From assembly GCA_050250895.1 (NCBI GenBank), contig JBFWNU010000004.1, positions 334,934 through 398,933 of the forward strand: a DNA stretch of 64,000 nt, in the 5' to 3' direction. The translations under genes were made by a program, and so were the position numbers. Shown piece by piece: positions 1 through 64,000 of this stretch (within the stretch, counting starts at the first letter, position 1; each line of letters opens with the position of its first letter). This DNA comes from Vulcanimicrobiota bacterium (GTDB lineage Bacteria > Vulcanimicrobiota > Xenobia > Xenobiales > JADMJV01). Under the pieces are notes generated by a model. That model was not told where the DNA came from. It did not search any database and worked only from the letters and a program-made list of their open reading frames with translations.

Positions 1-58
1 TGTTCGTGTTCGCCGGCGGCTGCCTGTTCTGGCTCCGCCGGATGGCCCTGGCCGCCTA

Positions 59-1507
59 TCAGGGCTGAGGCCCGCGGTCGAGCCAGTTGCTGATGCAGCG
101 CAACGCTCCCCAGCGGGTCGAGAGCACACCCAGCGGCATGGGATGCACCTCGAAGCCCTGCTCTTGCCAGGTCTTGATGGCATAGTCGTCGAGCTTGTCG
201 ATACCGTAGACGGGCAAGAAGACCCGTCGCACCTCGTGGCCGTCCTTTTCAAACCGCTCCATCAGGCAGTTGTTGTAAGAGACATAGGGTGAGCCCACCC
301 GCCCGGCCTCGGCGTGGGGCAGGCGCACCACCTTGTAGCCCTTCTTCTCGACGATGCGCACATAGTTATCGAAGTCTTCCGGGTTGTCGCGATTCTCGAC
401 GCTGTCCTGAGCCAGACTGACCGGATAGCCCAGCTGCTGCTCGAGTTTGGCCTCGGCCTGCTGGCGCTCGGCCGGAGTCATCTCGGCCAGCAGGCGAGTG
501 GCCAGCCCCGGGTCGCCCACGAAGAAGGTGTGATCGTCGATGGGCGTCAGGCCCATATCGAGATGGTCGGTGGCCGGCTCTTCCACATGGCGGGTGTTAG
601 GATCGTCTTTACCCATGACCGTCACCGGCTTCCCAAATTGGGTCTGGAACAGGCTCACCGCCTCGTCTTCGTACATCTGGGCCAGACTGACGCCACCCTC
701 CAGGCGAGGCACTTCGAGATTCTTCAGTTGGTAAGGCAACCGATGGCCCAGCTCGGCCTGGGGCACGAACTCGAAGGGAAAGATAGCTTTGCCCTGAGGG
801 TCCAGCACGTGATTGCCCGTGCGCTCTTCATATTCGGCCGCCAGCCGGGCCTGGAGTCCAGCCACGCTGGTGACCGCCTTCTCGAGTTGCTTGGCGGTGG
901 CCGCTACCGAATAATAGCCGACGAAGCTCTCACGCGTGTTGGCCATCACCTCGCCGCCATCGGTGACCAGTTGAGGGGCCACATCCAGCAGAACGCGGGG
1001 ATTTGCCTCGGCGATGGCCGGGGGCACAGCCGAGTCGTTGTCGTGCCAGTTGTGCAGCGGGGTTTGCTGGACCAGCATGGTGTGGGCGGCATCGCCGGGA
1101 ATGAACTCGGGCACCATCATGTCGCGGGCCCACACGGTCAGTCGACCCACATCCGGCTTGAGGATCTGGATGCGCTCGGGATTGCTGGCCTGACTGGCCA
1201 GGGCCTCCACGTCGGCCTTATCACGATTGGACTCGACCACCACGGTGAAACGCGTGTCCGGCTCCATCTCGGTAAAGAGGGTCTTGTAGGCGTCGAGGAT
1301 CTGGCGGCGCATGCCTCGGGTGGCATAGCTGTCGCTGAGCATCAGAGCCAGGTGGGTCACCCGTCCGTGACTATCGGCAAACTGTTTGCCCTGCAAAACC
1401 GAGCCGGGCGCAGAAGCCTGGTAATCGTCGGCAGGTTCGCTGGCAGCGGCCGGGCGAGGCCGGGCGATGGCGGTGGGGGCGTGGTGGCGAACGGGCGAAA
1501 TCTTCAT
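59..1507 (-). CDS. Pentein-superfamily (agmatine/peptidylarginine deiminase-like) protein
   Basis: Motifs VWARD, DGGE, DHLDM, YNN and C-terminal WGALRCIS (catalytic Cys); disordered N-terminus, no signal peptide. Confidence 0.75.
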   Translation of the reverse strand: MKISPVRHHAPTAIARPRPAAASEPADDYQASAPGSVLQGKQFADSHGRVTHLALMLSDSYATRGMRRQILDAYKTLFTEMEPDTRFTVVVESNRDKADVEALASQASNPERIQILKPDVGRLTVWARDMMVPEFIPGDAAHTMLVQQTPLHNWHDNDSAVPPAIAEANPRVLLDVAPQLVTDGGEVMANTRESFVGYYSVAATAKQLEKAVTSVAGLQARLAAEYEERTGNHVLDPQGKAIFPFEFVPQAELGHRLPYQLKNLEVPRLEGGVSLAQMYEDEAVSLFQTQFGKPVTVMGKDDPNTRHVEEPATDHLDMGLTPIDDHTFFVGDPGLATRLLAEMTPAERQQAEAKLEQQLGYPVSLAQDSVENRDNPEDFDNYVRIVEKKGYKVVRLPHAEAGRVGSPYVSYNNCLMERFEKDGHEVRRVFLPVYGIDKLDDYAIKTWQEQGFEVHPMPLGVLSTRWGALRCISNWLDRGPQP

Positions 1508-1746
1508 CGCCGCCAGCCTACTGCCGGGCCTACTGCCCGGAGGTTACCTCCGGGTAAACTTCCGGCTCGCAAAAGACGATGTCGAGGACCTCGGTCCCCA
1601 GGCTTTCGCACAACTCGCGCACGCTGGCCCCTCGGGTCAACCGGGCGAGATGGCTGAGCATGCCGTCACTTGTCTGGTGGTGTTGCAGTTCGAGCTTGGT
1701 GGTGGTCATAGAAGGTTCAATCCAACCGACCGATGAAAGTTTCTCA

Positions 1747-2436
1747 ATGCGACTCTCGACCTTGTTACTCTGCTTGCTATTGGTCACTCCCGGATTCTGC
1801 GACCTGCAGCTCGACACCAACGTCCTCTCCAAAAACGAGGACCACCTCACCGTCGAGATCAAGTATCCCAGTTTCGCCGGGCTGGGGCCAGCCAGTGGCG
1901 TGGCCAGCAAGACGGTGAAGGGATGGGTCAACGCCACCCTGGCCGAATTCGAAGGCGAGTTCGCCAAAGCCAGAGCCGAGGGCCTGGGGGGACCGCCCTG
2001 GTCGCTCGCGATCGACTATCCCAGCCTCTATCAGACGCCGCGCCTGGTGGCCCTCTTCTTTCGCGGCTACGACTATCGAGGGGGGGCGCATGGAATGCCA
2101 GTCATGGTTCCCCTGATCATCGATGTCGCGACTGGCAAGCGGGTCGAGCCCCAGGGCTTGTTCCAACCCGGCAGCGCCTATCTGCAACGGCTTTCCAAGC
2201 TCTGCTATCAAGACCTCAACGGCCGCAAAGACGCCAATTGGGACCAGGACTGGCTGCGCAAAGGCAGCGCTCCCGAGGCCGGCAACTACCAGGTCCTCTA
2301 CCCCCAGTCCAACGGCCTGCTGGTGGTCTTTCCCCCCTATCAGGTCGATTCTTACGCGGCTGGCCCCCAGGAGGTGGTCATTCCCTACGCCAAACTGGCC
2401 GACATTCTCAATCCCAGGCTCTTCTCAGTGAAGTAG
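1747..2436 (+). CDS. Secreted DUF3298/DUF4163 (RsiV/PdaC-like) protein
   Basis: Signal peptide MRLSTLLLCLLLVTPGFC; GGAHG motif; FPPYQVxxYAAGP...IPY tail. Confidence 0.8.
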   Translation: MRLSTLLLCLLLVTPGFCDLQLDTNVLSKNEDHLTVEIKYPSFAGLGPASGVASKTVKGWVNATLAEFEGEFAKARAEGLGGPPWSLAIDYPSLYQTPRLVALFFRGYDYRGGAHGMPVMVPLIIDVATGKRVEPQGLFQPGSAYLQRLSKLCYQDLNGRKDANWDQDWLRKGSAPEAGNYQVLYPQSNGLLVVFPPYQVDSYAAGPQEVVIPYAKLADILNPRLFSVK

Positions 2437-2494
2437 ACAAACGGTAACATGGGTCTTCTGGCACATCGGCTCGGTGCATGGTTGCATGAGGCCG

Positions 2495-3094
2495 ATGCGT
2501 ATCCCGACCATCCGCGCCCATACGCCTCGCTCTACGTTGCCCACGCGCCAACCGGCGCGGCGGATTGAACTCGACCGTTTCGTCCCCGCCCCGGTCCAAG
2601 ATACGCGACTGGCCTGGTGGGGCGGCGGTGCCCTGGCCGGGGCTGCCGTGGGAGCCGCCACCGCGATGCTGGTGGGAACTTCGATGCCGCTGACCTCGGG
2701 CGTCGGGGCGGCCGCCGGAATGGCCGTCGGAGCGGTGGCCCGCTGGTATGAGATCCCAGACGAGGTCTATCATTTCACGAGCCGCGAACTGGGCGACCAG
2801 ATCGTGGCCGAGGGCAAACTCGAGGCTCGTTCGGGTAATCACGGAGTAGGAGTCTACGCCACCCGCTTTGATCTGGCCGAGGCCGCCGCTCTCCAGCGAG
2901 CCGCTTCGACCGAAGTGGCTTTCGCGATTCCGACCGAGGGACTCGAGGTCCGACGAACGTGGATCCCCGGCACGTTCCGCATCGTGGGCGACGTCGATGT
3001 GGCCGGGCAGCAGCCGGCGGCCTACGCCCCCTCGGTGGTGGTGGAATTCCTCGACGACATCGGCTGGCGCGACCTTAGCAACGTCGCGAAATAG
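2495..3094 (+). CDS. Glycine-zipper membrane protein with HYD1-like ADP-ribosyltransferase domain
   Basis: Gly/Ala hydrophobic hairpin followed by VYHFTS...I...G.L..SGNHGVGVYAT; start could also be 2486. Confidence 0.55.
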   Translation: MRIPTIRAHTPRSTLPTRQPARRIELDRFVPAPVQDTRLAWWGGGALAGAAVGAATAMLVGTSMPLTSGVGAAAGMAVGAVARWYEIPDEVYHFTSRELGDQIVAEGKLEARSGNHGVGVYATRFDLAEAAALQRAASTEVAFAIPTEGLEVRRTWIPGTFRIVGDVDVAGQQPAAYAPSVVVEFLDDIGWRDLSNVAK

Positions 3095-3563
3095 GGGCTC
3101 CACAACAGTGGCAGTCGACCGGGGCCCGGTCCTGGCGGTAACGATGCCCGCAGTATTCGCAATCGAGCGGCTCGGGAAGCAGCGCTTCGAACAGATACAA
3201 CCGCTCCGGCTCTTCCTCATTAAGCACTCTGCAGTAGCCAAGCTCGGTGAAGTTGGTCAGACGCCTGGCCGCCGCCCGCCGGCTCAACCCCACATGGACC
3301 ATCAGATCAGGCGCCGACAGCACGCCGCCCATCAACTTGGCCAGACCCAGGATGTCGAGGTTCAACTCCTGGTCCCAGCGCCTCGACTGCTCGCGCTGCC
3401 GCAAGAAGAACCCCACCGCGCCGACCAGGCTCCCCAGGTCGACGCGGATGGTGGTCGCTGAACTCGACGACCGGGCCGCCGGGGCGGGGGTGTGATCAGG
3501 CTCCTGGCGCTGGCAGCTAGCGGGGCGAAGGCCCTCTTTAGAGAGAGTGAAACCGGGAAGCAT
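3075..3563 (-). CDS. Hypothetical protein, winged-helix-like region plus C-terminal zinc ribbon
   Basis: CEYC and CHCCG motifs; TAGACT -10 box 6 nt before ATG. Confidence 0.6.
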   Translation of the reverse strand: MLPGFTLSKEGLRPASCQRQEPDHTPAPAARSSSSATTIRVDLGSLVGAVGFFLRQREQSRRWDQELNLDILGLAKLMGGVLSAPDLMVHVGLSRRAAARRLTNFTELGYCRVLNEEEPERLYLFEALLPEPLDCEYCGHRYRQDRAPVDCHCCGAPISRRC

Positions 3564-3699
3564 AGACTGAGTCTAGCCGTCCAACAGCGCGCGGTCTGTG
3601 AAACTGTTTACAGAGATTACAGAAACTTCACATTCTGGCCGGCCGCCCCCGGCCGCGGGGTGTTAGTCTCTGAGGGCGGAGAAGCGAAAGGACTCGACC

Positions 3700-3960
3700 A
3701 TGCCCGCTCCGCTCCATCGCCCCCACGACGCCCGTCCGGCGCCCAACGCCAAACCCAAGACCAAACCCAAACCCCAGGCTAAGTCCCGGTTTGTCGGGCC
3801 TAACGACCTCGATCCTAGCAAGTGCTATCGGCGGGTCAACAATCCCAACCATCGCGATCTCTACGAGCAAATTCCTTGCCCGCAAAAGAAAGAGCGCCCG
3901 TCCATCGAGAACATGAACCAGTTCTTCCAGGCCTGGGGCGACCCTCGCTTCATCGCCTGA
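3700..3960 (+). CDS. Small basic hypothetical protein
   Basis: AAGGA RBS; fills the gap before the nucleotidase gene. Confidence 0.55.
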   Translation: MPAPLHRPHDARPAPNAKPKTKPKPQAKSRFVGPNDLDPSKCYRRVNNPNHRDLYEQIPCPQKKERPSIENMNQFFQAWGDPRFIA

Positions 3961-3999
3961 AGAGAAGGGTCGTGACCGGCCTTTCACCAACAAGCCGGC

Positions 4000-5436
4000 A
4001 TGAAACTTCGCTGCCTACTCTTGCTGGTGCTGTTGGCCACCCTGCCGGCCGCCGCCGAACGGGTCTTCATTCTGCACACCAACGATCTCCACGGCTATCT
4101 CGAGCCAGCCGAAGAGGGCGGCGAGGCGCGCATCGCCACCCTGGTGCGGGCCATGCGAGCAGCCTTTCCCGGCCAGGTCATCCTCTTGGATGCTGGCGAT
4201 CTGGCCCAGGGAACCCCTCTCTCTGGCCTGTTCTTTGGCGAACCCGTGGCCAAGACCCTGGACCTGCTCGACTACGACGCCATCTGTATCGGCAATCACG
4301 AGTTCGACTGGGGCAGCGAAAGGATGACGGCCATGCTCGAAGGCGCCCACCAACCGGTGGTGTGCGCGAATCTGGTCAAGACCGACGGCACCCGTCCCTA
4401 TCCTCCTTACGAAATCGTCACTCGGACAGGCGTGCGTGTGGCAGTGGTCGGCCTGATTACGCCTGACACACCCAACGTGTCCTCCCCCGGCGGCACTACG
4501 GGCTACAAGTTTCTCGATCCCTCCATCAGCCTGCGGGCTTTGCTTCCCGAGCTAGAAGACAAGGCCGACCTCATCGTGGCCCTCACTCACCTGGGTGTCG
4601 AGGCCGATAAGCAGTTGGCCAAAGATGTACCCGAGGTCGATCTCATCGTGGGCGGTCACTCCCACACTCCCCTTTTTCACCCGGTTTACGAGGGACAGGT
4701 GCCCATCGTGCAGGCCGGCAGCTACGCCAGGTATCTGGGAGTGTTGGAGCTCGAGGTCGACGTGCCGGCGCGCAAAATCAGCCAGTTCGACTATCATCTG
4801 CTCCAACTCGATGATTCGGTGGCTCCCGACCCGGCCGTGATGGCCTTGCTCCAGCCCTACAAAGTCGATGTCGAGCAGAGGATGGCCGAAGAGGTGGGCA
4901 AGCTCACTCAAACGGTCACCAAGGAAGCTGACGAGAACAATTACGACAGCCGGCTGGGCAATCTGATTTGCGATGTCTTTCTGGCCTCGACTGGTGCCGA
5001 TCTTGCTCTCTACAACCGGGGCGGCATTCGAGCCAACTCGCTCGAGGCCGGTCCCATCACCCTGGGCGACCTCTATAAGCTTTTGCCCTTCAACGATCCC
5101 ATCGTGGTCCTCGAGGTGCCCGGCCGAGAACTGGCCGCCATCTTGTTGCAGGGCGCCGAACAGGCCAAGCTCTCGGGAGCCGGTGTGAACGCCGTGATTG
5201 CCGTGAACAGCGGAGAGGTGCGCTCGCTCACCGTGGGTGGTCAACCCGTCTTGCCTGAAAAAACCTACAAGTTGGCGGTCACAGGCTTTCTGGCGGCCGG
5301 AGGAGACGGCATGGGCGGCCTGCCCAACTTTCCAGTGGTCGAGCGCTTCGACTATGGGAGAGACCTCTTCGCCAAGCATTTCAAAAAGGTCAAGACCATC
5401 GTCCCTCCCCAGGCCGGCCGGCTACGGCGGCTGTAA
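4000..5436 (+). CDS. Bifunctional metallophosphatase/5'-nucleotidase
   Basis: Signal peptide; HTNDLHG, DAGD, GNHEFD, GGHSH, NRGGIR, GGDG motifs. Confidence 0.92.
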   Translation: MKLRCLLLLVLLATLPAAAERVFILHTNDLHGYLEPAEEGGEARIATLVRAMRAAFPGQVILLDAGDLAQGTPLSGLFFGEPVAKTLDLLDYDAICIGNHEFDWGSERMTAMLEGAHQPVVCANLVKTDGTRPYPPYEIVTRTGVRVAVVGLITPDTPNVSSPGGTTGYKFLDPSISLRALLPELEDKADLIVALTHLGVEADKQLAKDVPEVDLIVGGHSHTPLFHPVYEGQVPIVQAGSYARYLGVLELEVDVPARKISQFDYHLLQLDDSVAPDPAVMALLQPYKVDVEQRMAEEVGKLTQTVTKEADENNYDSRLGNLICDVFLASTGADLALYNRGGIRANSLEAGPITLGDLYKLLPFNDPIVVLEVPGRELAAILLQGAEQAKLSGAGVNAVIAVNSGEVRSLTVGGQPVLPEKTYKLAVTGFLAAGGDGMGGLPNFPVVERFDYGRDLFAKHFKKVKTIVPPQAGRLRRL

Positions 5437-5495
5437 TCGCGCACTGGTAACCTGGCGGCAAACCCTGCGGTCACCGTAGTGATTAGCCTGGGGGT

Positions 5496-6728
5496 ATGCA
5501 CGCGACCCGAACCCTGAGCCAGGCCGCCGACACCACCGAGCGCATTCGCCGACTGATGAAAGGTCATACCGACCGCCAGGCCGAGGCAGAGATCCTGGCT
5601 TTGCTAGACGAGCAGTCCGCGCCCGACCTCAACTACGTGTTGGAGCACCTTGACCTGGAAGCGCTCTTCAACGATGTCGACGATCACCTCTGGGGGCCTC
5701 AAAACAAGACCCGATTGCTCGAAATGCTGGGCCGCGAACGGCTGGGCGACCTGGATTCGCCGGCCCGGGCCGCCATCATCGATGGTCTGCAGCGGGGTTG
5801 GACGGCCCTGACCGAGGAAGAACGCCGAAGTCGCGTCGAGGGCGGCGGAGGCAGCGAAGAGCGGGCCATTCGAGATGTCTTCGTCGGCACCCACGGCCAC
5901 CAACTCACCGAGGTCAAAAACCTGGTCAACGCTGGCGCCGACCACTACGACATGCACAATCTGTTGGGGCACGATGTGGACGACCCCAACCTGGTCGGCC
6001 AGATGCTCGATCACTTTGCCGCCACCCCGAGGCGAGGCGAAATCAAGCCGCTGAGCGACATCGACGACACTTTCTATGCCAACTGGAAAGACCAGCGCTT
6101 TCCCTCGAAGACCGTCTATCCGGGCGTGCTCGCCTTCTATCAAGAACTCGACCGCGGCCCCGACGAGGCTCATCCCCAGCCCCTGGGCGACCTGACCTTC
6201 CTCACGGCCCGCCCCGAGGACCCATGGGGCATCGTCAAAGACCGGGCCCACCGCGATCTTCGTCAACGCGGCATCCCCCACGCGGCGGTGCTGGCCGGCT
6301 CGGTCACGACCCTGGCCGACAACGAGAAGATCGCCCGCAAGAAGTTCGAGAACTTCGAGGAATACGCCCGCATCTATCCCGAGTACGACTTCGCCTGGAT
6401 TGGCGACAGCGGTCAAGGCGACGCCATGCTGGCCGAGCGCCTGCTAAGTAGCCACCCCGAGCGGGTCAAGGGAGCCTTCATTCACGACGTGGTCGGCCTT
6501 GACGACCAGGCTCGCCAGCAATTACGCGAGCGGGGAGTGCGCGTCTTCGACACCTACGTGGGAGCGGCCCTCGAGGCCCATCAGGCCGGCCTCATCTCGT
6601 CCGAGGGCGTGCAACGGGTTGCCCAGGCCGCCCAGCAAGACTTCTCTCGTCTCGAATTCAGCGATGACCGGCAGCGCCAGGCCCGCCTCGTCGAACTACA
6701 AGCCGACCTGTCTCGAGTCCAGCAATAG
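5496..6728 (+). CDS. App1/DUF2183-like HAD phosphatase with helical N-terminal region
   Basis: SDIDDTF, FLTARP and IGDSGQGD motifs. Confidence 0.75.
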   Translation: MHATRTLSQAADTTERIRRLMKGHTDRQAEAEILALLDEQSAPDLNYVLEHLDLEALFNDVDDHLWGPQNKTRLLEMLGRERLGDLDSPARAAIIDGLQRGWTALTEEERRSRVEGGGGSEERAIRDVFVGTHGHQLTEVKNLVNAGADHYDMHNLLGHDVDDPNLVGQMLDHFAATPRRGEIKPLSDIDDTFYANWKDQRFPSKTVYPGVLAFYQELDRGPDEAHPQPLGDLTFLTARPEDPWGIVKDRAHRDLRQRGIPHAAVLAGSVTTLADNEKIARKKFENFEEYARIYPEYDFAWIGDSGQGDAMLAERLLSSHPERVKGAFIHDVVGLDDQARQQLRERGVRVFDTYVGAALEAHQAGLISSEGVQRVAQAAQQDFSRLEFSDDRQRQARLVELQADLSRVQQ

Positions 6729-6895
6729 CCAGGGATGTATCCATTAGAATCCCCCGGTTGGCTTCGCTAGAAGACTATTCTGAGAGACTGATTCACGCTA
6801 TTCTTTCTGTAGAGGCCACGACACGAACGGCCTACCAAGAACAAAATTCAGGAAGTCACGACTTCCGCAGGTTTCGGCCCCAGGCAGGGGCCGTC

Positions 6896-6934
6896 AAGAA
6901 AGAGGCCCCGGGCCAGAACCCCGGGACCTCTTTC
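6896..6934 (-). terminator. Intrinsic terminator hairpin, better formed on the minus strand
   Basis: 15-bp stem 6898-6912/6920-6934; C/A mismatch on plus is G-U on minus; ends in UCUUUCUU on minus. Confidence 0.6.
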
Positions 6935-6957
6935 GCATTTGGCGAGATCCCCAAAAA

Positions 6958-7074
6958 TGTTAAGCAAACTTAACAAATTGCCCCCTAGACGAACCGGTTC
7001 GAGGTGGGATACCACTAGTGCACACTACTCCAAAAAGTCGCCTCGGGACTGCCATCCCGGGGCTTTTCTCTTTT
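6958..7074 (+). repeat. Dispersed repeat copy 1 (operator-promoter-sRNA-terminator unit)
   Basis: TGTTAAG-CAAA-CTTAACA, CCCCTAGACGA, GTGGGATACC, GTGCACACTACTCCAA and hairpin shared with copies 2 and 3. Confidence 0.92.
7017..7074 (+). ncRNA. Putative ~58-nt small RNA, paralog 1
   Basis: Follows TAGACG-N16-GATACC promoter-like motif; GCCUCGGGA/UCCCGGGGC stem and U tail. Confidence 0.6.
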
Positions 7075-7119
7075 AAGGCCCCACGGAATAGGCGGGTCGT
7101 CTCTGCCGACCGTGGGAAG

Positions 7120-7527
7120 ATGAAACGACTGCTCCTTTTCTTGCTCCTACTCAGCCCCGCTTTCGCCCAGGTCGAGACCCTCTCGGTGGACGGCATCTAT
7201 CTCGACACCCCTGCTTCCCAGCAGGCCTGGCTGCCCAACCCCTGCCCGGATGGCAGCTACACCGCCGGGGAGACCACCGTCGAAGTCCGCTCGGGCAAGA
7301 TCATCAACGTGACCGGCACCTTCCTGAGCATGGGCCACCACCAAATGGCCGCGGTGGGCCAGGCGACCGACGAACTCGCGCTAACGCTCGGCCAGCCCAG
7401 CGACACGCTCTATGGTTGCGGCCCCCAGCGAGGCGACCACGTGCGATTCTATCACCATCTGGGCGTCATCGTTTGCGGAGGCGAGAAGGTCACCCAGGTG
7501 CGCCTAGAACACGTTAAGAAACCTTAA
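7120..7527 (+). CDS. Secreted hypothetical protein (paralog of 10165-10686)
   Basis: Signal peptide MKRLLLFLLLLSPAFA; stop codon lies inside the operator of repeat copy 2. Confidence 0.75.
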   Translation: MKRLLLFLLLLSPAFAQVETLSVDGIYLDTPASQQAWLPNPCPDGSYTAGETTVEVRSGKIINVTGTFLSMGHHQMAAVGQATDELALTLGQPSDTLYGCGPQRGDHVRFYHHLGVIVCGGEKVTQVRLEHVKKP

Positions 7528-7646
7528 CAATCCAACCCCTAGACGACCGGCGGAGGAGTGGGATACCCATGGTGCACACTACTCCAATAGCTGCCTCGGG
7601 ACCGCCATCCCGGGGCGTTTCTCTTTTTGAGCATCTTCAAGAACTC
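7508..7646 (+). repeat. Dispersed repeat copy 2
   Basis: Near-identical to 8440-8579 except in the promoter spacer. Confidence 0.92.
7571..7628 (+). ncRNA. Putative small RNA, paralog 2
   Basis: Same promoter geometry, invariant 16-mer 7572-7587, terminator. Confidence 0.6.
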
Positions 7647-7724
7647 GCTCCGTGTGGCCGTCCGGCAGAAAAGTGTAATGAACTGGACGCAGGAATCTGC
7701 CTGATCATTGGGAACGACGGTCAT

Positions 7725-8420
7725 ATGTCCAACACCTACAGAATCATGCCGTCCCACTCGGAGTATCTTGCCATAGAAGTTGTCGGCGAAGAGATGCTCG
7801 TCTTCGACCCGATGTCTGGGCGGGCGCACTGCCTGGACAAAATCACCGCAACGGTATTCCAGGCGTGCGACGGAAGAACCCAGATGCACGAAGTCGCCCA
7901 TCGACTAGGCGACGGCGGCGGCGACCTATTGATTCTCACCCTCGAAAAACTACGCCAGGCGAATTTGATAGATGGGGCCCCGGCCAAGACCACCACCCGC
8001 CGAGAGTTGTTGGCAGGGCTAGGACGAATTGGTGTCGCCTTGCCACTGATCACCTCGTTGGCGGTCCCCCGTCCCGCCGCGGCGGCGTCGTGTGTTGCAA
8101 ACTGCATTGGGGAGGGCCTACCGGTCGTAGATGCTAACGGAAATCCGACGGGGTGCGCGGCCTGTCTACCTTCCATAGGAGCTACAACTTGTCCAACCAC
8201 TTTCTGCATGTCCTTCTACGAGTGTTTTGATACTGGGAACAACATCGTCCCCTGTAACAGCGCTGCGGCCGGCCCTTCTCTTTGCGACGACCCCATCAAC
8301 AGCCGCGATACACCAACCGGTTTCACCGGATGCCAATCCACGTCCAGCAACGCCAACCCTTCCTGCGCTACGGCTCGAAATACATCCGCTAGCCTCTACA
8401 TTTGCTGTTCGTGTTCTTAG
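7725..8420 (+). CDS. PqqD/RRE-domain protein fused to Tat-like leader and Cys-rich tail
   Basis: EMLVFDxxxGRAHCLDxxTATVFQACDG (PqqD-like); TRRELL...PLITSLAVPRPAAAAS; 14 Cys in tail; start 7725 or 7746. Confidence 0.75.
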   Translation: MSNTYRIMPSHSEYLAIEVVGEEMLVFDPMSGRAHCLDKITATVFQACDGRTQMHEVAHRLGDGGGDLLILTLEKLRQANLIDGAPAKTTTRRELLAGLGRIGVALPLITSLAVPRPAAAASCVANCIGEGLPVVDANGNPTGCAACLPSIGATTCPTTFCMSFYECFDTGNNIVPCNSAAAGPSLCDDPINSRDTPTGFTGCQSTSSNANPSCATARNTSASLYICCSCS

Positions 8421-8439
8421 GGCTCCGGGAGGCGACCAC

Positions 8440-8579
8440 AACACATTAAGAAGCCTTAACAATTTAACCCCTAGACGAACGGCCCAGGAGTGGGATACCC
8501 ATAGTGCACACTACTCCAATAGCTGCCTCGGGACCGCCATCCCGGGGCGTTTCTCTTTTTGGAGCACCTTCAACAACTC
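8440..8579 (+). repeat. Dispersed repeat copy 3
   Basis: Near-identical to 7508-7646. Confidence 0.92.
8503..8560 (+). ncRNA. Putative small RNA, paralog 3 (antisense to 3' end of S41 gene)
   Basis: 8504-8560 is identical to 7572-7628. Confidence 0.6.
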
Positions 8580-9689
8580 TCGAAATCCGGCCTCGGGCAG
8601 CGGGTCGGGACCCTCGTTCCACCCCACTTCGACATCCGGGGCAACCCCCACGCCCTCGAGCCGCTCGCCGTCGACCCTGACATCGGCCTGAGCGAGATAA
8701 AGGGCGTGACCGTCCGGCAGCAGGTGCAAGCCGCCACCCAGCACCGCGCCGCGCGTCTTCTCGCCCACCAGCAGCCCCCGCCGCGAGCGCTTGAAGGCGT
8801 GAGCCAGCAGCTCTTTACCACTGCTGACGCTGCCGTCGATCAGGACCACGACTGGGCGATTCCAGGTCGAGCCCGGCAGGTCGAACTTCTCGCCCTCGGG
8901 CGAAGTCATCGTCAACGACGGAGTGGCCGCGAAAAGCTCCATGTACTTGGGCTGGGCCCCACCCCAACTGCCCCTCAAGTCCAGCACCAGCCCCTCGGCG
9001 CCGGCCAGGGGACCTTCGAGCACGGCCCGGAGTTCTTCTTGATAAGCCTCACCAGCGTAGGACCACATCCTGACATAGGCGAGGCGACGGCCCTCGTGCT
9101 CTTGCATCCTGGCCGAGGCGCGGATGGCCTGCAGAAAGAACCGCCGCGGCTGGATATCCTGGGGCACGACCTCGAGTTCAAGCGCATCCCCTCGCTTCTC
9201 GATGGTCAGCCGGCACGCTTTACCGGCCCTGCCCCGGAACGAGTCGATGGGATGAAAGGGCTGCCCATCCACGCTCACGATTCGATCGCCACGCTGCAAC
9301 TGATGGCCCGGCCCACCCGGAACGACATCCCAAACCACCCCCTCGCGCGTGACCACACCGATGCCCTCGTAGTGCGGCAACTCCCCGCCAAAGAGCGCCG
9401 TGATGGCCTCTGCCTGGGGACCGTAGGCGAACACGTCCAGCAACTCATAGTAGGCTGGCTCGCGAGCGCTGTAGAGGTGGGTGTGCGAGGCCTCGAGCCG
9501 GGCCAGATAGTCATTCACCACTTTCACCCGCTGCTCGCCATCGAGCCCCTCGACCGCCTCGGACGCCTCCTGCCGAAAGCGCTCGAAGTCGTTGGCTCGA
9601 TAAAACCCGCTGGCCACCAGCGACCAGACCCTTTCGACCAAAGTGTCCTGGACGGGATGGAGCAGCAGAAGCAGCAGCAGAAATCTCAT
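8511..9689 (-). CDS. S41 family (C-terminal processing) peptidase with PDZ domain
   Basis: Signal peptide; LEASHT, GDRIVSVDG, LDLRGSWGG, SSGKE, LEGVGVAPD. Confidence 0.9.
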   Translation of the reverse strand: MRFLLLLLLLHPVQDTLVERVWSLVASGFYRANDFERFRQEASEAVEGLDGEQRVKVVNDYLARLEASHTHLYSAREPAYYELLDVFAYGPQAEAITALFGGELPHYEGIGVVTREGVVWDVVPGGPGHQLQRGDRIVSVDGQPFHPIDSFRGRAGKACRLTIEKRGDALELEVVPQDIQPRRFFLQAIRASARMQEHEGRRLAYVRMWSYAGEAYQEELRAVLEGPLAGAEGLVLDLRGSWGGAQPKYMELFAATPSLTMTSPEGEKFDLPGSTWNRPVVVLIDGSVSSGKELLAHAFKRSRRGLLVGEKTRGAVLGGGLHLLPDGHALYLAQADVRVDGERLEGVGVAPDVEVGWNEGPDPLPEAGFRELLKVLQKEKRPGMAVPRQLLE

Positions 9690-9730
9690 CGCTCCAACTT
9701 GGAGTTTTTCTTGGAGACCCCTTCGCCCAG

Positions 9731-9777
9731 TTCACATCTTGCCACAACCTGTTAACAATCGTCACAAACTGTCAACA
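9731..9777. promoter_or_regulatory. Five half-sites at 10-nt pitch (OmpR/PhoB-type binding array candidate)
   Basis: TTCACA 9731, GCCACA 9741, GTTAAC 9751, GTCACA 9761, GTCAAC 9771. Confidence 0.45.
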
Positions 9778-9820
9778 GACAAATCGATACAGAATCGGCC
9801 TGGTTGGCTAAGATAATGAC

Positions 9821-9893
9821 ACAACCGAATAACCTAAGTCACCAGGTCCAACCTCTCTCCGCGTGCTAACCAAACCTGGTGGCTTTTTTTTTT
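9821..9893 (+). ncRNA. Putative sRNA with 26-nt C-rich loop
   Basis: TAAGAT/GATAAT -10 candidates at 9809-9817; 12-bp stem 9836-9847/9874-9885; T10 tail; no ORF. Confidence 0.6.
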
Positions 9894-9943
9894 GCCCTGA
9901 AAAGGTCAAGGAATCTCCAAGGCGGCCAGGCTAGAATGAGGTC

Positions 9944-10001
9944 AGTGAGATGAGCAAACGGTTGGAACACCCGGGGGCCCGATAGGGCCCCCATTTTTTT
10001 T
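9944..10001 (+). ncRNA. Putative ~58-nt sRNA
   Basis: TAGAAT 9932-9937; GGGGGCCC-GATA-GGGCCCCC hairpin plus T8, only ~100 nt after the previous terminator. Confidence 0.55.
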
Positions 10002-10164
10002 GCCCCGCGGGCCCGCCTGGCCCACGTTCAGAGTGGGGGATCGCCAGCCAGGCCGGCGGCGGCCCGGTTCTTCCGCACGGAAGTCCAACCTGCCCCGGTC
10101 GACCCGCCCGGATATGGTCGGCGACTCCAGCGGGATGGTGGGGCTTCGTCGCGAATTCTAACCC

Positions 10165-10686
10165 ATGGCCATCTCGGACGCCGCGCTCTTTCGCCTGCGA
10201 ATGCTGGCTCTGCTAGGCGTGGCCCTGGTGCTGGGGGCCGTCACGCTCATACTCGACGCCGCCCCCTGGCAAGGCAAAGTGCGGGGACTTGATTGGCGAG
10301 CCTTCACCGTCGACGGGGTGGCTCTGGGCGACACGCCCACCCAGGTCGAGGCCTTCTGGCCCGGCGGGTTTCACAAGGCAGCCTGGCCTGGTACAGAGCA
10401 CTGGTCGAGCGACATCTCGAACTTGTATGTCGAGTTCCACAACGGGACCGTCGACTGGGTTTCGGGCACCCAACTGCGAGCCGGGGACTACCTCCTCGAG
10501 GTCGGGGATTCGGTCGCCCAAGCCAAACAGGTTATGGGACGACCCCGGCGTTACCGAGACTCTATCGGCAGCCTCTACTATGGCTACCGCAAACGCGACA
10601 TCCTGGTCGAGCTTCAGGTGGACGACCGACTCGAGCGCGTCCTGCGCGTGGACCTCAAGCGAGTCGAATCCGAGCCCGACCACTGA
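10165..10686 (+). CDS. Membrane-anchored or secreted hypothetical protein (paralog of 7120-7527)
   Basis: N-terminal hydrophobic helix; VDGVALGDT and VGDSxxxxxxxMGRP pseudo-repeats. Confidence 0.7.
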   Translation: MAISDAALFRLRMLALLGVALVLGAVTLILDAAPWQGKVRGLDWRAFTVDGVALGDTPTQVEAFWPGGFHKAAWPGTEHWSSDISNLYVEFHNGTVDWVSGTQLRAGDYLLEVGDSVAQAKQVMGRPRRYRDSIGSLYYGYRKRDILVELQVDDRLERVLRVDLKRVESEPDH

Positions 10687-10699
10687 CTCGACTCGCCCA

Positions 10700-10797
10700 C
10701 TACCGTCTACCGTCTACCGTCTGACGACTACCGTCTACCGTCTGACGACTACCGTCTACCGTCTGACGACGACCGTCTACCGTCTGACGACTACCGT
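10700..10797. repeat. Heptamer tandem repeat with 21-nt higher-order unit
   Basis: 14 units of CTACCGT/CTGACGA between convergent genes. Confidence 0.95.
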
Positions 10798-10802
10798 CTG
10801 TC

Positions 10803-11840
10803 TCAGGCGTCCCAGCCCAGGTTCTGGCAATAGGCGTGCATGTCGGGGTCGACCTTGAGCAGATGAGCCCGCTTTTCGGGCGAGTGGAGATAGTCGGCCA
10901 TGGCCTCGGCCAGATACTCTTCGGGGCGGCGCTCGGTGGCCGCATAGGCCGAGATCATCGAATCAGGATTCTGGTCGGGGATAGTGGCCTCGATGAAGCC
11001 CGGCCGGCTGATGATCTGATCGTCAGCGAAGGTGGCCAGGTCGTTCTCGCGCCTCCAGGCTTTGACCACCTCGGCTGTGTACTTCGCGCCCAAAGCCAGC
11101 ACCGGCACACCGATCAGGGGTGCACCGGCCAGCGAGAGGGTCACCCCGACGGCGTTGATGGCGGCCGCGATCGGCAGTGAGGGTCCGGCATTGACGTAGA
11201 AACGCTGAATGCGGCTGGAGGCGGTCTCGGTCATCAGCAGGCGACCGTCCTTCTCCTCCACCTGACACGCCCGGTAGGGAAAGGGAAGGTCGGTAAAATC
11301 GGTCTTGCCTTTCAAGCGGGCCTGCTGGACATCGTAGGCCAGCTGGCGATGAGCGCGCCGGACAGAGTTCTTATGCAACTCCGCCAGGTTAGGATCGCGG
11401 CGCGAGAAATACTGAGCGCTAAACGGCGTGGCTACTCGCCCGGCCAGCCCCAGGTCGGCGCGCCCCTCGAGATAGTCGACGGCGTGGGTGAGTTCATGCA
11501 ACAGGTAGGTGCGCATGTTCTTGCGGTCGTCGGCCAGCACCGTGATCTCTTTGGTGAGCGGGTTGAAGGTGCCGCCCTGGTTAGGGTCTTTGGTAAAGGT
11601 GATCCGCACCCCGGCCTCGCGCAGGCGGGCCTGCAGGTCGGGGCGGAACGACTCGAGGGCCTTCTTGGCATCGGCTTTGATCCAGTCGGGCAGCTTCTTC
11701 TGGGTGAGGAACTCGCGAAAGTCGAGCGGCCTGGCCTCGACGCTATCGGTGATGAGGGCTGGCTGGGCCTGGGGTCGGGAAGCAGCGGGCCGCGCCGGAA
11801 GAGGCGTAGCCGTAGTCAGAGGACCGATCTTTCCCAACAT
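10803..11840 (-). CDS. Zinc metallopeptidase (anthrax lethal factor/MtfA-like) with inserted hydrophobic hairpin
   Basis: LLHELTHAVD plus SAYAATxxxPEEYLAEA. Confidence 0.7.
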   Translation of the reverse strand: MLGKIGPLTTATPLPARPAASRPQAQPALITDSVEARPLDFREFLTQKKLPDWIKADAKKALESFRPDLQARLREAGVRITFTKDPNQGGTFNPLTKEITVLADDRKNMRTYLLHELTHAVDYLEGRADLGLAGRVATPFSAQYFSRRDPNLAELHKNSVRRAHRQLAYDVQQARLKGKTDFTDLPFPYRACQVEEKDGRLLMTETASSRIQRFYVNAGPSLPIAAAINAVGVTLSLAGAPLIGVPVLALGAKYTAEVVKAWRRENDLATFADDQIISRPGFIEATIPDQNPDSMISAYAATERRPEEYLAEAMADYLHSPEKRAHLLKVDPDMHAYCQNLGWDA

Positions 11841-11868
11841 GGGGACAGTTTACCACAAATGCCGAGTC

Positions 11869-12297
11869 CTAGAAACCGTAGTTGGCGTTGAGTCCGGCGA
11901 GTAGCGGATTGAGCAGGCTGGCATCGGCCAACAACTGCTGCTGCTGGGCCCCGGCCTTCATTCCGCCGGCCAGGGTGCTGGTGCCGATGGTGCCGGCGAT
12001 GTTGGCGTCGCTGGCGCCCAACTGGGCCATGGCCGCCTGGTTGGCCAGCGAGCCGCCGCCCGAAAGGTCAGGGGGAAGACTGGCGTCGGCGGGCGGGATA
12101 CCGGCCATGGCTAGCTCAGGAGAGGCAGAAAACCCATCCGTCAACCCGCCACCGCCGCCGCAGAGAGGACATCCGCCCCCACCCATGGTCGGGTCGAGAG
12201 GCAGCGCGGCCGCGCCAGCAGTAGGGTCGAGCATCGAAGCACCGAGGGAGGGCATTCCGAGACCTCCACCCATTCCTAGACCACCGATGTTGAACAT
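11869..12297 (-). CDS. Gly/Ala/Met-rich low-complexity protein with CPLC motif
   Basis: GAGGAG RBS and TAAACT -10 upstream. Confidence 0.65.
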   Translation of the reverse strand: MFNIGGLGMGGGLGMPSLGASMLDPTAGAAALPLDPTMGGGGCPLCGGGGGLTDGFSASPELAMAGIPPADASLPPDLSGGGSLANQAAMAQLGASDANIAGTIGTSTLAGGMKAGAQQQQLLADASLLNPLLAGLNANYGF

Positions 12298-12498
12298 AGC
12301 CTGACTCCTCTCTAGTCTCAGTTTAGAGGAGCGGCTGCCGGCCCGATAGCGGCAAAGGTTACCGAAAAGTAAACCGTGTTACCCGATTATTGCCGTTGCT
12401 GGCAGACTTGTGTCCAACCGAGCTGCCATACCCTCGATGACGAAGTCATCGCTCCCCTCTCGGCCAGCCGAAGCGACAGCGACGGCTGGCCGCTCCCC

Positions 12499-14505
12499 TT
12501 AGGGCTTCTGGGTGCCGATCTCGTAGCCCGTCACGGCCGCCCGGCTCAGCTCGAAGCCCTGGGACTCTCCCGGTCCGTCGCCTTCATAGGTCAGGCGAAT
12601 CTGGACCTCCTTCTGGTCGAAGTCGTGCATGGGCAGCTTGTGCACCCGCCAGCCGTGCGAGTCGCCGTTGAACTCGGCCACTCGACGCCAGCGGTCGCTG
12701 CCGACCTCGGACACTTCGACTTTGACGAACTCATAGTGGGGCTCGAGGTCATACTTGGCCTCGAGATAGAGGCAGCTGTCGCCGAAGTCGTCCAGGCGGA
12801 AGGCCTGCGAGACCAGGCTGCCCGGCCCGTCGACCCGCCACGCTTGGCCGCGCTCGGCGGTTTCGGTGCGGTTCCAGCCGCCTTCGGCCGACCAGGCCGC
12901 TTCGGTGGCGTGGTCTTCAAAAGCAACGCGGGCAGCCGGCACGTTGACGGTGGCTTCGCTCAGGGCCGAGCGGTTGCCAACCTTGTCGATGATCTTCATG
13001 CCGACGTGCACAGTCTGGGCCGTGCCCGACGGCATCAGGTCAAACATCGGAGCCTCGGTCTTGCCGGTCTCGGCGGCCCGGCTCCAGGCTACGGTTTCGG
13101 CCGCCTGGAAAGCTTCTTCGCTAGCCAGCGAGTTGGGGCTGAGCTTGACCTCATAGGCCGAGGCCTGACCGCACCAGCCGTCGTCGCCGGTCGAAGTCCA
13201 GGCCATGCGCATCTTATCGGGCAGGGCCCGGGCTCTAAAGTCGGTCGGAGCGGCCGGAGGCAGGTTGTCGTTGGCAATGGCCCGGGCTACGTTGAGACGA
13301 CCCTCGGTGCGGGTCTTGCCTTTGAAAGCGACTTTGGGTTCGGTGCTGTAGAGCAGGCGGTCTTTGAGTTGCTGATTGCTGATATCGGGATAAGCTGTGG
13401 CCACCAGTCCGGCCGCGCCGGCCACATGGGGCGTGGCCATCGAGGTGCCGTTCCAGGCCTCGTAGCCGCCGCCGGGCACCGTCGAGAGGATGGCTACGCC
13501 GGGGGCGGCCAGATCGACCGTCTCTTTGCCGTAGGACGAGAACGAACCCAGCTCGTCGTTGCGGTCAGAGGCGGCCACCACGATGGCGTTGTCGAGACCG
13601 AAATTGGCCGGATAGTCGGGGGTGAAGTCGTTATCGCGGGCGTCGTTGCCGGCCGCGAAGATGTGCAGGGCTGGCGAGTGGGCGAACACGTCGCGGACGA
13701 TGGGATTATAGCCGGCCCCGGTCCACGAGTTCGAGGTCACGCGGGCGCCCATCTTGTCGGCGTAGCGCACGGCCCGGATGATCGTGGCCGCGGTGGTGGC
13801 GTCGCCGTCATCGGGGAAAATCTTGATCGGCATGATCTGGGCGCGCCAGTTGACGCCGACCACGCCCTGGTCGTTGTTGCCTTCGGCGCCGATGGTGCCG
13901 GCGCAGTGGGTGCCGTGGCCGTGACCGGCCCGGGCGTCGCCGTTGTCGAGCACGGCGTTGTACCCGTGCAGATCGTCGATGACGCCGTTGCCGTCGCTGT
14001 CGTTGCCGTCGGCCGTCTCGCCGGGATTGGTCCAGAGATTGTTCTTGAGGTCGGGGTGGTCATAGTCCTGACCGGTATCGAGCACCGCGATGATGGGCCC
14101 GTTCTCGCGAGTACCGATGCAGGTCGCCCAGGCTTCGGGGGCATCGATGTCGGCGTCGGGGGTGCCGCCGTCCTGACCGGTGTTGTTCATCCCCCACAGT
14201 GAGGGGCTGAGATCGCTGGGTTTGAGGGGCTCGCCGGCCAGATGGTAGATGGTATTGGGAGCCGTCTCGGCCACGCGCGGGTCCTGGCTCATCTTTTCCA
14301 TGGCCTGCTCGGTCGAGGTGCCCTGGGGCAACTTCAGGTGAAGAATTTCCTCCCCCTGGGTCTGGAAGAGGCCGTTGCTCTCGAAGCGGTCGAGCACTTC
14401 GGCGCCATAGTCCTTGGCCAGATCCGAGGTGGACTGGAAGAGGTTGGGCTTGGTCTTGACCAGGACCTCGCCGGGAACATACTGTTGGGCGTGGGAGACT
14501 TTCAT
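12499..14505 (-). CDS. S8 subtilisin-like serine protease with prodomain and C-terminal beta domains
   Basis: LDTG, HGHGTHCAG, FAAGN, NGTSMATPHVAG; YVPGEVLVK prodomain; start placed at MKVSHAQ. Confidence 0.93.
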   Translation of the reverse strand: MKVSHAQQYVPGEVLVKTKPNLFQSTSDLAKDYGAEVLDRFESNGLFQTQGEEILHLKLPQGTSTEQAMEKMSQDPRVAETAPNTIYHLAGEPLKPSDLSPSLWGMNNTGQDGGTPDADIDAPEAWATCIGTRENGPIIAVLDTGQDYDHPDLKNNLWTNPGETADGNDSDGNGVIDDLHGYNAVLDNGDARAGHGHGTHCAGTIGAEGNNDQGVVGVNWRAQIMPIKIFPDDGDATTAATIIRAVRYADKMGARVTSNSWTGAGYNPIVRDVFAHSPALHIFAAGNDARDNDFTPDYPANFGLDNAIVVAASDRNDELGSFSSYGKETVDLAAPGVAILSTVPGGGYEAWNGTSMATPHVAGAAGLVATAYPDISNQQLKDRLLYSTEPKVAFKGKTRTEGRLNVARAIANDNLPPAAPTDFRARALPDKMRMAWTSTGDDGWCGQASAYEVKLSPNSLASEEAFQAAETVAWSRAAETGKTEAPMFDLMPSGTAQTVHVGMKIIDKVGNRSALSEATVNVPAARVAFEDHATEAAWSAEGGWNRTETAERGQAWRVDGPGSLVSQAFRLDDFGDSCLYLEAKYDLEPHYEFVKVEVSEVGSDRWRRVAEFNGDSHGWRVHKLPMHDFDQKEVQIRLTYEGDGPGESQGFELSRAAVTGYEIGTQKP

Positions 14506-14569
14506 AGGCTCCAAGATAGGCCGGGCGACCGCCCCGAGAAGTAACCAATTTATTACAGGACAGACACCG

Positions 14570-15031
14570 ATGAGAAAGCTAGTCCCGATAGCCCTGCTGG
14601 CCCTCTGGCTGGGGGGATGCCAGCACGCCCAACACCCCGACGATACGGCCAACACTCCCAGGGCAGTGGCCCAACAGTCGCTGGTGGTGGACCAAAAAGA
14701 CTTCTCCCGCGATCTTCCCGAGGGGCTCGGCCAGGCCTCGACCGAGCGCAAGACAGCCGAAGTAGCCATCGACGATCAGGCCCGGTTCAAACTGCTCGTT
14801 CACTACGACCAGCTCACCGACAAGCCCGACCTCTTTCGCCAGGTCGAGGTCGCGTTGGCTGAACCGGCCGAGGTCGAGGTCAAGGCCGACATCGGCCTGC
14901 CCACCAACCTGGGAACTCCCGAGGCGCCCAAGATGACCGTCCCGATCAAGGTCGAGTGGAGCGGCTCTGGCTGGAGTCGGGCCAGGATGTTCACCTTGCA
15001 CCCCGACGGGAAACTCGTCTCGGACGAGTAG
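14570..15031 (+). CDS. Hypothetical lipoprotein
   Basis: MRKLVPIALLALWLGGC lipobox. Confidence 0.75.
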   Translation: MRKLVPIALLALWLGGCQHAQHPDDTANTPRAVAQQSLVVDQKDFSRDLPEGLGQASTERKTAEVAIDDQARFKLLVHYDQLTDKPDLFRQVEVALAEPAEVEVKADIGLPTNLGTPEAPKMTVPIKVEWSGSGWSRARMFTLHPDGKLVSDE

Positions 15032-15036
15032 TGTGT

Positions 15037-15064
15037 AAAAAGCCCCGGATCTCTCCGGAGCTTT
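15037..15064. terminator. Probable bidirectional intrinsic terminator
   Basis: AAAGCCCCGGA-TCTC-TCCGGAGCTTT between convergent genes. Confidence 0.75.
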
Positions 15065-15087
15065 CGACCGACTTGAGCAACACGCGG

Positions 15088-15282
15088 CTAGGCGATGACG
15101 TCAATGAGACTCTCGCTGCGAATGGGGCCTTGAACGGGGGGCTCTAGCTTGGCGGGGTTGTCGCCCTGACGCTCCTTGAGGCCTCCGATCTTTTCTGAGG
15201 CTTTGGGTCCCGTCTCGGCCGCGGCGGCCCGAACATTGAGAGCAGGCCGGGGGTTGCTGTTGCGGATGCTGGAGTTGACCAT
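15088..15282 (-). CDS. 64-aa small protein ending LIDVIA
   Basis: AAAGGA RBS, TATTCT -10 and its own terminator. Confidence 0.65.
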   Translation of the reverse strand: MVNSSIRNSNPRPALNVRAAAAETGPKASEKIGGLKERQGDNPAKLEPPVQGPIRSESLIDVIA

Positions 15283-15389
15283 GCTGGTTGTTCCTTTCGA
15301 TGACTGATTTCTAGACCCAGAATAGGCTAAGTCAAGACGCTCAAACGACGATCGCCTGGCCGAGCTGTTTAGTGCATGTAAACAAAGGT

Positions 15390-15420
15390 AAAAAAAGGGC
15401 CGCGCGGTGGCGCGGCCCTT
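15390..15420 (-). terminator. Intrinsic terminator of 15441-17297
   Basis: 11-bp stem AAGGGCCGCGC/GCGCGGCCCTT and T7 on minus strand. Confidence 0.88.
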
Positions 15421-15440
15421 CTGACTGGCTCGTCTGACCC

Positions 15441-17297
15441 CTACGGCACTCGGATGATCCCGAACTGGTATGGTTGAGAGTTCATCGAGTTGAGGTCGTC
15501 CTGGTCGGTGGCCAAAATCGGCGACCCCGCTACCAGCGTCATGGCCTGCGACTCGAAGACGGCGATACCGCCCCCGTTGAAGTGGGTCACGAACAACCGG
15601 TTGGTGGTCGGGTCGTGGGCCAGCCCGCACGGGCTGCCGCTGCCGGTAGCAAAGGGCGAGCCCGCGATGATGGCATCCTGGACGTTGTTGTCTCCACCGT
15701 TAGGAATGGCGGCGGCATCGAGCACATCGACGTTGTTGTCCTGGAAGTTGGCCAGATAGAGGCGGTTCTGACTGGGAACATACAGCAGACCGGCCCCCAC
15801 GCTGGTATCGCGCCCACCGGGACGGTTGTACGGAGAGCCGGCGACCGGGGTCAAGTTGACCAGGTCAAAAGCGCTGAAATCCGTGTCGCCCCCGGCGTAG
15901 AGCCGATCGTTGGTGAGGTCGACCACCATCTGGCCCTTGTTGTTGAAGTGGCCAGAGTTAAACGGCGAGCCCGCGATCGGAGTGAGCGTCTGGGCGTCGA
16001 AGATGGCGTAGAGGGCGTTGATGCTGATGTTGTTGTCGCCGGTGCGCATGATGATACGGTCGCGCTCGGCGTCATAGGCAACCGAGCCGACTCCGGCATT
16101 CATGTTGGCCGGCAGAGGCTTGAAGGGCGAGCCGGCCACAATGTTCATGTTGGCTGCGTCAAAGACCCAGAGGCCATCCCCCGAAGATAGGTAAACGCGG
16201 TCGTGGTTGGCGTCATAGGCAACGCTTCTAGCAAAGACGTTGACCCCCGCTCCGAACGGAGTCGTCCCTTGATTGGTGGCATTGGCCGCGAAGGCGTCCT
16301 TGAGGGGCGAGCCGGCCACGTGGGCACCGGTCGAGGCGCTCAAGACGTTGAGACCGTCCGTGGGCAGCAGCACCCGGTCATGAACAGAGTCATAAGCCAT
16401 GAAGCCACTGGGAAAAAGAACGTCGAGAGGACCGGCGATGCGGGTCAAAGTGGCCGGGTTGATAGCGATCAGATCCATCTGGAAGAGGGAGCCACCATCG
16501 CGCTCGCAGGTGATGATCGAGCCGGGGGGGATGTTCACGATGGTCGAAGAGTTGATATCGAGCGTGAGCTGGGTCGGATTGAGCCCGTTGGCATCGGCCT
16601 GAATCACGAAGCCGGTGCCAGCCCGGCTAATCTGCAGACCGCTGAAGGTGGCCACCCCGTCGATGGCCGCCACCATCGTGGTTCCGGTGAACTGTGCCAC
16701 GCCGGTAGGGTCGTTGACCAACGAGAGAGTGACGGTCCGGGTGTCGCCCGTCAGAGCATTGCCGAACGCATCGGTGATGCTCACGGTGAGGTCGAAGTCG
16801 GTAGCCGACGTCACCGGGGCGGGCAAGTTGAAGGTCAGCATCGACGCGGGACCAGGAGTGACCGTAAAGGTCTGACTGGTTGCCGCCACGTTGCCCGCCG
16901 AAGCCCGCAACACCAGGTTGGGGAAGGCCGTGATGACCTGAAGGTCATTGAAGGTGGCCACCCCGGCCACGGCGTTGACGGTGGTGGTTCCACGCAGGTC
17001 GATGGGCGGGGCGTTGGCCGGTTGCACCACCTCGATGGTGACCGGTCCGTTGAAGCCGGTAGCGCGGGTTCCGTCACCCAGGCGCACCTCGACCACGGGC
17101 GCGGGCGTGATGACCGTGCCAGCTTCGCGGGCCACGGCTCCGCGGGTGGTTGGTTGGGTGATGAAAGCCAGGCTGGCGATCTCGGTTGCGTTGTTGGTGC
17201 CGGACGCGGTCGTGCCGCGACCAGCGGGACCGCTATTACACCCCAAGAATAGCGACACCAGCAGCAACACGGCGGAAAATCGAAGAGTAATCTTCAT
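15441..17297 (-). CDS. Lipoprotein with two Ig-like domains and a YncE-like beta-propeller
   Basis: FLGC lipobox; GVATF repeats; repeated YD...RLY...xAGSPF blades. Confidence 0.75.
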   Translation of the reverse strand: MKITLRFSAVLLLVSLFLGCNSGPAGRGTTASGTNNATEIASLAFITQPTTRGAVAREAGTVITPAPVVEVRLGDGTRATGFNGPVTIEVVQPANAPPIDLRGTTTVNAVAGVATFNDLQVITAFPNLVLRASAGNVAATSQTFTVTPGPASMLTFNLPAPVTSATDFDLTVSITDAFGNALTGDTRTVTLSLVNDPTGVAQFTGTTMVAAIDGVATFSGLQISRAGTGFVIQADANGLNPTQLTLDINSSTIVNIPPGSIITCERDGGSLFQMDLIAINPATLTRIAGPLDVLFPSGFMAYDSVHDRVLLPTDGLNVLSASTGAHVAGSPLKDAFAANATNQGTTPFGAGVNVFARSVAYDANHDRVYLSSGDGLWVFDAANMNIVAGSPFKPLPANMNAGVGSVAYDAERDRIIMRTGDNNISINALYAIFDAQTLTPIAGSPFNSGHFNNKGQMVVDLTNDRLYAGGDTDFSAFDLVNLTPVAGSPYNRPGGRDTSVGAGLLYVPSQNRLYLANFQDNNVDVLDAAAIPNGGDNNVQDAIIAGSPFATGSGSPCGLAHDPTTNRLFVTHFNGGGIAVFESQAMTLVAGSPILATDQDDLNSMNSQPYQFGIIRVP

Positions 17298-17456
17298 TCA
17301 GGAACATCCCCCTAGACAAAATGTCGAAAAGCATTCTGACATTTAAGGCAAACTCCTTTCCTTCGACCCGACTCAACCAGGAGATTTAACAACCGGACAA
17401 CAATCGAGGCCAGGGTTCCAAGAGGCTGGACACAAAGCGCGGTATAGACTCGCAGC

Positions 17457-17906
17457 ATGAGAATTCAGCCTCTATTCCATCACCAGGCCGGGGCAGCCCG
17501 TCCGCCTCAGCCTCACCAATCGCTCCCACCCGACCCTCGCAGCGAAGTGTACGAACGTGCCAGCGACCTGATTGACCGAGCCTCGAGCCTGATTGGAACC
17601 GCCTTCTTTGGCACGGTAGGAGGAACCCTGGGCGGACTGGCCGGAGCCCTGGCCGTGGGTAGCCTCACCGGGGGCCCCGGAGCGATCGTAGGGTTGGTCG
17701 CGGGCGCCGCCGCGGGCGGAGCCGGAGCCGCCTACGCCCATCGCCGGGGCCATGGTGAGCTGATGGGCAAATCTCTCATGGCACTAGCCGCTGTTGGCTT
17801 GGGAGCCGGCCTGGGAGCAGCCGTGGGAGGCGCCACCGGGGCGGCTGTGGGCGGCACCGTCGGGACTCTGTACGCAGCGGCCGGAATCTACTTCTCACGA
17901 GACTAG
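17457..17906 (+). CDS. Glycine-zipper membrane protein
   Basis: Multiple GxxxG hydrophobic segments; TAGACT 6 nt before ATG. Confidence 0.7.
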   Translation: MRIQPLFHHQAGAARPPQPHQSLPPDPRSEVYERASDLIDRASSLIGTAFFGTVGGTLGGLAGALAVGSLTGGPGAIVGLVAGAAAGGAGAAYAHRRGHGELMGKSLMALAAVGLGAGLGAAVGGATGAAVGGTVGTLYAAAGIYFSRD

Positions 17907-18096
17907 AGCGCGATCCTGGCAGGTAATGTCGAAGTTGCGGGCGAGGTTGGGGCCCGCAGTTTGCAGACCCTCAGCAGGGCCGGTGAGACCGGGTCGTAAA
18001 CGGGGGGGGAAATTAGAGACGGGTCTGGAACTTGAAAAACTTGCCCGCCGGTTCAACTTGCGGCATTGGCTTATTTCGATAGGATTGGAGTGAACG

Positions 18097-18711
18097 ATGA
18101 AGGTTGTCAAACGTTCGTTGGACTTGCTGCTTCTGCTTTTGTTCGGTCCGTTCGCTCTGCTTTTGATCCTGATGGGTGCCGCTCTTATCAAGCTCCTGAG
18201 TCCCGGCCCGGTCTTCTATAGCCAGAGACGGGTGGGGCTGGGTGGCAAACTGATCGACGTCTGGAAGCTGCGAACCATGCGCGTCGACGCCGAGCAGGCG
18301 CTGGCCAAGCACCTCGAGAGCGAGCCAGCGGCCGCCGACGAGTGGCGCCGCCACTTCAAGCTCAAGGACGACCCGCGGGTCATTCCCTACATCGGCAACT
18401 TCCTGCGCAAGTCCAGCATGGACGAATTGCCGCAATTTTTCAACATTTTGCTCGGAGAGATGTCTTTCGTCGGCCCCCGTCCGTTTCCCGAGTACCACCT
18501 TCGGGTTTTCGACAAACCGTTCCGTCGCCGTCGTCAGAGCGTCTTGCCCGGACTCACCGGCCTGTGGCAAATCCGCGTGCGTAGTGGCGGAGACATCAGG
18601 GCTCAGCGTTATTGGGACCTCAAATACCTGGTGGGGCGCTGCCTGATGCTCGACCTGCGCATCTTGTGCGAGACTCCCCTGGTCGTGATCCGGGCCAAAG
18701 GCGCCGTCTAG
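18097..18711 (+). CDS. Priming sugar transferase (WcaJ/WbaP-type catalytic domain)
   Basis: KRSLD, KLRTM, DDPRV, DELPQ, MSFVGPRP, PGLTGLWQ. Confidence 0.93.
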   Translation: MKVVKRSLDLLLLLLFGPFALLLILMGAALIKLLSPGPVFYSQRRVGLGGKLIDVWKLRTMRVDAEQALAKHLESEPAAADEWRRHFKLKDDPRVIPYIGNFLRKSSMDELPQFFNILLGEMSFVGPRPFPEYHLRVFDKPFRRRRQSVLPGLTGLWQIRVRSGGDIRAQRYWDLKYLVGRCLMLDLRILCETPLVVIRAKGAV

Positions 18712-18797
18712 GCTCCGGCAGCGAACCCCGTATCAGCGGGCTTTGCGGCCGGCAGGCTGGGAGGAGATCGTTATTCAACCAGTAATAGTTAGCCCCC

Positions 18798-21314
18798 ATG
18801 CGCAGAGCACGATGCCGTCCCAGCGAAAACTCTAGCTTCCGGACTCTGGCTGGATTGTTGGTATGCTTGGTCCTGCTGGCCCTGGTGGCTCCAGTCTGGG
18901 CTCAACCGACTCCCGTGCCTCCCGCACAGGATGGCCAGCCGCAGCCGTCCCAACAGCAACTGGAGGAAGACTCCGCCGACCTTGGCCAGACGGGCGAAAT
19001 CCAGGTCCCCCCTCCCCCGGTCACCCCCACCCAGACGGTGCGAGAACTCAATGCGCATCCTGGCCCGACGATCGGCTCGCCGGACACCTTTCGCAACTCG
19101 AGGGTGCTCGACGCCCTCGAGCAATCGCGAGTTCAGCGCCAGCAGCGCCAGACCCAAGAGCTCGAGCGCTTCGGCTCTTCGTTCTTCGAGCGTTCCCAAG
19201 AAGAGTTGACCCGGGCCGATGAGGCGACCGTGCCGGATGACTACAAACTAAGGTCAGGCGACGAACTCAATGTCACCACCTACAACATCAGAGGCGGAGA
19301 ATCGGTCGACATTTCCCGGGTGGACGAGTCTGGGGTTGTCCAGCTGACGGGAGTTGGCCCGGTGCCTGTGGCGGGCCTCACCCGGCCTCAGGCAGAGACA
19401 CGCTTCAACAGCCTCATCTCTCGCCAGTTTCCCAACATGCGGGTGAGGCTTACCTTTACCCGCGTCCCAAAAATTCGCGTTTTCGTGCTCGGAGAAGCCA
19501 ATCGCCCCGGCGGGTACCTGATGAATCCCACGGCCACGGTGCTCGACGCCTTGCTCCACGCCCGCGGGCCTTCGCGAGCGGGCAGCTACCGCCGCATCGA
19601 ATTGCAGCGAGCCGGCCGCACCGTGGCCACCTTCGACCTCTACGACCTGTTGATTTTCGGGCGTACGGCCTCGCCCCGATTGCAAAACGGCGACCGAATC
19701 TTCGTGCCCCTGGTGGGCAACGAAGTCTCGATTACCGGCGAGGTGTTGCGCCCTGCCGTTTATGAACTGCGACAAGAGAAGACGCTGGCTCAGCTGATCT
19801 CGCTCGCCGGAGGCTTGCGTCCCGAAGCCTACTCTCCGCGGGTCCAGATCGAGCGAATCGATGACCACAACCTGAGAAAGCTCATCGATATTCCCTTCGA
19901 CAAGGCAGCCACGACCGCTCTTCGGCCCGGTGACTTCATCATCATCGAGCCGGTGCTAGAGAACCTGACCAATGGCGTGTTCGTGTCGGGGGCTGTCGAG
20001 CGGCCCGGATTCTATGAGATCAAAACCGGTGCCTCGACGGTGGCCGGGGTTATTCGTCAGGCCCAGGGTTTGACCAACGGCGCCTACGCCCAACACGCTG
20101 AGATTTTTCGCTACGTAAGGACGTTTGGTCCCCACGGAGAAACGCTGATCGACCGCTCGGCCCCCCAGGAGGTCATCGGCTTTGATCTGGCCGCCGCTCT
20201 CAGCGGCGATTCGACCAACGACCTGGCCCTGCTTCCAGAAGACGTGATTGTCGTCTCGACCCGCGAAGAGGCCCTGGTCGACCGCGAGCGAGTCCGTATT
20301 CAGGGCGAGGTCAAAAACCCCGGCGAATACCCGCGCTTTGGCAAGATGCGGGTGCGCGATCTGGTCAACCTGGCCGGTGGCATCACCCCTGAGGCCTCGG
20401 TCCAGGCCGAGATCGCTCGCCCTGGTCCCATGGGTAAGATCGAGTTCATCCCGGTCGATCTGGGGGGCGCCATGGAGGGGGGGACCCTCGCCAACAACCC
20501 GGTCCTGCAAGACCTGGATGTGCTGATCGTCAGGCCGCAGCTGCGAGCCAAGCGATGGCCGGCCTCGATCACCTTGCTGGGAGAGTTCAAGCATCCCGGC
20601 GTCTATGTCGTCGATCCTGACCGCGAGACGCTAGCCGACGTGATCGCACGGGCCGGTGGCCTCACCGCTGAGGCTTACCCGAAGGCAGCGGTGCTCACCC
20701 GCCGACGACCCGAGATTCTCTCCACCGACCAGAGCGGCCTGGCGGCCATCGTCTTCAAAAACCTGCAAGAGGTAGCGCGCCAGATCGCTCTGGTCGAAAA
20801 TGCCCGCCTCTCCCGGCAGCCGACCGCCGCCGGCGCGGCCCGGGTGGACTTTAGAGCCTTGACCGAGGCAGCTACGGCCCCGCCCCGAGAACTGGACTTC
20901 GTGCTCACCTCGGGCCGGATCCCCATCTCGCTGGGCGAGATTCTGGCCTCGGGCCAGGGAGATCCGCGGGTCAAAGAAGGCGACGTGCTCTTTGTTCCGC
21001 AAGAGCCTGAAATGGTCATCGTCTCCGGGGCGGTCGTCATGCCCACCCCGCTGGTCTGGCGCCCAGGCCGCCACGCCGAGGAATACATTGACCAGGCGGG
21101 TGGATTTGCCGAGGACGCGGCCACGGATCGCGTGCTCATCCTGAGGGTCAGCGGGCAACTGGTCAAAGAGGGGGACGCCGGGGTCTTAGAACCCGGAGAC
21201 CTCATTCTCGTCCCGCCTCGAGCGCTGATCTCCGAGCCCGACGCCTTCGAGCGTTTCTTGAGCGTGCTCCAGGTCATCGCCAACGGAGCCTTTGTCTGGC
21301 GGGCCTTCCGATGA
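18798..21314 (+). CDS. Polysaccharide export protein with multiple SLBB domains
   Basis: Poly_export DYKLRSGD; repeated GEVxxPGxY...LAGG. Confidence 0.9.
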   Translation: MRRARCRPSENSSFRTLAGLLVCLVLLALVAPVWAQPTPVPPAQDGQPQPSQQQLEEDSADLGQTGEIQVPPPPVTPTQTVRELNAHPGPTIGSPDTFRNSRVLDALEQSRVQRQQRQTQELERFGSSFFERSQEELTRADEATVPDDYKLRSGDELNVTTYNIRGGESVDISRVDESGVVQLTGVGPVPVAGLTRPQAETRFNSLISRQFPNMRVRLTFTRVPKIRVFVLGEANRPGGYLMNPTATVLDALLHARGPSRAGSYRRIELQRAGRTVATFDLYDLLIFGRTASPRLQNGDRIFVPLVGNEVSITGEVLRPAVYELRQEKTLAQLISLAGGLRPEAYSPRVQIERIDDHNLRKLIDIPFDKAATTALRPGDFIIIEPVLENLTNGVFVSGAVERPGFYEIKTGASTVAGVIRQAQGLTNGAYAQHAEIFRYVRTFGPHGETLIDRSAPQEVIGFDLAAALSGDSTNDLALLPEDVIVVSTREEALVDRERVRIQGEVKNPGEYPRFGKMRVRDLVNLAGGITPEASVQAEIARPGPMGKIEFIPVDLGGAMEGGTLANNPVLQDLDVLIVRPQLRAKRWPASITLLGEFKHPGVYVVDPDRETLADVIARAGGLTAEAYPKAAVLTRRRPEILSTDQSGLAAIVFKNLQEVARQIALVENARLSRQPTAAGAARVDFRALTEAATAPPRELDFVLTSGRIPISLGEILASGQGDPRVKEGDVLFVPQEPEMVIVSGAVVMPTPLVWRPGRHAEEYIDQAGGFAEDAATDRVLILRVSGQLVKEGDAGVLEPGDLILVPPRALISEPDAFERFLSVLQVIANGAFVWRAFR

Positions 21315-21331
21315 TTGCCATAGAGGGCTAG

Positions 21332-22606
21332 ATGGACCGCCCGCTGCGCCGGATTCATGGCATCGTGTGTATCATGTACATCGCCGATGCCTTCTTCTCG
21401 CTTTATGACGAGCCCGGCGTCAGTCTCACCGAGAACAATCCGGCCAGCCGAGTTCTCTGGATTTTCTTGATCGTTTCGTCTTTGTTGCTGGCCCTGCCGC
21501 GACCCGGCCGCACGAGCCGCATGTTCTTCAACAACCTGGCGTTGACCGGCTTCGTCCTGCTCACCGTGGCCTCCAGTGCCTGGTCTATTCTGCCGGGCAC
21601 GACCTTCAGAAGAGCCGTCCTGGCAGTCTTCACGCTCCAGTTTGCCAGCCACCTTCGGGCCAACTTCAAGCAAGCCGAAGTGTGGGAGTTGCTTCGCACC
21701 GCCTTGCGATGGTCACTGCTTTTGTCGGTGGCGGTTTGCCTGGTCAGACCCGACATCGGCGTGGACTCGCAGTACCACGTGGGGCAGTGGCGAGGTCTAT
21801 TTCCGCACAAGAATAGTCTGGGCCGGGCGGCGGCGCTGCTGGGTAGTCTGGCCCTCGGGCACTGGCTGAGTGGGGGCAAAGGTCGCTTCAAGATCGGGCT
21901 CGATATGGTATTGTGCCTGGGCTTGATGGTACTGGCCTTTTCCAGGACCGGTCTGGCCTCGTTTTTGGGAGTCGCAGCCGTGCTGGTAGTACTGCGCATG
22001 CTGCAGAACACCAAAGGTCACGACCGCTGGTTGGCCGCCAGCGCCATTCCGATAGCCACCGGCGTGATCCTGATCGTCTCCGGGCTGATGCTGTCCCTGC
22101 TGCCGAGCAACCTGTATGAGGACAAGCTCCTCACGGGCCGAATCCCCCTCTGGTACACCCTCACCCTGATGGCCCTGGAGAGGCCGCTGCAAGGCTACGG
22201 CTATGGCCAGACGATTTTGAGTCCGGCCGGGCACGGTCTAGAGATCTGGGCCCGGGTGGGGTGGGAAATGGGTAGCGCCCACAACGCCATGCTCCAGGTT
22301 CAGCTCGACCTGGGCGTGGTGGGATTGGCTTGCTATCTGATGGTCTGGCTCACCATCTTCGCTCGGGTGGGTCGCAACCTCACCAGGCCGCGCAGTCTGG
22401 TCGAAGTAGGAGTTTGCCTGATGGTGTTCGTCAACGGCTTGACCGAGATCGGCTCGGCCGCCCTCTCGACCCTTTGGGGTCTTGCCTTCATCCTGCTGGC
22501 GTTATCCGACAGGCAAGTCACTCATGATAGCGGTCCCGGCCCGGCTCTGCCGGTCGCGTCGCCGCCCTCCGCCTCCCCAGCAGATCTCGAACGGCGTGAG
22601 GAATGA
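21332..22606 (+). CDS. O-antigen ligase/Wzy-type polymerase (ExoQ-like)
   Basis: Polytopic; WRGLFPHKNSLG, SRT, LTGRxxLW, GYG, AHN. Confidence 0.85.
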   Translation: MDRPLRRIHGIVCIMYIADAFFSLYDEPGVSLTENNPASRVLWIFLIVSSLLLALPRPGRTSRMFFNNLALTGFVLLTVASSAWSILPGTTFRRAVLAVFTLQFASHLRANFKQAEVWELLRTALRWSLLLSVAVCLVRPDIGVDSQYHVGQWRGLFPHKNSLGRAAALLGSLALGHWLSGGKGRFKIGLDMVLCLGLMVLAFSRTGLASFLGVAAVLVVLRMLQNTKGHDRWLAASAIPIATGVILIVSGLMLSLLPSNLYEDKLLTGRIPLWYTLTLMALERPLQGYGYGQTILSPAGHGLEIWARVGWEMGSAHNAMLQVQLDLGVVGLACYLMVWLTIFARVGRNLTRPRSLVEVGVCLMVFVNGLTEIGSAALSTLWGLAFILLALSDRQVTHDSGPGPALPVASPPSASPADLERREE

Positions 22607-23315
22607 GACTCCACGGTTCGAGAAGGTAACGCTGCCAGACCCGACCCGGTGTCATCAACAGACGGGCCAGCCATTCGAGGCCCAACCGTCCGGTCCAGCG
22701 CGGTGGGGTGGGAATCTCGCCCGTGAGGTAGTCAAAGATGGCGCCGACCGTGATCGAGACGCAAGGCTCCAGGCGATCGAGATTGTGGCCCAGCCAGGTT
22801 TCCTGGCGCGGCATGCCCATTCCCACCAGCAGCACATGGGGCTGGAAAGCGTTGATATCGCTGACCACCCGCTCGTTGACCCGGGGGTCCTGGGGGTCGA
22901 AATAGCCGCTGGCGGCCCGAAATTCCAGGCCGGGGTAGCGGCTGGCTACATAGTCCTGGCTGCGTTCCACGACCTCCGGGCGTCCGCCCAGAGCGTAAAC
23001 CCTCCACGATCGGTTCAGAGCCCGCTCGAGCAACGGGCCGATCCAGTCCAGCACGGTGATTCGATGCTCGGCGCGCAGCGGTTCTCCTAACCAGCGCCCC
23101 CAGAAGATCAGCGGCATGCCGTCAATGAAGCAGGAGTCGGCGCGGGCATAGACCGAGCGCATCGGTTCACAACGATGAAAATGGTAGATGCTGTGGAGAT
23201 TGTGGTTCACGATGAGGTGGGGCGACGCACCGACCCCCCGTGAGACATCCTCCAAGAACTCGTCGAGGTTCATCGGGGTCACCTTCACGCCCAGCAACTG
23301 GCAGTCTCTAGGCAT
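22518..23315 (-). CDS. WecB/TagA/CpsF family glycosyltransferase
   Basis: IDGMPL, VGMGMPRQE, GAIFDY, GLEWLARL. Confidence 0.92.
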   Translation of the reverse strand: MPRDCQLLGVKVTPMNLDEFLEDVSRGVGASPHLIVNHNLHSIYHFHRCEPMRSVYARADSCFIDGMPLIFWGRWLGEPLRAEHRITVLDWIGPLLERALNRSWRVYALGGRPEVVERSQDYVASRYPGLEFRAASGYFDPQDPRVNERVVSDINAFQPHVLLVGMGMPRQETWLGHNLDRLEPCVSITVGAIFDYLTGEIPTPPRWTGRLGLEWLARLLMTPGRVWQRYLLEPWSLIPHAVRDLLGRRRAATRPAEPGRDRYHE

Positions 23316-24498
23316 GGCCCCGCCTCGGCCCAAGAAGGCCTCGCTCCTCGAGAGCGTCGAGGACCTGTTGGACGCGGGAGCGCCAGCTGTGCTCAGACTC
23401 CACCAGTTGCTGGCCCCGGCGCCCCATCTCGCTCCAGCGCTCCTGGCCGGCGCAGGCCTCTCGAAGGGCGTTCTCGAGGCTGCCGGCGGTGTGGGCCTCG
23501 AAGACGAATCCGCATTCAGCCCTGGCCACCAGGGCTCGGGCATCACGAAAGTCCGAGACGATCACGGGCAGCCCGGCGGCTAAATACTCATATAACTTCA
23601 GAGGCGAATGATACATCCCGCCCCAGGCCAGATCTCGTTGCCCCGAGAAGCCAAGATCGCAACCGGCCAGGATCGCTCCAACCTGGCTGGGCGGCACCGG
23701 CCCCAAAAACTTGACCTGCTCAGCCAGCCCCAGCTTGACACTCAACTGCTGGCACTCGCGCAAGCCTACGCCACCTCCGGCCACGACCAACCCATAAGCA
23801 ATTCCGTCCTGACGAAGCCGGTCCATGGCTTCGAGTAGAGCACACAGATTCTGCCATCGCTGCACCTGCCCCACGAAACAGATGGTGGGCCCGGCAAAGA
23901 AACGACTCGCCTCGGACCCGACTTGCAGGCGCGAGGCGTTCACCCCATTGGGCACCACCAGAATCTTCTGGTCGGGGATATCGAAGGTGTCGGCCACCAG
24001 CGCTTTGAGCTGCTCGCTGACACAGATGACCAGATCGGCGGCCGCCAGGGATGTTCTCTGAATCCGGTGAGCCAGGTCGACCAGTTCGAGGGTTCGATAC
24101 TCGTCACGCGACTCGAGGTGATGAATGCCGTTGACCTCGACCACCAGGCAGCCGCGGCGACCCAGCCCTTTCAAGAGACAACCGATGGCCTGGAAACTGC
24201 CACTTCGTTCGTAAAACACGTCGGCCTCGCCTAGCATGAAATAGGAGCAGAGGGCGTTGACAGGCCACAAGGCCAATCTGACGAAGTCTGAGGCAAGTCG
24301 CGCCGCTCTCGACTTCTGCAGATACTCCTGGGGATTTCCGCGATTGGGCAAGAAATCGCCGGCGATGTATCGCCGCGTCTCCCAGGCTAGCTCCTCAAAG
24401 CCAGCCAGGACTCCCAGGATATGGGTGCGAGCCCCGTATTGGGGACAATTCTCTCGCAGGGAGACACTCGGGGCTCCGGAAAGATAGGCCAAACGCAA
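23308..24498 (-). CDS. GT4 glycosyltransferase
   Basis: VVPNGV; SPLKLYEYLAAGLPV. Confidence 0.9.
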   Translation of the reverse strand: MRLAYLSGAPSVSLRENCPQYGARTHILGVLAGFEELAWETRRYIAGDFLPNRGNPQEYLQKSRAARLASDFVRLALWPVNALCSYFMLGEADVFYERSGSFQAIGCLLKGLGRRGCLVVEVNGIHHLESRDEYRTLELVDLAHRIQRTSLAAADLVICVSEQLKALVADTFDIPDQKILVVPNGVNASRLQVGSEASRFFAGPTICFVGQVQRWQNLCALLEAMDRLRQDGIAYGLVVAGGGVGLRECQQLSVKLGLAEQVKFLGPVPPSQVGAILAGCDLGFSGQRDLAWGGMYHSPLKLYEYLAAGLPVIVSDFRDARALVARAECGFVFEAHTAGSLENALREACAGQERWSEMGRRGQQLVESEHSWRSRVQQVLDALEERGLLGPRRGHA

Positions 24499-24501
24499 GG
24501 C

Positions 24502-25890
24502 TTAGCGCTCCTCGTCGAGTCGAAGAGTGACTTCAGCCCCGCCGGCCTTCAGGGTGGTCTTGAGACGCTGGCTGCGGCCGCCGGCCTCGACGACGATCTC
24601 ATATTCGCCGAGAAACCCAGGAACGGTGAACTCACCCTGGCTATCGGTGACCCCGTCAGCCCTGGTCCACCAATCGTTATAGACGAGCTGCTTCCAGGTC
24701 GCCAGACCCGGCTTTTCGGTGCCATCCTCACGATAGAAGGGTGAATTGTGGAGCCAGTGCGAGGGCCCGTCGAACCCCCAGACGACGAAGCCGGTCGTGG
24801 CCGGGCTGCTGAAGCAGGCGGTCATGTAGTCGCGCAGGTAATCGGCTTCGAGCTGCTCCAGCTCGGGACCGGGACGGGTCGTTGGAGCCGTCCGCCAGCG
24901 TTGCTCGAAGGTGCCCGTCGCTTGCGAGGCTTGCAGGCGCACGTCGTATTCGGTGACCTCGAGGGCCACGCCCAGGCTCCCGAGTCGCTCGAGCCGGTCG
25001 AGGACCTGGGGAATCCCGGCCAAGGAGCCGATATGGTGAGACTGCAGGCCCAGTCCGTCCACCGGCGCCTGGCGCTTCTGCAACTCTTTCATCAGCTGGG
25101 TTACGGCCACCAGCCGGGACTCTTTCAGGTCACCGCTACAAAGCTTATGCTCGTTGACGAATAGGCGAGCCTCGGGCGCGAATTGGTGGGCCGCCACCAA
25201 CCACTCGGCCGCCCCCGCCGCGCCCAGGCGGGCGAACAGGTCACTGTTATCCGAGGGTTCGTTCAAGACGTCCCAATCATCGATGGCTGCAAACGCCGGA
25301 TCGCCGATGGTCTGCTCGAGATGGTGCCGCACTTGCTGCCGGATCTGCTCATCGGACGTCCCCGCCAACTCCTGGGGAGTCGCCTTCTTGCGGCCCCGGT
25401 TCCAGACCAGCACATGACCCCGCACCCGAAAATCGTTGTCCTTGAGCCATTTGAGGGCTGAAAGCGAGGAGACCTTTCTCTTCTGGACCTTCTCGGGAGT
25501 GTCCCAGGTCCAGTTGTAGAAGACATTCAGGGTCGCATAATTGAAGAGTTCTTTGAGACGCTCACGGTAGACCTCACTCGGCTGGCCGTCGGCCATCAAC
25601 AGTTCGGCGTTGACCTGAGTCCCGAAACGATACGCGTGCCCGGTCATGCGCACCCGGACCCTGGCCCCGCTCAGCGGTCCCGCCTCGTCCTCGACCTTGA
25701 GCTTCAGGTCGGCTTTGCGATACTTCTCGATTCTAGCCTGGGCGGGCCCACGCCAGTCGGCCCGCGGATCGTGCCCCTCGTAGTCGTGGGGAGGATCAGA
25801 ACGAAGCCCCAGCACCAGACCGGTTAGCGACAGACCGGCCAATAAAACCAGGGCTCCCAGGCTCAAAGCACGCCGCGGCCCAAAGCTCAC
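24502..25890 (-). CDS. GH10 (endo-xylanase-like) glycoside hydrolase, membrane anchored
   Basis: RGHVLVW, WDVLNEP, GLGLQSH, VTEYD. Confidence 0.88.
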   Translation of the reverse strand: MSFGPRRALSLGALVLLAGLSLTGLVLGLRSDPPHDYEGHDPRADWRGPAQARIEKYRKADLKLKVEDEAGPLSGARVRVRMTGHAYRFGTQVNAELLMADGQPSEVYRERLKELFNYATLNVFYNWTWDTPEKVQKRKVSSLSALKWLKDNDFRVRGHVLVWNRGRKKATPQELAGTSDEQIRQQVRHHLEQTIGDPAFAAIDDWDVLNEPSDNSDLFARLGAAGAAEWLVAAHQFAPEARLFVNEHKLCSGDLKESRLVAVTQLMKELQKRQAPVDGLGLQSHHIGSLAGIPQVLDRLERLGSLGVALEVTEYDVRLQASQATGTFEQRWRTAPTTRPGPELEQLEADYLRDYMTACFSSPATTGFVVWGFDGPSHWLHNSPFYREDGTEKPGLATWKQLVYNDWWTRADGVTDSQGEFTVPGFLGEYEIVVEAGGRSQRLKTTLKAGGAEVTLRLDEER

Positions 25891-27113
25891 AGGTCGGGCT
25901 CTTTCGCATCGAGCTCGAGGCGCGCTCGGTCCAACCCCTCTCGAAAGAGGGCCCAGGCCAGCGCGAGCATGAAGCCAAAGAGAAAGCCGGCCACGGTCTT
26001 CAAAGCCCCATAGCGCCTGACCGGCTCGACGGGAACAATCGGTTCGTCGATGATACGGTAGGGCGAGGTCACGCTCTTTCCCTGCTCGATCATCTGGGCC
26101 ACCTGCAATTGCTGAACATACTGCTGGAAAATGTGCTCGCGAATGTTGACCTCGCGGGTGAGTTCCCGGTAGCGTTCGGCCTGACGAGGCGTTTGCTTGA
26201 GCAGTGAGGCCTGGGCGGCCGATTCGGCCTGCAACTCGAGCACTTTGGCCTCGAGCCCTGCCTCGCGTGATTTGAGGGCCATCTGCACTTCAAGATTACC
26301 GGACGAGGCGAGTTGACTCCTCACCGCTCGAAGCTCGGCTTCGGCCAGGATGCGCTCGGTGTTGAGCGTGGTCAGGGCGGAGAACTCGCTCTGGCTTTGC
26401 GTCTCGAGGGGAACCACGATCTCTTCGCTCTCGGCAAACTCGCGTAGCTCTCGGATGGCGGCCTCGAGCTCTTGCTTGCTCTGGCGCGTCTCGTCTTCGA
26501 GAAAGGAAGAGCGCGACTGGGTCTCTGTCTGCAGGCGGGCCTCGAGCAGTTGAAAGAACTCGTCGGCGATGGCCTGGGAGAGTTCTGCTGAATCGGTTTC
26601 GACGGTGAAACGGACGGGGGCCAGCAGGGGGGGATGAGGGCCTTCGACTTCGATGGAATCGCGCAAGATCTCCAGGACTTCATCCCGGTTCAAACCGGCG
26701 TCGATCTGCCTTCCTAAGAACCTCTCGTCGGTGGCCAGAGAGAGTTTCTCCATCACGGTCAGGTGCAGGGTCTCGCTTTCGAGGATTGCCGAGACATATT
26801 CACTACCGCCGGTGCTCAGACCGAACATGGCCGCAAACTGCTGAGCCTCGGGCGACATGGTCATGCTCACGGGGCCGGTCACGAAAACGGAGAAACCGCT
26901 GGCGTAATGGCGGGGCGCCAATAAGACGATGGCCGCCACCAGACCCGCGCACAGAAAAGAAGCGAGGAACGTAAAACGCCACCACCGCCTGACAAAGGCA
27001 AGGACCATCGAGGGTGTGATCTCGTCACGGGTCTCGACTGGAGGTGGGGTTCTTTTGGCAGTATCGGTCAATCTCGTCCTTTGGCCGGGTTTGGCGCCAG
27101 CGACGAGTATCAT
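25887..27113 (-). CDS. Polysaccharide co-polymerase (Wzz/GumC-type, no kinase domain)
   Basis: Two TM segments flanking a coiled coil; IDEPIVPVEP motif. Confidence 0.85.
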   Translation of the reverse strand: MILVAGAKPGQRTRLTDTAKRTPPPVETRDEITPSMVLAFVRRWWRFTFLASFLCAGLVAAIVLLAPRHYASGFSVFVTGPVSMTMSPEAQQFAAMFGLSTGGSEYVSAILESETLHLTVMEKLSLATDERFLGRQIDAGLNRDEVLEILRDSIEVEGPHPPLLAPVRFTVETDSAELSQAIADEFFQLLEARLQTETQSRSSFLEDETRQSKQELEAAIRELREFAESEEIVVPLETQSQSEFSALTTLNTERILAEAELRAVRSQLASSGNLEVQMALKSREAGLEAKVLELQAESAAQASLLKQTPRQAERYRELTREVNIREHIFQQYVQQLQVAQMIEQGKSVTSPYRIIDEPIVPVEPVRRYGALKTVAGFLFGFMLALAWALFREGLDRARLELDAKEPDL

Positions 27114-27198
27114 TGTTCATAAGCTTTAGCCGCTCCTGCCATCGAAAGCCGAGCAGAGCGAGAGGACCTGGTCGCGCCAGGAGGAAGCGGGAGCGACC

Positions 27199-28095
27199 AT
27201 GAGGCCGCCTAACTTCTTCGTGATCGGTGCCCCCAAGTGCGGAACGACTTCCCTGGTGGCCTGGCTATCGGACCACGAGCAGGCGTATCTGTCGCCTTCC
27301 AAGGAGCCACGCTACTTCGATCGCGACCTGAAGACCCGGTTTCGCCTCAACAAAAGCCAGTACGCGGCTCTCTTCCAGCAGGTGCGTGAAGAGCACCGAG
27401 CCATCGGAGAGGCGACGGTCCTCTACCTGTATTCAGAAGAGGCCGTGGACAACATCGAACGCGAACTGCCGGGGTCTCGCTATATCGTGATGCTGCGTAA
27501 CCCCATCGACCTCGCCTACTCTCACCATGAGCAGATGACGCTGCATCTGGGCGAGAATCTGCTGGATTTCGAAAGCGCCTGGCGAGCGAGCCCGAGAAGA
27601 CGGCAGGGAAAGGGCGTCAATCCTTTCTTTCTGGCCGAGCCCCGGCTGTTGGACTATCAACGTCTGGGTCAATTGGGAAGTCAACTTGAGGCGGTCTTGC
27701 GCAAAGTCGAGCCAGAGCGCGTGCTGGTCCTGTTCCTCGAGGACCTGGTGAGAAATCCGAGAGCCGAGTATGTCAAAGTCCTCGGCTTTCTAGGCTTGGA
27801 GGACGATGGCAGAACGAGCTTTCCCAAGGAAAATCCGGCCAAGCGCGTCCGTTCACGCTATCTGCAACGCCTGATCACGATGCTCATGAAACTCGAGGTG
27901 GTGGTCCGGGCCCGACTCGGATTTGCCCCCGCCAGCTCAAGACCGCTCAGGGCTCTTAACCTTTGGAACAAGACTCCCCATCCCCGAGAGCCGATGCCTG
28001 CCCGGCTCAGGTCGGAACTCGCTCTGCATTTTCGGGACGAGGTCGCAAAACTCGAGCAGTTGACCGGTCGCGACTTGAGCCACTGGCACCGCTAA
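27199..28095 (+). CDS. PAPS-dependent sulfotransferase
   Basis: PNFFVIGAPKCGTTSL, KEP, LRNPIDLAYS. Confidence 0.92.
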   Translation: MRPPNFFVIGAPKCGTTSLVAWLSDHEQAYLSPSKEPRYFDRDLKTRFRLNKSQYAALFQQVREEHRAIGEATVLYLYSEEAVDNIERELPGSRYIVMLRNPIDLAYSHHEQMTLHLGENLLDFESAWRASPRRRQGKGVNPFFLAEPRLLDYQRLGQLGSQLEAVLRKVEPERVLVLFLEDLVRNPRAEYVKVLGFLGLEDDGRTSFPKENPAKRVRSRYLQRLITMLMKLEVVVRARLGFAPASSRPLRALNLWNKTPHPREPMPARLRSELALHFRDEVAKLEQLTGRDLSHWHR

Positions 28096-29324
28096 GCTGC
28101 TTCTGAGCGGTACCTCGCCCAGACCGCCACGGCCAGATAAGCGGCCAGGAACGCCTCGCAGGCAAGCGTGGCCGACACGGCCCCCTTCCACGAGTAGAGC
28201 GGGATCAAGTAAGCATTGAGGCCGACGTTGAGGACGGCCGTGAGCAGCATGGCTTTGCCACGGCCACGTTGCAGGTCTGCGCCGGTGAGAACAGAGCCGG
28301 CCAGCTCCTGGGCGATTTTCAGGCCGGGCAACAGGCAGAGCAGGTGGACCACCGGGATGGTATCCGAGAACTTCGGCCCTAAAAGGATGGGAATTACCGG
28401 AGCGAGCAGCCACAGAAGCGCCGCCGTTCCGCCAGCGTAGGCCAGGGCCGCTGGAACCAGCCCCCGAGTCAACTTGAGTGCTCCCGCCACTCCCTCGGCC
28501 CCGGCCTGAAAGTATCTTCGATACATGGTACGATTCAAGGCCAACAGGGGGGTCAGGCTGACCTGAACGATCCGATAGGCCGCCCCATACAGTCCCGCCG
28601 CATCGGCCGTGGCCAGCCGCAGCAACATCGCTTTATCGGCATCATTGTTGATCTGTTGGCACGCCTGGGTCATCGAGAAATCGAACCCATCCGACCGGAT
28701 CACCGCAAAGCTAGACCACTCGATGGCGGGGGCGTTGAAATGAAAGCGAATCAGTCCATAGGCCAACAAAGCGGACAACAGTCCGGCCGTGACGTAGAAG
28801 TTCAGGTAAAACGCCGGGGTGGGCGATTCGGCCAGGCAGACGAAGACGATCACGGCCACCAGGCGAAAGGCGAAGGGCAGGTGATTGACCAGAGCGGCCA
28901 TCTTCATGTTGCCGACCGCGTTAAAGGCCAGCGAAAACCCCTCCGCGATCTTGGTAAAGAACAACTCGCTAAACCCGGTGGCCAGCACGATGGCCAGCCC
29001 GAGTTCAGCCGGAAAGAGCCAACGACTGGCGCAGCCGAGCCCCAGACACAGCGCCAGGGCAGCCACGAAATTCAGCAAGACCATGCGCCCGAGGCAAACC
29101 TCTACGCTAGTTTGAGTTCGGGAGACTTCCCTGACCATGAGCTGAGGCGTGCCCAGACTGGAAAAGGGAGCAAGAATCCCAAAGATTGCGATGACCCCGA
29201 TTAAGACACCGTAGTCTGACGGCCCAAAGGTTCGCGCCAGCAACAGGAAGTAAATGGATCGTCCCACCACGTTCGCCACCTGCCCTAAAAGGTTCCAGGT
29301 CATCTCGCGCCGACGACTGGTCAT
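28092..29324 (-). CDS. Wzx-type oligosaccharide flippase
   Basis: Polytopic; ARTFGPSDYG, AGLYGAAYR, LIPxYxxxGA. Confidence 0.88.
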   Translation of the reverse strand: MTSRRREMTWNLLGQVANVVGRSIYFLLLARTFGPSDYGVLIGVIAIFGILAPFSSLGTPQLMVREVSRTQTSVEVCLGRMVLLNFVAALALCLGLGCASRWLFPAELGLAIVLATGFSELFFTKIAEGFSLAFNAVGNMKMAALVNHLPFAFRLVAVIVFVCLAESPTPAFYLNFYVTAGLLSALLAYGLIRFHFNAPAIEWSSFAVIRSDGFDFSMTQACQQINNDADKAMLLRLATADAAGLYGAAYRIVQVSLTPLLALNRTMYRRYFQAGAEGVAGALKLTRGLVPAALAYAGGTAALLWLLAPVIPILLGPKFSDTIPVVHLLCLLPGLKIAQELAGSVLTGADLQRGRGKAMLLTAVLNVGLNAYLIPLYSWKGAVSATLACEAFLAAYLAVAVWARYRSEAA

Positions 29325-30466
29325 GGGACGCGGGGGCCACTCCTTCTAACCTCGTCGTAGATTCTTTCCAGCTTACGAGTCTGGGCCTCGAGGTCAAAGT
29401 TGGCCACGGCATGGTCGCGGGCCGCTCGACTCATGGTTTGCCAGAGCCTGTCGTCGGCGAGCAGTCGCCGACCGAACTCGACGGCCCGCGGGACCGCGTC
29501 TTGAGGGAACAGAAAGCCAGTGCGCTCCTCGGACACCCCTTCGGGGATACCTCCGAGTCGGGTGGCCAAGACCGGCGTGCCGCAGCTTTGGGCCTCGATA
29601 AAGACCAGGCCGAAAGCCTCGACCGCTCCCGAGGGCATCGCCCGACTGGGACCGATCAGGGCTTTGGAGCGCGCCAGCATGGCCCGGATCTCGTCATCGG
29701 GCAGGACGCCCATGAAGTCGGCGTTGCATCCCAGCGACTCGGCTAGCAGCGTCAGGGCGGGTCGTTCGGGACCATCGCCCACAATCTTCAACCGTAGATC
29801 GGCAAAGGTTTGCTGCAGCCGGGCCGCGACCCTGATGGCCACATCGCACCCCTTATCGGGCACCAGCCGCCCCACAAAGGCCAGCCAGTTCTGTCTGGGC
29901 TCGCTCTCGGGCAGGGGCGCAAAGACGTCGGTGTCCACACCGATGTAGTGCGTCTCGAGCAAGGCCGGGGAGAAGCCCTTGCGGATGAGTTCGGTTCGCA
30001 GCGCCTCGGACACGCACAAAATCCGACAAATGGAGCCCGGAAGTCGCCATTTGTTGAGGGCATAGTAGCGACCGAGCCACCCCACTTCTTGGAGCAGAGA
30101 ATGGCGAAAAGCGTCATAACCGTGATAGGTCACGACCAGGGGCAGGCCGAGAGCCCTGGCCAGGGGCAAGGCCAAAAGGCCATTGGGACCGAAGTGGGCG
30201 TGGATGATGGCCGGGTTGCGTCCTCTCAACTCGGCCAGCAGGCGGTGGCTGGGTAGTCCCAACCCGAAGGCCAGAATCCCCAGCCACGATTCGTGCTCGC
30301 ACAGCAACACTGATTCGGCCGTGAGCCAGTCTCTTTGCCCGCCCGGTCGCAGCCCCAGGAAAAGAGGCCGGTAGTCACGCAGCGCCTCTCCCTGTCTCTT
30401 GATAAACGCCTGGGAAAAGGGCAACAGTCTATCGGTGAAGATTATGGCGGTGGGTCGGGCGCTCAA
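29321..30466 (-). CDS. GT4 glycosyltransferase (WcaL/AmsK-like)
   Basis: IHAHFG, VTYHGYD, VGRLVPDKG, EAFGxVxxEAQ; TTG start overlapping the upstream TGA. Confidence 0.88.
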   Translation of the reverse strand: MSARPTAIIFTDRLLPFSQAFIKRQGEALRDYRPLFLGLRPGGQRDWLTAESVLLCEHESWLGILAFGLGLPSHRLLAELRGRNPAIIHAHFGPNGLLALPLARALGLPLVVTYHGYDAFRHSLLQEVGWLGRYYALNKWRLPGSICRILCVSEALRTELIRKGFSPALLETHYIGVDTDVFAPLPESEPRQNWLAFVGRLVPDKGCDVAIRVAARLQQTFADLRLKIVGDGPERPALTLLAESLGCNADFMGVLPDDEIRAMLARSKALIGPSRAMPSGAVEAFGLVFIEAQSCGTPVLATRLGGIPEGVSEERTGFLFPQDAVPRAVEFGRRLLADDRLWQTMSRAARDHAVANFDLEAQTRKLERIYDEVRRSGPRVP

Positions 30467-31698
30467 GGTTGCTCGAGTTGTACACCGGAGACCCCAGCTC
30501 CTGGATTCTGGTCGAGCAGGACCTGGCAGGTCAGGTCGGTGGCATTGGCCGCAACGGCGCCAGGACGGTCCTGGGCCAGGAGGCGGGCCAGCCTGGTTCG
30601 CATGCCCGACAGGCCGGTCGAACCCAAATTCAATCCGGCGCCGAGAGCCTCGAGCCGGGCCGCGTTGTCGGGCTGGTCGTGGGCCATCGGGACCAGCAAC
30701 TGTGGGATCCCGGCCGCCAGCGCCTGAGCCGCGGTGCCGACTCCGCCGTGGTGAATCACCACTCTGGCCCGAGCAAACAAGGCGCCAAAGGGGGCCGTGG
30801 CCACATGGAAAACATCGTCCTCGGGCGCCGTGGGAGGCAGGTGAGGCGATACCAACACCACTCGCAGGTTCAGACTGCGGCAAGTGGCCACCGCCTGCCG
30901 AAAGCTCTCTTGACCGTGCCTTTGCCCGGTGCCAAAGGTGACGACGGCCGGAGCGGGACCGGCCGCCAGAAATGCTTCGAGTTCGGACTGCAGCGATTCG
31001 TCGTCGCCCAACAGAAAGCCGGTCTGAAACCCGGGCCTGGGCCAATCGGCGGCGGGGGCGGCGAACCACCGAGGAAACAACCACAGGTGAATGGCGCCGG
31101 CCTGCATCCAGGCGAGCACCTTGGGGGCCGGGGCCAGGCCTGCGCTCATCCGCACTTCACGGAGGGCGGGCTCTACCAGGCGGTCTATGTTGACTTCGTT
31201 GAGCCGGTAGAAGAGCCAGCGAATCCAACGAGGCATGGGGGTCACCCACTCCCAACCGCAGATCAGGGGCGTGGCCTCGAGGCTGACGATGCCGGCCGGC
31301 GCAAACCAGAGGCAGAAACGGGGCCAATCCAGCAACTCTTGCAGGATGCGTGTGGCCGGAAGGGCCAGATAGGTCGAGACCAACCTCCACTCCTGGGCCC
31401 GGGGCAGCGAAAGTCCCAGCTCTACGATCGGCCGGGTCGCTGGCACCATCAAGCCTTGCAAGACCACTCCGAAAAACCGGCGCGGATGCCAAAAATCGGG
31501 GTTGGATAGGGCGGCATCGTAGAGTTCTCTGGAGAGCACCGAGGTAAAGTCCAGTCCGGCGGCTTCGGCCAGGTCCTGGTAGGGCTCGGGCCCGGCTAGA
31601 ATCACCGTGTGCCCCCGACGGCATAGCTCGCCGCCCAGCCGAATGCACGGCCTGATGTCTCCGCCGGTTCCCAGGGCGACCAACAGAAAATTCACCAA
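30463..31698 (-). CDS. GT1 glycosyltransferase, RhlB-like
   Basis: LGTGGDIRP; HHGGVGT...AGIPQLxxPMAHDQPDNA. Confidence 0.88.
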   Translation of the reverse strand: MVNFLLVALGTGGDIRPCIRLGGELCRRGHTVILAGPEPYQDLAEAAGLDFTSVLSRELYDAALSNPDFWHPRRFFGVVLQGLMVPATRPIVELGLSLPRAQEWRLVSTYLALPATRILQELLDWPRFCLWFAPAGIVSLEATPLICGWEWVTPMPRWIRWLFYRLNEVNIDRLVEPALREVRMSAGLAPAPKVLAWMQAGAIHLWLFPRWFAAPAADWPRPGFQTGFLLGDDESLQSELEAFLAAGPAPAVVTFGTGQRHGQESFRQAVATCRSLNLRVVLVSPHLPPTAPEDDVFHVATAPFGALFARARVVIHHGGVGTAAQALAAGIPQLLVPMAHDQPDNAARLEALGAGLNLGSTGLSGMRTRLARLLAQDRPGAVAANATDLTCQVLLDQNPGAGVSGVQLEQP

Positions 31699-31794
31699 CC
31701 CAGGGCTGCCTGTTCGTTAGCGGTCTCATTCGCAGGCCTGGCTCGGTGGGGGTCGAAGGTCGCCCCCAGTCCACAGGTAGGCCGGCGATCCCAG

Positions 31795-33063
31795 GTGTTA
31801 GCAGTCACGCCTTTTGAAAAACTCTTCCTCTATTGCGACGAGGTCGCGGGCCCGACGGCCTTCGAGATCGGGCTCGAATTTACCGCTGACTTCGACCACC
31901 AGAAACTGACCGCGGCTCTCGACCGGGCCGTGACGCGCCACCCGATGCTCTCGGCCCGCATCGAAGAGCATCGCGGGCGGTTGGTCTGGGTGCCTCAGCC
32001 TGAATACCACGTTCCGCTCTTGCCGCCCGCTACCGGCAACCTCCTTTCGCCCTTGCACGGGGGCGGAGTGCGAGTTCGGCTTTCTGACCTGGGGCCGGGC
32101 ACGCGTCTGCTCTTCGAGATTCATCACAGTTGCTGTGATGGCCGAGGGGCGTTCTTGTTTCTGGACGACTTTCTCCAGGACTACCACGAACTCTGCGGCG
32201 GCGCCGCCCGACGCCGCCCCAAAAGAGATCTGTCGGTACTGGAAAGGAGGGGGCAGGTCGAGGTTTCGGAGACCAGCCTCGAACTTTCCCTGTGGCTGAG
32301 GCTGCGCCTAGCCTGGGACTTTCTGAGCACTCGGCCCCAGGGCTTTGGCGATGTGAAGCGACCAGCTCGGTCGCACCGCCCGTTCTCTCAGCAGCTGTTT
32401 TCGCCAGCCCTGAGTTCGCTCATCGACAGCCGCCTGGCTGGCTCAGGGGCCAATCTTAACGACCTCGGTCTGGCCTTGCTGCTGCGGACGCTGGCCTCTA
32501 CCTCGTCCTCCTCCCAGCCGCTGCGACTGCTGGTGCCGACCAGCCTGCGTCGCCTCTCTGACTTCAGGGCCGGGGCCAGCCACCGCACCAGCTTCGCCTT
32601 TCTCACCCGGGCCCCACACGATTGCCTCGGCGGCTTTGCCGACCTGCTCGAGTGGACCGTGGGCGAGACTCGCTTCATCAAAGCGGCCCGTCCCGACTAC
32701 ACCACCGTGTTGGGCGTGAATCTGCTCGAGCGATTGCGCCTGCTCCGTCGCTTCTTGAGCTGGCCCCAGGCCCGCAACACGGCCGTGCTCTCTTTCATGG
32801 ACGATGTCACCCGACTCCTCTCGCTCAAGCGTTTTCCCAGTTCTGCCCAGGGTGTGGGCATTGGCGACCAGGTGTTGAGCGGAGTCTTCGGCGTGCCCCC
32901 CACCCGACCGGGCACGAGTCTCAGCTTTGGCCTGGGCCGCTTCCAGGGGCGCGTCAACGTCTGTCTGAAGGGGGAGCCCCAGGTGGTGTCCGAGCAACTC
33001 GAAGCCCAGCTCATGGCGGCCTATACCAAAGGTTGGCAGGCTTGGGCCGAGGGCGCTCTCTAG
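31795..33063 (+). CDS. Stand-alone condensation-domain/CoA-dependent acyltransferase
   Basis: RHPML; IHHSCCDG (HHxxxDG). Confidence 0.78.
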   Translation: MLAVTPFEKLFLYCDEVAGPTAFEIGLEFTADFDHQKLTAALDRAVTRHPMLSARIEEHRGRLVWVPQPEYHVPLLPPATGNLLSPLHGGGVRVRLSDLGPGTRLLFEIHHSCCDGRGAFLFLDDFLQDYHELCGGAARRRPKRDLSVLERRGQVEVSETSLELSLWLRLRLAWDFLSTRPQGFGDVKRPARSHRPFSQQLFSPALSSLIDSRLAGSGANLNDLGLALLLRTLASTSSSSQPLRLLVPTSLRRLSDFRAGASHRTSFAFLTRAPHDCLGGFADLLEWTVGETRFIKAARPDYTTVLGVNLLERLRLLRRFLSWPQARNTAVLSFMDDVTRLLSLKRFPSSAQGVGIGDQVLSGVFGVPPTRPGTSLSFGLGRFQGRVNVCLKGEPQVVSEQLEAQLMAAYTKGWQAWAEGAL

Positions 33064-33809
33064 AGCAGGCTGATACCGCCGTCCACCACCAGCGTCTGGC
33101 CCTGAATCAGGTCGGCCAGGGGGCTCGACAGAAACAGGACACTGTCGGCCACATCGTCACAGGTCAGCTTCCGTCCGGCCGTGAGCAGGTGCTGGTCGAC
33201 TGTTTCGAAGAGAGCCTCGGGCAAGGCTTTAGTCGATTGGGTTCGCACCAGCCCGGCCAGCACGACATTGAAATTGATCTGCGGAAACTCCAGAGCCAGG
33301 TGACGCGTCAGGCTCTCCAAAGCAGCTTTCGAAGCCCCGATCATGCCATAGTTCTCGATGGCTTTGCGAGCTCCGTGGCTCGACAGGCTCACCACCTTGG
33401 GTCGTCCCGAACCGGCTTGCATCCAGGGCAAGGCGGCCTGCACCAGACTCACCAGGGCCATGGCGTTGACGTTCATGGTGGTCTTGAACTGCTCCGGAGT
33501 GATCGAGCGCAGCGAGTGAAAACCGCCCCGGGCCACATTGCTCACCAGGATGTCCAGTCGGCCGAATCGTTGACCCACAAAGTCGAGCATGGCCTCAATG
33601 TCCTCGGCTTCGCCGATGTCGGCTTTGACCACCACCGCGTCTCGGCCCAATTGCTGCACCTCTTCGGCCACCTGCTCGGCGGCCCTGGGCGAGGCCAGAT
33701 AGTTGATGACCACGTCGGCCCCGGCCCGAGCCAGCTTGAGGGCGCAGGCCCTCCCGATGCCGCGCGAGGCTCCCGTGACCAGCGCCACCTTTCCGTCCAA
33801 TTCGATCAT
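33060..33809 (-). CDS. SDR enoyl-ACP reductase (FabL-like)
   Basis: TGASRGIG; NYGMIGASKAALE (Yx6K). Confidence 0.82.
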   Translation of the reverse strand: MIELDGKVALVTGASRGIGRACALKLARAGADVVINYLASPRAAEQVAEEVQQLGRDAVVVKADIGEAEDIEAMLDFVGQRFGRLDILVSNVARGGFHSLRSITPEQFKTTMNVNAMALVSLVQAALPWMQAGSGRPKVVSLSSHGARKAIENYGMIGASKAALESLTRHLALEFPQINFNVVLAGLVRTQSTKALPEALFETVDQHLLTAGRKLTCDDVADSVLFLSSPLADLIQGQTLVVDGGISLL

Positions 33810-36800
33810 GCGCCGATTCGGTTGGGGACGCCGAGCCAGGCCAGCCGATAGTCATGGGCCCGCGCCATGAGCTGGCCATCGTCCCCCCAGAGATGAATTT
33901 CGAAGCGCTCCTCGCCTATCCATTGCACCCTGACGACACAGCGCTCGCCCGGGCGGGTGAGGCGCCCCACCCACAACTCGCCGATAGTCGCTGGCACCGT
34001 GTGCCCTTCGCGCACGCTCTTCCAGGCCAAGATTCCCGCCGCATAGAGACATCCGTCCAGGATGGCCGAGGGCAGCCGCCACCCTACTGTAGAGCGGTGA
34101 GAGCCGGCCAGTTCCACCAAGGGTGGGGCCACCAGTTCGCCCCAGAGAGTCTCTCCCTCTATTTGATAGCGTCGCAGCGTTCGCAACGAGGGCCCGTGGT
34201 ACATCTGACCCGAGTCGGAATAGGCGACCGGCTCCCATTGGTCGGGAACCTCGGGGCAGGCCAGTGACTCGACCGGCATCTCGTTCACCAACTCTACCTC
34301 GAGCAAAGTTCGGCGCGCCTCTAACACCGTTCCGTCGCGGGCCAACTGGGCATAGAGCAGCCTCACCGTATTGTCGTCACGAGCCACTTCCACCTGGCGT
34401 GGACGCCCCTCGTGGAACTTCAGAAACCCTGCCGGTCGGACTCGCCTCAAGCCGATGGGGCCAGGACCTCGAGATTGCGCCTCGCAGGCCAACTCGAGGG
34501 CCACCACCAGGGGTAGTACCGGAACGTCTTCCACCCGATGGTCTCGCAAGAAGGCTTCCTGCTCGGGATCGAGCCATACCTGATTGGAGGTTCCCAGCAG
34601 GGGTCGGGCGGCCTGCTGCGTCTCGAACAGCTCGGCGTGATAGAATCTGCGGTAATAGTGCTCATCGGTGATGAGCACCTCGGCTCTGGGGGCGCCGGCC
34701 TGCAACTCGGCGATGAGGTGAGCGACCCCCTCGGCCGCTGGCATGAAGTTCATGTTCACTAACTCGAGACCCAGCTGGCTCTCGCCTTTGACGGCCATTC
34801 CGACATCGCCCCAGGCGTGCCAATGAAAGGTCACCGCGCCGACCTCCGGCCGTTGCTGACGATAATAGGCCACTAGCTTGGCCATCATCTCGTTGGCGGC
34901 CGAATAGTCGGCGTGCCCGTTGGCCCCGAACCGACCACTGATCGAGCCGAAGGCGACAAAGAAGTCGAGCGGGTCTGCAGCCATCAGGCTCATCAAGTTG
35001 TGGGTTCCCAGGACCTTGGCTCCCAAGCATTCCCCCACCTTTTGGTGGTCCTTCTGCTCGAACTTCGAATCGCGGGTGGCCCCGGCCCCATGCAGGACGC
35101 CGCGAATGGGTCCATCGGCCCGGATCGCCTGAAGAGTTTGGGCCAGCCGGTCCCGATCGCTCAAGTCGCAACTGTGATAGTGCGCTTCCAGGCCGGCTTC
35201 GTGGAGGGCCACCAGGGCCGCCTCGATCTCGAGGCCCTTCTCGACGGCTTCCCAGCTTTTGACCGGGTTGGCTGCTCCCTGAGAGCGAGCCGTATCCATC
35301 ACTTCCAGCTTCAATCCACGGCGGTCCTGTAGCCAACGGGCTCGCCACTCGGGCGGATGCGAGGGACCGGGGGCCCGTCCGATGAGATGGAGCTTCAATC
35401 CGAAGCGGCCGGCCAGTTCGCGGGCGACGTGGGCAGTGATGCCCCGGGCCCCGCCGGTGCAGACCCAGTTACCGCGCGGCAACACCGCCTGGCCGTCCCG
35501 GTCGTCCACTGGCTGGGGTTCGGCCGTCACCAGGGCCCGTTGGCCGGCGATTTCACCGATCTCGAGCTCATAGTTGCGGTGGCAAAGCTCTCGTAGCACG
35601 CGCTGGCCAGCGTCTGAGGCACTGATATCAGGGCCGCAGTCGATAACTTTCACGGTCAAATCGCGATGTCCGGCTACCCAATTCTCGATGCGCATCGACT
35701 TTAAAAGGCCGGCCAGAAATCCTCCGTCAGGACCCTCTATGGGCGTTCCAAAGCCGAAGCCGCCCCCGAGTCTGGTCACGGCCACCACGGTGGCCTCGTC
35801 CACCAGGCCGTCTCCCTTGACCCGCCGCAACCATTCCTGGCAGAGCCAGAACGGAGTCGTGATGCGGGCGGTGTAATGCTCTGGCCGCTCCAGTTCGCCC
35901 GGCACCCAGGCGGTGGTGATAAACAGGTGGGGTAGCGGCCCGAGCGCTTCGAGACCTCGCTTGAGTTCCGTCAAGGCCCGGTGGGTATCGAGGATATGGA
36001 CCGGCCCCCTGAGGCGGCTCGCGAGTTCACGACTCAAAGCGTTGTCTCCGATGATCAGCGAAGCTCCGCCAAGGCTGCGAGTGGGCGAGAGCGGGAGGGG
36101 ACATTCGACCATCCTCATCAGGTAGCGCTGAGTCTGGTCGGGGGTCGAGCCGGGCAGGGTCCCGTGGCGCTCTTTGTAGCCGATCAGGTTGTAGAGATGG
36201 ACTCCCGCTCCCTCGGCCAGGCCGCGAAGCTCTTCCAGGGTGGCCGGGTCGAGGCCGGCCTCGAGGTCTTTCCCAGGCCGCCTTTGCCAGGGAAAGACCT
36301 TGAGCGCATCGTGGCGCAGAGCCGCGCGGATGGCTTGGGATTGCGCCCGGCCACGTAGCCGAGCACTTTCATAGGCCTGCCCGCTGACGCGGGGCAGGAG
36401 CGGCGCCTCGGCCTCGGTCGGGGCCTCGGTCACCCCGATATGCTCGAGAATGTCTTTGAGGCTTCGGAGGTTGGCCAGCTCTTTGTCAGAGGTGTCTAGA
36501 CCGAAGGCATCGCGCAGCTCGCCCAGCAATTGGGTTCTTTTGATACTGTCGATGCCGAGGTCGGCCTCGAGTTCCCATTCCAGCTTGAGCGCGCTACGTG
36601 GATAGCCCGTCAGGTCGGCAACATGGTCGAGGAGAAAGGCTTGAGCGCGGGCGTCGATGGCCGTGGTGCGTGTCTTGCCGCTAAGGCTGTCTTCCCCCAG
36701 CACGCGCTCGAGGCGGGGCCGGGTCGCGTCGAAATGATCGATGCTTCCGAGCCCTCTCTGGGTGGTCGTCGAGCGCGCCTGGGGCAGCCGGTCGACGCAT

Positions 36801-39800
36801 TCGAAGGCGGCTTCGAGGCGGGCCCACTGGAGGGCCCGCTGGCGACGCGGGTGGTCGACCGAAGTCACGATCACATTGCGCTCCTTCAAATTTTGGCGGG
36901 CCAGTTGAGTCAACACCTGTTTAGGGCCCACTTCGACGAGCAGGCCGACTCCGTCGTTCACGAGTTGATCCAGGAGCTGACCAAATCGGACCGGCTCGAC
37001 CAGTTGCCGAACCAGATTCTGGCGGATGACCTCGACCTGGGTAGCCGGCTGATTGGTCACGTTACTGTAAAACAGGATCGTGGGTGGACGCAGCTCGAGC
37101 CTGGCCAGCCGGGCTTCGAGGGCCGTCTGAGCCGATGCCACCAAAGGAGTGTGAAGGGCGCCCGGAACCTTGAGCCGGCGAGTGGGCATGCTGTCTTTTC
37201 TCAGCTCGCTCTCCAGGGCGGCCAGCTGACTGTTAAGGCCGCCCACCACCGTCTGACCGGCGGCGTTATAATGGGTGAAATAAAGTCCTAGCTCGGCCAC
37301 CAGAGGCTCGAGCCGTTGGGGAGGCGCGGCCACGGAAAGCAGACCTCCGTCGGGCGAGGCTGCTAGCAGAGCCTGAGCGCGGACCTGGGTCAGCTCCAGA
37401 GCGTCTTCGAAGGTCATGACCCCGGCCGCCACCAGGGCAGGAATCTCGCCAAAGCTGTGGCCACACACACAGTCGGGCCGATAGCCTTGCTCGTCGAGCA
37501 CGGCGAAAGCGATCTGATCAGCGATCAAGACGGCCAACTGGGTGACCACCGGGTCGGCGTCAAGGCGCTCATCCGCTTGCCAGGCCAGGAGTCCAAAGCC
37601 AGGCAGGCCCATCTTCTCGAGGGCAGCGTCGGCCCGGCGCACCACGGCTGCCGCGGCCGCGGACCCGCTCACCAGGTCTCGCAGCATGCCTTGATACTGA
37701 GAGCCCTGACCCGAGAAAAGATAAGCGATCCGCGGTCGAGCACGGCCGAGTTCGCAGTAGAAGATACCCTGCTCTTCGAGCAGGCGCCGGCCCTTGGCTT
37801 CGGCCAACTGGTCAGCTGCCAGAGCCACATTCTGGGCCAGGCGAGGCTGGTCGGGAGCCACGGCCACCAGGCGGACCGGGTCGGCCTGCGCCAGGCCCTG
37901 GCGACCCTCGCGAAGGTTGGTCGCCAGTTGGTTCGGGTCGTGGGCACTGTAGCGAGCCACCCGGGCGGTGACGGATGACCGGGGGCCGGCGCCCTCGAAG
38001 ATGAGCTGGGCAGCCTGGCCGGTCTCGGCCAGGCCGGCCAGCACCACTCTCTCTTGCGGATGGCACAAGCTAGCTCTCAACAACGAGAGCATCCCCCCGG
38101 CCGCATGCAGAGCCCCGAATTGGGCGGCCAATGAGGGCAAGAGGGGCTTGCCGCAGACCCGCTCCAAAACCGGGGCCAACTCGGCCGAGGGGGCATCAGC
38201 CAGGGCAAGGCCCGGGTCAGACAAGGCAGGGCCGACCACCAATTCGAGGGCCGACTCGGGGGTGAGTCCGCTGGCGAGTTCTGCCGTGTGCAAAAGGCCA
38301 TAGATTCGGTCCCCGTCCTGCTGGGCTCGGTCGAGGGTCTTGAGGATGACCACTCCGACCCCTTCGCCTGGCAACTGGGCGCTCAAACGACCTTTGAGGG
38401 CAAGACTCTCGAACCCCACCAGGTCCATGGAGTGCTGGCCGGCCGCCACCACCACGGCTGAGCAATCGCCGCCCCGCAGCAGGTCACAACCCACCTTCAA
38501 GGCCGCCTCGGACGATGTCTCGCCCACATCGAGAGCCAGGGCTCCACCGCGCCAATCGTGGGCTTTAGTCAATCGTGAAGCGAGAGAGCTACAGGTAAAG
38601 CCTCCCGTCTCGTCGAGCAGTGCCGAGTATCGCTCGAAGAAAATCCGGTCGAACTGCTCGAGCAATCCGGGCTTCGAGAGGCCCAACTCAGCCAGCAGCC
38701 TGGCCACCTCACGGCGAATCTCGGCGTGGCGAAAGCCCACTTGCATCTGATTGCCGAAGTCCGAACAAAAACTCGCGCCCACCACCACGGCTGTCGAGTT
38801 TGCCTCGAGTGGGGAGCCCAGCTCTGCCAGGGCCTGATTGGTCGCATCCAACAGCATCAGCTGGACCGGATTGGCCCGCTTGACCTGCTTGGGAGGAATC
38901 TTGTGGCCGACGGCGTCGAACTCGAAGTTAGTGATGTAGCCACCGCGACGGGTGGGCGTATGCCAGGGCTGGAGCTGCTCGGCCAGGCCGGCGTCACTGG
39001 GCCAGCGACCGGCCGGCGGTTCGCCGAGTTGGGACTGGCCGCTGCCGAGCAACTCTTTCAACTCGCCCAGGTTGCGAGCGCCGGGGACGACGACGCCGCG
39101 CCCGACCACCGCCACCAGCGGCTCGTCGGCGGCCACCGGCTCGACCGGTCCGCCTGGCTCTTCGACCACCAGGTGAACGTTGAGACCGCCCACCCCAAAG
39201 GCGCTGACACCGGCTCGGCGAGTCTCTCCCTGACGGGGCGCAGGCCAATCGGACGGCTCTCGCTGGACCACGAAAGGTAGCCGCGACCAGTCCACTCCGG
39301 GGTTGAGCTGGTCGACGTTGATGGTGTGGGGAATGCCGCGGTGTCTCAAGGCCAGCACGACCTTCAACAAACTGGCCAGTCCGGCCGTCTCGAGCGTATG
39401 CCCCAAATTGGACTTGACACTGCCGATGGGTATCTGGCGTCCTTTCAGATGAGGCCCGAAAAAGGTCGACAAAGACTCGAGTTCGGTGGCGTCACCCAGC
39501 TGAGTGCTGGTGGCGTGGGCTTCGATGTACTGGACGCTGGCCGCGTCGACTCCGGCGTAGCAACGTTGCAGCGCCTCGAGCTGTCCCTCGGCACGGGGGG
39601 CCCACAGACTGCGACCGCGACCATCCGAAGACAGACCGATCGAGCGGATCACCGCTTGCATCGAATCCCCGTCGCGGCGGGCCGCATCGGCCCGCTTGAG
39701 GACCATTGCCACCACTCCTTCGGAGCTGATCAGGCCGTCGGCTTCGGCATCGAACGGGCGCGAGCCGGACGCGCTGCACGATTGGGCGTGGGAAAAGAGA

Positions 39801-40516
39801 ATGAGGCTCTCCGTCTTGTTGTAGGAGGACCCTCCGACGATGGCCAGGTCGATTTCGCCCCGGGTCAGAGCCAGGGCGGCCAGGGAGAGAGCCACCAACG
39901 ACGAGGCACAGGCGGCGTCTACCACCAGCTGAGGGCCGGCCAACCCCAGTTGCCGGACCAGCAGGCCCGCGATCCATTGGGCCTCGAGACACGGTTTGCC
40001 TTCCCCGTCGCGGCGAGGCCGTCCGCGGCGTAGCTGGCCGGTCAGGGCTTGCATGGCGGCCTGACGCGTCTGGGTCGGCAAAGCGCGAAAATCGGGCAAG
40101 CACTCGAGCAACTCCGCCACCTGAGCGGCCAGGGTGGCTACCACCAGTTCTCCCCCCCGGGGCGTTCCTCCGGAGTGACCGGCATAGACACCGACTCGCT
40201 GGCCTTGCAGCCCGTCAGCATAGCCCGCCTCGGCCAGCGCTTCCAGAGCCACATCGCAAAAGATGCGGTGGCTCAAGTCATAGGAATCATCTCCCGAGCG
40301 GGCCTGGCAAGACTTGAGGCAGCCGCCGATGCTGGAGTAAGTCTTTCCCACCTGACCGCGGGTCGAATCAAAGTAAAGTTCTCGGTCCAGTCGCTCGGGG
40401 GGCAACTCGCGAACCGCATCATGGCCGTTCCAGAGCAACTCCCAGAATTCGGCCGGGTTGTCCGAATCGGGCAGGCGGCAGCCGCACCCCAATATCGCGA
40501 TAGGAGCGATCTTCAT
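33806..40516 (-). CDS. Iterative type I PKS/fatty acid synthase, KS-KS*(CLF-like)-AT-ACP-KR-DH
   Basis: DAACASS/HATST/NLGH; second KS DVGETSS; GQGSQY/GHSFG; LGIDSIK; TGGARGI/YSAAN; LRDHRVxxxPVLP. Confidence 0.9.
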   Translation of the reverse strand: MKIAPIAILGCGCRLPDSDNPAEFWELLWNGHDAVRELPPERLDRELYFDSTRGQVGKTYSSIGGCLKSCQARSGDDSYDLSHRIFCDVALEALAEAGYADGLQGQRVGVYAGHSGGTPRGGELVVATLAAQVAELLECLPDFRALPTQTRQAAMQALTGQLRRGRPRRDGEGKPCLEAQWIAGLLVRQLGLAGPQLVVDAACASSLVALSLAALALTRGEIDLAIVGGSSYNKTESLILFSHAQSCSASGSRPFDAEADGLISSEGVVAMVLKRADAARRDGDSMQAVIRSIGLSSDGRGRSLWAPRAEGQLEALQRCYAGVDAASVQYIEAHATSTQLGDATELESLSTFFGPHLKGRQIPIGSVKSNLGHTLETAGLASLLKVVLALRHRGIPHTINVDQLNPGVDWSRLPFVVQREPSDWPAPRQGETRRAGVSAFGVGGLNVHLVVEEPGGPVEPVAADEPLVAVVGRGVVVPGARNLGELKELLGSGQSQLGEPPAGRWPSDAGLAEQLQPWHTPTRRGGYITNFEFDAVGHKIPPKQVKRANPVQLMLLDATNQALAELGSPLEANSTAVVVGASFCSDFGNQMQVGFRHAEIRREVARLLAELGLSKPGLLEQFDRIFFERYSALLDETGGFTCSSLASRLTKAHDWRGGALALDVGETSSEAALKVGCDLLRGGDCSAVVVAAGQHSMDLVGFESLALKGRLSAQLPGEGVGVVILKTLDRAQQDGDRIYGLLHTAELASGLTPESALELVVGPALSDPGLALADAPSAELAPVLERVCGKPLLPSLAAQFGALHAAGGMLSLLRASLCHPQERVVLAGLAETGQAAQLIFEGAGPRSSVTARVARYSAHDPNQLATNLREGRQGLAQADPVRLVAVAPDQPRLAQNVALAADQLAEAKGRRLLEEQGIFYCELGRARPRIAYLFSGQGSQYQGMLRDLVSGSAAAAAVVRRADAALEKMGLPGFGLLAWQADERLDADPVVTQLAVLIADQIAFAVLDEQGYRPDCVCGHSFGEIPALVAAGVMTFEDALELTQVRAQALLAASPDGGLLSVAAPPQRLEPLVAELGLYFTHYNAAGQTVVGGLNSQLAALESELRKDSMPTRRLKVPGALHTPLVASAQTALEARLARLELRPPTILFYSNVTNQPATQVEVIRQNLVRQLVEPVRFGQLLDQLVNDGVGLLVEVGPKQVLTQLARQNLKERNVIVTSVDHPRRQRALQWARLEAAFECVDRLPQARSTTTQRGLGSIDHFDATRPRLERVLGEDSLSGKTRTTAIDARAQAFLLDHVADLTGYPRSALKLEWELEADLGIDSIKRTQLLGELRDAFGLDTSDKELANLRSLKDILEHIGVTEAPTEAEAPLLPRVSGQAYESARLRGRAQSQAIRAALRHDALKVFPWQRRPGKDLEAGLDPATLEELRGLAEGAGVHLYNLIGYKERHGTLPGSTPDQTQRYLMRMVECPLPLSPTRSLGGASLIIGDNALSRELASRLRGPVHILDTHRALTELKRGLEALGPLPHLFITTAWVPGELERPEHYTARITTPFWLCQEWLRRVKGDGLVDEATVVAVTRLGGGFGFGTPIEGPDGGFLAGLLKSMRIENWVAGHRDLTVKVIDCGPDISASDAGQRVLRELCHRNYELEIGEIAGQRALVTAEPQPVDDRDGQAVLPRGNWVCTGGARGITAHVARELAGRFGLKLHLIGRAPGPSHPPEWRARWLQDRRGLKLEVMDTARSQGAANPVKSWEAVEKGLEIEAALVALHEAGLEAHYHSCDLSDRDRLAQTLQAIRADGPIRGVLHGAGATRDSKFEQKDHQKVGECLGAKVLGTHNLMSLMAADPLDFFVAFGSISGRFGANGHADYSAANEMMAKLVAYYRQQRPEVGAVTFHWHAWGDVGMAVKGESQLGLELVNMNFMPAAEGVAHLIAELQAGAPRAEVLITDEHYYRRFYHAELFETQQAARPLLGTSNQVWLDPEQEAFLRDHRVEDVPVLPLVVALELACEAQSRGPGPIGLRRVRPAGFLKFHEGRPRQVEVARDDNTVRLLYAQLARDGTVLEARRTLLEVELVNEMPVESLACPEVPDQWEPVAYSDSGQMYHGPSLRTLRRYQIEGETLWGELVAPPLVELAGSHRSTVGWRLPSAILDGCLYAAGILAWKSVREGHTVPATIGELWVGRLTRPGERCVVRVQWIGEERFEIHLWGDDGQLMARAHDYRLAWLGVPNRIGA

Positions 40517-41886
40517 GCGGCCCCTAGTAGATCGACGACGTGCATCAGCATTTTTAGCGCTTCATCCAGGCGCTCGGAGTCCCCGACGAGCACCAGCTCA
40601 CCTGCATAGAGAGCTTGCTCTGGGGTCAGCTGGCGGCCTGCCAGGTGAGCCAGCGTAGGCAGGCTGCAAAACGCTTCAGGCGCGCATTCGACTCTTGTCA
40701 GGGGAGTGCGTCCCGTTTCGGCAAAACCCCATTGTCCCCCTTCGGGTCCGGGCACGGTCAAAAAGAGCCGGGGTTCTGAGTTTGAGGCCAGCGGAATTCG
40801 CGAAAGTCGCCGGGCCAGATCCCACTCCGGCGCAGCCTGAAAGCGATGTTCCAGGGCGAAACCGACCAGCCGTTTAAGCGCCTCGCCATCCAGACGAGGG
40901 CAAGGCACGCCACTGTGCTCGAGGGTCAGCTGGCAGTCAAAGGTCGGATGGTTGCTGAGATAGGGTCGATAGGTCGACACCGCGGCCGGCCCGTCGAGCG
41001 ATTGAACCGATGGCGGTTGGTCATCCTCGCTTCGACAGGCGCGCACAGCGTCATACAGAGCTTGGAAGCTGGTGGGATGAGGATTGGTCAGATGATAATA
41101 TTGCTGGGCCGAGCGCTCCTGGCCCAGCAACGCGATGACCACCTGCGAGACCCAGTCCACCGGAACCAGGTTGATCCCGTCCTCGGGGTCTTCGACCCCT
41201 ACCGTTTCTAGTAGTGAACGACTGCTCGAGGCCGAGTTCAGCCAGGTCAGCAAGAGGAGCGGGTACGCTCCCTGAAAATTCGGGGTGTAGCCGGTGGAAG
41301 ACTCGCCTACGATGATGGAAGGACGATAGATGGTGAAACGCCGCAGAAACTCGGCCTGGGCAACCAGCGACTCGGCCAGGGCCTTGCTGCGCTCGTAGTC
41401 ATTGTTGAAGACCTGGTGAAGGGGCACGGGTCGGGGCTCAAGGTTGGGAACGGTGGCCCCGCAGACGTAGGCGGTCGAAATCAAGTGAAACTCGTCGAGG
41501 TCACACCCGCGACTCAGTTCGAGCAGGCGGGCGGTTGCGTCGACATTGGTCAGATAAGGTTCTCCACTGCCATCGGCTCGAAACTTCACGGTGGCTGCCG
41601 AATGCAACACCCGGCAGCAGTGGTTCTTGAGCCACTCACGAGCCTGCTCGTCAAGACCGAGATCGGGTTGGCGCAGGTCACCCTCGATGAGCTGGGGACG
41701 AGGGAGCTGGCGGGCCAGCCCTCTTTCCAGTCGCTGGCAACAAACCTCGATCCTTTCGGCTGCAGACGCTCCGTTCGTCGGGCGAGCCAAAACCGCGAGG
41801 TTCAAGCCTTGCAATAGACCGTCACGCATCAAAAACTGGCCCAGCAGGCCGGTTGCTCCGGTGAGTAGCGTAAAGGTTCTATCCAT
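40513..41886 (-). CDS. Thioester reductase (extended SDR) with C-terminal SCP2-like domain
   Basis: LTGATGLLG, ISTAYV, YERSK, RPSII, LVPVD; tail LTPEQALYAGELVLVGD. Confidence 0.82.
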   Translation of the reverse strand: MDRTFTLLTGATGLLGQFLMRDGLLQGLNLAVLARPTNGASAAERIEVCCQRLERGLARQLPRPQLIEGDLRQPDLGLDEQAREWLKNHCCRVLHSAATVKFRADGSGEPYLTNVDATARLLELSRGCDLDEFHLISTAYVCGATVPNLEPRPVPLHQVFNNDYERSKALAESLVAQAEFLRRFTIYRPSIIVGESSTGYTPNFQGAYPLLLLTWLNSASSSRSLLETVGVEDPEDGINLVPVDWVSQVVIALLGQERSAQQYYHLTNPHPTSFQALYDAVRACRSEDDQPPSVQSLDGPAAVSTYRPYLSNHPTFDCQLTLEHSGVPCPRLDGEALKRLVGFALEHRFQAAPEWDLARRLSRIPLASNSEPRLFLTVPGPEGGQWGFAETGRTPLTRVECAPEAFCSLPTLAHLAGRQLTPEQALYAGELVLVGDSERLDEALKMLMHVVDLLGAA

Positions 41887-42015
41887 TGATGCTTACCAGT
41901 TCTTGGCGTCGCGCCCGACTAGCCCGGTGTCGACCGGCATCGCCCAGCGCCGGGATGACGCAAGTCTAAGACAGTATACGAGATCCTCCGAGATTTCAAG
42001 TCTTTGGCCAAGTCT

Positions 42016-43104
42016 TCAAGCCTGACCACGGGTCTCGATGGTGGGTCTTTCGATAGCGGTCTGGGCTTCTTTCCAGCGAACTCCACCGGGCAAGAGGTTG
42101 TAGGCTCGCTGGAGTCGAGCGATGGCGCGGGTTTCGGCCGTCGACAAACAAGGGTGCCACAGGTTGAGAAAGAGGACCACCCTGAGCTGATCGCTGTGAT
42201 TCCAGACCTCGTGCACGAAAGCGTCGTCAAACACCAGCACTTCGCCCTCCTCCCAGGTGGCCACCTGACCGCCGACTCGCAGGCCACAGTGGTCGGGCAC
42301 CAACAGACCCAGATGGAAGCGAAGAATACCGTTGATGGTGCCTACATGAGGAATGATTCGGCTCTGGGGGTTGAGGGCCGAGAACAGGATGAACTCTTTC
42401 TCGAGCCGGGGCAGACTGGCCAGCAACCCGCTCGTCAGGGGACAGCGTCGACAGTTGTCTTCCACCGCCTCACCCTGAATGTAGAAGTGGAAGGTGTTCC
42501 AGCCCGGCATCAGGTTGCCGTACTCCGTGCGATAGTTGCCAAAACCGCGCGGCTCCGCCAAGAGATCGTTCAACTCGTGGCGAATGGTCTGGCAATGCTC
42601 GCGCAGGATGGAGGTCCAGGGAAAATCTGAAGCCTGGTAGAGCCGGCGGGCGGGAATGCCAGGCAAAAAGAAGTGGGGGCGTTGATGGGGGTCGGTAAAC
42701 TCGGTGCAAGGCCAATCGTCTTGATGGAAAAAGACGTCGAGAAAGCCGGACCGGTGGAACAGCGCTTCGGCCACGTTGCGATATCCGAGCCTGGCACAAC
42801 CCCGTTGGAACGTGGCGTGGGCGTCCAGTCCGAACACCGCTCGGGCGAAGGCGTCGGTCTGGGCTGGTCGGAACTGGTTGGCCAGGTCACGCCAGAACCG
42901 GGCCGTGGGGTTGCTGACGAAGGCCCCTCCCAGGGCCCAGAGCCGATGCAGCCCCCACACCGACAGCCCGAGCGCGGTGGGGCCGCTCGCCGCCACCCTG
43001 GCCCAGACCCGGCGCAGCCAGGCCGGCAGACGCACCGGAGAACCATCCAAACCCAGCTGGTCGTAGCTCACCTGCATCAATTGTTCGAAAGTAGGTTGGG
43101 CCAC
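42016..43104 (-). CDS. Aspartyl/asparaginyl beta-hydroxylase (LpxO-like) family 2OG-Fe dioxygenase
   Basis: FSALxPxxxIxPH, LRFHLGL, WEEGExLVFDDAFVHEVWN, RVVL. Confidence 0.88.
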   Translation of the reverse strand: MAQPTFEQLMQVSYDQLGLDGSPVRLPAWLRRVWARVAASGPTALGLSVWGLHRLWALGGAFVSNPTARFWRDLANQFRPAQTDAFARAVFGLDAHATFQRGCARLGYRNVAEALFHRSGFLDVFFHQDDWPCTEFTDPHQRPHFFLPGIPARRLYQASDFPWTSILREHCQTIRHELNDLLAEPRGFGNYRTEYGNLMPGWNTFHFYIQGEAVEDNCRRCPLTSGLLASLPRLEKEFILFSALNPQSRIIPHVGTINGILRFHLGLLVPDHCGLRVGGQVATWEEGEVLVFDDAFVHEVWNHSDQLRVVLFLNLWHPCLSTAETRAIARLQRAYNLLPGGVRWKEAQTAIERPTIETRGQA

Positions 43105-43135
43105 GGCCGAGCGCTCTTCTGGTCAGCTCTGCGAA

Positions 43136-43345
43136 CTAGCAGGTAATGTCGAGGTTGCGGCCGAGGTTGCGCTGGCGACGGGCGCGTTCCATCACCTCAT
43201 CGGGCAGCTTGACGCTACGTTGGCACGAGGGGCAGCGCAGCTTCTCGGCGCCAAGCACCTCGTCGACGCTCCACTCGGGCAGCAAGGCCCGGCAATGGGG
43301 GCAGGCCATACGCTTCTCGGGGTTGATTCTTCCTACTTCAGCCAT
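43136..43345 (-). CDS. Small zinc-ribbon protein
   Basis: CPHC and CPSC; ends LGRNLDITC. Confidence 0.7.
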   Translation of the reverse strand: MAEVGRINPEKRMACPHCRALLPEWSVDEVLGAEKLRCPSCQRSVKLPDEVMERARRQRNLGRNLDITC

Positions 43346-43407
43346 GTCGCCCATTTAGTCGGGGCTCGGCGAGGGTCCTCCCGGTAGCCGGCGCGAATGC
43401 TCCAGCC

Positions 43408-44280
43408 ATGCTATTTCTGGGAGCTGACTGCAGCCGCCACAGCATCCATTGTGTGCTGGTCGACGCCGACGGCAGGGTCTGGCAGCGCACTCGAGCCCGT
43501 CGTCAGGGTCCCCTCGAGGCCGATCTGGCTTCGGCCCTGGCCCCCTGCTTGCAAGCAGCCACCGGACCGTTCGAAGCGGCCATCGCGGCCGAGGGTTGCG
43601 GGCCGTTGGCGCTGCCCGAGGGCGCCGCCAGCCTGTGGCAGTGCCGGCCCGAAGAAGCCCTGTTGTGTGGGGCGCTGGCCTGCCGGCCGGGGGTAGTCAT
43701 CACCAGTGCCACCACGGCCCGCGCGCTGGGCATCGACCGCGGGCTAAAACCACGCCAACTCGAGCAAGATGGCGGCAGCGCCGGCTGGCTGGCCGAGCAG
43801 GGTCTAGCCTCGCGGGCCCAATCCCCGCGACTGGCCCAGGCAGTCCAACGTGTCTTTGGCTCGAAAGAGCCCGAAGGGGTGGCCCGACTGGCCTTTTGCC
43901 GCGAGGTGCTTGAACTGGCGACCTTTCCGGGTCCCGACCCCATCTGCCGGGCGCTGGTGCTCAAAGCCGCCCGCAGCCTGTGCGACCTGACTCGCTATCT
44001 GGTGCCACGGATCCAGACCCTCGAACGAGCCAGTTGGGCCGGGGTGGGCATGCGGGAACCGCTGCTCGAGGCCTATTTTCAAGAACTTCAGCAACATCTC
44101 CCCGGCCTGCCCTGGCGCCAGCCACGCTTTCCCGCCGAGGTGGGCTGCGCTCTGTTAGCGCAGGCTGGCTATCACGAACGCCAGCGCCGCGACGATCAGG
44201 CAGCCACCCCGCGCAGGGTCGGCCCCGATGTCTGGCGCCACGTCTTTCGCAACCGCAAGCCCTTTCCTGAGTATGAATGA
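43408..44280 (+). CDS. Divergent BadF/N-acetylglucosamine kinase-like ASKHA protein
   Basis: FLGADCS...VLVDADG; DGGSAGWL; PAEVGCALLA. Confidence 0.6.
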   Translation: MLFLGADCSRHSIHCVLVDADGRVWQRTRARRQGPLEADLASALAPCLQAATGPFEAAIAAEGCGPLALPEGAASLWQCRPEEALLCGALACRPGVVITSATTARALGIDRGLKPRQLEQDGGSAGWLAEQGLASRAQSPRLAQAVQRVFGSKEPEGVARLAFCREVLELATFPGPDPICRALVLKAARSLCDLTRYLVPRIQTLERASWAGVGMREPLLEAYFQELQQHLPGLPWRQPRFPAEVGCALLAQAGYHERQRRDDQAATPRRVGPDVWRHVFRNRKPFPEYE

Positions 44281-44941
44281 GCGACGGCTAAGGAAGCCCT
44301 GGTATGGCATCATTGGCGAGCTGTTTTGGGGCTGCTCGCTCACCATGTTCGAAATGGTCAATCTGGGCGGGTTTCCCTGGTGGTGGAAGCTCCACTGGCT
44401 GATGTTTCGCCACTATCGCGGCTTTGATCCCGACGGGCGGGTGCGGCAATTGTACGGCAACAACCCGGGGTCGCTGGCTTATGGTGAAACCCCCGTCTCG
44501 GCCACTCGGCGCATGCTGGCCCTGGCCGAACTGCCGGTAGGTTCGACCCTGGTCGACCTCGGTTGCGGACGCGGCCTGGTAGCCATGGCGGCCGCCTGTT
44601 CAGGCTATCGAGCGGTGGGGGTCGAGGTGATGCCCGAGTATCTCGCAGCCGCTCCGCTCATCACGGCCGCCCTCGACATCGAGGTGGAGTGGCTGATCGG
44701 CGATTTTCTCGAACTCGAACTGCCTCGGGGCGATTGTTATTTCGCTGCCTCGACAGCGTTTCCCCAGCCTGTGCGCGAGCAACTCGGGCAACGCCTGGCC
44801 GAGGTCGGGGCCCCCCTGCTGATCACGCTCGACTGGATCGTCGAGCATCCTGACTATGAACCCATCCGGTCGCTGCGACTGCCGACCACCTGGGGCACCT
44901 CGCTGTTTACCGTCCACCGACTTCGGGGAACAGAGCCTTGA
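44273..44941 (+). CDS. Class I SAM methyltransferase (DOT1-like)
   Basis: YGETP; VDLGCGRG. Confidence 0.8.
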   Translation: MNERRLRKPWYGIIGELFWGCSLTMFEMVNLGGFPWWWKLHWLMFRHYRGFDPDGRVRQLYGNNPGSLAYGETPVSATRRMLALAELPVGSTLVDLGCGRGLVAMAAACSGYRAVGVEVMPEYLAAAPLITAALDIEVEWLIGDFLELELPRGDCYFAASTAFPQPVREQLGQRLAEVGAPLLITLDWIVEHPDYEPIRSLRLPTTWGTSLFTVHRLRGTEP

Positions 44942-46401
44942 TGGATTTCTTACCTGTGCTCTCTGAATCGGCCCAGGCCTTCTGGCGTACCAGTTACGGC
45001 CTGCTGCTGTTTTTGACCCTGTTGCTGACCTGGCCGGCTTCGAAGTGGTTCTTCCGCAGCGAGAAGTGGGGTGGCTATGCCGAATCGAGCCCCACCGTCG
45101 ATCTCGTTCAGAACCCCTTCATCCATCCCCTGGTGATGGGACTGTGGTTCACCTGCGCCACCATGCTGATGCTGGGACGCGACACCGTCCTGTTCGCTCT
45201 CATCAACCTGGGCCTGTGCTGGTATTTTTTCATCTACATGCGTTGGCGCGGCATCTTGCGCGGCATGGGGGCTCCCGGCTTCATGTGTTACTGGATGGGA
45301 GCGGCGGTGCTGTTTCTCGAGGCTGGTCGCCATCTCGACCCCAGCGGCCGCTTGCTGGCGGCGGGTCTTTTCGCCTTTCAGGTCGACTACGCCATCATCC
45401 AGCTGTGTGCGGGCAGCTACAAGCTGCGAGCCGGCTATCCCCGCAACGAGGGCATGCAGTTAGGAATGGCCAATCCCTGGTGGGGCTACTACTGGCGCTT
45501 CTTCAAGCAGCTCGATTACACCCATCCTCTCTACGTCTTTCTCAACCAATCGGCCTATCTGACCCAAATCGGGGCGGCCTTCTTGATGCTCTATCCTCCG
45601 ACGCGGTTGCTGGGAGCAGGCATCATCATGGCCAGCTTCGTGTTCATTCTCACCCAGATCCGCCTGGGTGTGCTGTGCGAGATGGTCATTATCGGCGGCC
45701 TGTTGTTCATCCCAGCCGGCGGCGTGGTCGACGGTTGGGTGACCTGGCTGATGGGGCACCCCCAGGTGCCCCAGAGTCTGCCCCAGATGCCGCCCTGGCT
45801 GGCTACAGGCCTGGCCGCTTTCTTCTGCGTTTATATCGCCTTGCTACCCTTTGCCAAGTTCGGCCAGTGGTATAACTATCTGGCCCACCAGCGTTTGCCC
45901 GAACCTTTTCAGACCTTCCTCGAGAAGTGGACCAACGCCTTCGGCATCATCATCTGGCGCGTCTTCTCGGTGGATGTGGTCAACTTCTTCGTCCGCGTCT
46001 ATCAGGTCGACGGCGATGGCCGCGAGCAAGAATACACCTGTTTCGGAAAGATCGACTGGCCGACGCGCTGGCGCTATATCCATGTGGGCGAGTTCGTCTG
46101 CTTTGCCTCGATTTTCACGACGCTAAAATATCATCCCAGCAACTCGGAGATGTTTCGCGCCAAGCTGGTTCGCTACGCCCGCACCATTCCTTGTCCCTCC
46201 GGAGGCAAGCTTCGCTTTGCCTATTTCTCGCTGGCCCGCGGCCAGGGAGAGATCGAACATCGCCACAGTGCCGACTTCCTCGTCGAGCCCCACTCGGGCC
46301 ACCTCGAGGTGCGCCAGTATGACGACCTTGACCTGAGCAAGGGCCATGCCGTTTCTCCCGTGCGAGAGGGTGCCCGACCTGGAACCTACGCGCCGGCCTG
46401 A
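44941..46401 (+). CDS. Polytopic membrane protein, HTTM-like
   Basis: About 8-9 TM segments; AGSYKL loop; soluble C-terminal domain. Confidence 0.6.
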   Translation: MDFLPVLSESAQAFWRTSYGLLLFLTLLLTWPASKWFFRSEKWGGYAESSPTVDLVQNPFIHPLVMGLWFTCATMLMLGRDTVLFALINLGLCWYFFIYMRWRGILRGMGAPGFMCYWMGAAVLFLEAGRHLDPSGRLLAAGLFAFQVDYAIIQLCAGSYKLRAGYPRNEGMQLGMANPWWGYYWRFFKQLDYTHPLYVFLNQSAYLTQIGAAFLMLYPPTRLLGAGIIMASFVFILTQIRLGVLCEMVIIGGLLFIPAGGVVDGWVTWLMGHPQVPQSLPQMPPWLATGLAAFFCVYIALLPFAKFGQWYNYLAHQRLPEPFQTFLEKWTNAFGIIIWRVFSVDVVNFFVRVYQVDGDGREQEYTCFGKIDWPTRWRYIHVGEFVCFASIFTTLKYHPSNSEMFRAKLVRYARTIPCPSGGKLRFAYFSLARGQGEIEHRHSADFLVEPHSGHLEVRQYDDLDLSKGHAVSPVREGARPGTYAPA

Positions 46402-47494
46402 ATTCGGGCTGGCCACTTCGGCCTTTCAAGTCGAAGGCGGTTGGTCCGAGCGAGGTGCTTCCATTTGGGATGAGGCCTGTCCTCAGGCAGCCACAGCCTG
46501 CGGCAGCTGGCCCGACTTCGAGGGTGAACTGGCCATGCTGGGCTGGCTGGGCGCCGAAGCCTTTCGCTTCTCTCTGGCCTGGCCTCGGCTTTGCCCGGAC
46601 GGACGCCGATTTGAACTTGCTCGGCTGGCCCCTTACGAGCGCTTGGTGGAGCGATTACTGGAAGCCTCGATTCGGCCCGTTCCCACCCTCTATCATTGGG
46701 ACCTGCCGCTGGCCCTCGAGGGCGGCTGGAAAAACCCCGACACGGCCCATCGCTTTGCAGACTACGTCGAGGCGGTGACAGGGCGGCTCTCGGACCGAAT
46801 CGGACAATGGTTCACCCTCAACGAGCCGTGGTGCAGCTGTCATCTGGGCTATGAGACCGGCGAGCACGCCCCCTTCGAAACTTGCCCGCCCCGGGTGGTA
46901 GCCCAGGTTCGTGACCACCTGCTCGGGGCTCATCGCCTGGCGGTCCAGGCCATTCACGCCGCCGGAAGCCGCTGCGGCGCCGCCATGCTGCCGATTCCGT
47001 TGGTGGCCGCCGGACCCGAACACGAAGAGGCGGCCGAACTGGCCTGGCGCGAGGTCAACGATGTCTGGTTCGAGCCGCTCTATCCAGCCGACTTTCTGGG
47101 TCTCAACCTCTACTATCCCACTCTGGTCGAAGCCGTCGACGGCGGCTGGCGAGAGGTTCCCTGGTCGGGACCTCGCACCAGCCTGGGCTGGCCCGTGGAC
47201 CCGGGCTTCTACGGCCCCACCATCGAGAAGGTCCTGGGCCGCTATGGTCCTCAAACTCTGGTGATCAGCGAAACCGGTTGGGCCACCTCTGATGACAGCC
47301 AAAGACAGCAGTGGCTCGAGGCCTCGCGGCTTGACCAGCTGCCGGTCGAAACGGTCTTCTTCTGGAGCCTGATGGACAATCTAGAGTGGCAGCACGGGTT
47401 CGAGCCTCAATTCGGGTTCTTCAGCCGCCAGGGCCAACCCAAACCCAGCGCCGCCTGGCTCAGGCGTAATTGGGGCCAAGCGAGGGGCGACTAG
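46346..47494 (+). CDS. GH1 beta-glucosidase (compact)
   Basis: ATSAFQVEG, FRFSLAWPR, TLYHWDLP, TLNEP, SETG, WSLMDNLEW. Confidence 0.92.
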   Translation: MPFLPCERVPDLEPTRRPEFGLATSAFQVEGGWSERGASIWDEACPQAATACGSWPDFEGELAMLGWLGAEAFRFSLAWPRLCPDGRRFELARLAPYERLVERLLEASIRPVPTLYHWDLPLALEGGWKNPDTAHRFADYVEAVTGRLSDRIGQWFTLNEPWCSCHLGYETGEHAPFETCPPRVVAQVRDHLLGAHRLAVQAIHAAGSRCGAAMLPIPLVAAGPEHEEAAELAWREVNDVWFEPLYPADFLGLNLYYPTLVEAVDGGWREVPWSGPRTSLGWPVDPGFYGPTIEKVLGRYGPQTLVISETGWATSDDSQRQQWLEASRLDQLPVETVFFWSLMDNLEWQHGFEPQFGFFSRQGQPKPSAAWLRRNWGQARGD

Positions 47495-47852
47495 GCCCCG
47501 CAAAACTCGAAGCTCCGGTCGCCCGGGATTCTTTGGCCGCGAAGCGCTCGAGGTATTGACGAAACAAGATCTGGCCGGTCGAATCGCAGGAAAAGGACAC
47601 CAGGCATCGCCAGCAGCCGTTATCGAACTTGACCTGATCGACCCGAGCACTGGCCCGCACGGTGCCGATGGTGACCAGTTGAAAATCGAAGGTCATCGTT
47701 TCGCCCGGTTCGACTCGCACGAAACTCTTGACCAGGACGCGCTGCAAGCCCACCTCGTGGCTCAACATACAGGTTGGGCGATCAGCGCCTACCCGCCAGG
47801 CGAAGATGAGCAGACTAAACTCTAGCTCGTGAAACTCCGGTAACAACGACAA
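47460..47852 (-). CDS. PilZ-like domain protein
   Basis: Beta-rich ~120-aa pattern ending in a helix; purine-rich RBS. Confidence 0.45.
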   Translation of the reverse strand: MSLLPEFHELEFSLLIFAWRVGADRPTCMLSHEVGLQRVLVKSFVRVEPGETMTFDFQLVTIGTVRASARVDQVKFDNGCWRCLVSFSCDSTGQILFRQYLERFAAKESRATGASSFAGPSRPSLGPNYA

Positions 47853-47980
47853 CCCTTCTTCCTCTCTGGAGCTTACAGCATAACTGGCAACACTGCAAGA
47901 TGCCCGAACACGAATTTTAACATTTTTTTCGTCGCATCTTTGCCCGTTCTCTGCTTAAATAGGGGGTAGGAGTTTCTTGT

Positions 47981-48511
47981 ATGGCGACGATCAATCCCAA
48001 TACCCCTCTCAATTCCGTCCTCCCCACCCGACCCGCCGCGACTGGCCTGCCCCTCTCTACTTCGCTCGGCAGTGGTCAGGTCCAGTTTCAGGCCCTGACC
48101 ACCCTCGGTTTGGGTTGGCTCGACTTCGGAGGTGTTACGTCGGCGCAGCACCCTGGTTTCAATTTCGGAGCACCGGCTTTTCCGGCCGGCTTCGGCACGC
48201 CGGCCGCCATCCAGAGCCTGGTGGGCGCAGGCACCTTTCCCGAGTTGGATGTACGTCCTTTCCAGGCGCTCGACGCGGCCACCCTCAACCTGACCCCCCA
48301 GCTGCCCGCGGGCGTGGCGGGCGGCGTAACCGCTCCCAAAATGCCCAGCCTACCAAAAGACTTCGAGAAACAGCTCAAGAAACAGATGGAGCAGTATGAC
48401 AAGGCCATGAAGTCGGCCTTGAAAGGTGCCAGCAAGGGCGATAAGGCCGTCCTCTCGACCTATGAGGCCAGCAACAAACTCTGGCGCCAGTTGCTCGGAT
48501 TGCCCGGCTAA
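47981..48511 (+). CDS. Hypothetical protein
   Basis: AGGAG RBS; Pro/Gly-rich N-half, helical Lys-rich C-terminus. Confidence 0.7.
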   Translation: MATINPNTPLNSVLPTRPAATGLPLSTSLGSGQVQFQALTTLGLGWLDFGGVTSAQHPGFNFGAPAFPAGFGTPAAIQSLVGAGTFPELDVRPFQALDAATLNLTPQLPAGVAGGVTAPKMPSLPKDFEKQLKKQMEQYDKAMKSALKGASKGDKAVLSTYEASNKLWRQLLGLPG

Positions 48512-48547
48512 CGCAGGGGAGAGCCCGCCGAGCGCAAAGGGATCCTC

Positions 48548-48922
48548 ATGCGAAAGATGATTCCGTTGCTATTGCTGATTCTGGCCCTGCCCAGCTGGGC
48601 CGAAGCCCCGACTGTAGGCGGTTGGTGGCGTCTTCATATGACCAACGGACATTGGAAGAAGGAAGTTCGCCTCAACCTCGAGCAAACCGGTGAGCGGCTA
48701 GAAGGCTATCTGTTCGACTCGAGCTTCTCGGGCGGAACCAAGGTCCAGGGCAAGGTCGACGGCGACCGCGTCATGGTTTGGTGCAAGGTCGAGGACCGCG
48801 CCGGGAACTCCGCCGAGTCGACCTTCCGAGCGGACCTCAAGGACGACCAGATGGTGGGCACCGCCGACTACTTTTCCAAGCGCTATGAGTTCACTGCCGA
48901 GCGCTTCGAACCCGAAAAGTAA
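48548..48922 (+). CDS. Secreted beta-barrel-like hypothetical protein
   Basis: Signal peptide ending SWA; GxW...LEQxGxxLxG pattern. Confidence 0.75.
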   Translation: MRKMIPLLLLILALPSWAEAPTVGGWWRLHMTNGHWKKEVRLNLEQTGERLEGYLFDSSFSGGTKVQGKVDGDRVMVWCKVEDRAGNSAESTFRADLKDDQMVGTADYFSKRYEFTAERFEPEK

Positions 48923-48923
48923 T

Positions 48924-49649
48924 CTATAGCCTTCGATAGAGCGAGAGAAACCGTTCACTGGAAGCGGTCAACGGCGTCTTGTTCCAATCGCCGTACCGGG
49001 CCTCTAGAGCCAGCCCCGCCAGCCGGGCCATCAGGTCGAGTTCGCTGGGCCAGACGTAGCGCAATTCGGCCGGATAGCACTCGATGCCCCCCGTGCCCAT
49101 CAAGAGATGGCGGGCCGAGACGCGCTGGCGAACCAGGTCGTGGATGGCGAAGTGGACATGAACACCGTCGTCGGTCATGGCGTAAGCGGCCACCCGCTGT
49201 CCTCGATCAAAGCGAGCCGGGTCCGGCCAGAAAGCCTCGACCAGAAATCGACCCCCGGGCTCGAGATGGGCAGCCACGCACTCCATGCAATGGATTTGAT
49301 GCTCCTGGTCGAGCAGAGCCAGAAAGGTCGAGAAGGCGATGAAGACCAGCCCGTAGCGTCGCTGCAGCTCGAAGTCGCGAAAGTCGGCCCGGTGCACCGT
49401 CAGCTCGGTGCCGCCTGGCTTGGCCCGCAACATCTCGATCATCAGATCGGAGATATCGAGCCCTTCGATCTCGACCCCGGCCTCGGCCAGCGGCAGGGCC
49501 AGCCGGCCGGTCCCGATGCCCAGCTCGAGGACCCGCCGCGAACCTGCCAGTTCAAGCAAAAGCTCGACGGCCCCGGGCTCGGGGTCGGGGTAGAGCCGGT
49601 CGTAGATTGGCGCGATGGTATCCCCGTAGGTGCTGGGGTTATAGGGCAC
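48924..49649 (-). CDS. Class I SAM-dependent methyltransferase
   Basis: VLELGIGTGR, GLDIS, HLEPGG, WPSELDLMA. Confidence 0.92.
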   Translation of the reverse strand: MPYNPSTYGDTIAPIYDRLYPDPEPGAVELLLELAGSRRVLELGIGTGRLALPLAEAGVEIEGLDISDLMIEMLRAKPGGTELTVHRADFRDFELQRRYGLVFIAFSTFLALLDQEHQIHCMECVAAHLEPGGRFLVEAFWPDPARFDRGQRVAAYAMTDDGVHVHFAIHDLVRQRVSARHLLMGTGGIECYPAELRYVWPSELDLMARLAGLALEARYGDWNKTPLTASSERFLSLYRRL

Positions 49650-50626
49650 TAGACGGAGTAGATGCCCATATCGAACAGGGCGTTGGTGAGATAGGCCGGC
49701 AGCACCTCGGAGAAGTTCTCGTTCTTAGGCTGGGCGTTAGCGGCGGCCATCATCTGGCGAGGGTCCATCAAGAAGTTGTCTTGCTGTTTCTGCGATTTGG
49801 CGGCCTCTCGTTCGGCGGCCATGGCCTGAGCCATGTCTCGGTCGTAATCGAGCAGGGCCTGTAAGTCTTCGGAGCCCTCTTCGGCCTGGGCGTGCCGCTG
49901 CTCCATCTCGCGCAGTTGCGAGAGTCCGCTATCGGCTTTGGCCAGGATCTCGCCGGTCGGCGGCAGGTCGATCTTCCAGCGCTCGTCATCTTGATCTTGC
50001 TGCAGCTTGAGAGCCTTTTTCTTGCTGTCGACGACCATCCGCTGGAGCTCGCCCTGCAAGATGGGGTCGTGCAGCGCGCCTTGATTCTGGGCCAAGAACT
50101 GCTTCACATTGGTGGTCTCGTTCTTGGTGAACGACTCGCGCTGGTCGGCGTGCTTGGTGGCCAACTCGTTGCGTTTGGCGGTCTCGAACCCTTCCCGGGC
50201 GAGACGTTGCTGCGGGTTCTCTGGCCCTTTCTCGACCTGGGGGCGGCCCTGCTGATCGAGAGCCACCTCGGGCTTGCCGTCGTTGCCGAATTTGGTGGCA
50301 TAGTGGTTCTCTTCGAAGAACTCTTGCTTCATCTGGCCCAGCTCGTTCTGCAGGTTCTGCTGCAGGTTCTGTCGTTCGCCATAGTGCTGGGTCTGCATCT
50401 GTTGCAGGTTGTTGAAGGATTTCTCGGGGTAGTCTGGGACCTTGAAGTCGAACGTGATGGGGGACTTTAGTTCGGGCTCGTCGCGCTGCAGCAGGTCCAG
50501 ATTGCCTTTCATTGCGTCGGTCTGACGCTGCATCTGCTGGATCTGGTTGCGCATCTGGTTGCCCTGCGTCAACCCTTGAATTGTGTTGATGAGCAAACCG
50601 ACGCCCATTACCGCCCACATTGCCAT
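49649..50626 (-). CDS. Gln-rich coiled-coil protein with N-terminal hydrophobic helix
   Basis: AAGGAG RBS before MAMWAVMGVGLL. Confidence 0.75.
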   Translation of the reverse strand: MAMWAVMGVGLLINTIQGLTQGNQMRNQIQQMQRQTDAMKGNLDLLQRDEPELKSPITFDFKVPDYPEKSFNNLQQMQTQHYGERQNLQQNLQNELGQMKQEFFEENHYATKFGNDGKPEVALDQQGRPQVEKGPENPQQRLAREGFETAKRNELATKHADQRESFTKNETTNVKQFLAQNQGALHDPILQGELQRMVVDSKKKALKLQQDQDDERWKIDLPPTGEILAKADSGLSQLREMEQRHAQAEEGSEDLQALLDYDRDMAQAMAAEREAAKSQKQQDNFLMDPRQMMAAANAQPKNENFSEVLPAYLTNALFDMGIYSV

Positions 50627-50712
50627 GTTGGGACAACTCCTTTTGTCTTTTTTGGAGAGGGCATACTTCTCCAGGTCCCATGCTAACACAAACTATAGGG
50701 CGCAAGTCAAGG

Positions 50713-52872
50713 ATGCCGGGCACTTACGGCGAAACCAAACCCATGGGGCAATCACCAACGGTCCTGGTGGCCGGCGCTGACGAGTCGGTCCGCCAAGCGC
50801 TAGATGTCTGTTTTCCCGATCTCGCCATGGACCGATTCGAGACCGGGCGTGCCGCCATGAATGCTCTGCTCAAGAGCCATTACGATCTGGTCGTGCTCGA
50901 CCATCGACTCCAGAAGCCCGACGGGGTAAAGCTGCTAGAGTACCTGGCCAACCATCCCCGCCTGCGCGAAGCCCAGGTCATTTACTGCCTCGGCAAACAT
51001 GTCGATGCCGCTCTACCCCGGCGTCTGGTCACCGAGCTCGGCGTCACGTCGCTCATCTATCATCCGGTCGAGCCCGAAGAGCTTTGTTTTCAGATGGCTC
51101 GGCTGCTGGGCTTGCCGTCGCCGGTAGCCCTACCCCGCCTGACCGTGGACACCCGGCGAACCACCAGTCGAGGCGACGGTGAAGGGGGGCTCTTGCTAGC
51201 GGTGGGCCTGGGTGAAGACATGGTGGCGGATCTCATCCCGCGGGCCACGGCCCGACGCTTGCGTACGGCCGTGTCCGAAGATTGGCAGAGCCTGACCGCG
51301 GCCGAGTGGATCGAAGACCCACCCCAACTCTTGCTGGTCGACCTCAGCGGGCCCGAACGCAAAGAGAGGATGGCCCTTTTCGGGCGGATTCACGAACTCG
51401 AACTCAACACCCAGGTCATCGCCCTCGTCGGCGAAGAGCTGCAAGACAGGGTCGAAGCTTCCAACCGCGGGGCAGCCCGGGTGCTGACCAAGCCCTTCAC
51501 CATCGAGGCCGTGATGGATGCCATCTATGACGTGCTCGAGAGCAACAAAGAAGAGCAACTCAAGATTCTAGTGGTAGACGACGATCCCCTGACCCTGGCC
51601 AACTTGCAGTGGCTGCTCACCCAGACGGGCTACCGCGTGCAGACCCTGAGCCAGCCGTTGGCCTTTTGGGAATCCCTCGAGTCGTTCGTGCCCGACATGG
51701 TGATCCTCGATGTCATCATGCCAGCCGTGAGCGGTCTTGACCTTTGCCGAGCGGTGCGCACCGATTTGCGCTGGCGCGATCTACCGCTGCTGTTTTTGAC
51801 CATTCAAAGTGACGCGGTGACCGCCCACAACCTGTTTCAGGCCGGGGCCGACGACTTTCTCAACAAGCCCCTGCACAGCCTGGAAGTGCTGACCCGGGTG
51901 ACCAACCGTCTGTCCCGCGCTCGCACCGCCCGCAGCGCCGATCGGGATGGCCTGACCGGAGTGCTGACCCGACGACGGGCCGCTCCCACCCTGCGCCGCC
52001 TGCTGCGCATGGCCGACCGCCGCGACATCCCCTTCTCGTTGTGCGTGCTGGATCTCGACAACTTCAAGCAGGTCAACGACACCCACGGCCACCCGGCCGG
52101 CGATCAGGTGCTGGCCGCTCTGGGCAAACTGCTCCACCGGGCTTTCCGCAACGAGGACGTGGTGGCCCGTTGGGGTGGCGAAGAGTTCGTGGTCGGTCTC
52201 TATGGCATGCCCTCTAGCACCGCCTCACGCCGACTGCGCGGGTGCCTCGAGAAGCTGCGCAAACGGATCTTTCGCGGGCCGTCAGGTCCGTTCGGGGCCA
52301 CCTTCAGCGCCGGGGTGGCCGAGTACCCTCGCGACGGTGAAGACATTCAGACCCTTTACGCCCAGGCCGATGCCGCCCTTTATGAGGCCAAGCAGAAAGG
52401 CCGCGACCAGGTGGTCGAGGTCTCTGAGCAGCGCCAACCAACGGTCAGTCGGGTGGTGCGCAAGGTCGACATCGCACTGGTGGCTCCGGTGGCGGAATGG
52501 AGCCATCTGCTGGCCGACGGCCTCAACGAGACCGGCTACAGCTCGGTGTGGTTCGAATCCACCGAAGAGGCCACCGCTCAGCTGACGGTGACTCCGGCCG
52601 AACTCCAGGCGAAACTGATCGTCTTGGACCTTGACTCCACCGGCAGCCTGCTCGAAGACCTGCGCCTGGACCGCCGACGCGACTTCACCCAGGTCCTGGC
52701 GGTGACGGGTCAGACCAACGCCGAGGTTCGCCTCTGGGCTCTCGACCAGGGAGCCTATGATTGTCTCGAAGCCGGCTGCGGACTGCCGTTGATGTTGCGC
52801 AAGCTGGATCGAGCAATGCAGTTTGGCTACATGTCCGAGCATATGCCTCGGCCGACCGCGGCACGCTCGTAA
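50713..52872 (+). CDS. Diguanylate cyclase response regulator (REC-REC-REC-GGDEF-REC)
   Basis: DLDNFKQVND, RNED I-site, GGEEF; receiver motifs LVVDDD/LDVIMP/KP. Confidence 0.92.
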   Translation: MPGTYGETKPMGQSPTVLVAGADESVRQALDVCFPDLAMDRFETGRAAMNALLKSHYDLVVLDHRLQKPDGVKLLEYLANHPRLREAQVIYCLGKHVDAALPRRLVTELGVTSLIYHPVEPEELCFQMARLLGLPSPVALPRLTVDTRRTTSRGDGEGGLLLAVGLGEDMVADLIPRATARRLRTAVSEDWQSLTAAEWIEDPPQLLLVDLSGPERKERMALFGRIHELELNTQVIALVGEELQDRVEASNRGAARVLTKPFTIEAVMDAIYDVLESNKEEQLKILVVDDDPLTLANLQWLLTQTGYRVQTLSQPLAFWESLESFVPDMVILDVIMPAVSGLDLCRAVRTDLRWRDLPLLFLTIQSDAVTAHNLFQAGADDFLNKPLHSLEVLTRVTNRLSRARTARSADRDGLTGVLTRRRAAPTLRRLLRMADRRDIPFSLCVLDLDNFKQVNDTHGHPAGDQVLAALGKLLHRAFRNEDVVARWGGEEFVVGLYGMPSSTASRRLRGCLEKLRKRIFRGPSGPFGATFSAGVAEYPRDGEDIQTLYAQADAALYEAKQKGRDQVVEVSEQRQPTVSRVVRKVDIALVAPVAEWSHLLADGLNETGYSSVWFESTEEATAQLTVTPAELQAKLIVLDLDSTGSLLEDLRLDRRRDFTQVLAVTGQTNAEVRLWALDQGAYDCLEAGCGLPLMLRKLDRAMQFGYMSEHMPRPTAARS

Positions 52873-52964
52873 AGGCTGACCCAGGGTGGGGCGGGGCCGG
52901 CCCTTTTCATACAAGTTCACACCGTTGAAACAACATGCTCGCTGGCGAAAAGCATGCATGGGGA

Positions 52965-54035
52965 ATGAACCTGAACCCATCCGCCCACACCGTATCCCCC
53001 CACCGCGCCGCGGGTTGTTTCAACTGGCCCGGCACCAAGCCGCCGGAAGAGCCCCCCAAGCCCCCGGCCCCGCCGAACCCGCTCGATCCCCCGGTCAATC
53101 GCGACCGCCTGGTGGACACCTTCATTCGCTTCACCCAGGTAGAAGGTCCCACCCGCAACGAGCGCAAGATCGCTGACGCCATCAAGGCCGAATTGGCCGA
53201 TCTCGGCCTGTCCGCCACCGAAGACGACGCCGGTCCTAAGATTGGTGGCAACACGGGCAACCTGATCGTCAACATCAAGGGCAACGTCGAGGGTGCGCCT
53301 TCGCTGCTGTTTGCTGCCCACATGGACACCGTGCCTCTAGCCGTCGGCGTCAAACCGCAAATCGGCGAAGACGGCATCATTCGCAGCGACGGCACCACTG
53401 CCCTTGGCGGCGACAACCGCGCCGGTGTCTCGGAAATCCTCGAAGCTTATCGCGAGATCAAAGAGAACAACCTGCCCCACGGCGACCTGCAGTTTCTCTT
53501 CACAGTCGGCGAAGAAGGCGGCCTCCTGGGCGCCCGGGCGCTTGACCCCAGCGTGCTGAAGTCTGACTTCGGCTTCGCCGTGGACGTGTTCAAAGCCAAC
53601 CAGCTTTACACCCAGGGACGCCATCTCTTGATCGATGGACAGGAACCCGATTTCTCGCCCGAAGGAGTCCACGCGGCCAAAGACGCAGCCGCCAACTCGC
53701 CCATCATTCCGCCCGAGCACCTCGACCTGCGCCCTGAGGAAGTCGACATCATGAACTTTGCTGGTGGGGCCATGAAAGACATCGGTCTCGAACCCGAGTT
53801 CCACCGCATCGAGTGGGCCGGAACCGACGCCATCGCCCTGCGCCGCCACGGCATGAACGCCATCAGCCTCGGCGCCGGCGAGAACCGGCCTCACACCACC
53901 CGCGAGTTCGTCGAGATCAATGACCTGGTGGCCAGCACCACCCTGATTCGCTCGATGATCGCCAAAGCGGCTGCCCAGGGCATGGCCGCCGCCGCCGTGG
54001 GCGGCCCGGCCGGAGCCGCGCTGGCCACCGCCTAG
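52965..54035 (+). CDS. M20/M28-clan metallopeptidase (peptidase T-like)
   Basis: AHMDTV, LGGDNRAG, GEEGG, AGTD, PHTTRE. Confidence 0.85.
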   Translation: MNLNPSAHTVSPHRAAGCFNWPGTKPPEEPPKPPAPPNPLDPPVNRDRLVDTFIRFTQVEGPTRNERKIADAIKAELADLGLSATEDDAGPKIGGNTGNLIVNIKGNVEGAPSLLFAAHMDTVPLAVGVKPQIGEDGIIRSDGTTALGGDNRAGVSEILEAYREIKENNLPHGDLQFLFTVGEEGGLLGARALDPSVLKSDFGFAVDVFKANQLYTQGRHLLIDGQEPDFSPEGVHAAKDAAANSPIIPPEHLDLRPEEVDIMNFAGGAMKDIGLEPEFHRIEWAGTDAIALRRHGMNAISLGAGENRPHTTREFVEINDLVASTTLIRSMIAKAAAQGMAAAAVGGPAGAALATA

Positions 54036-54833
54036 ATGCGACTGGCGCTAGTTACCTGCGCCGAGTTCGGTCTCATCGACGACGACCAGTTTCTGGTCAA
54101 AGCCCTCGAAGCTCGAGGGCTTTTTGCATCGCCGGTGGTCTGGACCGGCCCCATCGACTGGTCCGGTTATGCGGCCGCCCTGGTGCGAACGCCCTGGGAC
54201 TACCAGGGCCGTTTGCAAGAATTCCTGGCCTTCAGTCGCTCGGTCCCGGTGCCCCTGTGGCACTCGCCCGAACTCATCGCCTGGAACGCCAGCAAGACCT
54301 ACTTGCTCGAACTTATCCCGCAAGTACCGGTGGTGCCCACCTTGCTCGACCCCGACTGGGATGAGGTGCCGTGGGACGAGGTGGTGGTCAAGCCCGTGGT
54401 GGGAGCCAGTGCCCGCGGGCTCGTTCGTCTGCGCCGCGGCCAGCCCTTGCCGACCGGCCTGGTTCAGCCATATCTGCCCAGCGTCGCCTGTGACGGCGAA
54501 TTTTCGCTGATCTTTCTCGATGGTCGCTTCACTCACGCCATTCGCAAGCAGCCAGCGGCCGGCGACTTTCGCGTGCAAGAGCATCTGGGCGGTCGCTCCT
54601 TGCCCGCCCTCGCTTCGCCCACCCTGATAGCTCAAGCCGAAGCGGTGCTGGCCTGCATCGAGCCGACGCTCTACGCCCGGGTCGACTTTTTGCCAGGACC
54701 CCAGGGTTGGCTGCTCAGCGAACTCGAACTCATCGAGCCAGAACTCTTCTTTCGCTGTTGTCCCCAGGCGGCCGAGGTGCTGGCCGACGGGATCGCCGCT
54801 CGCCTGGCCGGGGGCTGCGCCCTTACGGCCTAG
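54036..54833 (+). CDS. ATP-grasp (RimK/glutathione synthetase-like) protein
   Basis: RTPWDY, VVKP, DFRVQ, YARVD, ELELIEP. Confidence 0.85.
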   Translation: MRLALVTCAEFGLIDDDQFLVKALEARGLFASPVVWTGPIDWSGYAAALVRTPWDYQGRLQEFLAFSRSVPVPLWHSPELIAWNASKTYLLELIPQVPVVPTLLDPDWDEVPWDEVVVKPVVGASARGLVRLRRGQPLPTGLVQPYLPSVACDGEFSLIFLDGRFTHAIRKQPAAGDFRVQEHLGGRSLPALASPTLIAQAEAVLACIEPTLYARVDFLPGPQGWLLSELELIEPELFFRCCPQAAEVLADGIAARLAGGCALTA

Positions 54834-55600
54834 CCGTGATCCACCGGTCGCCAGCCCAACAAAAAGCCACGCTGAGCCAGTTGCTGCAGATCGACGAGTT
54901 CTTCGAGCTGCTGGCGGGGCATGTGGGCGACCACGCCATAGACGTAGTGGTCTTTACGGGTCAGCAAGGTGGTGTAACCCTGGTACTGCTGGGGCTCTAG
55001 TTCGCCCTGGTAAGAAGCGAGAAAGTCGCTGGCCGGCAAGACATAGACCGACACCCGCTGGTCCCCCTTGAGATACATCAAGTGCCCAGCCCGGACCTCG
55101 CCGGCCGGGCATTCGCGCTGGTCGTAAGCGACCAGCTCAGACGAAACCGTGGGCGAGGGGGGCTTGTCGCCACCGAGCTTATCGAGCCATCGCTGGTATT
55201 GAGACTTGCGACCCGGGCTGGGGGCGATATCGAAACAGGTCTCATGATGATCGACCAGGGCGATGATGGCCTCGTCGGCCCGAGGGCGATAAAGATAGCC
55301 AAGACAGACCAGACAGATGACGGCGGCCGCGGCCAGCACCTTGAAGACCAGCGGGCGCAGGGGTCGGACCTTCCTCTGACGCTCTTGAGCGATGGCCTCG
55401 AGTAGACGCGCTTGAACCTCGGCCGGATATTCGAACTCTGGCTGGCTCCGCACCAGGGCGCCGCGTAACCCCACCAGGAATTGCTTCTTCAAGCGACAAT
55501 CCTCGCAACTGGCCAGATGCTCTTCCACCGTCACCGGGTCGGACAGGTGGCCGTTGAGATACTCGGTCAGTTGGTCTTGTACGTCTTGGCAGGCTTGCAT
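54830..55600 (-). CDS. Zinc-finger (ZAS) membrane anti-sigma factor
   Basis: C...HLASCEDC, one TM segment; GGAG RBS. Confidence 0.88.
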   Translation of the reverse strand: MQACQDVQDQLTEYLNGHLSDPVTVEEHLASCEDCRLKKQFLVGLRGALVRSQPEFEYPAEVQARLLEAIAQERQRKVRPLRPLVFKVLAAAAVICLVCLGYLYRPRADEAIIALVDHHETCFDIAPSPGRKSQYQRWLDKLGGDKPPSPTVSSELVAYDQRECPAGEVRAGHLMYLKGDQRVSVYVLPASDFLASYQGELEPQQYQGYTTLLTRKDHYVYGVVAHMPRQQLEELVDLQQLAQRGFLLGWRPVDHG

Positions 55601-55619
55601 GTCTTTCTCCAGCCCCCAC

Positions 55620-55680
55620 AATGGGGCCGGCTCCAGAAAAAGTTCCCGATCTCGGAACTTTTTTTTGGAGGATTCCAAAA
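55620..55680. promoter_or_regulatory. Back-to-back ECF-type -35 elements (GGAACTT on both strands)
   Basis: AAAAAGTTCC-cgatctc-GGAACTTTTT; on minus strand GGAAC-N18-CATT. Confidence 0.55.
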
Positions 55681-55701
55681 GTGGCCGCATAACCCGGGCG
55701 A

Positions 55702-56244
55702 GTGAGCGACACTTTCAACGACGAGGCGCTGACCCACTCCGAAGCCCTGTACCGCTTCGCGCGGCGGCTTTGTCGTTTGCCGGCCGACGCCGAAGACTTG
55801 CTCCAAGAAACCTTCCTCAAGGCCTATCGCTCCTTTCACCAGTACACTCCCGGCACGAACTGCAAGTCGTGGCTGTTTCGCATCATGCACAACTGCCACC
55901 GCCAGAAGTGGCGCAAAGCCGAAACCCGAGCCACCCATGTGGCCATCGAGCAAGAGGGCGGTGAATTCGTGCTGCACAACTACATGCTCGAAAAAGACGA
56001 GACCTATCGAGACAATCCCGAAAAGCGGCTACTCGACCGCTTGCCCTCGGCCGCCATGCAAAAGGCTCTCGAAGAATTGCCCGAAGAGTACCGCACCACG
56101 CTGTTGCTGTGCGACGTCGAGCAGATGTCGTATCAAGAAGTGGCCGATCTGCTGGAGGTGCCGATCGGCACGGTCCGCTCGCGACTCAACCGGGCTCGCG
56201 GCCGGCTGCAGCGAAGGCTCATGCAACTGCAATCACTCGAGTAG
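55702..56244 (+). CDS. ECF sigma-70 factor
   Basis: DAEDLLQETFLKA, WLFRI, SYQEVAxxLxVPIGTVRSRLNRAR. Confidence 0.95.
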   Translation: MSDTFNDEALTHSEALYRFARRLCRLPADAEDLLQETFLKAYRSFHQYTPGTNCKSWLFRIMHNCHRQKWRKAETRATHVAIEQEGGEFVLHNYMLEKDETYRDNPEKRLLDRLPSAAMQKALEELPEEYRTTLLLCDVEQMSYQEVADLLEVPIGTVRSRLNRARGRLQRRLMQLQSLE

Positions 56245-58692
56245 TTCACCCTCTTCTTCCTCGACGTAGGGCGGCAAAGCGATCGAGAAGGTGGCTCCCC
56301 GATCGGGTTGCGAGCGCAAGGCCAGACTGCCGCCATTGCGTTCGACCAGTTCCAGGCTGACCGAAAGCCCGAGACCGGTGCCCTGGCCGACATCCTTGGT
56401 GGTGAAGAAAGGGTCGAAAATACGGTCTTGCAGCTCGGGCGCCACCCCCGGACCGGTGTCGACCACCTCGAGCAAGACCCTCTCCCCGTCAAAGCGCGAA
56501 AAGACCGTGACCAGGGTGTCGGAGGCTTCGGGCAAAAGCACGGCGTCCTTAGCATTGATGATCAGGTTGGTCAGGACCTGTTGGAGCTCGGTGCGGTTGG
56601 CGCGAACCAGCGGAACCTCGGAGAGCCGCTTCTCCAGGCGGACCCCCAGCTTGACCACTTGAGGGCCGATGAGGGCCAGAGTGTCGCTGAGCACCTGGTT
56701 GGGATCGACGGTCTGCTGTTCAGAGGGTGCCCGGCGTGAATAGACGAGCAGCTTGGAGATGATCTCGCGGGCGCCTTTGGCCGCTTCTTCGGCCACCGCC
56801 AGCTTCTTGTCGGCTGGTCCGAGGTTGCCCTTTTTGATGTTGATCCGCACCGATTGGACGGCCAACAGGATGGCCGCCAACGGCGAGTTGATCTCATGGG
56901 CCACCCCGGCCGCCAGCTGCCCGATGGCGGCCATCTTCGAGGATTGCACCAACTGAGCTTGCGATTCTTCCAACTCTTGATTGGTAGCCAGAACCTGCTG
57001 ATAGAGACGACTGTTGGTGCAGACCGCGGCCGCGTGGTAGGCCAGGGTCATCAGCACGTCCTGATCATTGCGGGAAAAGGCGTTGGGCGTGGGCGAGGTT
57101 AGCGTGACGATACCCTCGACCCGGTCCTCGGACAGGATCGGCACCACCAGCACCCCTTTGGCGCCGGCCGTCGGCTGGCCAAAGCGAGACGTCTGGATAT
57201 CTTCAAAGAGCAAAGGGCAGCCCTGCGTGGTGGCTGCCTGCAGCAACCCCTCGAGCGCAGGGGTCCAGCGAACCGAGTCGGGCCAATGCAGACGCAACGA
57301 GCGTTCGTCGCTCAAGAGCACGATGCAGCCAGCCTGGTGATGAGGCACCAACCCTCGGGCCAGCCGCTGGAGCCGGTCGAGCAGGGCGGCCGGGTCGAGG
57401 GTCGAGGCCATCTCTCCCGAGGCCGCCAGCATCGCCGCCAGGCGCTCGTTCCACAAGGAAAGATTCTGGTTGGCCTCCGCCTGCGAAGTCAGGGCCGTGC
57501 CCAGCTCTTCGGACCGGCGGGCCGAGACCAGCGCTGGCACCACCTGGTCGGCCAGCAGTGCCAGCAGGTTCAGTTCGGCCCGCTCGAAACGCTCGCGGTG
57601 AATCTTGCCACAATAGAGCACCCCCACCCGAAACAGCGGCAGAGCCACCGCGCTTTGCTCGTCGTCGAAAAGGCGCGGACCGGCCAGGTGGTGTGGCTTG
57701 GTCAAGAGCACCTTGCGCTCTTGCCAGCACTGCAACACGATGGGTTCGTGGGTATCGAGCAGTTCGAAGCTCTCGAGCTTCTCGCGGTGGCGGCTCTTCC
57801 AGCCCTTGGGCACCAGTCGCTCTGCCTCTTCCAGAAAGATGACGGCACTGTCGCAGCGCACCACCCGCTGAGCCATGGTGACGGCCATCTCGATGGTCGC
57901 CTCGAGCCCCGGTCCGCGGGCCAGTTCGGCCGCCAACTGGTCGAGCAGGGCACGCTCTTCATACTTCTCGCTCAAAGTTCGCTGGGTCACGTTGAGGGCG
58001 TTGCCCAGCTTTTCAGCCTGCCGCTCGGCTGCCTCCTGGCGTTGCTTGAGCAGGCGGCGGGTCAGGGTTTCGACCTCGCTGGTGACGAAGCGGCCGAAGC
58101 GAACCCCCGACATCAGGATGGGCATGGTGGCTAGCGCCAGCCACGGCTCGGTCTGCATGCTGGTGGCGATCAGGGGAGCCAGGAGTCCCGCCCCGGCCTG
58201 GAACGGGAAGAGATTCAGCCGAATGAAACTCTCTTGTTCGGGGTCGATGTCACCGGCTAGTTGGCCGGGCAACCACAGCATCAAGGGCGAGTAAAGGCCG
58301 AGCGCCAGGAAAGTGCGCCCCAACAAGCCCGGATCCGTGAAGAGCACCTCGGCCGGTGGCCCCGACAGCGTCAGGGCCATCAGTCCGGGCAGCAGGTCCA
58401 CCAATATGTCGCGAAGTTTGGGGCCGCCATGGAGCACGCTCTTGAGCAAGACTCCACCAACCATAAACAGGACGGCCGCTCGCAGCCCCACCCCTTCGGT
58501 GAGTGCGATGGCCAGATAGATGGGGAAAGCCAGGCTGAACAGTCCGTAGCCAGGCACCACCACAGCTCGCGCCTCGATCACCACCACAGCGATGAGATAG
58601 GCGTAAAGGAGAACCGAGGAGGTGGGATTTGTGCCGACCCAGAGGTCGAAAGCGCCCAGAACCAGGCAAAGCAGCAGGGCTGGGCGTTCCAA
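56233..58692 (-). CDS. Membrane sensor histidine kinase with two GAF domains
   Basis: AHEINSP, NLIINA, DTGPG, FDPFFTTK, GTGLGL. Confidence 0.92.
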   Translation of the reverse strand: MERPALLLCLVLGAFDLWVGTNPTSSVLLYAYLIAVVVIEARAVVVPGYGLFSLAFPIYLAIALTEGVGLRAAVLFMVGGVLLKSVLHGGPKLRDILVDLLPGLMALTLSGPPAEVLFTDPGLLGRTFLALGLYSPLMLWLPGQLAGDIDPEQESFIRLNLFPFQAGAGLLAPLIATSMQTEPWLALATMPILMSGVRFGRFVTSEVETLTRRLLKQRQEAAERQAEKLGNALNVTQRTLSEKYEERALLDQLAAELARGPGLEATIEMAVTMAQRVVRCDSAVIFLEEAERLVPKGWKSRHREKLESFELLDTHEPIVLQCWQERKVLLTKPHHLAGPRLFDDEQSAVALPLFRVGVLYCGKIHRERFERAELNLLALLADQVVPALVSARRSEELGTALTSQAEANQNLSLWNERLAAMLAASGEMASTLDPAALLDRLQRLARGLVPHHQAGCIVLLSDERSLRLHWPDSVRWTPALEGLLQAATTQGCPLLFEDIQTSRFGQPTAGAKGVLVVPILSEDRVEGIVTLTSPTPNAFSRNDQDVLMTLAYHAAAVCTNSRLYQQVLATNQELEESQAQLVQSSKMAAIGQLAAGVAHEINSPLAAILLAVQSVRINIKKGNLGPADKKLAVAEEAAKGAREIISKLLVYSRRAPSEQQTVDPNQVLSDTLALIGPQVVKLGVRLEKRLSEVPLVRANRTELQQVLTNLIINAKDAVLLPEASDTLVTVFSRFDGERVLLEVVDTGPGVAPELQDRIFDPFFTTKDVGQGTGLGLSVSLELVERNGGSLALRSQPDRGATFSIALPPYVEEEEGELLE

Positions 58693-58697
58693 GGCCG

Positions 58698-59006
58698 CTA
58701 AGGCGCCCCGAAATCACCGGGTGTGGCGAGAATGTGCATGGCGCGAAAAAGCTCTTCGCGCTGAATGCGAAAATCGACCCCCAGTTCTTGACCGCGCTTC
58801 TGCAGGTCCTGACGCAACTTCAACAGGTTGAAGGAGTCGCAATTCGAGGACTCGGCAAAAAGAAGAAGTCCCCCGCGGGCCTGCTCGGTGCGACTGACCA
58901 CCAGGCCCTGGTCGGCCAACAGACCCAGCACCCTGCTCTCGAATCCCCCTTCGCCCTTGAGGCTGAAGGCTGCGATGATCAAACTACAACCGGAACTCAT
59001 AGGCAC
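58698..59006 (-). CDS. ACT-domain protein (UPF0237/GcvR-like)
   Basis: ELGVDFRIQREELFRAMH tail. Confidence 0.7.
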   Translation of the reverse strand: MPMSSGCSLIIAAFSLKGEGGFESRVLGLLADQGLVVSRTEQARGGLLLFAESSNCDSFNLLKLRQDLQKRGQELGVDFRIQREELFRAMHILATPGDFGAP

Positions 59007-59042
59007 AGGTTCACCGCCTGCAGCGAGCCCCCTCCTCCGGCC

Positions 59043-59714
59043 TTAAGGAGCGACTTCGGTCCACACCGGCAGGCGGAAAGGCTGCCCTTTGTGCGTTCCC
59101 TCGATCCACCACGGGCCGGCCGCCTCAACCTTGAGGTCTCCCAGCGTTTTGCCTTTGAGGTCACCCGCCTGGCCCACCCCGCCCTGGCCTTTGAATTGAA
59201 GCGACTGCTTTGCAGTTCTGACGGTCAGGGTGTAGTGTTGGCCCTGGGCCAACAACAGGTCGGCGCTGGCCCCGGTCGCCTCTTTGCCTGCCCAGCGCGG
59301 GCCGCTGCCGGCCTCGGCCTTGAGGGACCGCAGGGCTGACACCAGCCCGGTCAGGGGAACGGGCAGGTCCCGGCGACCCTGCTCCCAGCTGTAGTCACGC
59401 CGGCTGCCAGCAGACTGATAAACCAGAGAGGTGGTCATATTGGCGTATTGCCTGAGCTGGATGCCTTCTGCCGCTTTGAGACAGTTCAGCACCTTTTGCA
59501 GCTGGGTCTTGTCCACTTTGCCCAGATAGGTCCGGGTGGCGTGCCCCGGCGTCACCATCGTAGTCTTGAAAAGCGAGCCATCCGAGCGCAGTTCCGTTCC
59601 GCCTCCCCCACCGGTGATTCCCCCGGCGGTGGTCAGCGTGATCCGCCACGGTTCCTCGGCCAATCCGGGCACGGCGCACAGCAAGAGCAGAACTATTCCT
59701 AGTCTCGTTCGCAT
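59043..59714 (-). CDS. Secreted protein, emfourin-like N-terminal domain
   Basis: Signal peptide; TAGGITG motif. Confidence 0.55.
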   Translation of the reverse strand: MRTRLGIVLLLLCAVPGLAEEPWRITLTTAGGITGGGGGTELRSDGSLFKTTMVTPGHATRTYLGKVDKTQLQKVLNCLKAAEGIQLRQYANMTTSLVYQSAGSRRDYSWEQGRRDLPVPLTGLVSALRSLKAEAGSGPRWAGKEATGASADLLLAQGQHYTLTVRTAKQSLQFKGQGGVGQAGDLKGKTLGDLKVEAAGPWWIEGTHKGQPFRLPVWTEVAP

Positions 59715-59827
59715 CAGTCATGCTTCTGGCGGCTAGCGGGACCTCCTGTGAGGCCACCCGCCTGATACGATCTCGATGAAGTCTGGCCGGGCCAGGATTC
59801 TGGCCCTGGTCAGGAATATCAAGAACC

Positions 59828-60526
59828 ATGCCAAACTTCTCGCAAGTTCCCCCGCACGCCTCGGGTCGCCTGGGCAAGTTGCTGCTCATCGAAGACAACC
59901 CCGAACTCTCGCGCTTGCTAGAAGCCTATCTGAGCAAGCAGGGCTTCGAACTCGAGGCCGTGGACGAGGGGGACGGAGTGCTCGAGCAACTCAAGCAGGG
60001 CTATGACCTGATTCTGCTCGACTTGCTCTTGCCCGGCATTAGCGGCATGGAAGTCATCAAGCGAGTGCGCGCTCGCACGCCCCTGCCCATCCTGGTGATC
60101 TCGGCTTGCGCGGCGGGCGAGGACCGGGTCAAGGCTCTCGACCTGGGGGCCGACGACTACCTGGTGAAGCCGTTCCTGCCGGCCGAACTGGTGGCTCGGG
60201 TGCGGGCCCTCTTAAGACGAACCCGAACGGTCCAGCCCTCAGCTTATGAGTCGGTGCTCGAGATCGATCCGGCCAGTCGCGAGGTCCGCCTGCTGGGGCA
60301 GCCCGTCGATCTCACCGAGCGCGAGCGCGAATTACTGATGGTGCTGGCCTCCGAGCCGGGTCGAAACTTTACCCGAGCCGAACTGCTGGAGCGAATCTGG
60401 GGAGGCACCCAGGATACCCGTCGCGTCGACCTCTACATCAGCCGCATTCGAGCCAAGTTGCGGCTACCAGGCGACCAGGAGTTCGTCCATTCCATCTACG
60501 GAGTAGGCTATCGCTTTGGCCAGTGA
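59828..60526 (+). CDS. OmpR/PhoB family response regulator
   Basis: LLIED, LLDLLLP, GADDYLVKPF, RVDLYISRIRAKL, GVGYRF. Confidence 0.95.
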   Translation: MPNFSQVPPHASGRLGKLLLIEDNPELSRLLEAYLSKQGFELEAVDEGDGVLEQLKQGYDLILLDLLLPGISGMEVIKRVRARTPLPILVISACAAGEDRVKALDLGADDYLVKPFLPAELVARVRALLRRTRTVQPSAYESVLEIDPASREVRLLGQPVDLTERERELLMVLASEPGRNFTRAELLERIWGGTQDTRRVDLYISRIRAKLRLPGDQEFVHSIYGVGYRFGQ

Positions 60527-60538
60527 GAAGTCCGTCCC

Positions 60539-61903
60539 GTGCGCCTGAAAAACTTGCTGACCCTGGCTCTGGTCGCCTTGAGCCTGCTGGTCCTTGCCAT
60601 CTACAGCGCCCTGTTCCGGAATACCGGGCTGGCCGACGCCCAGGGACCGCCCCCCGTGGTCTTTCATTTTCCCAACAGCCGTGAGGTCCATCTGGCCGAG
60701 CAACACCGGTGGCCCGAGCTACGCCACCATCTCGGCACGGTCCCCTGGCCCCCCGACACCGCGGCTGCCTACCAGCCTCTGGCGGGCGAGCGGATTCAGC
60801 TTCGGCACTTCGTGGATGACTTTCCTCAGAATCTCATCGACCGCTCGGATGAGGCGGGAACCTGGTTGCTCGAGGTCCACCCCGACTTCGTCTATCAGGT
60901 GTTTCCCATTCATCGCGACGGTCGATTGGATGGACACGTGCTGGTCCATCTCACGCCCGGCCCGCGCTTCAACGAGCACCGGCGTCCCGCCATGGTCACG
61001 GCTCGTTGGGCCAGCGCGACGGTGGCCTTGCTGGTCTGCCTGATGATGGTGCAGCTGGCCAGCCGCCGCTCGGCCGTTCGCCTGGAAGAGCTGGCCCAGG
61101 CCGCTCTCAGTCTCTCGGCCGGCCAGCGCCGGCGCCTGGACCCGCCCCGAGTCCCCCTCGAGTTAGCCCAGTTGGGAGAGGCCTTCAACACCATGAGCGA
61201 CCAGCTCGAAGAGCGTATGGCGCGGTTGGTGGAAGCTCGCCAGGCGGCCGAAGAGGCCGATCGATTGCGGCGGGACTTCATCGCCGATATCGCCCACGGC
61301 ATCGGCACCCCCCTGGCCTCGATCCACCTGAGACTGCAGTCTCTAGGCTCCCTTACACCGAGCGAGCGCAGCCAGGCCGAGAAGAAGTTGCTGCGCGACA
61401 TCGCCTGGGTCAGCCAGGCCTCGCGGCGACTGCTCGACCTATCGGTGTGGGAGACGGTCGAGCCCGAACTGCGTCTGACCGAGTTCGACCTGATGCAGCC
61501 GGTCATGGAGACCATCGAGACCCTCGAAGAACCGTTGCTCGAGGCCGGCATGGAGCTCGACCTCAAAGATCTGCGCGCTCTGCAGGTCCGGGCCGACCTC
61601 GGGGCGGTGCGCGAGATTCTGGTGGCCTTGCTCGAGAACTGTGTCAAACACTCGGGAGGAAATTGTCGTTTGCTGGTCAGGGCCGAAGAGAGCGAGGGTC
61701 AGGTCGAGGTGACCATCCGGGACGAAGGGGTGGGAATGGGCGAAGAGCAGCTGAGTCGGGCCGCTCAACGCCACTACACCACCGGCGGCAGCGGATTGGG
61801 TCTGGCCATCGCCCGCCGCCTCGTCGAGGCCCATGGCAGCCGCCTATCGATCACCAGTGCTCCCGGCCAGGGGGTGGAGTTTCGCTTTCGCCTAGATTCT
61901 TAG
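60539..61903 (+). CDS. HAMP sensor histidine kinase
   Basis: Two TM segments, ELxxLxxAFNxM, IAHGIGTP, DEGVG, GSGLGL. Confidence 0.88.
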   Translation: MRLKNLLTLALVALSLLVLAIYSALFRNTGLADAQGPPPVVFHFPNSREVHLAEQHRWPELRHHLGTVPWPPDTAAAYQPLAGERIQLRHFVDDFPQNLIDRSDEAGTWLLEVHPDFVYQVFPIHRDGRLDGHVLVHLTPGPRFNEHRRPAMVTARWASATVALLVCLMMVQLASRRSAVRLEELAQAALSLSAGQRRRLDPPRVPLELAQLGEAFNTMSDQLEERMARLVEARQAAEEADRLRRDFIADIAHGIGTPLASIHLRLQSLGSLTPSERSQAEKKLLRDIAWVSQASRRLLDLSVWETVEPELRLTEFDLMQPVMETIETLEEPLLEAGMELDLKDLRALQVRADLGAVREILVALLENCVKHSGGNCRLLVRAEESEGQVEVTIRDEGVGMGEEQLSRAAQRHYTTGGSGLGLAIARRLVEAHGSRLSITSAPGQGVEFRFRLDS

Positions 61904-64000
61904 CTTGACCACGGTGACGCCCCAGCCCCCCTCGTGGACTTCGCCTAAGCGATAGTCGGCCACCAGGGTGTGCTGACGCAGGTGGCTCTGGACGGCATTG
62001 CGCAAAGCGCCGGTCCCCTTGCCGTGAATGACTTCGAGCTTGTCCGAGCGGGCCATGGCAGCGGCGTCGAGATAACGGTCTAGCTCGAAGAGAGCCTCGT
62101 CGACGGTGAGCCCGCGCAGGTCGACCCGGGTCGAGACCTTATCGCGACCGCTCTCGGGCAGGCGGATCTGGGTGGCCTCGCGGCGAGCCTCGATCACCTC
62201 CAGGTCATCGCGGTCGACGGTCATGCGAACGGCGCCCAGCCGGACCTCGACCCGGTCGCCCTTGTGCGAGATGACCTCGCCGTCTTGCCCGTAGCGGCGG
62301 GCGTAGACGGCCGTGCCGGGCTCGAGCGGAGCACTCGCGTCCGCCGGCTTGGGAGCAGGTCGGTAGGGAGCCAACTGCTCGTCGAGTTGAGCCAGGGCGG
62401 CCTCGACCTGGCGGGCCTCGCGGCGGGCGACTTCGTCGACCACGTCCTCGTCCGGTTCGGGCTCGGCCGGGGTTTCGGTGGTGGCGAACTGCTCGTCAAA
62501 GCCCTCCTCTTCGGCCTCTTCCAGGGGAGCTTCCAACTCCTCCTGGCTCGGTTCTGGGGGCGGCTCGACCCGTTGAGCCAATTCTTCGGTCAACTGGCGG
62601 GCCTGCTCGAGAGCGTCCCGGCGAGCCTGACCCAGAGCTTTCATGCGGGTGCGAAAGTCTTGCAGCAAGCCGGTGACCTTCTTGCGGGCATCTTCCACCA
62701 GGCGTCCGGCCTCGACCGAGGCCTCGGCCAGCAGTCGTTCGCGCTCGTCGCGAGCGGCTCGCATCTTCTCTTCATAGGCCCGGCGCAGCTCCGACAGCTC
62801 GCGATTCTCGACCTCGAGCCGCCCTTCCAGAGCCCGCACGGCGTCGCGTTCGTGCTCGAGATCGTCGAGCAACCCCTCCACCCCGGCATGGTCCTGGCCC
62901 AGGTGCTCGCGAGCCCGCCGCAGCACTTCTCGAGGCAATCCCAGGCGGTCGGCGATGGCCAGAGCGTTGGAGCGGCCGGGAATGCCCATCAAAATGCGAA
63001 AGGTCGGCGATAGGCTGGCGGCGTCGAACTCGACAGCCGCATTCTGAAAGCCCGGGGTCTGAGCGGCGTGGACCTTGAGTTGGGATAGATGAGTGGTCAG
63101 CACCGTCAGCCCGCCCTGGGCGTTGAGATAGTCGAGCAGGGCGATGCCCAGCGCGCTGCCCTCGGCCGGGTCGGTGCCCGCCCCCAGTTCGTCGAGCAGG
63201 ACCAGAGTGCGGGGGCCCGATTGGGGTAGGATGCGCAAAATCTGGGTGAGGTGGGCGGAAAAGGTCGATAGGCTCTGGGCGATGCTCTGCTCGTCGCCGA
63301 TGTCGGCCCAGACGCCCGTCAGTAAAGGCACGGTGGTGCCCGAACTGGCGGGGATGGGCATGCCGCACAGCGCCATCACGGCCAGCAAGCCCACCGTCTT
63401 GAGCCCCACCGTCTTGCCCCCCGTGTTGGGACCGGTGATGACCAGGGTGGTGAAACCGTCACCCACTTCGATCGAGATCGGCACGCAGTCTCGCCCCAGC
63501 AACGGATGGCGGGCGTTGACCAGGCGCAGGGCGCAATCCTCTTTGACCTCGGGCAGGTTGGCCCCCGCCTCGACGGCGTAACGAGCCAGGGCCAGGATAG
63601 CATCGAGATAGCCGAGGGTGTTGGCCACCTCGAGCAGCCGATGGCTCTCTTCCCCCACCCGGCCCGAGAGGCCGGCCAGCACGGCCTCGACCTCTTTCTC
63701 TTCGGCCAGCTCGGCCGAGCGCAACTTGTTGCCCAGTTCTACCACCGAGTAGGGCTCCATGAAGACCGTGGCGCCGCTGGCTGACTGGTCGATCACCAGG
63801 CCCGGAAACTGCCCTCGATGGTCGGCCTTGACCGGCACCACGTGGCGGCCGTTGCGTTGAGTGACGATGGGCTCTTGCAGTAGCCTGGCGATGTCTCCTC
63901 GACGCAAGATATTCTGCAAGGTCGACTGGACCTGACCCTCCAGGCGGCGAACCTCGAGGCGCAGCTTGCCCAGCCGCGGGCTGGCCGTGTCGAGCACCCG
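61892..64000 (-). CDS. mutS2: Endonuclease MutS2 (5' end beyond window)
   Basis: TGPNTGGKT, DEQSIAQSLSTFS, LDELGAGTDP; Smr domain DLRG...IHGKGTG. Confidence 0.96.
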   Translation of the reverse strand, partial: RVLDTASPRLGKLRLEVRRLEGQVQSTLQNILRRGDIARLLQEPIVTQRNGRHVVPVKADHRGQFPGLVIDQSASGATVFMEPYSVVELGNKLRSAELAEEKEVEAVLAGLSGRVGEESHRLLEVANTLGYLDAILALARYAVEAGANLPEVKEDCALRLVNARHPLLGRDCVPISIEVGDGFTTLVITGPNTGGKTVGLKTVGLLAVMALCGMPIPASSGTTVPLLTGVWADIGDEQSIAQSLSTFSAHLTQILRILPQSGPRTLVLLDELGAGTDPAEGSALGIALLDYLNAQGGLTVLTTHLSQLKVHAAQTPGFQNAAVEFDAASLSPTFRILMGIPGRSNALAIADRLGLPREVLRRAREHLGQDHAGVEGLLDDLEHERDAVRALEGRLEVENRELSELRRAYEEKMRAARDERERLLAEASVEAGRLVEDARKKVTGLLQDFRTRMKALGQARRDALEQARQLTEELAQRVEPPPEPSQEELEAPLEEAEEEGFDEQFATTETPAEPEPDEDVVDEVARREARQVEAALAQLDEQLAPYRPAPKPADASAPLEPGTAVYARRYGQDGEVISHKGDRVEVRLGAVRMTVDRDDLEVIEARREATQIRLPESGRDKVSTRVDLRGLTVDEALFELDRYLDAAAMARSDKLEVIHGKGTGALRNAVQSHLRQHTLVADYRLGEVHEGGWGVTVVKLRI

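Follow-up and report, generated by a model that had tools for sequence, protein, structure and literature searches.

A multicopy family of candidate sibling small RNAs in two genera of the Vulcanimicrobiota

Introduction

Families of sibling small RNAs (sRNAs) are known from several bacterial groups. The csRNAs of streptococci are CiaR-dependent and carry a direct repeat, TTTAAG-N5-TTTAAG, beside the -10 box. OmrA and OmrB of enterobacteria are adjacent siblings with a seed at the 5′ end, OmpR-family activation, and Hfq dependence. LhrC1-5 of Listeria and Qrr1-5 of Vibrio are multicopy, partly tandem siblings, each set under one signalling pathway; LhrC directs C/U-rich pairing sites, through loops and single-stranded stretches, against purine-rich ribosome-binding regions, and the Qrr genes have sigma-54 promoters. 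RNAs that associate with Hfq and pair with mRNAs are usually built of a 5′ seed and a U-tailed terminator.

A full-text search for literature on regulatory RNAs in the Eremiobacterota/Vulcanimicrobiota, judged from titles and the openings of abstracts, yielded no describing paper. Here we analyze a 64,000-nucleotide stretch of a Vulcanimicrobiota genome (assembly GCA_050250895.1, contig JBFWNU010000004.1, positions 334,934 to 398,933; hereafter the window), in which three similar units had been predicted to form a new sibling-sRNA system. From comparison of these units with related genomes, we consider it fairly probable that each is a gene for a trans-acting sibling sRNA with a 5′ seed, belonging to an undescribed family. 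The family appears to be confined to only two genera of this uncultured soil phylum.

Results

Three Units of Common Geometry

The three units (6959-7074, 7513-7628, and 8445-8560, all on the plus strand) share a geometry that is far above chance, and every element sits where the original prediction had placed it in all of them (Table 1). The 16-mer GTGCACACTACTCCAA is invariant at 7018-7033, 7572-7587, and 8504-8519, with 0.02 occurrences expected; the palindrome pattern also occurs three times (0.24 expected), a count that none of 100 shuffles reached. A repeat search of the window recovered an 80-nt block in three copies (75-78% identity to the reference copy) and a 42-nt block in three copies (88% identity). 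Mean column identity in a three-way alignment was 83%, and copies 2 and 3 are 88% identical across 143 nt, including ~20 nt of flank. The same alignment confirmed a 1-nt indel after CTCCAA that sets copy 1 apart from copies 2 and 3 and breaks any shared reading frame. Because no two copies are identical and unique sequence lies between them, and because similar arrays occur in independent assemblies, the triplication is unlikely to be an assembly artefact.

Table 1. Positions of unit elements and neighboring genes in the window.
Feature	Position	Strand	Remarks
Copy 1 palindrome	6959..6974	+	GTTAAG-CAAA-CTTAAC (TTAA-N6-TTAAC box); centre ~53 nt before predicted start
Copy 1 promoter boxes	6985..7011	+	CTAGAC 6985-6990, TGGGATA 7005-7011; variable spacer between
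Copy 1 predicted RNA, ~55 nt	7020..7074	+	5′ GCACACUACUCC 7020-7031, hairpin 7040-7063, U tract 7064-7074; ends predicted
Copy 1 9-bp stem	7040-7048/7055-7063	+	followed by T tract
Copy 2 palindrome	7513..7528	+	GTTAAG-AAAC-CTTAAC; overlaps stop codon of ORF 7120-7527
Copy 2 promoter boxes	7539..7565	+	CTAGAC 7539-7544, TGGGATA 7559-7565
Copy 2 predicted RNA	7574..7628	+	seed 7574-7585, hairpin 7593-7616, U tract to 7628
Copy 2 9-bp stem	7593-7601/7608-7616	+	followed by T tract
Copy 3 palindrome	8445..8460	+	ATTAAG-AAGC-CTTAAC
Copy 3 promoter boxes	8471..8497	+	CTAGAC 8471-8476, TGGGATA 8491-8497
Copy 3 predicted RNA	8506..8560	+	seed 8506-8517, hairpin 8525-8548, U tract to 8560
Copy 3 9-bp stem	8525-8533/8540-8548	+	followed by T tract
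Interspersed ORF, 135 aa	7120..7527	+	signal-peptide-like start; no Pfam family
Interspersed ORF, 231 aa	7725..8420	+	Cys-rich C-terminal part; no Pfam family
S41 peptidase gene	8511-9689	-	convergent, ends at copy 3; no plus-strand gene after copy 3

A Family in the Genome and Its Relatives

A covariance model found five copies in the 9.5-Mb genome, the three clustered in the window and two dispersed ones, with E values of 7e-23 to 2e-15 (next match, 0.055). Copies show 75-92% identity, and conservation is box-like. A wider model gave matches in 9 of 44 genomes of the class: the single sister species (1/1), seven of eight genomes of genus g3, none of six in genus g2, and none of 28 in other families. 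The distribution obtained with an RNA-only model was the same. Copy number ranges from one to six per genome, and one contig carries three tandem copies. The two interspersed ORFs of the window had been regarded as cargo genes, a description that found no support: neither has a Pfam family, and they are unlinked to the copies elsewhere.

The 46 matches reduce to 37 distinct sequences. Across these 37 copies, conservation of TAGAC, G.GG.A.A, and GCACACT.CT reaches 90% or more; the 15-nt spacer and the RNA linker are variable. Three seed types occur: GCACACUACUCC in the window's own genome, and GCACACUUCUUGGUC or GCACACUCCUCG in the sister genus.

Rfam 15 gave no match in the whole window at gathering thresholds. 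Extending the search of 6700-8800 to E = 10 returned only weak chance matches to miRNAs and sRNAs, all sub-threshold, and six loci with copies from four genomes returned a single unrelated sub-threshold match. Together with the covariance-model copies, these searches uphold the predicted multicopy family without an Rfam counterpart. Two full-length RNA-only matches in another family were rejected as distant homologues: neither carries the GCACAC seed, and at the one locus with a readable flank the match is the terminator after a tRNA gene (the other locus was masked).

Covarying Hairpin and Unpaired 5′ Segment

Across the family, 96.2% of cells in the hairpin are paired, compared to 82.6% in shuffles, and partners slid out of register pair at 60% or less. 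Seven of the nine pairs change on both sides, which none of 500 shuffles reached; this count comes from an alignment fitted to the model's structure, which favors covariation, and from many closely related copies whose cells are non-independent. A terminator scan called the hairpins of all three window units. In folds, the first 15-22 nt were unpaired and only the terminator hairpin was placed (-14.5 to -20.7 kcal/mol, z -2.1 to -3.6); the exception was the one sister-genus copy folded, which has a weak 4-bp 5′ helix. The units thus evolve as had been proposed, like a promoter, a short RNA, and an intrinsic terminator: boxes are kept around a free spacer, the hairpin shows covariation, and pairing is absent from the 5′ stretch.

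A hairpin with a U tract is generic, and the family-specific RNA signal amounts to only ~10-12 nt. This conserved stretch could in principle serve the promoter, as its initial transcribed region, instead of the RNA. The genome encodes an Hfq domain (C6:536576-536764; 85 bits against a cut-off of 27) and ~19 OmpR-family regulators.

A Promoter Unlike That of Housekeeping Genes

In the 37 copies, TAGAC-N15-(T)GGGATA boxes with a free spacer lie directly upstream of GCACACU.CU, the conserved predicted start of the RNA. The tRNA genes of the genome have canonical TTGAC-N17-TATAAT promoters, unlike these boxes, and a sigma-70 promoter scan called none of the units. For a housekeeping sigma-70 promoter we required TTGACA-N16-18-TATAAT, in which the -10 box has A as its second base and T as its sixth; the T at -7 is unconserved in the family. 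On this evidence the boxes are a putative non-housekeeping promoter.

A sigma-54 reading was discarded, the TGGCAC-N5-TTGC spacing being wrong by at least one base in the units (by eye). Promoters of the sigma-28 type have the consensus TAAA-N15-GCCGATAA. The unit sequence TAGA-N15-TGGGATAC has identical spacing but, against this consensus as generally quoted, matches at only three of four and four of eight bases; a canonical sigma-28 site, TAAAG-N14-GCCGATAC, is present elsewhere in the genome. For the cyanobacterial SigF promoter, PMC2532724 gives a -32 TAGGC and a -12 GGTAA element, and the GATA core and TAG.C box of the units resemble both this and the sigma-28 type.

The genome encodes a SigB/F/G-type sigma factor (C7:240287-240961) with RsbV/RsbW-like partners, and three more matches to the same model fall below its cut-off (C1:575863, C1:1293988, and C1:2277096). 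The TAGAC/GGGATA box was not found upstream of the SigB/F/G operon, of three sigma-70-family genes (279-311 aa), or of a 331-aa RpoD/RpoS-like gene; the best score there was 5.7, compared to at least 20.9 for the sRNA copies, the latter from a slightly different matrix. Nor did the RNA follow the sigma gene across the class: a SigB/F/G gene above cut-off occurs in 24 of 44 genomes, including five of six in genus g2, where the RNA is absent. Exact CTAGAC-N15-GGGATA in five relatives gave 11 matches, of which eight are sRNA copies and three are others, with six for the reversed control. A PilZ gene (C2:650637) was dropped as a regulon member, as the box before it is not kept before the sister-species orthologue.

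An Upstream Palindrome and a Genome-Wide TTAA Motif

The palindrome is perfect solely in the three window copies; it is degenerate in the copy on contig C2 and in the sister species, and A/T tracts take its place elsewhere. Control of the units by one dimeric factor bound at the palindrome, as originally suggested, is upheld in part: this genome may plausibly have a factor that binds as a dimer or in tandem, and the palindrome is no feature of the family.

TTAA-N7-TTAAC occurs 15 and 16 times on the two strands of the genome, with ~0.42 expected, and the genome-wide spacing has its main peak at N7 and a secondary one at N6. By its motif, the palindrome is one of this TTAA-N6/7-TTAAC class. Among the genes preceded by a site of the N7 form are two flagellar rod genes; one N7 site lies upstream of flgB (C1:1476287). 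A candidate transcription factor at the palindrome would probably also act at the TTAA-N7-TTAAC sites, those at the two rod genes included.

The CtrA box of Alphaproteobacteria is described as TTAA-N7-TTAAC. The sharp excess of this motif here, with sites at flagellar rod genes, is alike; the three window sRNA sites have N6 rather than N7, and the host is not an alphaproteobacterium. A search of the genome for the CtrA equivalog found none (best 162 bits against a cut-off of 350).

Target Searches

Of 1487 confident start regions, two contain the 7-mer complementary to the invariant seed, 1.9 times the genome rate and no enrichment. Duplex energies over the same regions did not surpass those of shuffled seeds (58 sites at or below -13 kcal/mol versus 38.7 +/- 27.8), and a genome-wide duplex search was uninformative, with 6008 sites at or below -14 kcal/mol in this 63% GC genome. 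The complement of the 12-mer seed occurs six times in the genome: in the five sRNA genes and at one site apparently in coding sequence. In five sister-genus genomes, AAGAAGTGTGC was found 23 times, 14 in sRNA genes and nine elsewhere; by eye, none of the nine exact 11-mer complements of the sister-genus seed outside sRNA genes precedes a recognizable ribosome-binding site and start codon. ACCAAGAAGTG with one mismatch was no commoner than its reversed control.

Two individual candidates were set aside. A FliF-like paralogue (C2:555056; ribosome-binding region GAGGAGUGUGC) is not a conserved target, as the site is unconserved in five sister-genus orthologues and mismatches their seeds; in three genus g2 genomes its start codon was not found in the fetched stretch. 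For the gene with the best-scoring start region (C4:155745-156893; -20.6 kcal/mol), relatives gave domain-level matches only and no orthologue for comparison. Start regions of the window's neighboring genes pair poorly with the seed, ranking at 0.11-0.92 of the 1487 reference regions. The top duplex candidates include two of four paralogous genes of 133-135 aa, a paralogue family that none of the other 15 genomes in the taxonomic family has.

Discussion

Proposed Mode of Action

The repeat, the family, its conservation, the covariation of the hairpin, the lack of an Rfam match, the hfq gene, and the contrast with tRNA promoters come directly from the analysis; we infer transcription, the RNA ends, action in trans, the pairing mechanism, and the sigma and palindrome factors. 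In the model that we favor, each unit would be an independent gene for a small RNA of ~52-58 nt. Transcription from TAGAC-N15-TGGGATA would start at the G of GCACAC or within 2 nt of it, and would stop at the 9-bp GC hairpin and U tract, giving an RNA with an unpaired conserved 5′ segment followed by a terminator hairpin with a U tail. The C/U-rich seed may pair with purine-rich ribosome-binding regions and so lower translation, and having several copies per genome could raise dosage or let each copy be controlled separately. The TTAA-N6-TTAAC site that the three clustered copies of this genome carry ~53 nt before the predicted start would probably bind a transcription factor.

The 5′ segment, CACU(C/A/U)CU(C/U), resembles the anti-Shine-Dalgarno sequence (consensus CACCUCCU), in agreement with the C/U-rich seed originally noted, and this likeness also feeds an alternative: the RNA may be made without pairing to mRNA, binding or titrating a protein or mimicking the 3′ end of 16S rRNA. 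The comparison is with the general consensus rather than the genome's own sequence. Complementary sites are unenriched at start regions, the invariant part is a short stretch at the extreme 5′ end, and up to six copies per genome would suit titration. Nevertheless, the 5′ single strand and the U-tailed terminator are in keeping with a pairing RNA, as is an hfq gene in the genome; subfamilies differ in their seed, as expected with co-varying targets; and a protein-binding motif such as repeated GGA is absent. We regard a non-pairing RNA as unlikely, while giving it some weight. Somewhat less likely still is that the units are cis-acting leaders, in which the promoter drives a downstream gene, the hairpin is a conditional attenuator, and the short RNA is a by-product. 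A same-strand ORF does lie ~25-110 nt downstream of copies 1, 2, 4, and 5 in this genome (by eye), and the GTG/ATG at copies 1 and 2 is in frame with the ORF that follows, but the 1-nt indel breaks the shared frame, and a convergent gene faces both copy 3 and the sister-species copy. Among 36 copies, with crude ORF calls, a same-strand ORF within 400 nt downstream was seen at only six, compared to 14 with a convergent gene in that range and 16 with none. On one contig, the starts of three successive copies are spaced by 268 and 398 nt, and no ORF was called in the intervals or downstream. Downstream genes are unrelated, flanking genes are related only between syntenic loci, and the folds show no alternative anti-terminator pairing.

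We consider very unlikely a dispersed repeat that yields no RNA product, be it a REP/MITE-like cassette spread by mobility or recombination, or a promoter-terminator insulator that is used repeatedly. The presence of multiple copies in a genome, in surroundings that are unrelated, would suit such an element, and the identity of copies 2 and 3 into their flanks indicates that local duplication occurred. Against it stand the low copy number and the failure to find terminal inverted repeats or target duplications flanking the units; a REP/MITE origin had been named as a possible refutation, and the absence of flanking inverted repeats, the density of copies, and their degree of identity all speak otherwise. 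Promoter-like boxes are conserved at fixed spacing around a free spacer, and the hairpin carries compensatory changes; box conservation and these changes therefore point to functional selection rather than recent spread. A coding role for the conserved start, as a short peptide (M-H-T-T-P...) or as extra N-terminal residues of the ORFs downstream, is scarcely credible: ORFs do begin at GTG 7018, ATG 7569, and GTG 8504 and read HTTP, but the frame changes after the indel, sister-genus copies have no start codon there (by eye), and translation would cross the terminator.

Regulatory Context and Significance

A broader proposal goes beyond the sRNA reading, and we advance it as speculation with rather poor odds: the family would represent the RNA product of a dedicated, hitherto undescribed TAGAC-N15-GGGATA promoter class read by one of the organism's group-3 sigma factors and, in this genome, would be wired through a CtrA-box-like TTAA-N6/7-TTAAC site into the flagellar-rod circuit. 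If true, it would constitute a small-RNA arm of a motility or developmental program in the Eremiobacterota (Vulcanimicrobiota), and a CtrA-like DNA motif would be in use outside the Alphaproteobacteria.

The family is a well-defined candidate, supported by covariation, that offers 37 natural variants with seeds of three types. Its analysis exposed two regulatory DNA motifs, both of which can be tested without culture: the TTAA-N7-TTAAC box, which is enriched and precedes flagellar genes, and a putative class of non-housekeeping promoter. Multicopy sibling sRNAs are a familiar design; what is added is a new family and a way into gene control in an uncultured phylum rather than a new principle.

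Comparison with Known Sibling sRNAs

The units are most readily compared to the streptococcal csRNAs, which likewise occur as several siblings per genome, each with its own promoter and a regulator repeat of TTAAG-like half-sites, and likewise combine a C/U-rich, anti-Shine-Dalgarno-like segment with a terminator hairpin. The repeat is direct and adjoins the -10 box in csRNAs, whereas here it is inverted (GTTAAG-N4-CTTAAC) and lies upstream of a distinct TAGAC/GGGATA promoter, ~53 nt before the predicted start. The RNAs predicted here are also shorter (~55 nt), begin with their seed, come from an unrelated phylum, and have no Rfam match. OmrA and OmrB share with the units the adjacency of sibling genes and a conserved extreme 5′ end that serves as the seed; they differ in having two copies only and longer RNAs, and the units have no sequence or Rfam similarity to them. 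Qrr genes differ in that their sigma-54 promoters are unlike the unit boxes, and LhrC lacks a 5′-terminal seed, the units matching neither in Rfam. The pairing sites of LhrC are nonetheless C/U-rich, like the seed of the units.

Three units of constant geometry in the window

All three + strand units of the window keep the same order of parts (Table). A repeat search returned an 80-nt and a 42-nt block, each three times, with copies 2 and 3 being 88% identical over 143 nt. The 16-mer GTGCACACTACTCCAA occurs three times where 0.02 occurrences are expected, the palindrome pattern occurs three times against an expected 0.24, and a terminator scan was positive for all three hairpins. Coordinates, repeats and counts confirm the triplicated unit of constant geometry described in the original prediction, and the 1-nt indel that it noted is visible, after CTCCAA, in the alignment of the window copies.

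Table. Positions of unit parts, further copies, paralogous genes and motif sites (C1, C2 etc. are contigs of the source assembly)
Feature	Position	Strand	Remark
Palindrome (G/A)TTAAG-N4-CTTAAC	window 6959-6974, 7513-7528, 8445-8460	+	
CTAGAC	window 6985-6990, 7539-7544, 8471-8476	+	10 nt past palindrome
TGGGATA	window 7005-7011, 7559-7565, 8491-8497	+	after 14-nt variable stretch
Invariant GTGCACACTACTCCAA	window from 7018, 7572, 8504	+	6 nt past TGGGATA
9-bp GC-rich hairpin, then T tract	3' part of each window unit	+	
Fourth copy	C2:846436-846551		BLAST against whole genome
Fifth copy, partial	C6:495125-495174		BLAST against whole genome
Paralogous family	C8:237944-238342, C14:41344-41748, C1:1902636-1903004, C1:1894177-1894572		133-135 aa, 52-59% identical, no Pfam family
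TTAA-N7-TTAAC, example sites	C1:1467434, C1:1476287, C1:1894643, C1:2117777, C2:240221, C3:51389, C5:258874		outside window

A family confined to two genera among the genomes of the class

Searching the unit by BLASTN across the source genome (9.5 Mb, 17 contigs, 63% GC) added two copies to the window's three. A covariance model built from six units recovered exactly five copies there (E values 7e-23 to 2e-15; next match 0.055), together with copies in the sister species and one sister genus. Run on 44 genomes of the class, a second model that drew on 24 members matched nine: besides the source genome, the single other genome of its genus and seven of the eight from the sister genus, with none of six in another genus of the same family and none of 28 in families f2, f3, f4 and f5. 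Five matching genomes carry 5, 3, 6, 6 and 4 copies, and four carry one each. The distribution given by a third, RNA-only model was identical, apart from two additional full-length matches in f3; these lack the GCACAC seed and were rejected as members, and the one with a readable flank is a terminator behind a tRNA gene.

Public collections, scanned by pattern, contributed 9 genome and 10 metagenome stretches more; in total, 46 matches represent 37 distinct sequences. Genome records with units bear the title "Vulcanimicrobiota bacterium" or plain "bacterium", bar one: stretch L102, from a record titled as a MAG of the Firmicutes family Selenomonadaceae, holds a complete GCACACUCCUCG-type unit at 3380-3540, and its label or binning may be off.

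Conserved seed and hairpin of a probable short RNA

TAGAC, G.GG.A.A and GCACACT.CT reach at least 90% conservation in the 37 sequences, and the 15 nt from TAGAC to GGGATA and the linker from seed to hairpin are free. In the 24-row alignment, hairpin pairing is maintained while its sequence varies: 96.2% of hairpin cells pair versus 82.6% in shuffles, and 7 of 9 pairs show changes on both sides, values reached by 0 of 500 shuffles but overstating independence, since the rows are related and were aligned by fitting to the model. Sliding the partner by 1-3 columns reduced pairing to 25-60%, and compensatory exchanges (A-U to C-G, C-G to U-A) are plain in the rows. When the five source-genome copies were folded, their first 15-22 nt stayed open and the terminator hairpin was the sole structure placed; a sister-genus copy formed a weak 4-bp 5' helix besides. 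Three seed types occur: GCACACUACUCC in the source genus, (AA)GCACACUUCUUGGUCGG in multicopy sister-genus members, and GCACACUCCUCGUA in single copies which, in three genomes of the sister genus, lie behind a MocR-like gene. The units are most likely genes for a short RNA.

Genomic context

Two other readings make the units leaders or attenuators of the genes behind them, or mobile units with cargo; that the units alternate with cargo genes was part of the original prediction. By crude ORF calls around 36 copies, a same-strand ORF follows within 400 nt in only 6, a convergent gene in 14 and neither in 16, and 24 have a same-strand gene on their upstream side. Flanking genes are common to syntenic loci of close relatives only, which, with the downstream context, argues against both a leader or attenuator and a mobile unit with cargo. 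Some read-through into downstream ORFs of the source genome is possible.

No Pfam family was assigned to the ORFs between the window copies (7120-7527 and 7725-8420), and the array is flanked by a 5'-nucleotidase, an APP1-like phosphatase and a convergent S41 peptidase. The second of these ORFs (7725-8420, 231 aa), which separates copies 2 and 3, has a Cys-rich C-terminal third, with many Cys in its last 100 residues. Elsewhere in the window, a 21-nt unit (CGTCTACCGTCTACCGTCTGA-like; 10683-10808) is repeated five times in tandem where ORFs 10165-10686 (+) and 10803-11840 (-) converge. Window 11869-12297 (minus strand) and a gene near C1:1744046 encode small proteins that are rich in Gly and contain Cys clusters (142 and 103 aa, respectively); AAGGAGUGUGC lies directly 5' of the ATG of the C1 gene.

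Probable promoter type and upstream motif

tRNA genes of the source genome have textbook TTGAC-N17-(TG)CTATAAT promoters. The units carry TAGAC and GGGATA in place of these boxes and lack a T at -7; a sigma-70 promoter scan called none in them. Ranked genome-wide by a position weight matrix of the boxes, the five copies came top (20.9-35.4 bits), with just a handful of intergenic sites below. Their TAGA-N15-TGGGATA(C/A) has the spacing of the sigma-28 promoter consensus. The boxes also resemble those of the cyanobacterial SigF promoter (TAGGC at -32, GGTAA at -12; PMC2532724).

Among 26 sigma-70-family genes, one of SigB/F/G type (287 bits; cut-off 234) lies behind RsbV- and RsbW-like genes, and three more matches to that model fall below cut-off. 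None of the sigma genes could be linked to the unit promoter: no TAGAC/GGGATA-type box was found upstream of these genes, the SigB/F/G gene is equally present in genomes without the RNA, giving no co-occurrence signal, and, away from the sRNA genes, exact matches to the box do not outnumber those of a reversed control. We tentatively suggest that a non-housekeeping sigma factor reads the units, at odds slightly short of even.

Two sites stand beside these. At C4:16689 (minus strand, outside the window), a canonical sigma-28-like TAAAG-N14-GCCGATAC precedes AAGGAGG and ATG; a classical FliA-type promoter therefore seems present beside the TAGAC/GGGATA type. In a relative's genome, stretch L153 (G007:C139:31597-31623, minus strand) has an exact CTAGAC-N15-GGGATA box with a different short hairpin, GCGCGAAAATTTTCGCGC, within ~15 nt downstream and a TTTTT run after it, possibly another tiny RNA with a promoter of this type.

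The palindrome, originally included in the unit, is perfect in the three window copies only. The C2 copy (GTTCAG-N4-CATAAC) and the sister species have a degenerate form, and A-tract/T-tract sequence, often palindromic too, takes its place in the C6 copy and in the majority of copies from the sister genus; the palindrome therefore does not define the family. As TTAA-N6-TTAAC, it falls into a class of motifs with a sharp excess in the source genome: counts on the two strands are 15 and 16 for TTAA-N7-TTAAC, usually GTTAAC-N5-GTTAAC (~0.42 expected), 8 and 7 for the N6 spacing, and 0-5 for the remaining spacings. Seventeen sites are two-sided and, by eye, apparently gene-upstream. Scanning 18 adjacent genes revealed two flagellar rod genes (flgF/G-like, with FlgE/F/G D1 and Flg_bbr_C domains; flgB-like, with Flg_bb_rod) and one sub-threshold GspD N0 match, the others being unrelated or without family. 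TTAA-N7-TTAAC is the CtrA box of Alphaproteobacteria, to which this host does not belong. No CtrA equivalog was found in its genome (best 162 bits; cut-off 350), where the CtrA model has 19 near-full-length and 6 partial, receiver-domain matches. One transcription factor may plausibly serve both the TTAA-N6/7-TTAAC sites and the sRNA copies.

Proposed pairing in trans and candidate targets

The RNA would consist of an unpaired conserved 5' segment and a U-tailed terminator, and its C/U-rich seed could meet purine-rich ribosome-binding regions and so pair in trans. As judged from sequence, this build and the presence of hfq fit a trans-acting pairing RNA. The seed-complement 7-mer occurs in 2 of 1487 confident start regions, and duplex energies at start regions are no better than for shuffled seeds. 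A single lead is left: one four-member paralogous family supplies two of the three top-ranking start regions, and all its members have GGAG-N-AGUG..GC, complementary to the seed, just 5' of the start codon; the duplexes (-19.2, -19.1, -16.0 and -11.3 kcal/mol) represent four sites that are not independent. At E 1e-8, no member of this family was found in the 15 further genomes of the taxonomic family. Overall, short-RNA genes whose product pairs in trans are the somewhat favoured joint reading.

Two other candidates were rejected: the top-scoring start region, whose gene has no orthologues, and a FliF-like gene, whose site is not conserved. The source genome has three FliF-like genes (C1:590956-592503, C1:1473511-1474695 and C2:555135-555986), two above the TIGR00206 cut-off and one weaker, as in several relatives; basal bodies of flagellum- or injectisome-like type may thus number more than one.

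Comparison with known sibling RNAs

The family, predicted to be new, matches none in Rfam 15, and a full-text search, judged from titles and the starts of abstracts, found no paper on small RNAs in this phylum. It is a clean and new putative RNA family from an unexplored phylum, with nothing unexpected in principle and a known design: csRNAs, OmrA/B, LhrC and Qrr combine sibling copies with a regulatory input of their own and a short seed that is conserved, and the units are similar in design to each of these four.
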